Under the pieces are notes generated by a model. That model was not told the DNA's origin, made no database searches, and saw nothing but the letters and a program-made list of their open reading frames with translations. A DNA stretch of 62,521 nucleotides, the filler included, from Basidioascus undulatus (Eukaryota): assembly GCA_000826855.1 (NCBI GenBank). It is 6 parts of 6 records of this genome, joined end to end, with 100 filler letters (N's around TTAATTAATTAA, not from the genome) between each part and the next. Parts side by side here need not be neighbours in the genome. Positions count along the whole stretch, not along the records: positions 1 to 27,404 come from JTLS01000165.1; 5 more parts are not named here. One strand, given 5' to 3'. Made by a program: the position numbers and the translations under genes. This document shows, in pieces, positions 1-62,521 of the stretch (positions are counted from its first letter, which is position 1; each line of letters begins with the position of its first letter).

Positions 1-796
1 CCTTCTTTTGCCCCTTCCTTTCCTCCCTTGCTTCACCTTATCTTTCTTCTTCTGGGGATATGGGTTCCAGGAGAAAGTAGGCTGATTTTGGGGAGGGGAT
101 GGTTCGACAGCGCTCATTGACGAGCGAACGACTGGCACAAGCCCCCAGCCGGCGGTTGTCGGATTGGGATCGCTGGGCGCGTTATTGAACGAGCCGCTGC
201 CACTGGCCAAGGCAGCGGCAGGAGGGAGCGCGTTGGAGGATGTAAAGAGGCTCTTTCCCAGCTGGGATAGTGTGGGGACACGGTAAGGGGAGCGCGCGGA
301 GGGGGGGATGAGGCTGGGCGCTACTTGAAAAAAAAAGAGAACGACCAAGTGGGGATGGGCAATCTGGTTTCTTCTGAAGGACTGGAATTCCAGAAACAGT
401 ACCTAATCAGCCGGATCGAAATTTCGCACGGTCCACTTTCCACCGCCCCCCATCCTTCCTTCCTCAGCCTCCCACACCAGACATAATCTCTTCTCCACCA
501 CCACTGCCTCCTCCTCCTCGTCTCCCACTAATCTCCCATCACCTCGCCATCCCCTCCGCCCTCGATTCGTCCGCCCTCCCCAGCCACCCTGCAAACCTAC
601 CGCCTGTGCACTCATCCGCGCGGCGGGGATTGAGTTCCTTCCCGACCTTGAGGATGCGAGGGCCGAGGTGGGGTGGTCTATGGATAAGTTTCTTGGGTTT
701 GAGGGGGTCTTTCCGGCGGGGCATGGCTTCATGAGGTTTCTTTCATCTCCAGACTGCCTATTCGGGTCTTTGCTGAAGGGGGATCGGTTTTCATAG

Positions 797-1910
797 TGCC
801 CCTCCCCGCGAGCCGTTCAGTACGGAGCGGTCGTCCCTTCGCCCTAGGCCCCGTCCATCGCACCCCACGAGCTTATCGCGTCTGCCAAGCGCCTCGATCA
901 GGCGCGCGTGCTGGAGGGCGGGTTCCAGATGGAGGCGACACAGTTTGGGGCACTGCTCGAGGATGAGCGGTAGGATACGTGCGTCGCTCTTTCCCCCTAT
1001 CTCTCCTTTCTCCGGAAGCTGAGATCCGTTTGTTTGCGATGGGAAAAGTGTGGAAGAGGTGTGGGACTGCGGTGCCCTTCCCTCCTCCGCCAGATGGCAC
1101 CGCATCCCGCCGCCCCGGTCCATCATCGGCGTCGGCCTCAAAGTCGAAAGCATGCCGCCGCCCGAGCACTCTATCAGGCCCCCTCTTCTCACTCAATTTC
1201 GTCGAAGCGATCAAGTCGCTCGGCGTGCATGCCCGACCCGTCCACAGTGCGTGTTCTCCCTTCCCTCCCCGCTCCCCGAAATCGAATTGACGCTTCGGGG
1301 ACGTGAACCAACAGCAACCCTAATGGCCTACCCGTTCTTCATCCTCCACTTCACACTGAGCACTGTCGCACTCTACCAAGCTGAGAACGAGCTCGCGGGT
1401 GGAGCCGCGAAGGCGCTCGCGATGCTGCGCAAGCTCAACCGGGCTGCAGCGTTGCCCTCGGCCGCTGATTCGGAGCCGCCGCTGTACATCTTTGGCGCTA
1501 CGATGGAGGGGCCTGGTGTCGGTTCTACATAGCCTACGAGGACCCGCCGCTGCAGTCTGGCACTTCGACGCGCATGGTGAGTCTCCTCACACACGCACTA
1601 CTGTCTTGGCACCCTCGCTGACACGCGACACGCTCTTCCCTGCAGAACATAGTCCCCTTCTGGGACGGCGACCTCATCAAGCCCTGGGACCTGTGCGGCC
1701 CCGTCCTGGTCGAGCGCATACGCGCTTGGGGGGTCGGAGGCTTTGCGCAGGAGCTGGACGGGAGGCTGGAGGCGCTCAGTGGGCGGCTTTCAGAAGCCAG
1801 AGATGGGGACGAGAAGTATGGGGAAGAGTTCGGGGTAGAAGATGGGGGAGAAGCGAGCGGGGAGGGATGGCAGGAAGTGAGGTGGTTGAAGTCCTGATGA
1901 ATTTAATTCG
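797..1910 (+). pseudogene. Frameshifted gene for a fungal PD-(D/E)XK-nuclease-like hypothetical protein (boundaries approximate)
   Basis: Spliced segments AYPFFILHF...LYQAENELAGGAAKAL...YIFGATMEGP, then a frame change at ~1518 to RFYIAY, intron ~1577-1645, then IVPFWDGDL...VERIRAWG. Family call is from memory of the motif pattern only. Confidence 0.35.
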
Positions 1911-2508
1911 CAGTCTTGTGCTACCGTGGAGCTTGCTCGTCGTTGCTTGCATTTTTTTTTACCTCTTGTATTTTGTGTCACTCTTAGATACCAAGGCTGT
2001 AAAGCGTTTTTGATCTACAGGCGACCCACAGCTCATCATTCGCGTCCGACGCAGTGCTGTGTCAACTGGTTCCTCGACACAGCGACATCGACGAGATTCC
2101 ATGAAACTGGTGCGGGAGCCTTGATACCCAAGGCTCACTTCAACATAGCAGCACCTGGAAATTTCTTTTTTTAGTTTCTCCGGTAGAGCGTCGTGTGTCG
2201 CAAGAAGCTGCAATCAGATAAGGTTCACGAGCACTGACAACTTGCTCGCAATCGAAATTCCCCTGCACCCCTGCTCTGACGAACAGCTTTACCCACCCTG
2301 AGGCTTCTAAAGCTCGTTCTGGAAAGATCCTACACTAATGCTCCTAGGCTCAGGATGCCGAACTTCCCATTTTCCCGTGTGAGTCGACAGTTAATGTTAC
2401 TCAGTGCGAGCTTGCCTCATCCATTCTCTTCGCACACGTACTTCTCCAGCCTTGCCTTCCCATCTCCCTCTGCTCCAAAATCAGCAATAATACCCACCTC
2501 CGAGTTAA

Positions 2509-2978
2509 TGTACCCTCTCCGACACCGCGCCTCCTCCCCCTCCCCGAGCCCCAACCTTCCCCGGCTCACAAGCTCATACCCCACCGCGGCGTCCGACAAC
2601 TGGCCTGATGAATTCCTCGCGTGGTTCTCGGACCTGAGCTCGACCGACGCTTCCGACCTCCAAACAGTGGCAGGGATGCTGCCGCTTGATGGTGGGTCGG
2701 TGATGAGCGCCAAGGAGGTCGAGGTGGATGGGTGGGCGACGAAGACGTCCAGCTTGGAGGAAGAACAGCGGTGGAAGACGGTGGAGGTTAGGGTGCTAGA
2801 AGAGGATGTGAGTATCTTCTCTTGAGTGCTTTGGAAGCTTTGTGTCTCTCTTAACAGGGCTTATTTGATGGGATGCTGGTGTCAAGATCGAGGAGCTCAG
2901 GATCTGACATCCCAACGCGAAGCGCGAACGGACGACGCTCCTGACGCGCGAGGCTCCGGACCCGCTGTGTATCTGATA
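2509..2978 (+). CDS. Short hypothetical protein or gene remnant
   Basis: ORF MYPLRHR...VLEED followed by a GTGAGT donor near 2808; no recognisable family. Confidence 0.2.
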
Positions 2979-4477
2979 GGCGGAGAGAGTGTGGGGATTG
3001 GTTGAACGGAGATTGTGATCACTTTGGTAATGAACACTGCAGTCTAGGGAGCATGCAATTCAGCACTGGGAAACGTTCGAGTATGGCACCGAGTGCGCCA
3101 GCTGCCAGGCGGCAACAGTCTGAGTGAGAACAGGTAAATATGCAGCGATACCTTCATCTCGTTGTTCGATGAAGGCACAAAGCGCGTGATGGAGATTTAA
3201 ACTTCTTTATAAGGTGCATGCTGATGGCGGACGGGCACTCAGGCAGTGCTGCCGCTGCGTTCGCACTCGATCTCCTGAGAATCGAAGCCATAGATCAGGC
3301 TGACGTACCATTCTGCAATGCATGTCGAAGTACTCACGTGGGGCACTATCTGGCGGCGCAGTGGCCGCGTGAAAGTGGGTCAGTGGAATCATGCCGCAAC
3401 GTTCTGTTCAGTCGCCTGCACCCTCTGCCATTTCTCGGAATGTTGCAGTTCGTGCGTCTCATATTAACCGAATCAGAACACTTTCACCTTCGTAAGCAGT
3501 ACCTCCATCCCCGTGTAGACTCTGTAAGAGGTGGTGAAAGCGCTCATTCGAGTCCGGGCCCGAGACCCCGCGCTTTGTCATCGGAACGCGTCTCGCTGCG
3601 ACGCTTGCGCATTCACCACGACCATCACATTCCCCATGGACGCTCCATTCGATCCCTCGACGTAGTACCTCTTTCATCCGAATCCACTGATATTTGGCAC
3701 CGAGGAACTTGACCAATTTCTGACATCTCTCGGCCCTGCGCCCGCTGCGGCTTCGAGTCCAATCAAATCCTGAGCTCGAGCTACCGCCGCACGCCCTCTT
3801 GAACGGCGCGTCGGGCCTTCCATCTTAGCGGGACTTTAGCGTGGAGAATGGGGAGGGTGCGGTGAATGCGGGTACAGCAGACGTGGCAGACGCGCCTGCG
3901 GCGACAGACCAGATCGGCACCTCGGAAAGTGAGCTTTCATCCTCACAACCCCCCCAATTTGGTGTTCAAAGAGGAGAACTGGATCGAGCGAAAGTCTTCT
4001 TCGACATCTTCGCAACCGTCGCCGTCTTCATCGTCGAACAAGACGACGTCGCCGGGTACGCCTTCGTCGTCGCATTGCCGTCGTCCCCAGACGCTGAAAC
4101 TGAAACGCTCGATTCGTGCAGTGGACGATGCACCGTCGGATCCGGTAGAGGTAAGCTGTTCAGTCCTGTTCGTCTTCCCAAGGCGTTTTCTAGCCAGTTA
4201 ACTTATTCCAAATTCCATACAGCGTCGGCGCGAGCGACACTGCATTAACCAGCGCGCACATCGGCAATGCAAGCTCGACCGCATCACCGAGGTGATTTCG
4301 GAACTCATTCTTAACACCACCCGCTTTACCTGAAATTTGACTGACCACTTCTCCTGGATCAGCCTCGGTGGCAAGCAAGATTCCGAACACGATCCTCGTT
4401 GTCTCTTCGGATCCCTGTGGGTGGTACTTGACGTTCTTGATATTCCATTTAGCCTCTCCACATTTTCAAGGACTTAT

Positions 4478-4488
4478 TAGTCCAGCGG
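4478..4488 (+). promoter_or_regulatory. Pol III A-box-like element in the leader of the permuted tRNA
   Basis: TAGTCCAGCGG fits TRGYNNARNGG and lies upstream of the B box GTTCAATCC (4512-4520). Confidence 0.6.
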
Positions 4489-4496
4489 CATTGATC

Positions 4497-4576
4497 ATGG
4501 TGAGGTCGGTCGTTCAATCCGGCCAATGGGCAATTCAGGTGCCCGTTTAGCTCAGTGGTAGAGCGCGCCACTCGTA
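4497..4576 (+). tRNA. Circularly permuted tRNA-Thr(CGT): 3' half 4497-4532, 8-nt spacer 4533-4540, 5' half 4541-4576
   Basis: 5' half GCCCGTT TA GCTC AGTGGTA GAGC G CGCCA CT CGT A; 3' half A TGGTG AGGTC GGTCG TTCAATC CGGCC AATGGGC A. Acceptor (7 bp), D (4 bp), anticodon (5 bp) and T (5 bp) stems all pair, allowing G-U. Confidence 0.85.
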
Positions 4577-4583
4577 CGGTCGC

Positions 4584-4588
4584 TTTTT
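4584..4588 (+). terminator. Pol III oligo-T terminator after the permuted tRNA
   Basis: TTTTT begins 7 nt after the end of the 5' half (…CGTA cggtcgc TTTTT). Confidence 0.65.
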
Positions 4589-5571
4589 ACAGCTCAAACG
4601 AGCAGGAGGGGGCCCCGCAATGCGGGTAAGCCCAGCCCGAAGACTCTGAAAAGCTGGTCTTTTGTCGACGGTTTTCAATTCAGTTGACGATTTCAAGTCG
4701 CAAAAGCAGGCGTAAAGCGCGTATACGGACATAAAGTGTGCGGAGTGGTGAGCTCAGACGCTTTGATCGCGATGATCCACTGACAGTCGATCTTTCAGCC
4801 AGACGTCCACTTCCTTTTTGTCTCCCTAGCTTTCGCATCAACTAACTGAAATTCGGTTTTGAAAGCAGTCCAATAAAGTCTGAGTAGTTAGCAGATGTTC
4901 GGATATGAGACGACGTTGAGTCGCCCGCCGATGCAGACCGGTGTCTGGGGGGAATTCGAACATTCTGTAACACACTTCAAACATGGAGATCCCTGTTTAT
5001 ACTTTCTGGAGCTGGGCGTGCTTAGTAGGGCAGTTGGATCGACCAGGGCTCGCCGGTGGCTGACACGAATGCCCGCGCCGCCGAAACTGTGGGTATAACT
5101 GCTATGAGGATGCTATTGTAAGCCAGCATGCCAGACATGTTGCTAAAGAATGAAAAGGGTAAAATCACCTGTTGCGCTGGCGCTGGCCCCCCAGTCGGTT
5201 GTTATTTCAATAGGTAGCGAAAACTTTAACGTGCTCTCTTCACACCCGGGTACCTCTGTCTACCGCCAATACACACGGCTTCGCAGGTCTGCCATAGATT
5301 CCGTAGAGACCTGAATGTATTCTGCATCCAAGGCCTTCGTGCCAGCCTGCCAGGACACCGATGCAACTTATGCGTTTCACCTCTCATCCGTCCACATGCC
5401 CGTTGCATGCGGCCCGCTTTGATCTCCTAGGCGATGCCCGGGAATTTTTCCTTCTTCCATGCTCCATGCTCTCCACTTGCGTGCCTTCGGTTATTTGTCC
5501 TCTTCCCCTCGTCTGCCACTCTACCCATTACGGCTCTGTCGCAACTAGTACCCATCCGCACATCCGCTTCA

Positions 5572-7122
5572 ATGTCTTCGCCTTCGCCGCCCGCTTCGCT
5601 CGCGCTCCCAGCGCTCGATCATCCACGCTCGTACCCATCCTCCTTGACTTAGTGTCAGACTGTATCAACCCTCCCCAAATCAGGGCTATCCGCGCCGTCA
5701 GCAAGGCTGTGGCGGAGGTCTGACGCCGGAAAGGGGGTTCGCGAGCCTAGAGGTTTCGGAGAGTGACGTAAGGCGATGGCGGAAGTGGTGAAGAAGGCAA
5801 CGGTTAGGAACGAGGTGTTAGCAGGCGTGAAGTGAGTTGTCCGCACCTGTGCAAGTCATCTGCAGGATTTCAAGCGCAACGCGGTGCTCATCGGAAAAAA
5901 ACATGCCAGGGAGCTGCACGTCGACGCGCCATTCAGCGACCTGCACATCAACGACGACGGCACCGACCGCCCGAAGTTCAACAATATAGCCTCATACATT
6001 CAGTCACTGTCCACACTACTGTCTTGCCTCCCTCGACTGCACATCCTCGACCTGAAGTTCTGCAAGGACCCGCTATAACCGTCCACTGGGGCCATGACTC
6101 CGCTGCCTTCCCACTTCTGCACCGCATCCTCGCCGCTTCGTTCCGCGCGCTGCGTGAGCTCGTTCTCGACGAGCTCGACCGAGAGCACTGGGACAGCCAC
6201 GACATCAAACGTCTCCCTCTCTCAGCCCACCTCTCTCCCTCGACTCGCCTCCCCGCGTTTCGCACCCTCTCCATCCGCAGGACCCGCGTAGTAGACGACG
6301 ATGGGTGCTGGATTCGGAGCTTATCCGAAACCAACCCCCAGGTCGCCACTCTGACAATCTGGACCCCGCCAGCCGATAGTCGGGCGGCTGTCTTCTGCCC
6401 ACCTCTCACCCCCGCCATCGTCTTTCCCGAGGTCACCACCCTTGGTCTGCTCGGCCCGTTGTCGATCGACGACCGCCTGCTGGAGGCGTGCCCGAGGCTC
6501 GAGAACCTGTCTATCGAGGGGCTCGACTCGAGCCCTCGCAACTACATAGGGATCTTCTCGCTTGCCCACAGCGCTACGGACGTTGAAGCTGGAGGAAGTG
6601 GCAGCGGCAGCAGACCGAGAGCTGTTGGAGGCCCTGGCTGAGATGCCATGCCGAGAGTCGCTCGAGAGTCTGGAATAGGCTAGATATCAACCGGGCAAAG
6701 AAGGTACGTCTACCTTCCGTCCTATTTTTGAAGGTAACAACTGTCTGACTTGCTCACCAGTCCGCTTCTCTCGCCCCTATCGCCGACACGCTCTCTCACT
6801 TCCCTCGCCTTCGCGAGCTCACTATTGACGCGATCTATCCCTTCCTTCCAGCGCATTCCGAGTTCTCCTCCGTGGGGTCCCCCGGAAGGTGCAGGGATGC
6901 ACTTTGGTCGGCAGAGATGCGACAGGCGCTGGCTGCGATGGCGAAGGACTGCGGGTCGCTTCGGAAGGTGGTGTGGACAGAATACTCGGAGAGGAGGTGA
7001 GGGGTCATCGTCCGGGAGGAGGGTGGGAAGAAGATGACGCAAGTGCGATTGAGCGAGGAAGAGGAGGATGGGTGTTATATTTCAAAGTGGGAGGAGATGA
7101 CTGTATGAGCTTCATCGGGTGA
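5572..7122 (+). pseudogene. Degenerate F-box/LRR-like gene
   Basis: LRR-like repeats (LPRLHILDL, FRALRELVLD, CPRLENLSIE) interrupted by in-frame stops (~5721, ~5763, ~6076) and frameshifts. Confidence 0.45.
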
Positions 7123-8072
7123 GGAAGAGCGTGTAGCCTAATCAAATGCTTCTTCAAGCCATGTGTTACAAGATATGTAGTTTTTCGGCTGTATTGTCAA
7201 ACTTTTTTCATTGGTACTGTGCCACCAATACGAGAGCTTGACGGCGAGGCTCAGCACGGCAACGGGTGCGCAAATGCATCCCTCGTTTTCGCGTGAGTTA
7301 GCGCTATCGTGACCGAGGCGCTACCACTCATGTCCGCAACAAGCGGACACACATCGCTCGAACTTCAGCTGGAATTGCTACAGCACACCTCCGTCCTCGC
7401 CAACGGAGCATAGACGGCGTGGAGAGTTCAGACGCACATTGACTCCTCGGTTTGCTTGGGGTTGTGAAGGCGGGAAATGCATGCTTTGTTCGATTCTTTT
7501 TTTCGCACATTCATTATTCGCTTCGTGCATCGCTGCAATCGAAAAGAGCGCGCTGGGCGTGCGTTAGGAGCTGTCCCTCGCACTACGGACTCACCATCCC
7601 CCATCCTCTCCCTTGCCCTGTGTTTACCTAATAGTTGGGAAAATATCTCGGACGGTAACATACAGGACTGAATAAGAGCACCCTCTGAATTTGATACTCC
7701 TTGCGGCTCAGGGCACGGTCTCCAAGTATTTGGTCTGGAAAAACACCATCGGTGCTCATCACACCTTCGCGAGTGATTTTTACGGTTGGGAACTGAAAAT
7801 CTCCTGGGTTAAATGGCTTTAAATGCGTGAACCATCGTTGCTGCTTCACAGGGAAAGTGAAAGTGCGATTGCTCGTATGCAAACTGTTGCTGCAGCTCCG
7901 GAAAGAATGCACATCATCTTCACACTGCTGAAAACACGACCTCCGTTTCTAACTGCAGTGCCCTGCATGTTATAATACTGCTTCTCGCTCGGTAATCAGG
8001 GCACTGTTCATCGTTTATCACCTCCCTTACCTAATTTATTTCATGCAATTAGCGTCTTAAACTCAGTTGCAT

Positions 8073-8145
8073 GGGCATTTGGTGTAGGGGCTATCACATC
8101 TCATTCGCATTGAGGGGGTCCCCGGTTCAATTCCGGGAATGTCCA
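8073..8145 (+). tRNA. tRNA-Ala(CGC)
   Basis: 73-nt cloverleaf, G3:U70 pair, anticodon loop TT CGC AT, GGTTCAATTCC B box, downstream T5. Confidence 0.93.
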
Positions 8146-9157
8146 GTCTTTTTGCTTTTACAACCAAGCCGGGTGCTTGTAACCAACTAGAGGTCAAGCT
8201 GCGAAGCGAGGCGGAACGGCCAACTTTTACGCAGCGTACGAAGAGTCTCCCAAGGGAGCCACTCGGCCCGGTCCGGCCTTTCGTTATATGAGCAAACCCG
8301 GGGTGGTACACTCGCATTCTCTACGAATCCCACAGAGTGGGAAGGGCTGCAGGTGCCAGGTCAGGCCGAAAACACTTCTTTACAGCCCGCTGCAGCTTCA
8401 CTGCGTCCACTCGGCATGAAGTCGCTTTGTAACATTACGCTCATTTCCAGGCCCAGAACATACAGGTATAGCTTGAAAGGGCATGAATAATCACCTTCAA
8501 GGAGAATCCCGGAAAGCGACCTGCATTATCCAGGCTGAGCTGCAGTTCCGCTTCACGTTCGTGAGCGACTTAGACCAGTAATCAACCAGACCTTCTGCAC
8601 TGCGGCAGTTTGATCGAGTATGTATACATTATTTTCGGCCCTGATTCTGCTTTTCTTCTTCTTACAGTCAGGTAGATCAGAGGGAGTGCTACGGGAGAGG
8701 AACCTACAGTAAGAGGCTGGCGAGACTGCGGCACCGCTTAGAGCATCTTCTGTTTAGTGCAATGGTCCTTCTTACTAGAGCATAATAACAACATGAGAGA
8801 CTTTTCAAGAATGTCTTCTTATCAACCGGAACTATCGCAGAACTGCCAGTGCGGTGTAGCCAGCCTCAGGCGGGCAAGTGGGCCGTGTCTTGCCGGTCTG
8901 GACGATCTTGAAATGCACGTAAACCCCATACTCACCGTTCTGAAGCATCTCTGGTATTCTTTTTTATTTCAAAATTGGCTTGCAGTGTGCGCAGTCGAAC
9001 GCTGAGGCGAACACCGACTGCGCACCTTGTTTGGCGCTCGCAGGACTCGCATGTTCAGCTTTCACGCGGAAACCAGAATTTGGGCGGGCAGCATGTCTTG
9101 CCTTCTCCCTTCACGCCCACCTCGTCTTCCTCGCTCGACCATCCCCCTCTAATCGTC

Positions 9158-12009
9158 ATGGGCAAGGCACAGACTAAAAGGCGCACGCGTCACAACCCGA
9201 TCCGGGTCCCGGATGCGCATATCTCGGGCTCTGGCGCGGGCGCAGCGCAGAAGAACAAGGAGGAGCAGGTCCTGCCGGTCCTCAACAAGGTGCGCTGCCC
9301 GCTCAAAAGCCGCCCCTAGGCTGAGGTTCACGAATGCGATGGGATGTTCAGATGAATTCGGCGGACTCCACCGATCGTGTATGGGCTTGTGCGGCGGTGT
9401 CGAACCTAATCACCAACGACCCGGCGACGCGAAGGCTGCTGCAGGGCAGGGGGGTTGTTGCGCTGCTCATTGAGCGCTTGACGGACTCTGTGCCGGATGT
9501 GGTGGGTGAGGCTGTCGGGGCACTAAGGTAAGCTTGGTATATTTATGGAAGACTATGGAGATGGCGATCAGCTGATGGCGCCGGGAGCAGGAATCTTTGC
9601 ATCGATGGCGGCCCGGAGATCTGTGCGGAGATGTTCAACAAGAACATCCTTGCCCCTCTGACCACTCACATTCCCAAAGTACGTATGATCGAGCTCCTTA
9701 ATGTCTGCGCTATGACTGATTGTCAGCATCGGGTCGTTGCAGATTACCGCCCTCGCGGAGCGCGTCGTGTCCGGCGCGAAGGCCGAAAACGACGAGGAGG
9801 CCACAGTGCGCAAGATGCTCTGGTCCTGGACGGAGAATGTCATCACGATCTTCTGGTGTCTCTCGTGAGTGCTCTCTATTAGGTCGCCTGTGGAAGTGGG
9901 TGACTGAGCGATGTGAGCGGGTGTAGGGAGACTTCCAACAAGGCGCTCCAAGCCGTCAACGCCTTGAACCTTCCGCCTTTCCTCGTCTCCTTCCTCCAAA
10001 CCCGCGAAAAAATTCCGATCCTGGCTGTCATTGCAGCAGGTGCGTTCTGAAACACTCGCTGCGGCTGAGAGTTGAGCTGATGGAACTACCCATAGCGCAC
10101 AGCCTCTACGTCCTTACCGAGGACAACCCGCCTGCGGTCTCGGCGATCCACAACGACGCCTCCTCTTTAAAGGCCCTCATCGACATCGCCAAGACCGAGT
10201 CTCCGGAGGGCAACGACCGGGCGCTCATGCTTCGCGTCCTTGCTTGCGGTGCGGTCTTCCTAGTTACTTTCTCCCTACCTGGATACTAATCGGAATCCGC
10301 TTTGCAGGTGTCCTTCGAAACCTCGCTCCCCTTCCCCCTCTCCTCGCCGACTCCACCATCGACCACGACCGCACCGTCCTTCTCCCCATCCTCACCAAGC
10401 TCATCAACCTCAACCTCGAGGAGCAAGCGAGCCGCGCGCTCACCCTGGCGTCCACTCTGGTCCGTCTTCCCTCAGAGGATATCCTGGCCCGAGTTCTGAG
10501 AAAAAGCCGCCTTTTTGAACGCAGCCCGAACCTGAAACCAAGAAGCCCGGCGCGCCCAAGTCCGACCACAAGACGGACGAGGAGCGCGAGCTCGAGGCCC
10601 TCGAGCGCCGGCTGATGACCCTGCAGCTCAGCTTGGAGGTCCTGACGAGCTTCTGTGCACAGATTCCTGAGGATGGTGCGTGAAGCGTTTTTGGCGGTCA
10701 GGTTATTTTGGCTTACACGCGCGCTGCGAGCAGATGCTGAGTGGGAAGACGAGGCGGAGGACGAGGAGGACGATGACGAGGAGATGACCGGGGACGATGT
10801 GGATGCGCTGCTGGAGTCTACGGGCGCTGTCGAGCCCGCTGAGAACGGCGACGAGGAGATGGATTCCGACGCGCCCGCGGCTGCGCCCGCCGCGCCCCTC
10901 CCCTCCACCCTAATCTACCTCATCCGCGACGCCGCGCTCCCGCAACACCTCCTCACGCTCTCGCGCCCGACCTCCCTCTCCTTCCCGCCTCTCGTCCCGC
11001 TGTCTTCCCCGCTCAAGCCCTCGCCGCATCCCCCGACGACAGCGATGCTCAGCGCGGCCCACCTCCGCGCGCTCGAGTGCCTCCAGAACCTCTTCCTCTC
11101 CTTCGCGCGCCACCTCCCCGCGCCCGGCGCGTCGGAGGAGCAGGCCGCGCCCCTCCGCGAGTTCGTCACGGAGATCGCCCAGCCGCTGCGCGAGATCTGG
11201 AACGCGCTGTTCATCGTCGCGGGCGAGCTGAGCGCCGGCACGGCGGGCGCGAACATGAAGGGTCAGGAGCTGAGGACGGAGTGCGTTGAGGCGGCTGTGG
11301 GTTGCATGTTCGGTGTTGCCCGACTGGGCACTGAGGTGTTGGTGCGTCTTCTTTCTGCGTTCACGGTACGCGGCATGCGCTGACGTGTTCCTCCCGGCCA
11401 CAGGAGGTCGACCCGAGCCAGATTCCCGGCTTGATCGAGTCGTGCAAGCAGACGCCGTCCGACTCGCTCAAGGCTAAGGCGATCGGCACGCTCGGCGCGC
11501 TGGCCCGTCGTCCCAACGCTGTCGGCGACAACCAGGTAAGTTCTCCTTTTCGACCTTCCTGTCCTCCCTCCCTTCGCTCTTAGTCGAAACTAAATTTTCG
11601 GCCTCCCCGGCCGTCACCAGACGATCGGCGCTTTCCTCATGACCGTCCTCTCCGCCCTCCCCACCTCCACCTCCGCCGCGCCAGCCGGTTCCACCTCCGC
11701 CGAGGTCATGATCGCCGCGCTCAACGAGGTGTACGACGTCTACGCGGACGAGAACGCGCCGTGGGACTCTGTCTTCCGGCAGGGCGGTTTCCTGCCCCAG
11801 CTCAAGGCGCTCGTGCCCAAGGTCCGGGCGGTGGTACGTTCTTTCCTCGGCTTTTCGTTCAGCAGAGGGAAGCGGGAGATGCTGATGGGTTGTTTTCGGA
11901 CGGACAGACGAGGGGCGTGGACCGAAAGCGGAACCCGGACTTGCGCGCCCAGGCGGACGAGGCGTACCAGAACCTGCTCGGCTTCATCCGGTACAGGCAG
12001 TCGGTGTGA
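9158..12009 (+). CDS. SYO1: ARM/HEAT-repeat ribosomal-protein import adaptor (Syo1/HEATR3 family), multi-exon
   Basis: Basic N-terminus MGKAQTKRRTRHNP, DRVWACAAVSNL...LIERLTDS...EAVGALRNLCIDGG, acidic loop, C-terminal ALNEVYDVYADE...ADEAYQNLLGFIRY; canonical introns. Confidence 0.75.
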
Positions 12010-12351
12010 ATAGATTAATGGCGTTTCATACGTTCGTTATACTGGATTTCATCGATTGTATGTGGCTTTCCAGAAGGGCGGAAGAACTGGCAAGACTTGA
12101 GGAGAGAACGGGCCTCGTTGTCTCTGTACAGAAGGGTCACACTGCTCACGGGAGTCTCAGCAAGTGCTTACTGCAGAGTCTCGTTCCTGCGACAAACAGA
12201 ACTCGTAATTGTAATAAATGCACACCAACAAAGGCATGGAAGAGATAGCGGAAGTCACACCTCGCGCAGCTTGCCTTGACTCGCGGCCGACGAAGCAGTC
12301 CCCATTCGGTCTTGCATCCTTTGCTTGCTTGTGCAAACGAGCAAAAGCATT

Positions 12352-12459
12352 CGACCAGAGCAGGATTTGAACCTACGCGGGCAGAGCCCAACAGATGAAC
12401 AAGCTAGAAACGTGAAAACACATTCTAGTCTGTCGCCTTAACCACTCGGCCATCTGGTC
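12352..12459 (-). tRNA. tRNA-Ser(AGA) with 26-nt intron at 37/38 (12397-12422)
   Basis: GACCAGA/TCTGGTC acceptor, G73, long variable arm GGGCTCTGCCC, GGTTCAAATCC B box. Confidence 0.92.
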
Positions 12460-12646
12460 TTGTGTAACCTATGACGGATTTACATTCTCGAGCTTCGGAG
12501 AACAAAATAAGACTGGAAAGTAGGCATAGATTGATGGTGGCACAGGTGGTCGAGAGGCTATGAAGCTGGGAAGTGGTAGTTAGATGGAAGAGACAGACTG
12601 GTCAGCCGCTCGCGCTTGTTGGCGAGGAAGCCTTGTCTGCCGGTGT

Positions 12647-12716
12647 TGCGGTGCCAAACCATTGATGATATATGGAAGTAATGCGGTGCCAAACCATTCA
12701 TAATATACGGAAGGAA
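12647..12716. repeat. Two imperfect tandem copies of a 35-bp unit
   Basis: TGCGGTGCCAAACCATTgATgATATAtGGAAGtAA / TGCGGTGCCAAACCATTcATaATATAcGGAAGgAA. Confidence 0.8.
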
Positions 12717-14298
12717 GGGCGACCGTCTGGAGAAAAAAAGCACTCCAAGCCTGCGGTGTTGTGGAGGAAGTGGATGCGATCAGGCTGTCGGAGTGCGGAA
12801 GTTTCAAGCCGAGTCGCACACCTGTGTCACAGCATTTCATCGGTAGTCGATCTAGTTTAATGCCTGCTGCAAGAAGTATTAATGGAATATAACAACATAG
12901 TCACTATAATGCTACGTAATTATTCGCGTCTTACCCGATGGTGGTTCTGAGCCGCTGAGCAGCGCCCGCAGCCGTTCTGAAAAGTGAAGTCCATCTTGGA
13001 CTGGAGCATACTTATATTGCGATACAAGCAGGCGCTCCTCTTATATTTAAACGTTTAGGAAAAAGTCTACTTCTGTACACAATCTGCTTGCCAGTACGGG
13101 GCAGCCAGGACTCGACGGGGCCGTCTTTTGTGCGGGCCCCCCTGGCCTGCCAGTGCGAGCTGCAAGGCCGCGAACCATCCACGTTTACTAGTCCCGATTT
13201 CTTGGAAGTTCTCGTTAAGGGATTGAAAGATTACAGGCACCCTCAGCTTTCCCTCTCGTCGAGCAGCCCCACCATATAGGTGTCCCACTGCAGGGCTACT
13301 GCCGGCTTCGGCAGTAGCACTCGCATGTCACCGCTCTGCACACCTCACAGATCAAACCCTTTCACGAGATACCTATTGAAATACCCACAAAGTACAATAC
13401 ACTCACTCGACAAATGCACAAACGGAAACGGAAACGGCGCCACAGCCCAGCGTCCTGTCTGCGCAGCTGTGACCTTTGCACACATTTTCTCACCAACCTG
13501 TTTCAGGCATGCTGGTGGCGCCGATTCCGAAATTCTTCGTTCGCAGCCGGAACAGCAGTGAAAACGACACCACGGCCTTTCTTATCTCCAGCCATCAAGT
13601 GGTCCAAGCGGAAGCGGTCGAGGAGGTGCTGGACTTTTATGTATTCCGCTCGTAGAATCGTAATGTGCGTACGCATGACATGACCATGACCTGCTGCAGA
13701 AAAATGCGGCCCACGCTATAAACTCTTCCCCTTGGCTCTCCAATCGAGGCGAGGCCCTCCGGCAGAGCGGCTGGCAGAAAGCTATCCCAGCCTCGAGCGT
13801 TCACCATGTCCGCCGCCTGAGCCCCTCCTCCTGCTTCTCCATGCTCAATGAAAGGTTAGACGAACAAGGTGACCGTACGGCACAACAGGCATACCCACTG
13901 CATGGCGCCTCCTCAGACGCTCAGCTGCCTGCCCCCGGACTCCACCTCGCAGAGGCCAGCATGCTCACGCAGAGCAGGTTCTCCTTGGGCCGTACAAGCA
14001 AAGCACACCCAAGCACAAGCTCCTCCCGCACGATCTAAAACGTAGCGATGTAGGGCATGCGTAGCGTCTGGATAACTGCACTCCATGTCTCGCACAACCT
14101 CCGCTGAGACCGAGTACAACGGCCGCGACTGCCAAATACAACCCCCGCTGAGACCGAGGGCGCGAGGGGGTGGAGGAGGCGGGGAGGGGGTGGTGGTAAG
14201 AGGGATGTTGATTCCCAATAAGGGGAATTGAGGATTCGGGAGTGGGCGGGTGTGTGGACAGGTGCGGGAAGAAGGGGGAGGAGAGGGGGAGGGCGTAC

Positions 14299-14941
14299 CA
14301 TCCGCAGTTGAGGTCAATCCCGGCTACGTCGGCCTGCACCGTCAGCGCGGCCTTGACCGCGAGCTGCGGGTCGGAGGACCCGATCTGGTAGATGACATAG
14401 GGCCGCTCGATGGGGTGCGTGCTGAAGACCGACTTCTTCTGCTTAATGTAGTCGATCACGCCCGTCGTGGCTGCGCGGGCGCGGGCAGGGTCAGCTACTG
14501 CTTGCGTGAGGCGGACCAGGGATACGCACGATTTACCACTCGTTCAGCTCCAATGACCGCCTTGTCCACGACCTCCGGGCCCCACACCTTCGACGCGCCG
14601 TATTCGAGCGCGAGAAGGCGGGTGGGTACTGCAAGGCAGGTTAGCTGACGGCTCCGGCCCACCTCGCTGCGCAGAAGATACTCACATGAGCCGGTGCGCA
14701 CCATGGGCGCAAGATGCAATCCATTAGAGTAGTCCACCTTCTCGAATGGCAGCTGCTCGGGCTCGGCCGCTTTCAAACGCTTGGCGGGAGGCGGCGAGGC
14801 GGGGGGCGAGGGCGGCGGGTGGTCGGAGACGGGCATGGGGTGTAGGGTGGCGAGGGGGCGGAGGAGGGAGAGGTGGAGAGCGGAAGAACGTGTGTTGTAG
14901 AATAAGGAGCGTGTAGGCGCAATAGTGCGCAGGAGGAGCAT
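14299..14941 (-). CDS. DUS2: tRNA-dihydrouridine synthase 2 (Dus2/Smm1), 5' part only
   Basis: LHLAPMVRTG..VPTRLLALEYGASKVWGPEVVDK...YQIGSSDPQLAVKAA...VAGIDLNCG(C); no downstream exons found. Confidence 0.8.
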
Positions 14942-15227
14942 TACAGAGCGCGAGAGCGTCGTGGCAGAAGGAAGGCAAGCGGGCGTGGGCAGCGGGCGGC
15001 CTCGTCCAAAAAATCGGTGTCGAAACGGGTGAAAATGAGTCGAAATGGGCACATTATTATCTCGGAGCCTCCACCTTGTCTATCTTCAGCCAATCCTCGT
15101 GCTCATCGCAACGCCTCTCACGTGGAGACTTGGTGACTGACATGCATGCGGTCGACGGACGGGGAGCTGGATGGATGACTTCTCTGCGGCGCTCGCGCTC
15201 TCTCCTGCTCACCACCACCACCACCAT

Positions 15228-16842
15228 ATGTTGCGCCTGAGCAGACCTCTCTCCTTGTCCGCGGCGTCATGCAGGGCGTTCTCGACGTCGCGCGTAGCAA
15301 CATCGGCGGCGGCGGCGGCGGTTGTCGAGTCTGAGCTCCCAGACAAGCGGGCGGCGATCAGAGTATGTCGTCCTCTTGCTTTTCGGTGCCCCTTCGCCAC
15401 CCTGACGCGTGCTTGTGGCTTGCTCGAGCAGGCGAGGATCGACCAGCTCGATATGGAGCTTCCGTTCTCCCCGTTCTTGACCGATACGTTTGCGAGGCAG
15501 CACGACTATCTCCGCATCTCGCTCACGGAGAAGTGCAACTTGCGCTGTGCGTCATCCTTCCTTCTTCCCTCTTGGATTGGGCGCTGAGCCAGGGCGTCTG
15601 GTATCACAGGCACATACTGCATGCCGGACGCAGGCATCGACTTGACGCACAAGGACGAGCTGCTCACGGACGACGAGGTCGTCCGCCTCGCGGAGCTCTT
15701 TGTTCGCGAGGGCGTGACGAAGATCCGGTTGACGGGCGGGGAGCCGACGGTCAGGAAGGGGTTCGTGGAGTTGGTGGGTGAGTGTCCCCTTCCTGAGACA
15801 GCGCGAAACGGTTTGTGGTATGCTGACAAGTGGTCCCCCGCAGGGCGCCTGAACGAGCTCCGTCCCCTCGGCCTCAAGCAGATCGCCATGACCACCAACG
15901 GCCTCGCGCTCCACCGCAAACTGCCGCAACTGGTGGAGAACGGATTGACGAATATCAACCTCTCGTGCGTGAAGTCCCAACCGCCGCTTGGGCACCGTCG
16001 CTGACTGCGGGACCTCTTACAGCCTCGATACCATGGACCCTTTCAAGTTCGAGCTCATCACTCGCCGGCGAGGTGCACTCTCACCCCTCCCCCTCCCAGC
16101 ATCCCCTCTCCAACTCACTCTAAACCCTCTCCACGCAGGCCACTCCGCCGTCCTCTCCTCGCTCCAAGCCGCGCTCTCCCTGCCGCTCACCGTGAAGCTC
16201 AACGTCGTCGTGATCAAAGCGCTGAACCTGCCCGAAGTGCCGGACTTCGTCGCGCTGACGCGCGACAACTCGCTCGAGGTGCGCTTCATCGAGTTCATGC
16301 CGTTCGATGGCAACAGGTGGGACGAGGGCAAGCTCGTCCCCACCGCGGACCTGATCGGGCTCATCCGCGCGCGCCACCCGACGCTCACGAAGGTCGAGGA
16401 CGAGGCGAACGAGACGAGCAGGGGGTGGCATGTTCCTGGGTGGAAGGGGAAGATCGGGTTCATTTCGAGGTGCGCTGGCTGGCTTGACTTTCTCTTCTGG
16501 CTTGGGACGCTGGACTGAACGATGCGCCGGATCCGCAGCATGACTGACCACTTCTGCTCGTCCTGCAACCGGCTGCGCATTACAGCGGACGGGAACCTGA
16601 AGGCACGTCCGCGCTCCCTCACCCACCCATTCTCATCTTCCAGCTGACACGCTGCGTGCGCGCAGGTCTGCCTCTTCGGCAACTCCGAAGTCTCCCTGCG
16701 CGACGTGCTCCGTTTGGGCGCGTCCGACGCCGAGCTGCTGGACGTGATCGGCGCGGCGGTGGGGCGCAAGAAGGCCGCGCACGCAGGCATGTCGGTTCTG
16801 CAGCGCACTACGATGCGCCCGATGATCAAGATTGGGGGCTGA
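15228..16842 (+). CDS. MOCS1: GTP 3',8-cyclase, MOCS1A/MoaA cistron with mitochondrial presequence
   Basis: [27 protein letters not shown] (radical SAM CX3CX2C), [43 protein letters not shown], ending [11 protein letters not shown]. Confidence 0.93.
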
Positions 16843-16954
16843 TCGTGTTCTCCCCTGGTCTAGGTACGCTTTGGCTTTCACATGCACTTTCCTCCCGGCT
16901 GCGCTCGCTCGATATACTTTGCAAAATGAAGAAGCTGACGCCGGATGTGTTGGT

Positions 16955-17807
16955 ATGGATGCAGCTCTTCCGAGACGAAGCACGCGCCGGGCGGCGCGCG
17001 TCGACTCGTTCCTCCCCCTCCGCCGCCCATCCCTCCTCCCCTCTTCTCTTCTCCCCACCCAACAGCCGGTCCACCTCCTCCCCCCCTCCCGCCTCTTCCA
17101 CAATTCCCCTTTCACCTGCACCAAAACCGACGCCTCCTCCCCCAAGACCGCTGCGCACCCCTCTTCCTCCTCGTTCTCCGACGCCCCCAAACTCACCCAC
17201 CTCGACGCCGAGGGCAACGCGCGCATGGTCTCCGTCACGCACAAAGCGGCGACGCACCGGCGCGCGACGGCCCAGGCGCGGATCTACCTCAACGCCGCGG
17301 CGTTCGAGCTCGTCGTCAACCCGCCGCGGTCGGACGAGGCGATCAAGCGCGGCAAGCCCGGGAAGGGCGACGTGCTCTCTGTTGCGCAGGTGCGTCTTCC
17401 ATCCCTCCACAACCACCTCCTTCCTCCCTCAGATGCTGATCCGTCGGGCGCCCCTACAGCTCGCAGGCATCATGGCCACGAAACAAACCTCCACCCTCAT
17501 CCCACTTTGCCATCCCCTCCCTCTAACCTCCGTGCGCGTCACACTGCACCCGGAGCGCGAAACGCACTCCGTCCTCGTGCGCTGCACGACCGAGTGCCTC
17601 GGCCCGACCGGCGTCGAGATGGAGGCGATCATGGGCGCGAACGCCGCGGCGCTCGTGGTGTGGGACATGGTGAAGGCTGTTGCAGGGCGCGATATGCGCA
17701 TTGGGGATGTCATGGTGCTGGAAAAGAGCGGCGGGAAGAGTGGGGATTGGGAGAGGCGGGGGGATAGGGCGAGGAAGAGCGGGAAGGACGAGAAGGGGGA
17801 GAGCTGA
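16955..17807 (+). CDS. MOCS1: cPMP synthase, MOCS1B/MoaC cistron (start uncertain)
   Basis: LTHLDAEGNARMVSV...KGDVLSVAQ|LAGIMATKQTSTLIPLCHP...TGVEMEA...WDMVKAV...LEKSGGKSGDW; intron 17390-17459. Confidence 0.92.
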
Positions 17808-19274
17808 AGAGCATTGAAGTGACATGAAGGGATTTCTGGCGCTCGGCTTGATTTTTATTGTTGCTGCTTCCAGCGAGCTCTTCGCAGCGCATCCTGGTAT
17901 GACTGCGATCCTATTACCCATTGGTACAACCAATTTGAGAGCCTTGCTCAGCGACCCTCGCCCTCATGTCTCCGCCGCCGCCACCGCCACCGAGTCCACC
18001 GAGTCAACATCGACGACCGTCACGGGCGAGCCGAGCCGCACGGGGACAACGACAACGACGCTGGTGTCCCCCCGGGCCGAGCGCCGCTTGGCCGCTGCTG
18101 AGGAGGGTTGGAAGGCGTACTGCAAGTTGTTGCATCATTAAAGAGAAAGCTCAAGGGAGGAATGGTGGTGGAAGGGTGGAGCTAGACATACGTCTGATAC
18201 AGAGTAGACGGGTGCGGCCGTAGCGAGGGCGGCAACGAGGAGGGTGAAGAGGATAGAGAGGCGGGCCATCGTTTCGCGTCGTGGCAGGGAGGGTTATTTT
18301 AGAGAAGAGGTGTAATTTTGGGCTTCCAAGGATTCTACTTAGGGATATCACGGGAGTGAAGCTGGGAGACTGTTCGTGAGTGCCCGTAAAAGGTCGTCAA
18401 CACGAGCCAGCTGTGTAATGTCTGTTTCGCGGGGAAGGAAGACGCTGAGAGACAACCTCAAGGCCTTTTATGTGCTCTTCATCAGGCCTGAGCACCCCAT
18501 GGTACATCTTCTTAGCGGAAGGCCTGCGCGTCCGACCACTTGAGCATGAATGCATGGACGACGCTCGGCAGTGTTGACGAACTTGAACACGGTCAGAGCG
18601 TTGTCGCTTGCGGGCGCCGGTAGGCATTGCCGGTTGAGCTGAGATCCAGTTGATGGTAGGCAGACATGATCGCTTCTTTAGTGAAGTGATATTCGGGTTC
18701 TGCTGGGAGGACAGTAGGTCCGAGGCCCACCTTATTAGCTTCTCGAAAAAGTACTTTGCCTCTGCGGAGCGCAACAGGGCGGACTGTGCCTCGCCAGACG
18801 AATATATCCCAGTTCTATTGGGGACGTATATTCGTAAATGTCTCGAAAGTGAGTACCAAGAAAGTGCATCTACGGAGCATGCTTCTACCGGCGACGATCT
18901 GCAGCGGCAGCCGATCGAAAGGGAGTGATGCAGGGTACAGAAACTGCACGCAAAGGTCGTTTGAGACTTGAGGAGTTTTAACCAAGTGAGGCAACAAAGA
19001 TGCGCGAGCTTGCTGGCGGCCCAGCTGCAAAGAGACTTTCCCGTGCAGGCAGGGCTTTCCTTCTACTCTGGGCTTCCAGTTTGAGTCCTTTCACGGAGAC
19101 TTGCAGTTCAGGTTCAATGGACCTGCAGATCCTTAGTCGAGATCTGCCCTTGCAGCAAATAAAAGGCACCGGTCGCCAGGCCCCTTCTCCGCTCCTCCGG
19201 CCGAAACGCGAAACTGTAGGGTATATCATCGCTCAAAACCAAGCCCAGCCCGCACGCCCCAAAGCCTCAGCCCA

Positions 19275-21063
19275 TTACGGCGCCCCACCACCGCCAAGCA
19301 AGTCTGCGCGCCCATCCCAGCTGATCAGCACGCCTCACAACACGCAGCACCGCGCCCCTCGAAACGACACTCACACTCGATCGCAGCCTGCACGTCACCC
19401 CCAGTAGCAAGCAGCGCACGGACATTCTGCCGCGCATCGTAGAAGCCCATGTCCCGCAGCTGGCCAAGCTGGACCTCGAAGCGCTCCTCGGGGGAACGCG
19501 AGTCCGCGGGCGGGGGGGCAGGCGAGCCGCCGAACCCTCCTCCGAAGGGTCCGCCAAACCCACCGCCGCCCGCGCCGAGCAGACCGAGCATCTGCTGCAG
19601 CGCCGCGGGGTCGCCGAAGGGGTTCACGCCCGCCCCCGCCCCCGCGCCGGGGGCCGCACCGAATAGGCCACCGAAGGGGTTTGGAGGGGGTGCAGCGCCG
19701 CCAGAGGGGGTGGTGGTGGTGTTGGAGGAGGTGGAGTCGGCGGCAGGGCGCATGCCGAACGCGCCGGGAGGAGGGAAGGACGCGGCGCCTGAGCTGCCTG
19801 CGCCTGCGCCGCCGAGCCCCGGGAGCCCGCCGCCGAACATCTGCTGCATCTGCATCATGGCGCGGAGGGATTCGGGGTTGGAGCTGCGCGCGCGAGAGGT
19901 CAGCCACGGGGAAGCACATCGGATATGGGCGCGGGACGGACATGAAGTTGCGGAATTGCTCAGACTGCATCATTTGTCGGACCTGCGGACCCATGGCTTG
20001 CAGTTGCGGGTTGGAGGCGATGATCTGCGACGCCCGAGCTCGTTAATCGGCGGTTGGAGTTTTAGGGAGCGGGAGAGGGACAGACCTGGTCAAGCACAGA
20101 CGGGTTCGACATCATCTGCGACATCTGCCGCAGGAACTCGGGCGAGTTCATGAAGTTCTGCATCTGTATTGCGGGGCGGTTTTGGTCAGCCCTCGTTCGA
20201 CCGTCCACCGGACGCGCTGCATGTATCCGGAGTACCCAGCTGTACTTCTGATTCGTCCGCATAGAGCTGCTTCTCTCCTCGAACCTCCAACCCCGCCCTA
20301 TCGCCCAGCCGAATGATGTCCCACGACTCACCATGTTCGGGTCCCCCACGTTCATGCCCATGTTGTTCAGCATTCCCGCCACCCGCGCCGCACCGGGCCC
20401 CATGGCGCCATCGAGCTGCGCGAGCGGGTCGCTCGCCGCCTGGCCTGCAGCGATATTGGACGGGACGCCGGGCGGCGCACCGGGCGCGGCCGCGGCGGGC
20501 TGCGAGCGCGCGGCGCCCTTCACCATGTGGATGGTATTGCCCGAGGCGATCTTGTACGTCGAGAGTTGGTCCTCATCCTGTAGCGTCTAACGTGTAAGAG
20601 ACGAGAATAGAGCGATGTCGGGGAGCCGCCACACACCTTCAGCTGTACCAGCGCCTCCAAGCGTCAGTCTCCGCTCCGCACCTAAAGAAGCGGACAGCTG
20701 CGTACCACTTTGCCGCTGTAGATTAGGCGGAGCTGTAGAAACAATACCGTAGAGGTAGTCGTGGCGGAGTAGGTGCGATTGTGCGATCGAGACAGGGAGT
20801 GGTATGGAAGCCGGACCGTCAGCAGCAGCTCGGAGTAACGGCGAAGGGAGACCAGCGCACCCTCTCAGCGGGCCAGTCGCTGGACTGCGACTCGATCTGT
20901 TTCTTGAGGTCGAGGACAGTCTTGTCCGGGCTGATGGAAAGCGAGAGCTTCGTATCGTTGGAGCCTGACGGGGAACGGTCAGGGTGAGCGAGGGGCGGAG
21001 ATATCGCTAGTCCACCGGCAGGGACGACGCACCCTTGATGTTGATTTGGAGGTCCTCAGCCAT
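19275..21063 (-). CDS. DSK2: Ubiquilin/Dsk2 UBL-STI1-UBA proteasome shuttle factor
   Basis: UBL ([13 protein letters not shown]...NTIHMVK), Met/Gln-rich STI1 region, UBA ([41 protein letters not shown]). Confidence 0.92.
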
Positions 21064-21292
21064 GGTGTCGGTGTAGAGGGAGGGAAATTAGGCCGGGAAG
21101 ACTAGATAATAGGCGCTGGGGCTATGGGCGTGGTCGTGGTCGTCGGTCAAGGAGCTGAGGCGTCCATTGCGATCGATGGCCTCACGTGCAAGGGAGCCAC
21201 GCCCCGCAACGCAACGCGCGGCGTCGTTCGCGCCTTGTTTCCCGACGTCCACGGTGTTCTTCCCGCATCCATCCACGCATCCGCCAGCAATT

Positions 21293-22231
21293 ATGGTGGT
21301 CGGGCTGCCCTTTCTTCCTTTCATTCCCGCTTACCCAGTCATTTTCGCTTGGACGTTCCTCCTTGCGCTCACGACCGGCTCGCATCTCCAGAAGGAGATC
21401 CAACGTCGAGAGGGTGTGCTTACTCATGCGGCCTGTTCACCTTCGACCTGTCTGTTTCGCTCACATAAACCATTCGCATAGTGCTCGTGAGCCCGAAGCA
21501 GGACATCGTGGCGGCAATCTTTTACGGCCTGCTGTGCCCGCTCAGCGTCTTCGGCACCGGCGCGCTGTGGAACGAGAACACTGCCTGGATCGATACCTGG
21601 CTTCGTGCGCTCTGGGTGCGCATCGATCGTCGTCGAGAATTTGTACAGGACGCTCACCCTCCGCTCGGGAACTCAGCTTGATTTCGCCATCGAATGCCTG
21701 CTGGGAGTCTACTCCATCGTCTCTCGCCGCCGGTGCGCCGTCGCAGTAGCAACATTGATGTGTCTCGCTTTGCTTGCTCATTTTTTCCTCTATTTCGCCG
21801 CATCAGTATAATGCAAGCGCGCCTACGCGATCCTTCCATACGGCTGGACGATTGGACGATCCGCAAGGCAGCGATAATGGTTCGTGTTTCGAGTCGGGCT
21901 CCTCTGCTAGTCGGCTTTGCTGATGACTTCCGCCGGCGGGTTCCAGTCCTTCTTCATTGTTCAGTCTACGCAGCTCTACTATTTTGCTGCCGTCCACAGA
22001 TGGCGGGACTCGCTCGGTGCTGGGCCGTAGACCGGTTTCGTTGTACGATGGAGCGCGGATACATGTGGTCTGTCGCGGATTTGATATGCATGAGCATGCC
22101 AACTGCGACCGTCATAAAGGCGCTTACTGTGTATCCCAACAATCAGATATTTATTCTAGATGACAATTGAGCGGAGCTATGTGCAGTTTGGCAGATGTAC
22201 AACGTACTACACTTTATTGTCTTCCTAAGTA
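21293..22231 (+). CDS. Hypothetical multi-pass membrane protein (boundaries approximate)
   Basis: Several hydrophobic exons (VIFAWTFLLALTT, IVAAIFYGLLCPLSVFG) separated by apparent short introns; divergent from DSK2. Confidence 0.35.
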
Positions 22232-22699
22232 GGCCATGGGTCCCTATTCTGAGATCGTCATTATTCAAATAGCGGCAACGAAAGATTGAGCCCCTTCCAA
22301 TATACGCCGTTTCGCTTCTTCATCTGCCCAAAGGCGAGGGCACCGCAGGCCAATGTGTCGCAGCCCCTGGAATGGTCACATAAGGTCGACCATTGACGGA
22401 TCATTGCAGACCCGAGTTTTCAACAACGGCTGCTGCGAGGGACTTGAGGTCATTGCTACAACTTGTTTGCTGGCCTGACCCACGGCGGTTACAGCCGATT
22501 CATGCGAGCTCAACAGATGAATTGCAGTGGAAAAAAACAAAATTTGTTCATAAACATTTCAGCACCGAAGCTGAAACATCTCCAACGGTCACTGCCTGCC
22601 CTTCCCTGCCCGACGACATGCCCTACAATTCACTCCAGCTCTAGCCCATAGCTATACTGCACAAGGATGAACCGAGTATCGGAAGGCGAAGGAAAATGG

Positions 22700-23881
22700 T
22701 CAGCCTCAGTACCTCCTAGTCCACTCATAATGAACCTCTCCCCCATCATACTCTCCCAAACCCGCTTAGCGACCTTCAATCTCCTCATCCATCCTGGCCA
22801 GTCATGACTTCCACAAAGTCCTCCGGAAGCTCCCCTCGGTAGCCCATCTCATTGATATATAATGGCTCTGCTGTGAGGCTAAGAGGACGTTGAGGGAAGC
22901 AAGGAAGAGCGCACTCGATGTTCGTCAGAATCTCATGGTGCCGTTTCTGCAAGAACCTGTGCTGTTCATGCTACAGAGTAGTAGATCGTTTCTGTTGGGT
23001 CCCTTCGATCCGGTCAGCACCAGGCCTCGGAGGCAGTGGATCATCGCAAGCAGCAAGGAACCCACTGTAAGCCCCGCAATTAAACAGCTTCACTGCCGGT
23101 CACGACTTGTGGCAATTCTGGCACTCTTCGTGGCCTGAAACGCGTACCAAGATTGTGGGTAGGCAAGGTGATAAATAAGGGTAGAGAACCCGCAATGCAC
23201 CTTTGCGGTTCTCCTTCCTGCGGCGACATGCTGGCTGGACTTCGCGAGTGGACAGCGTCGGAAGGTAGAGTGGGGACGGCGGCAGAGTGGTGATGGTCGT
23301 TCTGAGATCAACGGCGTTCGGGTTGCGCGAAGGTCTGCTTGTTGATCCGCGAAGGTTGCGGCCCTTCTGTTCCACCAGTGGACCTCGCCCGCCATCGCGT
23401 TCCTTAGCCGTAAGTACTTTATTCGAACCATACAATAGCCCCAAGTCCAGCTACAGTTTTGACACAACGTGCTGAATCGATTCTCGTTCGCTGCGAATGT
23501 GCAGGCAGCCTTAGATCCGGCGAACTGCCCAGCTCTCGTTCACTCAGCTTGCTTTGCTTCCGGAGAAATAGGGTGGATTTCCAACCACAGCGGCATTATT
23601 TTGTCTGCTGGCAAGGGTAGTTGAGGGGTGTATTTTTGGTACAATGCGAGGAAGCGGAGGGCCGCAAGAATGTAGTCCCCGGCAGCGGTGGTGGTGCTCT
23701 CCTCAAGCACCGCCTCGTGAACCAGCATCCCTGGCTTGGTAGGGTCGTAAAGGGGGACTGGATTGAAATGGAGAGGAAGGGGCAACTGCTCGGAGGTGTT
23801 GCGAAGGCATTTGCGAATCATCAGAGACGGCCAGCTTTCTTTCATCGTGTCTGCCTTCCTTCCTTTCATTCTTCCACACAT
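22700..23881 (-). pseudogene. Degenerate coding-like region
   Basis: Protein-like stretch (…GDYILAALRFLALYQKY…) with downstream frames broken by stops; no family recognised. Confidence 0.2.
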
Positions 23882-24513
23882 GGCGTCCAGTCAACCCAAC
23901 AAACGGAACTTCGGGCAAGTTGCGCCGCCCGCATCCGCGCTCCCGGCGCCCGGCAGCCTGTTCCTAAGCTGCGGGGCATTACGGAAATCGCCATACGAGT
24001 CGTCGAAACCTCTTGCGCATCCTCCACATCATTCCAGCGCACACGACACTCCCTCAAGCTTCGTAAGTCTCAAGTACCATGAAATCATGCAAGAACGACT
24101 CAAAATCAAACAACTCGGAAAGGCTGTGAAAGAAAGAAAGCAATGCGACTGGATCGTAGAACGTGGAACGTGGAACGTGGAACAAACGAACGAGAATTGA
24201 TACAACAGCGGGCTCGGTGCTCACGAGCTCGAGACGAAACGACACGAAAAGGGGAAAAGAAGAAATGCTGTACGACATGAACTGTGGACGGTATGAGAAG
24301 ACGGAATGAAGTGAAGGGATATAAACCGCGAAAATTAAATGTGAAACCGTGACGGCGCTGCCTTACCCTCTGCCTCCCGACCCCCATGCTCCCCGCGCCC
24401 AGAAACCAATGGTCGACCGACCCCCCTCCGTCCTTCCTGACCCGACCCACGACCCCTCCGTCCTTCCTGCACTGCAAGCCGCGCGCCTCGCTCGCGGACG
24501 CGGACGCGCAAGC

Positions 24514-26113
24514 TCAGGTGTTGAACTTGAAGCGCGAGGCGAGGAGCGTCTCCTCGAGCTTGCCCGCGGATTGGATGAAATGTCGAAAGGAGGCTTTGCA
24601 CTGTTTTCCCCACCATTGCATTCCGCCCAAACAGATCAAGTCAGCCACCCCATCCACCATCTGAAGAAACCGAGAGAGCGATGTATGGGATTTCGCGGAG
24701 GGAAATGGCGACGAAAAGTTGGAAGGAAGCGAAGCGACGGGGGAATGGAGAGCAGCCAAGGGAGAGGTTTAACGCACGGGTGTCCGGATCTTCCCGAACT
24801 CCTGCACGGTCGCCATCTGGTCGAGGAGCTCCCAGGCCTTGAAGGGCGAGTGGATGCCGCGGGCGACGGCGATGACGAAGCTGTGGATGGTCGACTCCCA
24901 GGCGTTGCAGAAGTTGCGCTGGCAGACGTCGGGCTTTGTACAGCCGTCTGCGAAGGCGAGGTGAGCGAGGAGTAGGGGAGGAAGGGAGGAGGCAAGAAGG
25001 CGGGGGAGGAAGATGTGGGAAGGAAGGAAGGTGGGGGGGAAGAAGGTAGGAACGAGGGAGTGAGGGGAGGAGGTGGAAGACGCACGGTGAATAGCCGGCG
25101 GCGTCTGCAAGAACTCGAACAATCTCCTCAGCGCGCCCTCCCTGGCCTGGGCGAGGTTAAGGACCGTCTGTGCGCCGAGCATGTCCGCCTCCTCGTCCGT
25201 GAATCCCTCCACGGCGCAACTGACGAGGCTCTCGATGGCGGGGCGGACCCACGCGGGGATGTCGAACTGGCGCGCGAGGACGAGGCGCTGCACGTTGAGC
25301 GCGCGTTCGCGCTTCCGCGTTGGATCGGGGTAGAGGGACGTGTCCTGCAGCTTGCTGTCGAGGCGCGCGATAGCGTAGGACCGCTGCGAGGGGAAGTCGT
25401 ACTTCGTTGCGCAGTGCAGCACGGCGGAGAGCTTGTCGAGAGAGGCGGATTCGAGCTCTTGGTATCTGCATCGACCCCCCAACACATATTCAATACAACA
25501 CCGCGGAGGGGGCAGGGAGGGAAGGAGAGAATGGGGAAGACGCACTCGGCATAGCACGCCCACATCAACGCCGCAAAGTCCTCGGCCTTGTCCCCCTGGA
25601 TGACGATCGGGTTCGCGTCCGAGCCGCCCTCGGCATCGGCCTGCGAGCCCGGCGGGAGGGTGAACATGGACTTGAAGAACCCGGAGGACTTGGCGAGTTC
25701 TGTTCCGCGGCCCACCCCATCTTCCAGTGTCAGCGGTGCGCAACGTGAGACTTGGGAGGAGGGGTGGACGTGCTGCTCCGGTGTACGCCAAACAGGGTGT
25801 TCTCGACCTGGGGGGCGGTGTCAGTCAGGAAAGCGGGAGATGGGGGATGGAGTGGGGGAGGGAAAGACGCACCTTGAGGATGATGCTGTGGTCGTCAAAG
25901 TAGAACTCGTCATGGCGCCTCACGTCGAGCCGGGGCTGCTTGGCGGGCGAGCTCATCTCCACACCGCCCCCCGCACCGCGCGGGGCGAGCTGGTCGTCCT
26001 CGTCCTCGGACCAGCTGCGCTTGATGACGCTGCGCTTCCTGTCGCTCCTTTCATCCCATTCGCCACCCCTCTGGTTAGCAGGCGCGGAGGGGGAGGGGAG
26101 ATGGGACGCACAT
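24514..26113 (-). CDS. BTB/POZ-domain protein (basidiomycete type)
   Basis: RHDEFYFDDHSIILK|VENTLFGVHRS|KLAKSSGFFKSMFTLP...EGGSDANPIVI...ATKYDFPSQRSYAI...LARQFDIPAWV; start uncertain. Confidence 0.8.
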
Positions 26114-26536
26114 GCCGGGCGAGGGGGAGACGGGGACCGAATGCGGGGGTACGCCTGGTTGGGTGGGCGGATGTCGGTAGTGCTGAGGTACAGACGTGGG
26201 TGGGCTGTAGGGAAGTGTGAGTGTGAGTGAGCAATATGTGTGTGTTTTGATGGAGGACAAGGTCAAAGGCAAGCTGAGACTGAGATTCCGACGGACGGGC
26301 GGCGCGCGTCCACTTGCGTCGCGTGCATGCCGGAACGACCGCAGCCTCTGGTCATCTCATCTCATCTCATTATGTCCTCCTCCTCCTTGAACCACACCTC
26401 CATCCAATCTTGTCCACTCCTTTGATTCTCGTCCTGAAATCCCTCTGTTGTTCTCGGTCCGCGCTCACCGCCTGTCAAACTTCACACCCACCTTTGCTCA
26501 ACTTGCGATCTGACCCGTGACATTTCACACCCCCTC

Positions 26537-27404
26537 ATGTGCGCGTTCGTGGAGCCGCCTCCTTGCAGCCGGCGTGGACCGCCCGTCCTCAAGCTGCCCG
26601 AGCTCATCGCCGACGTGCTCTCCCTCGCGTCTCTTCCCGAGTCGCAGGACGCAGCCGACGCGCAGCGGCACAAGCTCGCGCGCGCGACAGTGTGCAGCAC
26701 CTGGAAGGTGCGTCTTCCCCTCCCTCCTCCCTCGCACACTCTCCATCTCATCCCTCGCTCGCTCGCAGGAGCCCGCCCTCCGCCTGCTCTACTCCGCTCC
26801 TTACCTTACCTCCCTCCCCACGCTGCACCTCTTCGCGCGCGCCCTGCAGCTCGGCGAGTCCCGGTGGTCCGACCTGTGCCGGATCCCATACTCCACCCCC
26901 GGGCGATACGTCCGGGCGCTGGACCTGCGGTACGCGCTCGGCGGCGTGGGGGACGGGGAGGAGGATCTCGAGGTGAACCTTGTTGTGCGGGGGGTGGTCG
27001 CGCTGTGTCCGGCGCTCGAGGAGCTGCGCCTTCCGGGGGGGGAGTGGAAGGACGAGGGGGAGGGCGTGAAGCTTGGGGGGGGCGCGTGGGAGGCCTTGGG
27101 GGAGTGCAAGGCGATGCGGGTGCTCGAGGGCGTTGAGGCTCCTGGGGTGGGGAGGATGAGGGCGCTGGAGGCCTTCCTGGGCGCGCTGGGGAAGTGGGGA
27201 GGACTGGAAGTCCTCTCCCTTCGCGGGCCCTCCGACCACTCCCCACTCCCACCGTCCACCCCTCTCCCTACCATCCCCGCACACGCGCTCAACTTCCCCC
27301 ACCTGTACACGCTGCACATTCACACGCCCCTCCCGGCCTCTCACCCGCTGCTCGCGCTCCTCTCCCTCGCCTCCCTTCCCCGCCTTCAAACACTCGGGCT
27401 CCCC
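26537..27404 (+). CDS. F-box-like/LRR protein, 3'-truncated at contig end
   Basis: LKLPELIADVL...ATVCSTWK|EPALRLLY...GRYVRALDL...CPALEELRL. Confidence 0.6.
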
Positions 27405-27504
27405 NNNNNNNNNNNNNNNNNNNNNNNNNNNNNNNNNNNNNNNNNNNNTTAATTAATTAANNNNNNNNNNNNNNNNNNNNNNNNNNNNNNNNNNNNNNNN
27501 NNNN
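27405..27504. other. Artificial contig spacer
   Basis: N44-TTAATTAATTAA-N44; the central 12-mer stops all six frames. Confidence 0.98.
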
Positions 27505-28692
27505 CGTCATCCTTACGCCGCCCACGCCGGTGAAGGGCGAGGACGGCGAGGCAGAGTACTACGAGTACGAGTACGGGTCGCCCTCCTCCGATCCCGAGGA
27601 GGAGACGTTCGACACCGCCCCGATGCTGGACGACTTCGGCGAGGACGGCGACGGTGACGCGCTGTTCTCGACCCAGCCCCCGGCGGAGATGATGCTCGAC
27701 TTGTTCGACTCGCCCACCCGCCCTGTCGTGGGAGGTGGGAGGAGCAGGAGCGGGAGCAGTACCGACGGCGGCGATATGTTTTCAGATCCGGAGGCAGAGG
27801 ATGAACTGAAGAGGAAGATGAAGGTTTTTGAGCGCGAGCGGAAGAGGTTGGGGGAGGTGTGGGGGAGGTGAGTTTTGGGGAGAGCGCGAGGGGGAGCGAG
27901 AGAGGAGGGATGCTGATTTGAGGGTGGCGGGCAGGTCGGAGGAGAGGGAGGGGGAGGGGCTGCCGGTTATTGGGCCGACGGGCGAGGAGGGGGAGCGGGA
28001 GCGGGAGCACAAGAGGCCTGTGACGCCCGAAACGGCTGGGTCGATTGTTTCGGAGCATCAGTGAGTTTAATTTCCACGCGCGAGCAATGAGGGGAGGGGA
28101 AGGGGTGACTAATGGGCGTGGGCGTGGGTGCAGGACTCCCCAGTCGGTCATCCTCCCTGGCGAGGAGGAGGAGGAGGGCCAGGAGTGGAAGGAAAAGACC
28201 CCGCTTGCGGAGACATTTAATGGGCATGCTATGTGCGTATCCCCGCTGAGGCCAGGTAGAGAGGGACGGAGCTGACGGTGTTGGACGGGTGCTGGACGCA
28301 GACTCTCGCCGCCTGTCGACCGCGCGCCTATCGCCCTGCCCACGGTGACGCAGCTGCAGGGTGAGGAGGCGGAAGAGGAGGAGGAGGAGCCAGTCGAGGA
28401 GCTCGCGGAGGTCCAGTCGGACGCGGCGACGGCTGCGAGTTCGGACGAGGAGGCTGGGAGTGACGCGGGTGAGGGGGAGAGGGCGGAGGTGAATGAGGCG
28501 CAGCGGGTCGGTTCTTCCTTGTCATGAGCGAAGAAGAGAAGGAAGACGCTGACTTGGATGGTGCAGGTCTTCGCCGCCCCGGCCGTCCTCACCCGCAGCA
28601 GCTCAGCCGACAGCGCCTCCACGTCGCCCTACAGCGCCTCCTCCCCCTCCCCTCCGCCGAAATGCAGTCGGTCGGCGCACGAATCGCGCTAG
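27505..28692 (+). CDS. Acidic, low-complexity hypothetical protein, 5'-truncated
   Basis: GC3-rich Glu/Asp-rich exons with canonical introns. Confidence 0.45.
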
Positions 28693-31586
28693 CACTCTCG
28701 TTAATTATTTTTTTCGTTGGAATTTCTTATGCCTATCCTTTAAACCTATATTCTGATCAAGATTCACAAACTCACTTTCGACGCTTCGTCTTGACCGTCA
28801 CTGAGGGGGATGTTGCGCCGGATGGCAGCGCGGCGCGGTGAGTATTGCATTGCACGACTTGTTTAGCACGCACCGATCGGCTGACTAGTCGCACCGTGCA
28901 CTAGGAGGGCGTTCTTGATTAACGGCCAGTTCCCTGGCCCCAAGCTTGAAATGGAAGAAGGCGATGAGGTCGAAGTGAGTCTGCTTGTGCACACGTTCGA
29001 AGAAGAGCTGCGCTGAAGCTGACATTCATTATGGCAGGTCATCGTACACTCGCGAGTTGAGAAGGATATTACGATCCACTTCCACGGCATCACCCAGGAA
29101 GGGACACCTTGGAGCGATGGCGCAAGTCCTCGGACAGCATTCGACGTAACACAGCGTTCTGAAAATGTTGCCTTCTCAGGTCCCCGGCGTTACCCAGCTG
29201 CCTATCCACACCAACGAGAGCTTCACGTACAGGTGGACCGGGACGGAACCTGGCGTTGTGTGTTGGACTTATGTCTTGAACGAGCGGCTTTGGATACTTA
29301 TCTCTGTGAGCAGTATTGGTATCACGGTCATTTCCATGGTGTGTCACCTCTATCGTTATCCTGTGCACCGTACTGACATCTTGAGTTACAGACGCGATCG
29401 AGGATGGTCTGTCCGGCCCTATCGTTATCCAGTGCGCATTATCTCACCTCATACAGTTAATTCTTTGGTGTAAACTTGAGTCTGCTTTAGTCCCGCACCT
29501 GGACGTCCTGCACCGTTCCACCTCATCGCGGAGGACGAGAACGACGTTCGCGCTCTCGAGAAAGCCAACCGCGACACAAACGTCTTGCAAATTCGGGACT
29601 GGTACGTCGCTGGACATTCTGCCTCTAAAAGAAGCGACCTTGGCTTGTTCACTTAGGTACCACGCTGCAGGCGGCACCTTACGAGCGAGGAGCTCCACTC
29701 GCACTGGGTCGCCAGCAACATTGAACCTCTGTGCGTCGCCACTGAACCCAAGCAAGACCTTTGTGGAACTGATTGAAGATTATTAACCCATAGATGCGTG
29801 GAATCTGTCATCATCAACGGCAAGGGCGCAATCGTATGCCCTGACGAAGCTACGCTTGCCGCGTTTTCGAAGATGGGCAACCTCACATCGCGCGGGTACG
29901 TTCTGCAATGATACGCTTCGGATCAGTATTCCTAGGTACAGGTTAATTATACTCTGTTATTCAGATGCCTTGGTCTGGATTCGCCCGTCATCAGGTCCTT
30001 CTCCCCAAACTACCCCGACTTGGCCGACCCGATCTACTTCAGCGATTGCAGCCCGACAGGCGCGGACGTCGAGCTGGAAGTGATCGAGGTCGATCGCGAA
30101 AGCGGCTGGGCCTCTCTGTCATTCGTTAACACCGGCGCCTTGTTCCTGCTCACTGGTAAACTCTTCGGTCTAAACAGTTCGTGTCCGTTCTGACGTCTTA
30201 CGCACACCCAGTCTCCGTTGACGAGCATCCCCTCATTTTTTACTGTACGTAAGCTTGCAGTCTGGTGACATTGTAACAGCTGTGCCGCTTGTGCTGGTTC
30301 TGATCGGCTCTGTACTTGCAGCGGCTGACGGGCAGTACCACGAGCCCGTCGAAGTTCAAAGCATCACGGTGCGCACGCTGCCTCTCACAAGCCTGTGACT
30401 CAGAGTATCTTTGACGAGTAACATTTCTAGATACCTACTGGCGAGCGTTACCAGGTCTTCATCAAGCTTGACAAACCCGCTGGCAGCGCCTACACGATCC
30501 GCGTTGCCATTCCGGACGTCGCGCAGGTCAGTGCCTGCGTCCATGCTGTGTTTGTCACAGCTCTTTTCAACAAAAGTCTCACCTTTACTTGTAGAGCATG
30601 TCTGGATATGCGATCCTGAAGTACAAGTCGCCGGAAGAACCGGTCCTCACCGCCGCGCCCGGCTACCCTGCCCTCCCCTCCTCGACACCCTTCATCAGCT
30701 TCGCTGGCACGGGCTCCGACGAATATCCGGACACTACATCCCTCGACCCTCTCACGATCAAGCCCTATCCTTCCGCACCTCCCCCCCAAGGGCCGGCCGA
30801 CTTCACCCTCCGGTTCGAGCTCAACCGCCCGAACGGGACGGCGTGGGCGATGAACGCCTCGGGGTTGACTGGTACCGACGAGTTGACGCCGCCGTTCATC
30901 TGGCAGAGTCCACAGGAGCTCCACGCGCTCGCGAATACCAACCCGGGACTCGCTTGGACGGCTAACGATTCGATCGTGGACATCGTTCACATCGTAGCCC
31001 CTGGAAAGTGCGTGAACCACCGTGGGGGCTGCCTTTCATTTCTCTTGCAGTTCGCTGATACGAGGGATGTCCTTGCAGTCCCCAGCATCCGATTCACAAG
31101 GCATAGTGCACTTTTTCAGTTCGATGGAAAAGCTCATCTGACGTTCGAACGCTCAGCACTTCAACAAAGCTTTCGTTCTCGGTGCCGGCAGCGGAGAGTT
31201 CCCGTACGAGACGGTAGCGGACGCCTTAGCAGCCGAGCCTGGACTCCTCAATCTCAACAACCCGCCTTTGAGAGGTTGGCCAACAAGCATCGTTTTATTT
31301 CCCACGCCCAGTCCGTTCTAATCCATCTCCCAACAGACGGCTGGAACACGCCGGGAGCCTTGACAGAGCCGAGCTGGCTGGTTGTTCGTTACCAAACGGT
31401 CAACCCTGGGCCAAACTTGCTACACTGCCATATCGGGTGAGCATCCAGTGAGTCAGGGATCCCAAATGCAGGCCTCTGATCTAGACCTCTCTCGACAGAC
31501 AACATCTCATGGGCGGCATGCAGATCGTCTTGCTCGAAGGCATGGACGTGCTGCCGCCGCTGCCCGTGGCCTACGCACCACCTTGA
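28662..31586 (+). CDS. Secreted multicopper oxidase (laccase-like, AA1), very intron-rich
   Basis: Signal peptide; INGQFPGP; copper motifs TIHFHG...WSDGVPGVTQ, YWYHGH, HPIHKH, LLHCHI..HLMGGM. Confidence 0.92.
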
Positions 31587-31920
31587 TAGTCAGACTTTTT
31601 CGCTCATTTAGAAGAGGCTTTGTACAATATAAACCGAGATCGACTCCTAATATCAGCATGGTTCTGGGAAACTTAGTCGCTGCTTTGCACCTGCACTGCG
31701 GTCCCGTGTGCTGCACGAGTCATGAGAGACTCGTAAATATCAATCGCCCAAATACTCAAAAACCTGATGCTCGTATCAACTTCGTGTCTGCCATCTTGGA
31801 ATCGATGCAGCCCGACTGCGAGAACCGAAGAACGCACGTGATGCGTTTCGGCCCGGAAGACGACCATGCGGTCCTGTCGGCCAACTTCCTTGCCTCCCAA
31901 CGACCACCATCTCTATCGCG

Positions 31921-32859
31921 ATGCCAGCGATCACACCTCAGAAACCGCTCGTAAACGAGCACAGGAACCACGACGGGTACGAGCGTCCCGTCAGGATCTT
32001 GCTGACCGGCTTCGAGGTGCGTCTGCGCCCCCTGCCGATCGGCTTATCGCACAGCGCCCCCTGACGTTCCTCGTCGCCTTTACGCTCGAAAGCCGTTTCG
32101 CCAATACAAAGAGAACCCGTCCTGGATGGCAGTCTCGAAGCTCACGGGCAAAACGCTCACGTCGCCTCCCTCGCCGCTCGCGTCCTCCGAGCACTCGCGT
32201 CCGATCGAAATCCACACGCTCAAAGTCCCAGTCACGTACACCGCGGTGTCCTCCCTTATACCGCCTCTCCACTCGGCCTCGCCGCCGTTCGATGCGGTTG
32301 TTCACGTCGGCGTGGGCCTGCCCGGGGCCGTAAAACTGGAGCGCCTCGCTCATAAGGAGGGGTACGACAAGCTGGACGCGGAGAACCAGCTCGCGCCCGA
32401 GGTCTGCCACGGCGTGCGCGGCTTCGGCGGGGAGGCCTTTGAGGACTTTGCGCTTGAAGAGCGCAGCAGCGTGGATATCGACGGGCTGCTGGCGTACATG
32501 AAGGAGGAGCTCGCAGTCGAGGTACGTCACGCCGCCGAGTTGACTTCTCTTATCGCACACCACTCGGCTGATCCAATGAATTATCTGTTGAACAGCACTT
32601 GAAGTTTTCCGAGGACCCGGGCAGATATTTGTGTGACTTCATCTACTACACCTCTCTGACATCGGCGCGGAAGGCGAACCCCAAGCGGCCCATACCCGTC
32701 CTCTTTATCCACGTGCCCCCGCTCGGAGGCGGCGCCGCGCAATCCCCATACGACGTGCCCGAACTCGCGCGCATAATCGAGGCCGCGGTGAGGTGGGTTG
32801 GGAGAAAGGAGGTGGTCAAGACGGCGGGGTGGGCGAACGGTGGTGATGCTGTGTCTTGA
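31921..32859 (+). CDS. Pyroglutamyl-peptidase I (C15)
   Basis: RILLTGFE|PF...NPSW, VVHVGVG...KLERLAHK, SEDPGRYLCDFIYYTSL, VLFIHVP (Glu/Cys/His triad motifs). Confidence 0.9.
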
Positions 32860-33111
32860 ACGAAACGATGCAATTGCCTGCCTGATGCCGACTAATGCGT
32901 TGCCTGCAAGCGTGAACTCTTATGAAGGAAACTGCCGTGAGGAATATGCAGCAAGGACGGACAGGATCTTCAGTGCCATCTCCAGCACGCAGTCCATCCC
33001 GCCGTTGCGCCTTGCATCTTCCACAGCACACCTGCGAACCCAAATAGCGCAGGCGAACTGCAAATGCCACTAAATCGACCCGCCACCTCTAAATAATGCA
33101 TGGCGGCACGT

Positions 33112-34431
33112 TCAAGCTCCCAATCCCCTCTTCGACACCTTGATAACTGCGCTGAGCGGCTCGTGCAGCCCACCGGACACGCCGATGCGCTCGCCCGACG
33201 TCCAGCCCATCATCGCGAGGAGCCTGTACCCGACGTTCTGTCCGCGCAAACCACCCACCCCACTCAGCAGCCACCCTCAATCCCACCTGACCTCCAAAAA
33301 AGCACTCACGTCCTCCGCAATCGGCTTCGCCTCCCCACCAACGAGCGCGCCCTCCTTGTTGCGGCCCGAACCGCCCGGCCCGGCGGCGGCCTTGCCGCCC
33401 TTCTTGACGCCTTTCCCAGCGCCGCCGTCCGCGTAGAGGCCCTTGTAGAACATGCCCAGGCCGCCCTCCGCGCCGGCATTGACGGCGCGCGCGACGCGCG
33501 CCTCGTCAATGCCGATGCCCGAGCGCGAGGTCCGTATGAGCGTCGTGAAGCGCTGCTTGCCCGTGCCGACGCTCTTGCTTTTCAGCGACTGTGGGTGAGG
33601 GGAGAGGAGTGAGTGGATCTGCGTTCGCGTTGAAGAGAGGGAGGAGACCAGGCGTACGTAACATTCAGCGAGGACATGAACCTGCTCGGCCCCAGCGCAC
33701 GCGTCAGCCAGCGCCTTGCGAACCGCCCCCCGCGCGCCGCGCCCACGCACCTGCTTCCTCGACTTCTTGTCCATGGGCGGAAGGCTCAACGACCCCTTGC
33801 CCAGGTCCTTCAAGAACCGCCTGATCTCATTGTTGACGCCGACGAGGTCCATGAGGCCCTTGCCGGCGAGGGCCTGCGCGCGGGCCTTGCGCGCCTTCTT
33901 CCCGCCGCCGCCCTTGGCGAGGGAGAACTCGAGCCGCTCGAGGTTCCGCGCGCGCTTGCGGTCCGCCTTCTTCAGGCGGTCGGCTTCCCACTGCGCTTGA
34001 AGCGCCGGCGGGACGCCGCCCATTTTCTTCTTTTTGCCTGAGCCTGCGGAGCGAAAGTCGTCTTTCGTCAGACATCCATCGAACGGGTTGAGGGAGCACA
34101 GTGACGGAAGGGGGGGGGAAAGGGGGCGTGGTGAATGGGGGAGATGGTAGACGGGGAGGTGAAAGGGTTGAGTAAGAAGAGGGGCCACGACGCACCGCTC
34201 GCCAAAGCAAAGAGCATGTCGTCTGGGTCGATCGCCCAGTCGTCGCCGTACCCGTCATTATCCACAAGGTCCCTAAAGAACTTCTTCCTGCTGCGCCGGT
34301 CCCACTTGACCGCGTCCTCCTCGTCGATGATGCGCTGTTCCACCCACCCAATCTTATCAGCACCGTCCCCACACCCATCCATCCCCCTTCCCTATTCCTC
34401 CCCCTTCGCCTTCGCCCGCTCCCTCCCCCCC
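33112..34431 (-). CDS. SQS1: R3H + G-patch protein (Sqs1-like), 5'-truncated
   Basis: LPPMDKKSRKQVHVLAECY.LKSKSVGTG (R3H); IAEDNVGYRLLAMMGWTSGERIG...KRGLG (G-patch). Confidence 0.82.
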
Positions 34432-34531
34432 NNNNNNNNNNNNNNNNNNNNNNNNNNNNNNNNNNNNNNNNNNNNTTAATTAATTAANNNNNNNNNNNNN
34501 NNNNNNNNNNNNNNNNNNNNNNNNNNNNNNN
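34432..34531. other. Artificial contig spacer
   Basis: N44-TTAATTAATTAA-N44. Confidence 0.98.
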
Positions 34532-35704
34532 GTCGGTGGCGGGGCGGTCATGGGCGAGGAGGGCGGGGGGGAGGCGAGCATCTGCGGGGCGGGGCTCTAT
34601 GGCGGATGGGGAGAACGAGGGTTTGATGGGCAGGGTGGGGAGGAAGACGGCGAGGTGGGGACGGGGAACCAGACAGCGAGACGAGCAAAAGAGACCAAGG
34701 AGGGCCGCCCAACTTCACGTGCTAGTTTTCGCTCGCCTGACCCGCGTGCCAGGTCCTGCAGGCACACCAGCCGCGTTGGCAAGACTCGCTCCTGCTCCTG
34801 CAACACCTCAAAGAAACATCTTGTGGGGAACATTCAATGGAAAACCAGTTCCCATTTCCTGCCCTGATCACGACCTGTGCAACTTAAGACTGCTCAAACC
34901 GGCTCGATCGAGTAAGCGCGTCCTTCACGTGAACCCACTGACCTTCGGCGAACGCTCGAGTTGCGCATAGAGGTACCTCTTTGGTAATGCTCGCTTTAGT
35001 ATCGATGAAGCACACCTGGGCGTAAAAAAAAGGGCATCCTAATAGTCGGACCAACTTTCGGATGCGTCCATGCGGCAGTCGCAGTTGTGGGCCGGTCATG
35101 GGTGCCTAAGACCGCAGGCGACCGAAACAGCTGGACATGCCGCTGCGCATCCAATGAAAAATGTGATGGACATGCATTCATTCGGTCAGACGGCATACCA
35201 TCCTCCAATCAAACACGTGAGGAAGTCGAGATGCGGCGCTCTTCCCCTAGGGCTCGAGGAGTTGTTGAGGCGATGACGGCGCGGAGTCCACTCATCGATG
35301 GCCTGAGCAGGGGGAGGAAGTGCAGCCTGAACGTCTTCCTTCGGAAGCAGCATGCCCGTCAAGGCGCGGCGGCGGCAGACGACTACACGCGACGCCTGGG
35401 CGCACCGCAGACAGCGCAGACCTCCTCCGGCGGGCGTGAGAGGGCCGATGATGACCGCGACGCGATTGTGAACGCTGCGAAAAGGGCGTGCTGTGCGCCA
35501 TGACGACCAATGCGTTTGAAGAGCGAAGGGAGACAGTCAGGACGCGCAGGAAGCGGAAATCTTCGTTGCGTCGATATGCCAGAACCAGGGCCCGAGTCCC
35601 TGAATGATCAAAAAAATCCGTGCTCGCCGCCGCCGCCCATCGCCGCCATGCCTTCCACATCCTCCCGCCGTTCCCTCCCACCACATTCCTTCCCACCCGA
35701 ACCC

Positions 35705-36795
35705 TCAAACCAGCACCCCCGAGATCTCCATCTCCACCGCGCGAGGGAGGAGCCCCAAGCGCGGGAGGACGGCGTTGTAGCGGTCCGGGTGGGTGCGCTT
35801 GAGGTGCTTGAGCACCTTGACGCGCTGCATGACCATCGCGCGGAGCGAGCGGCGGTTCTCGATGTCGCGCGTGTGCGTCTTGAGGTGCTCGTACAGGAAC
35901 CGGATGCGGGTCGTGAGCAGCGCAGCTGTCATTCCTCCTCCTCCATCAGCCCCCAGGAACAGCGCAGTGGGAGTGGGGGCTGGGGAGTGGGAGAGAGAGA
36001 GAGACAGGTTGCACGCACCTTGCGTCTCCGCCGAGCCCGTGTCGCCCTGGTTCGTCGGGCCCTCCCCACCGCCATGCCTCCCAAACGCCACGATGCACCT
36101 CCTAAAGTTCTCCAGCATGATTCCCCGCGCGCTGGCATTCCGGAGGTCCAGCACGCGCGCCATCATGTCGAGCTTTGCGCGCTCGCGCTCGACGACCTCG
36201 CGCTGGCGCTCCTCGTCGAGGAGGTCGGCGCGACCGGCGCCCATCACCGCGCGCTGCGCTGCGAGGGACGGGAGGGTCTGGAAGAGGGAAGGGACCGTCT
36301 CGTTCGGGATGGCCGAGTTGAGCAGCCGCGGGAGGGGGATGCCGGGGAACGTCTCGCCCTCCGCCGGCTGCACGACGGACTCTCCTGCGGATGCCGAGGC
36401 GTACACCTGCGCAGGCACGAGCAGGATCGACTTGAGCTCGGACGACTCCCACACGTGCTCCTCGCCCGGCCCGTAGCCCAGCACGGGGTCGGGCTTGTGC
36501 GACGAGTAGTCCGCGCGCAGGCGCGCCTGCAGCTCGATGTTCGCCTTCTTCTTGCGCCGCGCGTTGCGCTTGCGCTTCGATTCGGAGAGGACGGAGGACG
36601 TGGAGAAGCAGGAGATGGCGGGCGGGGTAGGGCGCGGGAGGAAGGCGGGTCGGACCAAGGGGGCTTTGGAGGTGTTCGGCCGGTCAAGTTCAGCATTCCG
36701 CGTTCCTGAACAACTGACACCAGGAAACTGGGCGTACCGGCTATTGACAAGCGCTTCAAAGCGCTCGTAAGAGAGGCGGAGCGGCCGGAAGCCAT
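35705..36795 (-). CDS. MRPS28: Mitochondrial ribosomal protein uS15m
   Basis: Presequence MASGRSASLTSALKRLSIA; S15 core DTGSAETQ|AALLTTRIRFLYEHLKTHTRDIENRRSLRAMVMQRVKVLKHLKR...LPRLGL. Confidence 0.88.
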
Positions 36796-38892
36796 GGCGG
36801 AATGTACGGCGTTTGACCGAGAAGGTGAAGGCGAAGGCGAAGCGAGAAGGCGGCGAAGCGCGGGACGAAGTTACGGCTATTTGTGAATCCTGCAAAGCGC
36901 CAAAATACCAACCAGTTACTGTTGTCCTCTTTTGATTGTTCTCGCAATTGACCGCAACGCCATCAAGCAAGAAAAGAATTTCATCTATACCTGCCCATGA
37001 CGCCTGAGTCCAACCTGGTATTTCTTCCCAGAATGCCTTTTTCGCCGACCGTACTACTTCTGTGACCGTAAACCCGTCTGCATGGGTCATAAAGCAGCAC
37101 TTTTCATTATAGCATGTACAGTATAAACCCTTTATTCCTTAAAACCTAACACCCAAAGTACGTGTAATCTCAGCTCCCTATAGAGTTACGGCTATTCCAG
37201 CAGCGTCCAAAGCGCCGTTGAAGTTCGCGTTACGTGAAGCTGGAGCATAGATAAACGTACGCTGTCAAGCCGAAGACCATGGATCTCGTGTATCACGTGA
37301 AATTTGGTGTTTACTTCTGATTTGTGCTACTTTGTCTGGGCTCTGACGACTTCGCGCTCTTGCGATGCTGCGAGCAGAGTGACTGCAGCCTGCCGCTGCA
37401 TTGGGTGCATCGCCTCGGTTTCTTCGACTGTAACATTTCTTGTGTCTTGAAAAGTAACGCTCAGTTATTCCGACTCGCATTCCAAGCACCAACGCGGATC
37501 CTACAGCGTCCAAGGCAAAAGCTCCCGGTTTCGCAGTCGCAGTGGTGCAGGACGATCATTCCGCTTCTGCGCATGGTAGAATAGGGCTTCACAGAACATT
37601 TGCCTCGGGATCAATAGACCAGCTGCGAGTGCATGCATTTTGGAGTTCAGGAGCGTTAATGGCCGCTTGTTGCAACGTCAACAACAATGCCAAGCTAACA
37701 GGTTCAGTGACGCGGCGTAAGGCAATAGGCCGGCAATCCAGTCTTCTGAGCATTTCAAGTCGCAGGAGGATAATAGCTCAGTCCAAAAGGGCAGACGAGT
37801 GCGGTAGAAACTCTCTTTGCAGCGTGTTCGGATCCTTGGCAGTCGTAACGCGAAGAGCCAGCTCAATCTGTGAGACAAGATTTCCTCCGTAGGTTTACCT
37901 GCAATCATGGGGCGCTATATGTCTGGAAGAACGAAGAGATGACGAGGGCAATTGAGAGTGGTTCTTGGACGATGATGGTGATGCGAGTCTAAAGCAGAGC
38001 AGCCGCAGGCGGAACTCAAAAAGAGCGGAGGGCGGACAGCATCCCCCTCGGACCGCGTCCTCTCAGTTGCTTCGCATGCATCCCTTACAGTCCCTTGTAG
38101 CCCGTCCAGCTAGCGTTGACGTATCAAGAATTTACGACGACGTCATGTGAGGTCAAATCTACATGAAGTATTATAATAGACAATCAAGACAGCTCATTCG
38201 AAACCTTTCATGTGCTTGTTCTCCTTCTCCTCCTGCGCGACGCCGCCCGCAGCCCCGACGACACTTGAATCCCAAGAACCCGCAACTCCACTTGTTCTCG
38301 TACTAGGCGGCCTGGTGCTTCGCGTAGACGTCGACGTAGGAGCTCCTGTCCAGCGGCACCCTCCGCTGGGCCTCTGCGTCTCCTCCACGGCGACTGATGA
38401 CACAGCAGCAGACGCTGTTCCGGCCGCACTCGCACTTGGGGTTGTCATGGCAGCTGGATCCTCCCATTGTGAAACTGCAGGCAATCACTGCATTAAAGGA
38501 TCCCACGCCCTACACCGATGGGTACACAGGTGTCGGCAGAACCACCTCATTGCAAGGGTGCAAGACCTCTACTTATGCACAAAATTCACAACTTGTCCAA
38601 CTCCATCTCCGCCCCGCCACAATGTCAGTTCGAACATGAGACTGCTAGCGCTCGTCTTCAACACTGGCAGGCTTGCCTTGGGCTTGCCCTCGACTACTCG
38701 TCTCGTTCTGTGCTGCAAACAGATGACTGCAACATCTGCTTTGTGGGGTTGGCCACAAAGAATAACAGAACGTGGTCAAGTGTGTACAGTTGTTTAAGCG
38801 ACTCCCTGTGCTCAACACAAACCAAAGACATCTTGACCAGGGTCCCTGTTGGCATGTTGGCCAGCAAGTACAAAAACTAATTGTTTATGAAA

Positions 38893-38964
38893 TGAGGGAC
38901 ACCCGACTTGAACGGATAACCTTGCGATCTGGAGTCGCACGCGCTACCATTGCGCCAGCCCCCC
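38893..38964 (-). tRNA. tRNA-Trp(CCA), intronless
   Basis: GGGGGGC/GTCCCTC acceptor, GCGC D stem, TGCGA CT CCA GA TCGCA, GTTCAAGTC. Confidence 0.92.
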
Positions 38965-39454
38965 GGTGACATCCGTTGTCAAAGTGCAAATCCATGAGTT
39001 TGACACTGAGAAAAGTGTTTAGGCTTAAGGATGCGAGGGGGGATGACACTGTGCACGTCTTGTTGGTCCTGGGCCGTGAGCTTCGTTGAACAGTCACCTC
39101 TGATTAATCTGATTCGGTCGCGATGGTTGTCTAGGTGGTATAAAAGGATCAGGGTACAGGCGATGTGCAGCATAGTCTCTCAGAGGAGTGAAGAGCCGCA
39201 GCAGGGAGGTCCTGCAGGGCGCTGTTGTGAAAGTATGCTTGCCTTTTGTTTCCCAGTTGTCTGACTCGAACTCTTAAGACAGCTTTGAAGTGGATCTTCA
39301 GGTAGATGACACAGATGTGCTCTTCTGGCACTCTGAGGGGCCGACAAAGAAGTCGCTCCCTGCGCTGTAGACTGCGGCATCGGTTCGTCTTCCTTAGATC
39401 ATTGACCATAAGTAGTGTTCCTGCACTTGCACAAGGGAAAAAGTGCAAAATAGC

Positions 39455-39527
39455 TGGACATTCCCGGAATTGAACCGGGGACCCCCTCAATGCGAATGAG
39501 ATGTGATAGCCCCTACACCAAATGCCC
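39455..39527 (-). tRNA. tRNA-Ala(CGC), identical to 8073-8145
   Basis: Reverse complement matches the 73-nt gene at 8073; flanks differ. Confidence 0.93.
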
Positions 39528-40226
39528 ATGTAGTTTTTCCCTGCAAAAGTAATTTACATTACAAACACATCAACTTTTATAGCTTACCCAAATTCTTTCC
39601 TGCCATTTCTTAATGGACATAATTTTGAGGGTCAGCCTTTGTCGATGCAAACCGCAGTGAAAGATGTCCTGTACGGCCACGCTTCAAATCGACTTCAGTC
39701 CCACCAGCTCGGCCACCGAGCTGGGCCTCCTCGTCCCCGTTTGTTTGGCGTCTTTGAATTATGCTTTTCCTTATATTACAAGCAGCTGTTGCACTTCATC
39801 TGCGCAGTCTTAAAGCGGAGAAAGAGGAGAAAGCGCACGCGCGCCGACAGGTGCATCCAGAATCCGCCTCTCTTGTCTTTCCTTCCCCGCTCGTCACGTA
39901 ACACGCCTTCACCTCCTCATCGTCGTTGTTGCTTCCCAAATGTCTCACCCGCTCATAAAAGCAAGCTCTGCATCCTCGGCGCCTTGCGGTGCCTGACGAT
40001 GGCGTCGGCAACTGACATCCCCGCGACAACGCGTCGGTCGCGCCCCTCGTCCAGGCCAGCGCCTGCCCTGCCCCTTCGCTCCTTTCCTTGTGCCCGCCAT
40101 CGCGGGTCGCGAGCCCAAAGCCGGGGACTTCGGATTACTCGTACAATCATGAACTAATGCAGGGTGTACTTGACCATTGGCCCCTCTCATCCGTCTTCCT
40201 TCCCTTCGCCTTCGCTTCAAATCGCG

Positions 40227-41455
40227 ATGTCCGCCCTACCCTTCTCCTCATCATCCTCGAACTCGTCACCGGGTCCCTCGACGCGTCCAGAGCGCTCGTC
40301 CACGCTCACTCGCGCCCGGCACTTCTCGATGCCTTCGCGGCTGTCCTACCTCGCGCACGACCCCGCCGTGCGGCACTCGACCGCCTCGGACCCCGCGCGG
40401 CAGGGCGGGTCGTCCAGCGCGGAAGAGGTAGCGCCGGAAGAGGCAGGAACAGGAGCTTCAGAGCGAGTCTAGCACGTTCGCTTAGCGATCTCGCCTACCT
40501 CGCACGACGACGACGGGTCCAACTCTTACAGTCCTCCGCCCCCGCCCATCTACCCGCGCCGCAACACCTCGCTCTCCAACTTCCCCTTCCCCATGTCCAG
40601 CCCAGCCATCTCCTGCTTCTTCTCGACCTACTCTCCCTCCACCTCCGACTCCTTATCCTCCTCATACACCATCACACCGCGCCTCACGCGCTCACGCTCT
40701 CGTTCCTCATTCCCCTCCTTCTCCTCCTTCTCCTCCGACGCCTCCGACCTCAGCAACGTCTCCACCATCCTGCCCTCCTTTCCGTTCCCGCCGCCCGTGC
40801 CGCCCCGCCGCCCGTCGGGCGCACTGCCGTTCGACCTGCACCGCCCGCCCGGCGCGCTCGATCTACGCAGCGAGCAAGCTGTTTGTGCTCGATGAGGACG
40901 GGAACAAGGTCCGCGCGGGCAACTTGTGGGAGGACGAAAAGACGATCGTCATCTTCCTGAGGCAGTACGTTCCCTCTTCTTCATTACCTACCTTGCGCTG
41001 CCCGAGCTAATCCATGTTTCCAGTGCCGTCTGCCCATCAATGCGCAGACTACACGCGCTCCGTAACGCGTCTCCTCCCCCAACCTGTCTCCACCTCCGCC
41101 TCCTCGCTCCCACTACCTCCATCCCCCCATGGATCATCTACGTGCGTCGCCCCACCCTCTCCCTCCTTCCACCCTCGCTGACCTCCCTACTCGTGCGACA
41201 GATCAACCCCTCCTCCTGGCACGCGACGAAGTCGTACCTTCGCGCACTGAGGTTCCAGCAGCCGATCTACTCGGACCCGACGCTCCGAGCTGTTCCACAC
41301 GCTGGGGATGACGCGGCAGACGATGGAAAAGGGCCCGAAGCACGCGCAGGGTACCTCGTCAGCGGGCCGTTCAAGCAGTCCAAAGTGCGTCCTTCCTCCT
41401 CCTCCTCCTCCTCCTCTTCCTCCCTCCTCCCTCCCCCCTCCCCCGTTCTCCCCGT
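40227..41455 (+). CDS. AhpC/TSA-like (peroxiredoxin-like 2) domain protein with Ser-rich N-terminus; frameshifted and 3'-truncated
   Basis: VLDEDGNKVRAGNLWEDEKTIVIFLR...PIYSDPT..LFHTLGM; frame changes near 41290 and 41335 (pseudogene or sequencing error). Confidence 0.55.
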
Positions 41456-41555
41456 NNNNNNNNNNNNNNNNNNNNNNNNNNNNNNNNNNNNNNNNNNNNT
41501 TAATTAATTAANNNNNNNNNNNNNNNNNNNNNNNNNNNNNNNNNNNNNNNNNNNN
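41456..41555. other. Artificial contig spacer
   Basis: N44-TTAATTAATTAA-N44. Confidence 0.98.
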
Positions 41556-42345
41556 AAGATAATGCGATGAATCATGTGTGAGAGGTCATCTATGCATGGG
41601 GAATTGAATGGGAGGCCTGCGAGTCTGGGAAGGGGAGGAGGGAGGGGGAGAGGCACGTGAAGATTGGGAGCAATGGGGTGCAGCATTGAGGGGGGGAGCG
41701 CCAAAGAAGGGGGCACTGCTTGCATTGTACAGCAGCTTGAGCGAGTCCTGAAATGTAGAACGAGAATACACCCAACAATCATACCGGACACCGCAGACTA
41801 CCTGACCAGCTATTCTCGCTGGGAGCGTGGCCCAGGGGTCCGGCAGCGAGGCGAACATTCCCTGTCTCGTACTCACCCTTCATGCTCAGTGGTCCACAGG
41901 TAGAGAGGCAGAGCCGTGTGCACAGTGTCCACAAATTACCAGTGCCTCCGGTGGGTTGTCGAAGGAGAAAACAGACTGCGCAGGGGGGTACTGAGCGTTC
42001 TAGCTCTCATCGACACGCACTCACAACTTCAGTGGGCTCACAATGCATTCTTATTCTTTCCGCGATAATTCCAAGTTCTGAGCTCAAGGAGCGTCTGATC
42101 AAGTACATAAAAGAGAACGCAGAGAAACAGGCGCACCGCGCAGCCGCTGCCTTCACTACAAATACAAACGCACGCGTCGATTTCAAGCGCGTCATGGTGG
42201 CCCGGCCAGTCCGCCGCGACACCGCCCCTTCAGTCGACCCTTCCTTCCTTCACCTTTCTGCAGAAGCCATCACAAACCCACCCATCCTCCATCCCCTCTA
42301 GATCTCCTCTTCCCTCCCCATTCCCCCCAGCTCGCTCTACACAAC

Positions 42346-43781
42346 ATGGCCAGCACCTCCCCAGCCAACTCCACCCCCGCCGTAAGCGACGCGTCTCTTC
42401 CCCGCCCCCTGTCCCTTCCGCAGCCGGCTGACTTTGGGTGGGGAGGGAGCAGATCCGCCGCAAGCTGGTGATTGTGGGCGATGGAGCATGCGGTGGGTTG
42501 AAGCTGCAGAGGAGAGGGTGGGGTGGATGTGGTGGCTGATGCGGTGGAAGGGGGGACGGGTCAGGCAAGACGAGCTTGCTGTGCGTATTTGCGATGGGCG
42601 AGTTTCCGGAGCAGTATGTGAGTGCCGCCCTCTCTTCTTTCGCCTCTCCTCCCAAAAGGCACAAAACCTGGACAGCGCTGATTTCGCTCTCCAACCGCTG
42701 ACACCACTCCTCCCCTTACAGGAACCCAGTACATCCCTTCTTCCTCCCCCTCTCTCTGTTCCTTCCCCTCTCCCTGTTCCTCCCCCATTCACCCCACGCT
42801 TGACGCACAGCCATCTTTGAGAACTACGTCGCCGAGATTCGGCTAGACGGGAAGCCTGTGCAGCTTGCGTTGTGGGATACGGCGTTCGTCTCCCGTCCCT
42901 CTCCCTCTCCCTCCTCCTCTCCCTTCCCCTCCTCCCCCTCTCCTCCTCGCGCAACGCTGACCTGTTTTGAGGCGTTCAGGGGGCAGGAGGAGTACGAGGT
43001 GCGTTGCGGGATGGCGTGGTGGACGGGGAGGGGAGGCTGATGGGATGGGGATGGGGAACGCAACAGCGCCTCCGCCCACTGTCCTACTCCGCCGCGCACG
43101 TAATCATCATCGCCTACTCTGTCGACTCGCCCGACTCGCTTGAGAACGTTACCGTTAAGGTCCGTCTTTTTTCCCTTCCCTCTCCCCCTCCGGCTCCGCC
43201 TCCCATCCCCCTCTTTCCCACCCCGATCTTTCCGAGCTGGCCTGACACACACGGACGCCCGCAGTGGTCAGAAGAGGTCCGCGAGATCTGCGGCCCAGAC
43301 GTGCCCGTACTGCTTGTCGCGTGCAAGGCCGACCTGCGCGCGGCGCTCGCGCGCGAGGGCAAGGACGTGGTCTCGACCGAGCAGGGCCAGCGCGTCGCGG
43401 AGGAGATTGGAGCAAAGAGCTTTAGGGAGTGCTCCGCGAAGCTGAACGAGGGGGTGGACGCGGTGCGTACTTCCCTCTGCTCTCTTCCTCCCTCCTTTTC
43501 CCCTCTTCCTCCCCTCCGTTCTGCTTCCTGCTTCCTACCTCCTCATTCCCCCGTTTGTTTCTGGTCCCCTGGCCGATAAGGAGCGTGGGCTGACAGCGCG
43601 TGGGGTGCGATGCCGTGGGCTACGCCAGGTCTTCGAAGCCTCCACGCGCGCAGCGATGCTCCCGCGCGGGCACGACGCGCGCAGGAACTCTGGCGCGGGC
43701 GGGCACGCGCGGAGGAAGAGCACGGGTACCGCGGGCGAGAAGGGCCACGGCGGCGGCTGCGGGGGTTGCGTGGTGCTGTGA
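42346..43781 (+). CDS. RHO2: Rho-family GTPase, Rho2-like
   Basis: [60 protein letters not shown], CAAX end CVVL. Confidence 0.88.
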
Positions 43782-46700
43782 TGATCGAGCGCCCGCCCAT
43801 CCAGCCCATCGCTCCCTCCTTCAACCTTTCTGCTTGCGCCCCTTGCGCGCCCGCCCCCACGAATCCCCGACCTCATGCGCTCCTACCCCGCCCCGAACCC
43901 AATCAAGCATCCCCGCCCGTTATAACCCTCCCTCACGCGACCCCCCAACCTCGCCTACACACCCACGCACTCATTGATCATCCCAGGACACTTATACTTC
44001 CCACCTAACCGCTCTCTCCATGCCTGCTATGCTCGTCCCATACACCCACCGATCACTTTACGAACCCACCACGCACTTTCCGTCTCTCGCAGTCCCGCTC
44101 GCCCGCTCGCATACAGTCCAAGACCCATATATGTGCACTTTGTATTATGTGATCCCGCGCCCTTGGCCGCGTGCGTTCTGGGAGGGAAAGAGCGCCGGCG
44201 CATGGGTAGTTGAAGAATGGTGCGGACAGTCGAGGAACAGGACAGTCGCGCGTACAGTCGCAGAGTCGCAGCTCTTCCCTGTTCGATCCAGTTCAGACAA
44301 GGGCACAGTGCAATGCAATGAGCAGAACAATAACCAAGGTACGGTTCACATGTACAGGCTCCAGTTGCTATTATGTCTCCATGCGGGCGTCTTCGCAGAC
44401 GAGCCAGCGCTGTGCCCAACTGCGCCGCACCAACAGGTGGCCGCTGCGTCGCTGTTGCTCGTGCTCCTCATTCCATGAGGGGATGGCCAAGGATAGCAGA
44501 ATGAAACAGTCTGTGCATGTACCGCGGCAGAGTGGCTCCCAATCCCGACAAATAGTATCCAGAGGCGGAGAGGAGGTGACTTTGACGCCTTCTCCCAGGT
44601 GAGGCAAACAGAGGATCGACCGTGTTAAGTCGCCTCCCCACCGGGCAACCGGGGACCTTCTTCCCGCGCAGAAAAGCACCACAGCGGTACATAGTACCAG
44701 CGGATACGCAGATGCGGATATGGAATTGTGAAGCAGCGAAAAAGCACCGCCATCTCCCTCCTCTCCAACACCAACCCCGACTCCGCCCGTCCGCTCCTCA
44801 TCCCACTCCACCTACCCCGCCTTCGCCGCACGATCGAACGTAGAGTAAAGCGTAAAGAGTAATCAACCGGCCTTCCACAGCCTCCTCCTCGACATGTAGG
44901 ATCAGATGCTCGGCAAGTGCGTCCCTTTGAAGTAACAAGATAAGGGTGCTGCCGGACGCACGAAGACATGCCCCGCCCACCGTCCCCGAGAGGACGTGGA
45001 TGAGATTCAGGTCATTGCAGCGTCGGAGTCGTCATTTGAGTCTGAAAAAGACTGTGGAAGGATGGGGGAGAGGGAGGGCGCTGGGGGACGGGCGGTTTTA
45101 ATTGAGGAGAGGGGGGTTTAGGGCCGGTTTGCGAGGGGTGGAAGCGCCCTTGAACAGGTCCGGAGCTCGAGAGACCCGGTCTGGGTTGTCTGTTCCCTTT
45201 CTTTGTATGTACATATATTTTGGTTGGGTTTTAAAAGGTCCTATATGAAGGTTGTCATGACCACGAATCTGCGCAGGGTCCGAGTAGTGCGGAACTCATG
45301 TACCACTTCGCGAGGCCCACCGCAGGCTGTTCCCAAGACTTGTCGGTGAGGATAAGCCACCATTATTGTGATTAAATACGGAGTTGAAACCTCATTTATA
45401 GCAAAAAATCTTATCAAAGCGGCCTGAAAGTCAGTTGCTGAGCAATATTGTCGAGCCTACGTCTAAGGAAGACGTGGAACGTGTTGCAGCGTTGTTGTCC
45501 CGAGATTGAGTTGTTCTCCGGAGAACTCGTCACTATGCTAGCCTGCCAGATCTTTAGAAAGAGCCAGACTGAACAATTTCAAAGATTGGGAGTGTCGCGG
45601 AGCATGACGGCTCCTGGTTGCAGAGGCTTGAAAGTATCAACTTTCCGCCTCGGCTTTCCGCCCTTCTTGAGGTACTGAAGTTCATACGTACTTGGTATAG
45701 TAGCCCCCATCCACTGGCAGAAGTCTTTGCCATTCACTTCCATCAGAAGAGAAGCCGGTGTGCGGCCTTGAACAGACGAAAGTTGAAGCACCGGCTGCGA
45801 AGGCGATGGGAGTGTCCGGGATGCGTACCTGCCGCACTCTGAACATTTCCCTCTAATATCCTTTACTTTTTTCATAGTCTTTAAAGCCATCAAGTGATGC
45901 TGCACTCCTAGCGGGCAAAACCAATTAATTGAAACGATATCGCCCTTTTTCTGCCAAAGAAACATAGTGAGGGTCGTTACTGAAAGTATGCAGAGCCGCA
46001 CCTCGAGTTGAGGAAAATTCGAAGATTTGACAGCGGTCCCAGCCAGGGGTGTCGCCCAGCAGAAAGCCTTGCGTCTACTTTGGTCCGAATACATGCTCGT
46101 ACGACCTTTTTTCTCCAAGTTATGCACAGGAGAGCAAAGAGCTCGCGCTTAAGTGGAAAATGAAGCTGACTTGACCGGCCGTTATCTGTGAGAGCTTCGG
46201 CGACGCTCTTTTGTTCTCTGCAGGTGTTTTTGAAGCGCACACGATGAGGCTGCTCGAGTGCGCTAACCGGACAAACGCGCAGCTCTCGCTGGCTGCTCAA
46301 CGAAACGCTTCCGCATACAGCCATGCCAGAGTCAGAGTATAGTCCTCGTTGATCCTCAATCCATCCTCTTTGGTCTGCTGGTTACACCTGAGCTGGATAA
46401 GCCGCTCACGTTTCCTGCGCCACGGCCTTGGTGGCACGACGACAGAGGCGGCGCAATGCATATGAGAACTGGCTTCGAAGAACTTGGAAGTGCAAGTTTG
46501 TCGGAAGTTTTGTAGCTGCACGGAGGTTTGCCATTCTCTCGTACTCAAGCCCAGCGCGCACGGCTGGGGAGAACAGGACCATTGCCGACCTCCAGGCTGC
46601 GGGGCAATTGAGCTGTCGGGGATACGGCACAGATCCGAAGTTAAGTGTACGAACTGCCAGAAATTGCACCGAGTCCTTCGAAGATTGTACGTTGACAGGG

Positions 46701-46906
46701 TTTGTGGAGGATTCAGTCAAGACGAATGATTCGAAGGAGGTGCAGGTGTCTAAAGTGCGAGGTTCCCTGGCAGGCTCAGCGCGCATGTCCGACTGACGAC
46801 AAGTCAGCATGACGCTTGAACGACCGCCCGTCTACAGGGCAGTGCATCCGTCAACATCCACGCAATCGACCCCAATCTCAGCCCAGCGTCCACGCCCCCC
46901 GAGACC

Positions 46907-47789
46907 CTAAATCGGCAGCAAGCTCCCCGCGCCCCTTAGCGCCATGCGCCCGCCAAACTGAAGCGTGGTGATCCCGCCAGGGAAGTACGCGAAGATGTAG
47001 CTGAGGAGCGCGACGACCTTCCACCCGTTCCCGCCATGCTGTGTCAGACTTCCCAATAATAAGAGGGGATAGGTTGAGGCAGACCGCACCTGCACAATGC
47101 CCGCGACCAAGCTCCCGATGTAGCTCTTTGCGCCGACGGCAAAGTAGATGGTGAGTGCGAGGGAGCCGAAGTACGCAAGGCTGAAGGGGAGCCGCTCGGC
47201 CGAGGCGAGGTGCTTCAGGTGGTTTAGGGGGCCGGCAAGGACGGCGAATCTTGGTTCGGGGGGGAGTCAGGAGAGGGAAGGGATTGCGGGTGGGGGTGGA
47301 AAGGGGGGACGAACGAGGACATGACGAGGAGGGAGCCCAGGGAGAAGGCGAGGGCAAACTTGTGTGGGCGGAGGGCGAGCATGGGGAGAAAGAGGAAGAA
47401 CCTGTGCTCCCACCCCGCACCATCGTCCAGCGTGCTGTCACATTGCGCATCGAAAAGAACAAGAAGACTCACGCAAACACGAAGCACACCGCCCCGCCCG
47501 CCAAACAAGCCAAGAACCCCAGGAAGCGCTCCCACCGGCTGAGCGCAAAGTATGCCTCCTCCTCGTTCGTCCGCTCACTGCTCCGCAGCGGGACATATCC
47601 GCTTATGCTCGATGTGAACCGCGAGAACGCGGACGGCGCAGGTTCCGCGGAGGGCTGCTGGGCTGCCGAGGGGTTGGACTGCGCCCAGCGGAATTGGGAG
47701 AGCGAGGCGCGGAAGGATTCTGTATGGGGAGGTGAGCGGGGATGGGGAGGGGAGGGAGAGGGAGGCGGCGCACGCTCGGTTGATGCCAT
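46907..47789 (-). CDS. SFT2: Got1/Sft2-family vesicle transport protein
   Basis: FALSRWERFLGFLACL...RPHKFALAFSLGSLL...HLASAERLPFSLAYFGSL...YFPGG. Confidence 0.9.
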
Positions 47790-48020
47790 GGGATGAGGGG
47801 GAGGCAGGGTGCAATGGCAGGGGAGTTGGTTGTGAGCAAGGGACGTGTGCACTGTGGGCCGGGAGTTCGATCACTTTCCCACGCGACTTGGAGTATCGCA
47901 GCTTTCAGCTTGCCGGTTACCTTTCACCCCCATCATCTCCCTCAAATCCTCTCAAACTCCCAGATATATAATTATTACAGTCCTTCGAGAGGGCCCTGCT
48001 ACTGATATTGTCCGGCGCTC

Positions 48021-48479
48021 ATGCTCTCGCCCCATCTCGCCGACTATCTCCACCGCGGACCCATCGCGCTCCGCCTAGCATCTTTCCTCTCTCAATCAGA
48101 TCTCGAATCTCTATCGATCGCGCTCATAGAGCTTGCGAATAACGAGCGGGATCTGGAGAATGGGAGCATATGGGTCGCCTCTGCCGCTGGGCCGTCCAGG
48201 ACGGCCTCGACCGCATCTTCTTCCTCTCGCTGCTCGGCAACCACAGCTGCGACGGCTTTGTCCACCGCCGTTTCAATACCCGCTCCGCCATCTGCACCCA
48301 CTCCCGTCCTCCGAATATCCAAACCCTTCCTCCTTCCCGACGAAGCGATCGACATAATCTTATCGAGCATATCGACCATCCTTTATTTTCGCGGCCTCAT
48401 CCCCGTGTCCGTCCAAACATCTCATCACCTTCTCCTTCCACTCATCTATTTCCCATTGTGTCTGACTCATCCGAGGCTG
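48021..48479 (+). CDS. 5' fragment, possibly a HORMA-domain protein
   Basis: EAIDIILSSISTILYFRGLIP resembles the HORMA N-terminal helix/ILYxRG.xP motif; cut by the contig end. Confidence 0.3.
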
Positions 48480-48579
48480 NNNNNNNNNNNNNNNNNNNNN
48501 NNNNNNNNNNNNNNNNNNNNNNNTTAATTAATTAANNNNNNNNNNNNNNNNNNNNNNNNNNNNNNNNNNNNNNNNNNNN
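48480..48579. other. Artificial contig spacer
   Basis: N44-TTAATTAATTAA-N44. Confidence 0.98.
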
Positions 48580-49049
48580 GGGGGGGGGGGGGACCGGATA
48601 GATCTGCTGTTCATCGTCTTCTGGTCTGCCGAGCTCTCCCTGGCGTTCGACAACTACCTCACCTCGCCACTGCGGTGCTCATCGGCTTCACCGTGGGTCT
48701 CTTCTTCCCCCCCTCCCCCCTACCTTCCACTCTTCGGATGAGAATGCAGACTGACACGAGCTCGCCGCGCGGCGCAGATGGTGGTCCGAAGTCGAACAAT
48801 CCAACGAGTCCGGCTGGCGGACCGACATCGAGGGCTCGCTGGGCGACAGGCTGTGCGACGAACAGGCTGCGCTCATTGGGCTGGTCTTTGTCGGGATGGT
48901 GCTTTGTGGGTCTTCACTTCCTCCATTCCCCTTTCCCTCCCTCCTTCTTCTACCTTCCTAGCGCAGCAAGCTGATCAACGCGGGATCCAGACGTCGCCAA
49001 CCTCGTCGTCAGCCTCTTCCGGATCTTCCTCCGGATAGCGCGCTCGTAG
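48580..49049 (+). CDS. 3' fragment of a membrane protein, Srf1 (phospholipase D regulator)-like
   Basis: DLLFIVFWSAELSLAFDNY...LCDEQAALIGLVFVG...NLVVSLFRIF. Confidence 0.45.
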
Positions 49050-49896
49050 CTTCCCTCCTCCACTCCCTCACCCTTCCCCTCTCCCACCTTCTTTTTACTT
49101 TCCATTTCGCACCACCCGAACCCTCCCGCAATCTTCCCCCCCGATACGCACTTTCCTTCTGCGTCCCGCATACGCACTTGCTTGCTCATCTACGCTACAC
49201 TGCTGCACATAATTCACCTTCGCATCCCCATCGTTTCACGTTTCACGTTTCACGTTACGGCATCCTGATCATCTTCAGCCTGATTACCATCCGCTCTACC
49301 CTGTTGTGATTGGCATGTACATTTATAGTAAGCTACACGCATACATTAGCTGCTTTGCGTGGCTGGGCCATGCCAGAAGTCGTTTGTGTGAGTGCTTTGG
49401 ACGCGTTGCCTGGAGGCAGAGGCGGACTCTAGACTCAGGAGGTCGAGGGATAATGCTCGCTAGAGATTGTGCTAATGCACCTTCTGGTTTTGCAAGTTGG
49501 ACTCTCACCAAGTGGCGATAGCGATAGGCTAGCGTTGCATCGGGACTTTCAGCACGGGTTGGAGGTTGCAGACGGTCGCCGCGGGATCAGTGCAAGCTCC
49601 ACGACAGTTTCCGCTGTACTTTGCTCTACTCACAGCCACGAATCACGCTCACCATTAAGTTTCAACACGACATTCTTCAAGAAAACTCGATCGGGATTTC
49701 AAGTTCCGAGGTGCGCGGCGGCCAGGCTAAGTTATCTATCTTCCCCTCCACCCGGCACATGCAACGAATCACGTTGCAAGCGTGCATGCGTCGGGAGTCG
49801 CAGCCGAGTGATTGCAAGTTGAGTATCCCTTTCAGAGATATTCTCCCAATCTCCCTTCCCATCCATCTCCTCCTTCAACCAAGCAACCAAACAACC

Positions 49897-52378
49897 ATGG
49901 CAGCCTGGCAGTGCACCCAGACCCTCATCCAGTCCAAGAAAGCCGCCCAAGCGGACCTCATCCCGCCGGCCTGGCGTCTCGCTTCGCCCACCGCCAACAC
50001 GGTCCTCGACGTCCGCTTCGTCCCGGAGGCCAGCGCAATCCTCACGCCCCTCGAGCTAGAGATCACCGAGCTGGGCGCGGCGGACGTGGGCGCCCTGCTG
50101 CGCAAGCTCGCGAGCGGCGAGTGGTCCGCGGTGCAGGTCGTCACGGCGTACGCGAAGCGCGCAGCAGTGGCGCATCAGGTCGTGCGTTGGCGTGAGCTTG
50201 GATGGAGTGGCAGTGAGGAGGTTTCTTATGAAAGGGAGGGGAGGGGGACAGACCAACTGCCTTACGGAAATCTTCTTTGATATGGGCATCGAGCAGGCGA
50301 AGGAGCTCGATAGGTACTTCGCGGAGCATGGGAAGCCTGTCGGTCCGCTGCATGGGCTGCCGATCTCGCTCAAAGACCAGGTAGGCTCCATACGGTCGAG
50401 AAAAAACAGAACGGAATAATCTACTGACTAAGGTGTTCTACAGTTCGATGTCGAAGGCGTCGAATGCACCATGGGTCTGTTCAAGCTCTATCGCTGCCCG
50501 CGGCAGCACAGCACATTCTGACAAAACCTTCAGGTTACGCCTCCTGGCTCGGCCGCTTCTCCTCCAAAGACGCAGTGGTAGTCTCGATTCTTCGTTCCGC
50601 GGGCGCGTAAGCTAGATTGCCTTCTGAATCCGCCTTGTCCGAAACTGAAACGTGTCCTGATGCTCAGCGTCTTCTACTGCAAGACCAACGTCCCCCAGAC
50701 GCTGATGATGGGCGAGACGAGCAACCACATCTTTGGGACTACATCAAATCCGTTCAACCGCTCGCTGTCGTGCGGCGGCTCGAGCGGCGGGGAGGGCGCC
50801 CTGCTGGGGATGAAGGCGTCGCCGCTCGGCGTGGGGACTGATATCGGTTCGTGCCACTGTCTGCCCTTGCGTTTCAGACATACTAAACGATACTCTCAAA
50901 AAAGGTGGATCAATTCGTATCCCGTGCGTCACTTCATGCGCGAAATCAGTGAGAGCTGAAAGCGACTGACGCTGCGTCTTTCGTAGAGCCGCATGCCAGG
51001 GACTGTATGGTCTTCGGCCGACAATGCGTCGGCTGCCATACTACGGAACGAGTGGGTTCTTCCAAATCCAGCTTATGAGCAACTCTTCTAACCCTGCTCT
51101 ATTGTCGCAGCCAACTCGATGGAAGGCCAAGAGGCAATCGAGTCCGTCCTCGGTCCGATCTCGCATTCGCTCGCCGGCTGCGTCGCTTTCACGAAGGCCG
51201 TCCTGGGCGGGAGGCCCTGGGAACTGGACCCCAAGACGCCCGAAATTCCGTGGAACGAGGACCGCTTCCGCCTTGCGGATCTGGAGGGAGGAGGGCGCAA
51301 GCTCTGCTTTGGGTTTATGGAATGGGACGGGGTCGTTCGCCCGCACCCGCCCGTGCAGCGCGCACTGCGGGAGGTCAAGGAGGCGCTGGTCCAGGCGGGG
51401 CACTCTGGTAAGTGGAATAAAAATTGGAGGCCTTGAGGAATCAGAGTATTGAGGAAACTTTGCGCTATTTGATGCAGTCATCGAGTGGAAGCCGCTCAAC
51501 CACGACAAGGCTATCGAGATCATCAGCAAGCTGTATTCAGCTGTAAGTCAGGACTGCAACTATAGCCGGTAAATCAGGAGTTTTTGTATTTACGGTCAGC
51601 TTCAGGATGGCGACGCCGACTTCACCGCTGTTACTAAAGAAAGCGGAGAGGTATCGCATCCACCTTGGTCTTTCCCGACGTCCAGCAACTGACGGCACAC
51701 CTGGTTCCGCAGCCGAGGGTTCCCGGTCTTGTCACTATGGAAGGAGCTGGGCTATCGGTGTACGAGAACTGGCAGGTAGATCAGCTTTCTTGACCTGGCT
51801 TCTCAGGATCCAGACACACCTGACGCGTGAACGGTTCCCAGCTGAACAAGCAGCGCGACGACCTTCGCAAGGCCTACCTCGAAAAGTGGATGGCCACTGC
51901 ATCCGCCACCGGTACGGGACGGCCTATCGACGGTGTCATCTGCCCTATCCTTCCCCATGCAGCGCCGGTGCATCGCGAGGTCAGTAATCCTTGTCGCTTA
52001 TTGCCAGTAGATCGGGTCAATGCCTGACTTCGAGTCGGAGGACAGTTCACCTACCTCAACTATTCGTTGTTCGTCAACTTCTACGACCTTCCCTCTTGCG
52101 TCTTCCCCGTCACCTCCGTCGACCCTGCGCTCGACCCCGTGGACTCTGCATACAAGCCAAGCAACGAGCTGGACGAGATCAACTACAAGCGTTGTGAGTC
52201 TTTATTTAACCTACATCCTGAATGTACTGGAGGTTCTTACTACTGTTGACTGAGCGCAGACATGCCTGAGCGTTATGCGAACGCTCCCATCTGCTTGCAA
52301 CTCATCGGACGGCGCTTCCGCGATGAACAGGTGCTGGGCCTCGTCGATGTCGTCGCCGCTGCGTTGGGCCGAAAGTAA
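49897..52378 (+). CDS. Amidase-signature family enzyme (acetamidase/general amidase), multi-exon
   Basis: [66 protein letters not shown]. Confidence 0.92.
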
Positions 52379-52739
52379 GCTTTCAGGAGCCAGATAGGGC
52401 AGTACAGGTATCCGAAACGTCCTTGATACTTAAAGCTGCTGCTGTACTTCACGCTGCTACACTGGTTGAAGGATGAGCAGCTGAAACGACTGTGCGAAAG
52501 TGACCGTGTGTAGGGGACTGTAGCCTGGCTCTAATTGTCAAGTTTCAACTACACTGAAGTCTCCAGAAGCTTCTACGAGCAGTAGAGATCAGATTCATTG
52601 TGTCTCAAGAAGAAATGCGTTAGCATTGATGGCTATTGCGATGGGCTTCAGACAGCCACAACGCCGCTTTCGCACCCCCTAGAAACAGAACGACCTTCCG
52701 ATAGAATACAGAAACGAGCAAGTACATTGCTAAATTCAA

Positions 52740-53477
52740 TCATGACCTGCCGCGCAAGGCCACGCTGGCCGCCTTGCACGCCTTCCGCAGCCGCCTCGCA
52801 GCAGGCTCAACTATGTCGTGGGCGACCTCGGTGACCTCCAGGGCGGGCATGGCGTCTTTGCGCTCCAAAAGCTCCAAAATCTTGTCCGCGAAGTCTAGAG
52901 TACTCGTCCAGGCCGAGCTTGAGCGAGCTGAGCGATGGCCGAAGAACGTCTGCAAGTCGCACTGGCTGTGCAGCATCAGACCGCCGGTAACCGATCAGTA
53001 GAGTGAGCGGAAGGTCAACGCTTCTGTGCGCCCTGCAAGCGGCTAGAAAGCCCTCGGTCCGACGCAGCGGACACGGAGGTCTGGCAGACCGCTGCTAGAG
53101 GACCAGGTGTCCACCAGCGAGATCCACAATAAGGAACGTACTCGAGTTCACCATCTTCATTATATTCCAACCTGGTCTTTGACATCGCTTTTGTGTCACT
53201 CCAGAACGAGCTCGCGGACGTGTGCCCCGCGCGCAGGGCGAGCAATGAGCGAGCACAAAAGGAAGCAGAGGGAACTCTTCCTATCGAAATTGTCGCTCTC
53301 AGCGTGGTAGAGGTACGGGTAAGTGATTTCGTGCAGACGTCGACAAATCCGCGAAAGAGGAACGAGGTGGGTCGCTGAGCCGTCCGAGTTTGACGACGGT
53401 GGCGACGAAGGATCGCGAGGGACGAGCGGGATGATCTTGAGAAGCACCTCATTGCGGAGATCGAGTAGACCAGCCAT
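52740..53477 (-). pseudogene. F-box protein pseudogene
   Basis: LLDLRNEVLLKII...LSRICRRLHEITYPYLY...GAHVRELVL then several in-frame stops. Confidence 0.55.
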
Positions 53478-54425
53478 TGCTGCGCGTTTTGAGGCTGTCA
53501 CGACATTATGCTTTGATAGGTGCCTCAATGAAAGGGCTCGGGAGGGGTTGATGGGCAGAGTCAAGGAGGCGCTCAGCGAACGATTGCATGCCGGGCTCCG
53601 GAAGTAACTTGGAGTCACTGGAACCAAAACAGGGGAGGTGCATTTGACAGTTTAAGACTATTTCCATGACCCTTGTTTGGCAAACTCACTACTCACTCTG
53701 TGCCATTGTGCGTCGTGGAACTGTGCAATGTTGGCGCACGGTGCCATTAACTGTCATACATACTATGCATACCGTCGACTCCCCCAAGTTGGCGCGAACC
53801 CAGCAAGGTAATATGAGCGAATACTGTTGCCACCTCGAACATGACATTCGAAAAAGAAACTTCTCGAAAGACTGTGATGTGGGCGCTTCTTGTTTCGTAT
53901 GGTTGTTATGCTTTTGTTGCGTCTGTGCAGCTGGGTGCCACGGTGACCTGCTACTGCCTGCCACCTGCCTCCGTGCCGTTGTCTCCTTTCGACCCACCTT
54001 TCTCCACTGTCCTTCCCTTGTTAGATCCTGTAGTCAATTGCATCCTTGGCCTCCAAAGCTCGGCCTGGGTGCTAAGTCCAATTCGCCCAGCCTCTGGACG
54101 ACCTGCGATGATGAGCGGCGCTGTTGGTGATACTTCCTCGACTGCATCTTCCTCCACAGATACATTTAAACATGTCTAAATCCTTGCTACATCTGTGCTC
54201 CATTATATGGCGACAGAGACTGTTGAGCGTGTAGCCCGCGACCATCCAAAGTCTGACTTCAGAGTACTAAAAATTGCGTACATGAAGGGCAATCGGGCAC
54301 TGTACCGGGACAGATTTAGTACATTACCTATCGATTTTGTGGCTACCTTCACAGTTGCGGGTACTCAGACGTCTCCATCAAAAATATCTGCTCGCACTGC
54401 AGGGCAGAGAAAAACAGCAAAACAT

Positions 54426-54504
54426 TGACAAGAGTGGGATTCGAACCCACGAACCGAAGACTAGCACCTGAAGCTAGCGGATTTGACCACTTTCCTATCT
54501 TGCC
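54426..54504 (-). tRNA. tRNA-Leu(CAG)
   Basis: GGCAAGA/TCTTGTC acceptor, A73, CTAGC TT CAG GT GCTAG, GGTTCGAATCC B box, short extra arm. Confidence 0.88.
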
Positions 54505-55501
54505 ATCTCTCTCTACCAGATGGGTTTCAAAATAAATAAAGCTTCATTCACTGCAATTACCCTGGGTTGAAAGGAACAACTATCTCAAACCACAGAAGGC
54601 AATCGGCCAGTAGTGGATGTCCTCCTGCCTGGAAGACGATACCACGCCACTACTTACTATACACTCAGATATCTCCAGAACAATACAGTTTCTCGCCCTC
54701 GTCACTTTGCAGTGCTTGAAAGAATAGAATCTGCCCATATTTCCCCCTTTGTTGGGAGTATCGTCCGAACTGCAATGGCAACCGATGCGCCAGGTACTCA
54801 TTGTTTCATGCCTGCTTTCCACATCCGCAGCGCAACTTCTCCAAGCCATTTGCAATAAGTGATCCCCCCAAATATTATTCCCTGGTTGGTCTTTGAATTT
54901 CTGCATCCCGGATCTCCCTGACTCGAGCACCCAAGGGATTGCGCCCGACTGCCAGCTCGCAGCCTCAGCCGCCCGTGGCGTATGGACAAGGTCAGCCCGT
55001 TCGATTGTGGCTCAAGATAGACAAGCAAGAAAGCATAGTAAAGTATAAAATGCATAACCTAGGTGTTGATCTGCAGCTCCATGAGCGTCCCAAACCCGAC
55101 CAGCAAGCACCAGGCGAAGACCGCCCAGATCGCAGCCAGCCCCTTCGTTTCTCTGTCCGAAGAGCATATTATATCAGCCGCGCAGTTCTCGGTAAAAATG
55201 CTTTAAAGGGCCACCTTCGCGCCTCGCCAGCACGGCCCAGTCCCCCTTATCCACGACTCTCCCCGCCCCGCCCTCTATATCCGCCAACCCAAGTATGACC
55301 TCCTCCGGCACAGGGGGAGCGGGCCGCGGGCGGAACAATAACCAGAGGGGAAATACGAGCCAGGAGGGGAAGAAGAGGCGGATGATGAAGTAGTGTAGGG
55401 CGCGTGTTTGGGGGCGGAGCGCGCATGCGGGCGTGAGCTCGTGCGAGTATGCGGGCGGAAGGCTCAGAGAGACGGCGGAGGAGCCTGACGGGGAACGGTC
55501 A

Positions 55502-55601
55502 NNNNNNNNNNNNNNNNNNNNNNNNNNNNNNNNNNNNNNNNNNNNTTAATTAATTAANNNNNNNNNNNNNNNNNNNNNNNNNNNNNNNNNNNNNNNNNNN
55601 N
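55502..55601. other. Artificial contig spacer
   Basis: N44-TTAATTAATTAA-N44. Confidence 0.98.
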
Positions 55602-56206
55602 CCCCACCAAAACGTTTTCTATATCTTCTCCCGACCCCGAGTTTCGCTTCTCTCACCGAGGACGTTCCATGCACAGGACCGGCGGCGACCCGATTCGAGC
55701 AGCGGACGTCGCAATTGAAGAGGCGAAAGCATTCTTGGAGAGCTTGGGGGACAAGGGCGCGTGGTACGTTATCAACCCGCCCACGGGCCCCGCGCTCGCG
55801 GAGGTGTGGGCAAAGACGGCGCATGTGCTGGGGTTCGTGTTGGGATGTCTTGCTGTGCGTTTTCCTTCTTCTTTTTATGAGGAAACATGCTTATTTGAAA
55901 TCTTTGGATGGTGTGTTTGTGTATCTTCCAGTGCACCAAACCCTCTCCCTCCGATCCGTCTTCCCTCCGCACAAAAGCCACTGCTCTCCGCCGCGCGTGC
56001 GAGGATCTCGAGTCCAGCAAGCTGGGGAAGCGCACGCTGGGGAGGGACGCCAAGAGCAAGTTTGCGGGATGGGACTGGAGCAGGTGCATCCGCGAAGATC
56101 AAGAGGTGTGATAGGAATGGAGGCTGACGGATGGATGCGGGTTCAAAGGTACTTGGAGCAGGACCAGGCCAGCGCATTCCAGAAACTGAGGAGGGACTCG
56201 GGATGA
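55602..56206 (+). CDS. 3' fragment of a hypothetical protein
   Basis: Exons …EVWAKTAHVLG|…WDWSRCIREDQE|…RRDSG* with canonical introns. Confidence 0.4.
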
Positions 56207-56709
56207 TGCTGTGATTGTTGAGACTCGATAGGGAGGGTGGGGTTCGGCGAGCGAGAAAGGGTTGGAAGGGGTATGTATTTGCCCTGGACGCTTGCGGCTT
56301 GAGAAGTCGCTAGACGACTGACCGTCCGTCGTGGGCGGGCGTTGCCCGAAATATTCTTTTATGTAATCTCTGGTACATTTCCATCTACATGTACTTTGAC
56401 TTTTTCTGAGAGTTAGTGCTATCGAAGCTCAACACTCGCCCTTCGCCAGCAGCGGCTGCAGACTTCGACTCCTTCCGAGGGGGACTTTGAAGTCCTGCCG
56501 CTAGACACATGTACGCCAGGCTGTAATACCCGTCTCAATGCCCCGTCTCCAGGGAAAACAAAATCCGCACAGCGACAACGCGGCTTGACCTCGGTCCCTG
56601 ATCAGGTTAGGTACGGGCATCTCATGCAACTCGCGCTCATCCGCCTCCCCTTCCGCTCTCATCCCTCCTCCCTCCCTTTCCCCTTTACCTCCCTCCAACT
56701 CACTCAAAA

Positions 56710-58907
56710 ATGTCTAGCGGACGCCGTCTCTACCTCGGCCGCCTGGCGCCCGATGTCCAGCGCCGCGACATGTGGGTCTTATTCCCCCGCGAAAAACCAA
56801 AAGTCACGCGGAGGCTGACGCGTCCCTTGGGATGGATGGGAAGCGAGGACCTCTTCCGCGGGTATGGGACCATTGTGGACTTGCGCGTCATGCAGGTGCG
56901 TTTGTGCGGGTGTGTGGAGGGGAGATGGGAGAGGGTGCTGATGCTGCGTGGTGCTGGATAGGGCTTCGGCGTGAGTCGCGTTCTGCCGCTTAAGAGCCGC
57001 CAGGAGGGGCGGCCCGCTGACTGATCTTCCACCCGTGCAGTTCGTCGAGTTCGACTCGTCGCGTGTGCGTCTTCCTCCCTCTTCTCTGTCAATCCGCTCA
57101 GACTCTGACCTGGCATTCTTGCGTGTACAGGACGCGGACGACGTCCTGCGGCACTTCCACGGGCGCGACTTCATGGGTGCGCAGCTGATCGTCGAGCCCG
57201 CGAAGGACCCGCGCCCGCGCGACTCCGGCGGCTACGGCGGCGGCGACCGCTACGTCCCGGGCGGCGCCTACGGCGGCGGCGACCGTTACGGGGGCGGTGG
57301 TGGGTACGGCGGCCCGCCCCCGCCCCGCCGCGGAGGCGGCGGGTACAGGGTCTTCGTCAAGGGCATCAACCGCGAGACGAGCTGGCAGGTTCGTACTACC
57401 ACCACCACAGGGCTCTTGGTCGCTTAGGTCGTGGATCGTGGATCGTGGAGCAAGAAGAGGACGTGGCGCTGTTCGGCGGATCGGGCTGCACGCTCAAGGC
57501 GAGGCGTTCTGACGTGGCCGAGGTTGGGGCGCAGCGGCCTCGCTCTCGTAGATCAGAGCCGGCTGCGCGGTCGGTATTCGTTCGGACAAGGGCTCGTTCG
57601 ATGACGGACTAGGGCTCTTTCGGTGGACGCGGGAGGAGTTCCGCTCGCTCGAGGCGTTCGCGGAACGGGACGGGACTGGCGACCCGTCGTGGCTGGGCGG
57701 CGCAGGTTTCTCCATCGTGTACTGGTTTACGGATCGTTCTCGAGGACGTTGGGTACCCCTGCCTCGCTCGAGGCGTTCGCGGACAAGCTCGGATCGTGGT
57801 GGGCGGCGCCGATGGTCGTAGTCCGGGTTTCTCCTCACGGCGGGTCGGGTTTCGAAGTTCTCGTTCGCGTGGCACGACGTCTATTCGTCTCTCTGAGTCG
57901 TCCATCTCACACCTCGCTCGCTCGGCGCGTCTCCCCAATAGGACCTCAAGGACTTCGGCCGTGAGGGCGGTCACGTCCTCTTCGCCGACGTCGACCGCGA
58001 CCACCCTGGCCAGGGGTACGTTCATCCTTCCTCTGCCGACCAGGTTCAACCGCCGCTGACAGACGTGTGACGTGTGCAGTATCCTCGAGTTTGGCTCGCG
58101 CGCCGACGCTGAGGACGCTGCCAAGGTGCTCGACGGCAAGGAGCTCCGCGGTACGATCGTCCAGGTCGTCGAAGATGTGCGTGTCTCAGCCCTTTTCATC
58201 AGCGCCCAGCCGACTTACTGACTTGCTGGTGGACCCCGATGCAGGACCGCACTGCTGGTGGCCGCGACGAAGGCTACTCGCGTCGCGACCGCGATGACTA
58301 CGGCAGCAGCCGCCGCGACCGTTCGCGCTCGCCGCTCCGGTGAGTCTACAATCGTTTCTGTGAGCGTGAGTTTCGAAGCTATGTCACTGACATGTGATAC
58401 GGGCTACGTCGAAGCATGGGCAGCTCCCGCCGCGACGAATACGACGACCGCCGGAGCAGCCGCCGCGACGACCGCGACCGCGACTACGACCGCGACCGTG
58501 ACTCGCGCCGGGACGACCGCGACCGCCGCAGCGATGACCGCGATCGCCGCGTACGTGTCTCATCTTGCTCATTCATATCCCAGCGTCCCTCATTCCCTTG
58601 GGCGCACATCACTGACTTAGGTCGGTGATGTGCGTGATGAACCGCAACCGCAGGACGACCGCGACGACCGCCGCCGCGTGTGTATCTTCCTCTATCCTCC
58701 CCCTCCTCTCCGATCGACCGGGCCGCTGACTCGTGCGTGCCTTCGGGTGACAGGATGACCGCCCCGTCGACGACCGGGACGATGACCGCCGGGAGGAGAA
58801 GCGCGACGATGGCGGGTGCGTTTCGCTTTTCTCCTTCCCCTTCCTCTATCTTTGAAAGCTCCTCGGCGCTGACGTTCCAGCTGCCTCCTTGCAACAGCTG
58901 GAACTAA
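56710..58907 (+). CDS. Two-RRM SR splicing factor (SRSF4/5/6, Srp2/Npl3 group) with RD/RS tail
   Basis: RLYLGRL, GFG|FVEF (RNP1), SWQ|DLKD pseudo-RRM signature, RDRDYDRDRD tail. Confidence 0.9.
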
Positions 58908-60216
58908 TGGGCCATCCTGACCTCAAACTGAAGTGTGCGGACTTCAAAAGCCCGATAATGAGCGGCTAGGTTTATCTGGTGTGTGTGATGGCTTTGTAGT
59001 TTGTGGGGACGAGCGACGATGTTTGTGGTGGGACGCGGATATTCGGGTTGTACTTAACAGACAAGACAGTCGTCCGTTGTGTGCTTGACGAAAGATCCTT
59101 TTCGATTGAACGAGTGTGGGGCCTTGCCTACTATCGACCAGCCTGACCAGCCCGAGCAAGCCTAAACTCTTGGTCGCGGGCTGGTGCAATTACGTCTTCG
59201 CTTCCTCCTACCGCCTCATGCTACTCTCACATCGCACATCACGCATCGCATACCGAATGCACGCTCCTTTGTAACGGCGATGTCGTTCGATTCTTTTGGC
59301 ACAACCTCCTCAACCTGCCTCTGGGCGCTGCTCAACGTGCGGCCGCATCGCCGTCTTCGCAACCTGTCAGTCCTTTCTGAAAATCGTCGACTTCGACTGT
59401 TCCGACGTTAGGCTTCAGGTCTCCTCCGGTGACCTTAACGAAGTATCGATGTTAGATGTTCGCGGTACCAACCGTGCAAGCTTGGAAAAAGGGGTTGAGG
59501 CTCTTGGAGTCCATGGTCGGCTTTGAACGTTTGAACCTCGAAGTGCCACTCAGGTACCTACCACAGTCAGACTTGGCCAGACCGCCAGCTCCATCTACTG
59601 TTTGCACTATCAGCTCTTGCCATATCCCCTGTTCAATTATTTCGACGCAGCAGTACGCCAAGACTGGCCACTGGAACACCAGACTGCGAGCAGGCACTGG
59701 CAAGAGCAGGCAGCCCTCGCAGAGTTACCGCTCCGTTCCACTGGCATGTTCCCGTCGGAGGTCCCGATCGTCTGCCGATCGGCTGCGCGTATCGATCGTA
59801 TACCGCCCACTGTATCCCAAAACTCGTCCACACACGAGCATCAGCGGTAACCGGAAAAGACACGTACCTAAGTGGACATCACGGCGACAACGAGGCGTCG
59901 ATGCGGCAGCCCCCTTGAAACGGGACAACCTGGTTGCAACTACGCCGCCTGTTCGTCTGAAGCGCTGAACCCCGGTTCCACCTCCAGGAACATGAAGGAA
60001 ACAGGAACTCCTCCTCTTTGAACTTATACAGGCGCTGTTTGCCTCTTTCTTCTGCACCCACTGCATCCACTCTCTCTTTCTCGTCTTCCTCAGTCCAACC
60101 TAAGACGCTCTTTCAGACCCATTCACTCCTTTGCACTAATATAGTCCCGCTTTTACACCCCCATCTCCCCTTCATCCCGCTTTCTACATCCGGTCGTCCA
60201 AACGACAGTCAAGGGC

Positions 60217-62177
60217 ATGAAGTCTTTCTTTGTCGGTGGCTGGGACTGCTTACGTTGCGCTTTGGCGTGAGCGACCATTATACACTTTGTAACCCTTGGC
60301 TGCTAGACTGACTTGAAGCGCGTCTGTAAATCCCTCGATGTGAGGCTTCAACCAAACAAGGGGTGCTTTCTCGGCGCAGAACCCGCTTCGAGGTGCGCAT
60401 TCCTCCTTCCTTGCTCTGAGTTCCATCTGCCTGATTGTTCATCCCCAAGAGGCGTTTTCTAGACCTTAATCAGGAAGACTGGTTTTTCCACGGTTTCAAA
60501 GACGTGTGTTGGACTTTTCACGAGATTTACGGTCGACAGTTCACTCTCCGTTTTCAGTATCCGCCCGAGGAAGGACAGTTCCTGGAACTACCTGCTGGCG
60601 GGTTGGCCCACACTGAACATTCGTATCAAAAGGCGGTGAGTCAACCACTCGTTCCCCATTGGAACCCCTTCGTCCACACCGCTCTGACTTCCTGATGATC
60701 ATCAACAGTACACGAGCTAGTGAGTCGTCCGATTGCCCTCCGCACATCAGGCTCGCTCGTTTGACATCCATGTGTCCGAATCTTAGTGGCGCGTACGCTG
60801 TTAAGTATTCACTACACGGGTCCTCGTCGCTGCCGTGCGTGCTCTGACAGACCTATACACTGATGCAAGCAAGGACATCGCATGCTCGCGCGCCTCGTCG
60901 TCGCTGCAGTGGCATGCAAACAGCACCGAAGATACCCGTGGCTGCGCTCTCTCTACATTTTGGAGCGCAGATACCGCCTCATATACAAGCACTGGTGATC
61001 TTTCGTTTCGAAGACAGCATTGCCTACACGCCCGATGCCGACACGTCCGTCTGCCCGTGGCATCTTAGTCCACACTTGTAGATTTGCTGGAGGTCCCAAA
61101 AGACATGCCGGCGCGAGTGAACGGCACTATAAAAATGTTGGGTTCATCGACATTCTGACACAAGGAGCACAGCTGCCCCGACGGCGGCTGCAAGCTCGTG
61201 GGGCTGGATTCACTCGCAGGTGAGCGAATAAGCTCCATGCACTCCTCAACTACAACTCTGTTTGACCTTGGAGCGTTTCAGTACTCGGGTGAGGAGAAAA
61301 TCTACCAGATCATGTTCCACTGCAACGTCACGCGCAACGGCGACGTCGCCCGTTGCCAAGCCGCAGGTTCCCAAAAGCTGCGACCAAGCGTGGGTCTTGC
61401 CCGAACAAATGGGACGAGATTGCAGACTCAGAGTACCTTCTGGACAGGAACAGTGGCGCGAGCAACTGCGTTGCGGGTGCGAAGCAGAACATCTACTGGT
61501 AGCAGGCGGAGGGAAACAATGGTGCACATTGCTTGACGTAGTCTTTTGCCTTGCATTACCCGCTGCTAACTTGGGTCTGCCAAAGTCTTTACGTCCACCT
61601 CCCAGTACGGGCTGTTTTCCTCGACATACCTGTCCGGAAGCTGAGCTGCTCCTCTTCCTCATCAGCGACCCGCCTTTCTACAAGGAGAAATACGGCGTGC
61701 GCACTGTCCTTCTCATTCCCCAATACGCTCCACATCTGACCCGAATTCAACCGCAGTTCTTTGAAGGCGCGCAGAATGACATCTTCGGGGACTCCGACAC
61801 GTCGGGCGCTGGTGCTTCGTCCTCTGCCAGCACCAGCAGCGCAACGACTTCGTGAGTCCTCTCACTCAGCAATCTTGACCGCGAACCTCTATTAATCCTC
61901 AATTACAGGGTTTGCATCTCCTACCCCCAGCGCCAACAACCTCATTGCTAACCCTTCTGGTGGCGAGACGTACGTCCTGCCTTCCTTGTGTAGTTTCATT
62001 CACACTCAAGCTCTCCGAAGCAGCTCCACTGCTTCCACATCTTCCACCTCTTCCACAACGACTACATCTGCCGCCCCGTCCACTACTGACCACGCCAGCG
62101 TTAGCCGCCCGTCGAGCTGCAGTGCCAAGAGGCACAAGCGCAGGGGGGACCGTCGCTCGCGGAGCAGGCTCGAGTAG
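60217..62177 (+). pseudogene. AA14-family lytic polysaccharide monooxygenase, inactivated
   Basis: Signal peptide; PSM*GFNQT (TGA 60341-60343), DWFFHG, YPPEEGQFLELPAG, TRGCAL, CPDGGC, SGEEKIY..FHCNVT, PPFY..GAQNDIF, Ser/Thr tail; frameshifts present. Confidence 0.75.
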
Positions 62178-62521
62178 TGCTGTGTCTTTGGGCTTTCATT
62201 CTTTTTTCTGTCGGGCTCTGCAGTCTGGCCGAGCTTCAATACTTTAGCCTAGTGCTGTGCGCTTGGGAAGCATGCATAATACAACTCCAACTGTCATTTT
62301 GTGAATGAATGAGCGGGGCGCACAGACGATTTGAAGTCGAAGCGTGTCAAAGGCGAGGAGGGTACAAGAGAGGATATGTGCACATCACTGCGAAAGTTAT
62401 AGGTTGATTCTGGTGTGTGGACATTGACAGTCGCTCCAAGTCGTCTAAACAGACGCATGCATGCTCCTTGCAGCTCGGATGCACTCATCAGGCACAGGCG
62501 GTCAGAATGAAAATGTATCAG

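What the first reader, a model, noticed from the sequence alone, without database searches (positions are those of the whole stretch)
4497..4588. Circularly permuted tRNA-Thr(CGU) gene in a fungus
Seen: the tRNA 3' half (A38 through discriminator A73, 4497-4532) sits upstream of the 5' half (G1 through A37, 4541-4576). They are joined by an 8-nt linker ATTCAGGT and followed by a short trailer and T5. Reordered, they give a complete 72-nt cloverleaf: acceptor GCCCGTT/AATGGGC, D stem GCTC/GAGC, anticodon stem CGCCA/TGGTG around CT-CGT-AA, T stem GGTCG/CGGCC. The break falls exactly at the canonical 37/38 intron site. No downstream 3' half and no intact upstream 5' half is present. Established: permuted tRNA genes occur in Cyanidioschyzon merolae, prasinophyte green algae, a chlorarachniophyte nucleomorph and the archaeon Thermofilum. 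They mature through splicing-endonuclease cleavage, a circular intermediate, and tRNase Z/RNase P removal of the linker. I know of no fungal example. Inference: this is a functional gene that standard tRNA scanners would miss; ACG codons are common in the window's genes.
Basis: partly seen in the sequence, partly recalled or inferred. Interest (0 to 1): 0.95.

Follow-up and report, generated by a model that had tools for sequence, protein, structure and literature searches.

The report
Back-to-front threonine tRNA gene, fungus
A basidiomycete fungus carries a threonine tRNA gene written with its back half in front of its front half, apparently one of several such copies, a layout so far reported only from algae and one archaeon, which ordinary tRNA finders miss.

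Summary
At 4497-4576 (+) a tRNA 3' half (A38-A73), an 8-nt linker and the matching 5' half (G1-A37) lie in that order. Reordered by script, they give a flawless 72-nt tRNA-Thr(CGU). ARAGORN and Rfam miss the gene as it stands.

The flanks fit a type II (37/38) permuted gene:
- Leader and trailer pair, leaving both predicted cut sites unpaired, with a 3-nt bulge at the 3' site. Only 16 of 3000 random flank pairs match this.
- A T5 run follows A37 by 7 nt.
- The upstream stretch is AT-rich, as at the five ordinary tRNA genes of the window.

Contigs of two DNA runs of the same organism show further loci with the same layout but other linkers, flanks and acceptor pairs. The 5'-half 31-mer stands at about nine-fold depth, and no laid contig shows an ordinary context.

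Protein hits place the organism in Basidiomycota. ACG is its commonest Thr codon in the stretches counted. Five literature searches found no fungal case.

Not shown: expression, the circular intermediate, absence of an ordinary Thr(CGU) gene, and conservation in relatives. Confidence that it is functional: about 0.7.

The parts
4457..4485 (+). AT-rich stretch 40 to 12 nt upstream of the first coded tRNA base. Candidate upstream (TFIIIB/TATA-like) promoter element; inferred.
   Evidence: AT fraction is 0.62. The same stretch of the five ordinary tRNA genes of the window gives 0.55-0.76. The window mean is 0.415, and 5.3% of 29-nt windows reach 0.62.
4484..4496 (+). Leader, the 3' part of the 'intron equivalent'. 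4484-4489 (AGCGGC) pairs with the trailer. 4492-4494 (UGA) pairs with U33-G35. 4495-4496 together with A38 form a 3-nt bulge that holds the predicted 3' cut (4496|4497).
   Evidence: MFE and centroid fold of 4478-4590; control with random flanks.
4497..4532 (+). tRNA-Thr 3' half, A38 to discriminator A73. It holds the anticodon-stem 3' strand, variable loop, T arm with B box (4512-4520) and acceptor 3' strand.
   Evidence: An X3 contig matches 4361-4532 without a difference.
4533..4540 (+). Intervening sequence (linker) ATTCAGGT, which closes the acceptor stem as a loop. It would be removed by RNase P (4540|4541) and tRNase Z (4532|4533). Inferred.
   Evidence: It contains no T-run. Its length lies within the 1-74 bp reported for known permuted genes (passages of PMC3978253).
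4541..4576 (+). tRNA-Thr 5' half, G1 to A37. It holds the acceptor 5' strand, D arm with A box (4548-4558), anticodon-stem 5' strand and anticodon CGT (4573-4575).
   Evidence: The 31-mer 4547-4577 stands as a contig of depth 160 in X1, against about 18 for single-copy flanks.
4577..4584 (+). Trailer, the 5' part of the 'intron equivalent'. The predicted 5' cut is 4576|4577. 4579-4584 (GUCGCU) pairs with the leader.
4584..4588 (+). T5 run, candidate RNA polymerase III terminator.
   Evidence: The five ordinary tRNA genes of the window each show a T4 or T5 run within about 20 nt of their 3' end.

Best explanation
This is a working, circularly permuted (type II, junction 37/38) gene for tRNA-Thr(CGU) in a basidiomycete fungus, and probably one member of a multi-copy family of such genes.

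Proposed pathway (all steps inferred from the anatomy and from the pathway shown in Cyanidioschyzon):
1. RNA polymerase III, placed by an upstream AT-rich element, starts near 4484 and stops in the T5 run at 4584-4588.
2. The transcript folds into a cloverleaf whose acceptor stem is closed by the 8-nt linker. Its anticodon arm is extended by a leader-trailer helix, a relaxed bulge-helix-bulge.
3. The tRNA-splicing endonuclease cuts at 4576|4577 and 4496|4497.
4. The tRNA ligase joins A37 to A38, giving an 80-nt circle.
5. RNase P and tRNase Z excise the linker, and CCA is added.

The product reads ACG, the commonest Thr codon in the stretches counted (19 of 33).
For: 1. The reordered halves form a flawless 72-nt tRNA-Thr(cgt). 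The window's 3245 acceptor-like hairpins yield no other such case.

2. The MFE equals the centroid fold of 4478-4590 and is exactly the permuted cloverleaf. It adds a 6-bp leader-trailer helix, a 3-bp leader-anticodon helix, a 3-nt bulge UC|A at the 3' cut, and an open loop UA|CG at the 5' cut. Among 3000 random flank pairs from the window, 63 gave cloverleaf plus at least 6 leader-trailer pairs plus four unpaired cut-site bases. Only 16 also had the 3-nt bulge.

3. T5 follows A37 by 7 nt and the linker has no T-run. The upstream -40..-12 stretch is as AT-rich as at the five ordinary tRNA genes.

4. Other loci of the same genome:
- A contig of 12.4 kb in X1 and 29 kb in X2 holds, well inside it, a tRNA 3' end plus discriminator. 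An 11-nt linker follows (printed as a loose end), then the 5' half (4540-4577, 2 differences), then a 5-nt stretch and T4GT4.
- A second single-copy contig (10.9 kb) aligns over 4497-4576, with indels only in the linker and acceptor region.
- Further contigs end the 5' half in TC+T5 or in a trailer like the window's plus T5 (depth about 3 copies).
- By my reading of the edit tables, the acceptor stems of two paralogues differ from the window's by paired changes that keep pairing (6:67 U-A to C-G; 4:69 C-G to U-A; 5:68 G-U to C-G).
- The 31-mer 4547-4577 has depth 160 against about 18, so about 9 copies.
- In X2, five contigs cover 4545, with summed depth 371 (about 7 copies). Four run upstream into a linker and a 3' half. 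The fifth has only 6 more letters. None shows an unrelated 5' flank.
- No contig continues from A37 into A38.

5. ACG makes up 19 of 33 Thr codons.

6. The layout, linker length and T-stretch match type II permuted genes, including Thr(CGT) of C. merolae.
Against: - No RNA evidence exists for the mature tRNA, the ligated 37/38 junction or the circle.
- No genome is held. An ordinary Thr(CGU) gene cannot be excluded, because short tRNA-only contigs may have been filtered out. About 4 of the roughly 9 copies of the 5'-half 31-mer have an unseen 3' continuation.
- The window's own linker join (4526-4547) is not covered by any laid DNA contig.
- The bulge-helix-bulge is relaxed. The central helix has 3 bp rather than 4, C32 is unpaired, and the 5' cut lies in a 4x2 internal loop.
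- A leader-trailer helix of at least 6 bp is common on its own: 459 of 2000 random flank pairs.
- The z-score of the whole fold is only -2.08, and 3 of 200 shuffles fold as well.
- The B box lies upstream of the A box, so ordinary TFIIIC-directed transcription would not fit. The upstream element is only an AT-rich patch.
- No relatives could be examined, so conservation is unknown.
- The paralogue sequences are partly my reconstruction from edit tables, not printed contigs.
Confidence: 0.7

Rival explanations
1. A dead rearrangement product, or a small repeat family seeded by one. A tandem duplication of an intron-containing tRNA-Thr gene, or a reverse-transcribed circular or dimeric precursor, left 3' half, spacer and 5' half. 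This unit was copied around the genome. Ordinary Thr(CGU) genes do the decoding.
For: No expression data. An ordinary Thr(CGU) gene cannot be excluded without the genome. About 4 of the roughly 9 copies of the 5'-half 31-mer have an unseen continuation and could be ordinary intron-containing genes whose intron starts with C. The published origin models for permuted genes pass through exactly such intermediates.
Against: No base of the tRNA body has decayed. The flanks show no vestige of the outer halves. Each copy seen has its own linker and flanks but keeps the tRNA parts, a T-run right behind the 5' half, and acceptor changes that stay paired. That is the pattern of a tRNA gene family under selection. 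The leader-trailer structure puts both cut sites in the open (16 of 3000 random flanks).
Confidence: 0.15
2. A tRNA-like element with a job other than decoding. One possibility is a processing signal in the 3' untranslated region of the + strand mRNA that overlaps it, cut by RNase P or tRNase Z as in mascRNA-type elements. Another is a small Pol III RNA with a permuted tRNA-like module, as in YrlA.
For: An X3 contig is spliced at two GT..AG introns on the + strand. It runs through the leader and 3' half and stops exactly at A73 (4532). The next contig starts at 4578. One reading frame stays open across both junctions and stops at 4429-4431, which would put the element 65 nt into a 3' UTR. Rfam's weak best full-length match is YrlA: 20.8 bits, against a gathering score of 69.
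Against: The anticodon stem-loop is split but perfectly kept, with CGT in about 9 copies of the 31-mer. YrlA-type mimics lack the anticodon arm. The other copies sit in unrelated flanks with their own T-runs, which fits independent Pol III genes rather than one mRNA's signal. Contig ends are not RNA ends, as the tool itself warns.
Confidence: 0.1
3. An assembly artefact: two unrelated contig ends that finish in tRNA-Thr repeats were joined wrongly.
For: The DNA contigs of X1 and X2 break at 4525 and 4548, and none carries the window's letters in between.
Against: Each flank alone is already odd: a 3' half with no 5' half before it, and a 5' half followed by T5. The leader (4484-4489) and trailer (4579-4584) are complementary. 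An X3 contig confirms the sequence up to 4532. Paralogous contigs in two runs of different years bridge 3' half, linker and 5' half inside long contigs.
Confidence: 0.04

Closest known systems
Type II (junction 37/38) circularly permuted tRNA genes of Cyanidioschyzon merolae, including its Thr(CGT) and Thr(AGT) genes (Soma et al. 2007; table 1 of PMC3978253, passages seen)
   Same: The 3' half lies upstream of the 5' half on one strand, and the junction is at 37/38. A short intervening sequence closes the acceptor stem. Leader and trailer pair around the cut sites. A T-stretch follows the 5' half and no terminator lies in the linker. The upstream region is AT-rich. The anticodon is even the same.
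   Different: The host is a basidiomycete fungus, not an alga. The linker is 8 nt, against 31 bp in the C. merolae Thr(CGT) gene. The junction motif is relaxed, with a 3-bp central helix. The gene appears in several copies with about nine-fold depth of the 5' half, whereas the table lists the algal genes once per anticodon apart from one duplicated Gly(CCC). Expression and the circular intermediate are shown there and not here. Independent origin is likely (inference).
Permuted tRNA genes of green algae (Ostreococcus, Micromonas; Maruyama et al. 2010), the Bigelowiella natans nucleomorph, and Auxenochlorella (PMC12636532, passage)
   Same: Mostly type II junctions. The genes are missed by tRNAscan-SE and were found because the tRNA set was incomplete.
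   Different: All are photosynthetic lineages, with other anticodons (Ser, Leu, Cys, Arg and others in the part of the table I saw). I saw no multi-copy family among them.
Permuted tRNA-iMet and tRNA-Tyr of the archaeon Thermofilum pendens (Chan, Cozen and Lowe 2011; as summarised in PMC3978253)
   Same: A circular permutation resolved by the splicing endonuclease.
   Different: The junction is at 59/60 in the T loop. CCA is encoded in the gene. The linker can be as short as 1 nt. The endonuclease is archaeal and depends on the bulge-helix-bulge.
YrlA / Y RNA-like tRNA mimic (Rfam RF02553)
   Same: The order T arm, acceptor stem, D arm inside a closing helix. This is why the model gives a weak full-length match.
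   Different: The score of 20.8 bits is far below the gathering score of 69. YrlA is a bacterial family (recalled). Here a complete anticodon arm with CGT can be restored by one ligation.
Ordinary intron-containing tRNA genes of the same window, e.g. tRNA-Ser(AGA) at 12352-12459 (-)
   Same: The same cut position, 37/38. The intron's last bases (UUGUUC before A38, by my parse) resemble the leader's last bases (UUGAUC before A38). The 3' flank carries a T4 run.
   Different: There the halves are in the normal order, the intron is 26 nt, and the gene is found by ARAGORN -i and by Rfam at 50.2 bits.

Membership tests
Circularly permuted tRNA genes (type II, junction 37/38) | The 3' part of the tRNA is coded upstream of the 5' part on the same strand, joined by a short intervening sequence at the acceptor ends. 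| tested here: met
   4497-4532, 4533-4540 and 4541-4576. The 8-nt linker lies within the reported 1-74 bp.
Circularly permuted tRNA genes (type II, junction 37/38) | The reordered parts give a canonical cloverleaf with the conserved bases and a sense anticodon. | tested here: met
   ARAGORN on the script-joined halves calls tRNA-Thr(cgt), 72 nt. It is the only such case among 3245 candidate hairpins.
Circularly permuted tRNA genes (type II, junction 37/38) | Leader and trailer form a bulge-helix-bulge or a relaxed form of it, placing the cuts at the junction. | tested here: met
   Met in relaxed form only: a 3-nt bulge at the 3' cut, a 3-bp central helix, a 4x2 loop at the 5' cut, and a 6-bp outer helix. 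16 of 3000 random flank pairs do as well. The strict hBHBh' form is not met. Relaxed forms are accepted for the family.
Circularly permuted tRNA genes (type II, junction 37/38) | A terminator T-stretch behind the 5' part and none in the intervening sequence. | tested here: met
   T5 at 4584-4588; the linker is ATTCAGGT.
Circularly permuted tRNA genes (type II, junction 37/38) | An upstream promoter (TATA-like) that can drive transcription despite the inverted order of the A and B boxes. | tested here: inconclusive
   The -40..-12 stretch has AT 0.62, as at the five ordinary tRNA genes (0.55-0.76). No clear TATA box is present, and 5.3% of all windows are as AT-rich.
Circularly permuted tRNA genes (type II, junction 37/38) | Expression through a circular intermediate to a mature, CCA-tailed, aminoacylated tRNA. 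| not testable with these tools
   No RNA run was listed. The one read-laying run used contigs only.
Circularly permuted tRNA genes (type II, junction 37/38) | The permuted gene is needed: no ordinary gene exists for the same anticodon (the argument used for C. merolae). | tested here: inconclusive
   No genome is held. Among laid contigs none shows an ordinary context, either a 5' flank before G1 or A38 after A37. Contigs show presence, not absence.
YrlA (Rfam RF02553) | A score at or above the family's gathering threshold. | tested here: not met
   20.8 bits against a gathering score of 69.

The most novel reading that the evidence does not exclude
All, or nearly all, of the roughly nine tRNA-Thr(CGU) genes of this basidiomycete are circularly permuted. 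Reading ACG, the commonest Thr codon in the stretches counted (19 of 33), would then depend on cutting, circularising and re-opening the precursor with the ordinary fungal splicing endonuclease, Trl1-type ligase, RNase P and tRNase Z. That would be the first permuted tRNA genes in fungi (indeed outside algae and archaea), and an expanded permuted gene family rather than single genes. The copy in the window may in addition be fed from a Pol II mRNA 3' UTR.
Probability: 0.35. Interest if true: 0.9.

Novelty: new member of a known kind. Interest (0 to 1): 0.8.

Why it matters
In the papers I could search, up to 2026, permuted tRNA genes are reported only from a red alga, some green algae, a nucleomorph and one archaeon. 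They are discussed there as an algal or archaeal peculiarity.

A fungal case, and a multi-copy one, would matter in several ways:
- It would show that the standard opisthokont-type tRNA-splicing machinery can sustain such genes.
- It would show that the layout arose again independently.
- It would mean that fungal tRNA annotations made with tRNAscan-SE, ARAGORN or Rfam can silently lack a whole isoacceptor.
- It would give a culturable heterotroph in which to test why permuted genes persist, and whether the circular intermediate has a role.

Tried and rejected
- **Whole genome:** none is held. I made no genome-wide scan for ordinary or permuted Thr genes.
- **Sequencing runs:** no RNA holder was listed.
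- **Contig holes:** X1 and X2 contigs leave 4526-4547 of the window's own version uncovered. X3 contigs leave 4533-4577 uncovered. These holes prove nothing.
- **Metagenome scan:** I searched for a Thr(CGU)-type 5' half followed within 12 nt by TTTT and got 10 loci. ARAGORN -i of the 10 as ordinary intron-containing tRNAs and gives no call for the other 3. None has a 3' half printed upstream, so no relatives were found.
- **Earlier findings of this scan:** nothing for this genome, for look-alike sequence or for relatives. No fungal permuted tRNA among the notes.
- **Vestiges of a tandem duplication in the flanks:** none.
- **Leader-trailer helix as a statistic on its own:** rejected, because 459 of 2000 random flank pairs give at least 6 such pairs. 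The 'cloverleaf kept' count of 0 came from an index slip of mine and was redone.
- **Whole-fold z-score:** weak, at -2.08.
- **Rfam tRNA hit at 4541-4604 (21.6 bits, below 29):** it pairs the 5' acceptor strand with a chance downstream AACGAGC. I rejected it as a gene model.
- **ARAGORN -i 'tRNA-SeC' with a 770-nt intron at 33352-34213:** treated as a false call.
- **Pfam on 12 and then 89 long open frames:** nothing named next to the locus.
- **Atlas search:** it only said eukaryote.

Full report
**What is there**

One search shows, on the + strand:
- 4497-4532: a tRNA 3' half (A38, anticodon-stem strand UGGUG, variable loop AGGUC, T arm, acceptor strand AAUGGGC, discriminator A).
- 4533-4540: ATTCAGGT.
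- 4541-4576: the matching 5' half (acceptor strand GCCCGUU, D arm, anticodon-stem strand CGCCA, loop CU-CGU-A).
- 4577-4583: the 7-nt trailer CGGTCGC.
- 4584-4588: T5.

A script joined the two halves from window.fa, and ARAGORN called the product tRNA-Thr(cgt). It is 72 nt, every stem is paired, and the usual invariant bases are in place.

As it stands in the genome, the gene is invisible to standard tools.
- ARAGORN finds four other tRNAs, or five real ones with introns allowed.
- Rfam at gathering scores finds those five and not this one.
- With loose thresholds, Rfam gives a sub-threshold tRNA hit that uses only the 5' half (21.6 bits against 29). It also gives a weak YrlA match that merely reflects the permuted topology (20.8 against 69).

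**Is it more than chance?**

I listed all 3245 places in the window, on both strands, where a 7-bp acceptor-like stem closes a loop of up to 42 nt. For each I joined the 55 nt on either side and ran ARAGORN with introns allowed. Only this locus gave a tRNA. Neither half recurs in the window at up to three mismatches. The flanks carry no significant remnant of the missing outer halves.

**The host**

No genome is held.
- The window has short GT..AG introns and genes for MoaA/MoaC, a Ras-family GTPase, mitochondrial S15, and R3H, UBA and SYO1-like proteins.
- A MoaC exon finds its best named hits only in Basidiomycota, at up to 66% identity.
- An S15-domain exon finds 17 hits. All 11 named ones are Basidiomycota, at 32-43% identity.
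- The host is therefore a basidiomycete fungus without a close relative in that collection.

**Flanks and fold**

The MFE and centroid structure of 4478-4590 is the permuted cloverleaf.
- The acceptor stem is closed by the linker.
- The anticodon stem is extended by a 3-bp helix between U33-G35 and UGA of the leader.
- A 6-bp helix joins leader 4484-4489 to trailer 4579-4584.
- The predicted 3' cut (4496|4497) lies in a 3-nt bulge, UC|A.
- The predicted 5' cut (4576|4577) lies in an open loop, UA|CG.

This is a relaxed bulge-helix-bulge, not the strict form. The statistics need care.
- The whole-fold z-score is only -2.08.
- A leader-trailer helix of at least 6 bp arises with 459 of 2000 random flank pairs.
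- The full picture is rarer. Cloverleaf kept, at least 6 leader-trailer pairs and all four cut-site bases unpaired arises in 63 of 3000 pairs. Adding a 3-nt bulge at the 3' cut leaves 16 of 3000.

Other flank features also fit.
- The T5 run sits where a Pol III terminator should, as at the window's five ordinary tRNA genes.
- The -40..-12 stretch is as AT-rich (0.62) as theirs (0.55-0.76). The background is 0.415.
- The B box (4512-4520) lies upstream of the A box (4548-4558). Transcription would therefore have to rely on the upstream element, or on the B box alone. This is inferred, as it is for the algal genes.

**Other copies in the same genome**

This is the most telling result. Three coded runs hold the region: X1 from 2014, and X2 and X3 from 2025. 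I laid their Logan contigs on 4200-4900.

The window's own locus:
- The single-copy contigs end at 4525 and resume at 4548, as expected where a repeat breaks a de Bruijn graph.
- The 31-mer 4547-4577 is a contig of its own at depth 160 in X1, against 18-19 for the flanks. That is about nine copies of the 5' half, including CGU, A37 and the first trailer base.

Other contigs carry the same layout elsewhere:
- **A long contig (12.4 kb in X1, 29 kb in X2).** Well inside it lie a tRNA T-loop, an acceptor 3' strand and a discriminator. An 11-nt linker follows, all printed as a loose end. Then come the 5' half (4540-4577, two differences), five bases, and T4GT4.
- **A second single-copy contig (10.9 kb).** It aligns across 4497-4576, with indels confined to the acceptor and linker region. 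A non-tRNA leader precedes it.
- **Short contigs at one to three copies.** They align across the linker, in X2 with no gap.
- **Two further 3' continuations.** These are TC+T5, and a trailer like the window's plus T5 (about three copies).

Reading the edit tables, I reconstruct acceptor stems that differ from the window's by paired changes. These are 6:67 U-A to C-G in one paralogue, and 4:69 C-G to U-A plus 5:68 G-U to C-G in another. This is my reconstruction, not a printed contig.

In X2, the five contigs that cover 4545 sum to depth 371, about seven copies. Four continue upstream into a linker and 3' half. The fifth has only six more letters. None shows an unrelated 5' flank, and no contig continues from A37 into A38.

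Contigs show presence, not absence, and short tRNA-only contigs may have been filtered. About four of the nine copies have an unseen 3' continuation.

**Demand for the tRNA**

In 491 codons of Pfam-supported stretches, ACG is 19 of 33 Thr codons.

**What is known**

Passages of the 2014 review list 34 permuted tRNA genes (PMC3978253). They come from C. merolae, four prasinophytes, the B. natans nucleomorph and Thermofilum pendens.
- Type II (37/38) is the commonest junction.
- Intervening sequences run from 1 to 74 bp.
- C. merolae has permuted Thr(CGT) and Thr(AGT) genes.
- Maturation through a circular intermediate has been shown for C. merolae.

A 2025 paper adds Auxenochlorella. A 2026 review still names only unicellular algae among eukaryotes. 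Five full-text searches gave no fungal case. These searches cover only the open library held here.

**Verdict**

The best reading is a working type II permuted tRNA-Thr(CGU) gene belonging to a permuted family in a basidiomycete, at about 0.7.

| Rival | Probability |
|---|---|
| Dead rearrangement or repeat family | about 0.15 |
| tRNA-like element with another role, perhaps tied to the overlapping mRNA | about 0.1 |
| Misassembly | about 0.04 |

Four things are missing: any RNA evidence, a genome-wide census, direct read support for the window's own linker, and relatives.

Noticed in passing
window 4127-4900: Run X3 is labelled 'DNA?' but behaves as a transcriptome. One contig joins 4148 to 4221 and 4289/91 to 4361/63, both GT..AG on the + strand. 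It runs on through the leader and 3' half and stops exactly at 4532 (A73). The next contig starts at 4578. One frame stays open over both junctions and stops at 4429-4431, so the permuted gene would lie about 65 nt into the 3' UTR of a + strand gene. Whether the contig ends reflect RNA processing cannot be told from contigs.
   Followed up: partly
window 12352-12459 (-): tRNA-Ser(AGA) with a 26-nt intron (ARAGORN -i; Rfam 50.2 bits). By my parse at 37/38, the intron ends in UUGUUC before A38, close to the leader's UUGAUC before A38. Its 3' flank starts AATGCTTTTG, the same ten letters that follow the 5' half of one permuted paralogue.
   Followed up: partly
window 8072-8146 (+) and 39453-39528 (-): Two identical tRNA-Ala(CGC) genes. 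Together with Trp(CCA) at 38893-38964, Leu(CAG) at 54425-54505, Ser(AGA) and the permuted Thr, that makes six tRNA genes in 62.5 kb.
   Followed up: no
window, upstream of 12459 (-) and of 39528 (-): The motif AATGTAAAT lies about 16-30 nt upstream of both the Ser(AGA) gene and the second Ala(CGC) gene. It may be a shared upstream Pol III element. The permuted gene does not have it.
   Followed up: no
window 33352-34213 (-): ARAGORN -i calls a 'tRNA-SeC' with a 770-nt intron here. It overlaps an open frame with an R3H domain and has no Rfam support, so it is almost certainly a false call.
   Followed up: partly
window 15973-17807 (+): Exons of a fused MoaA/MoaC-type molybdenum cofactor gene (Mob_synth_C and MoaC domains), as in the longer fungal hits that carry all three domains.
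   Followed up: no
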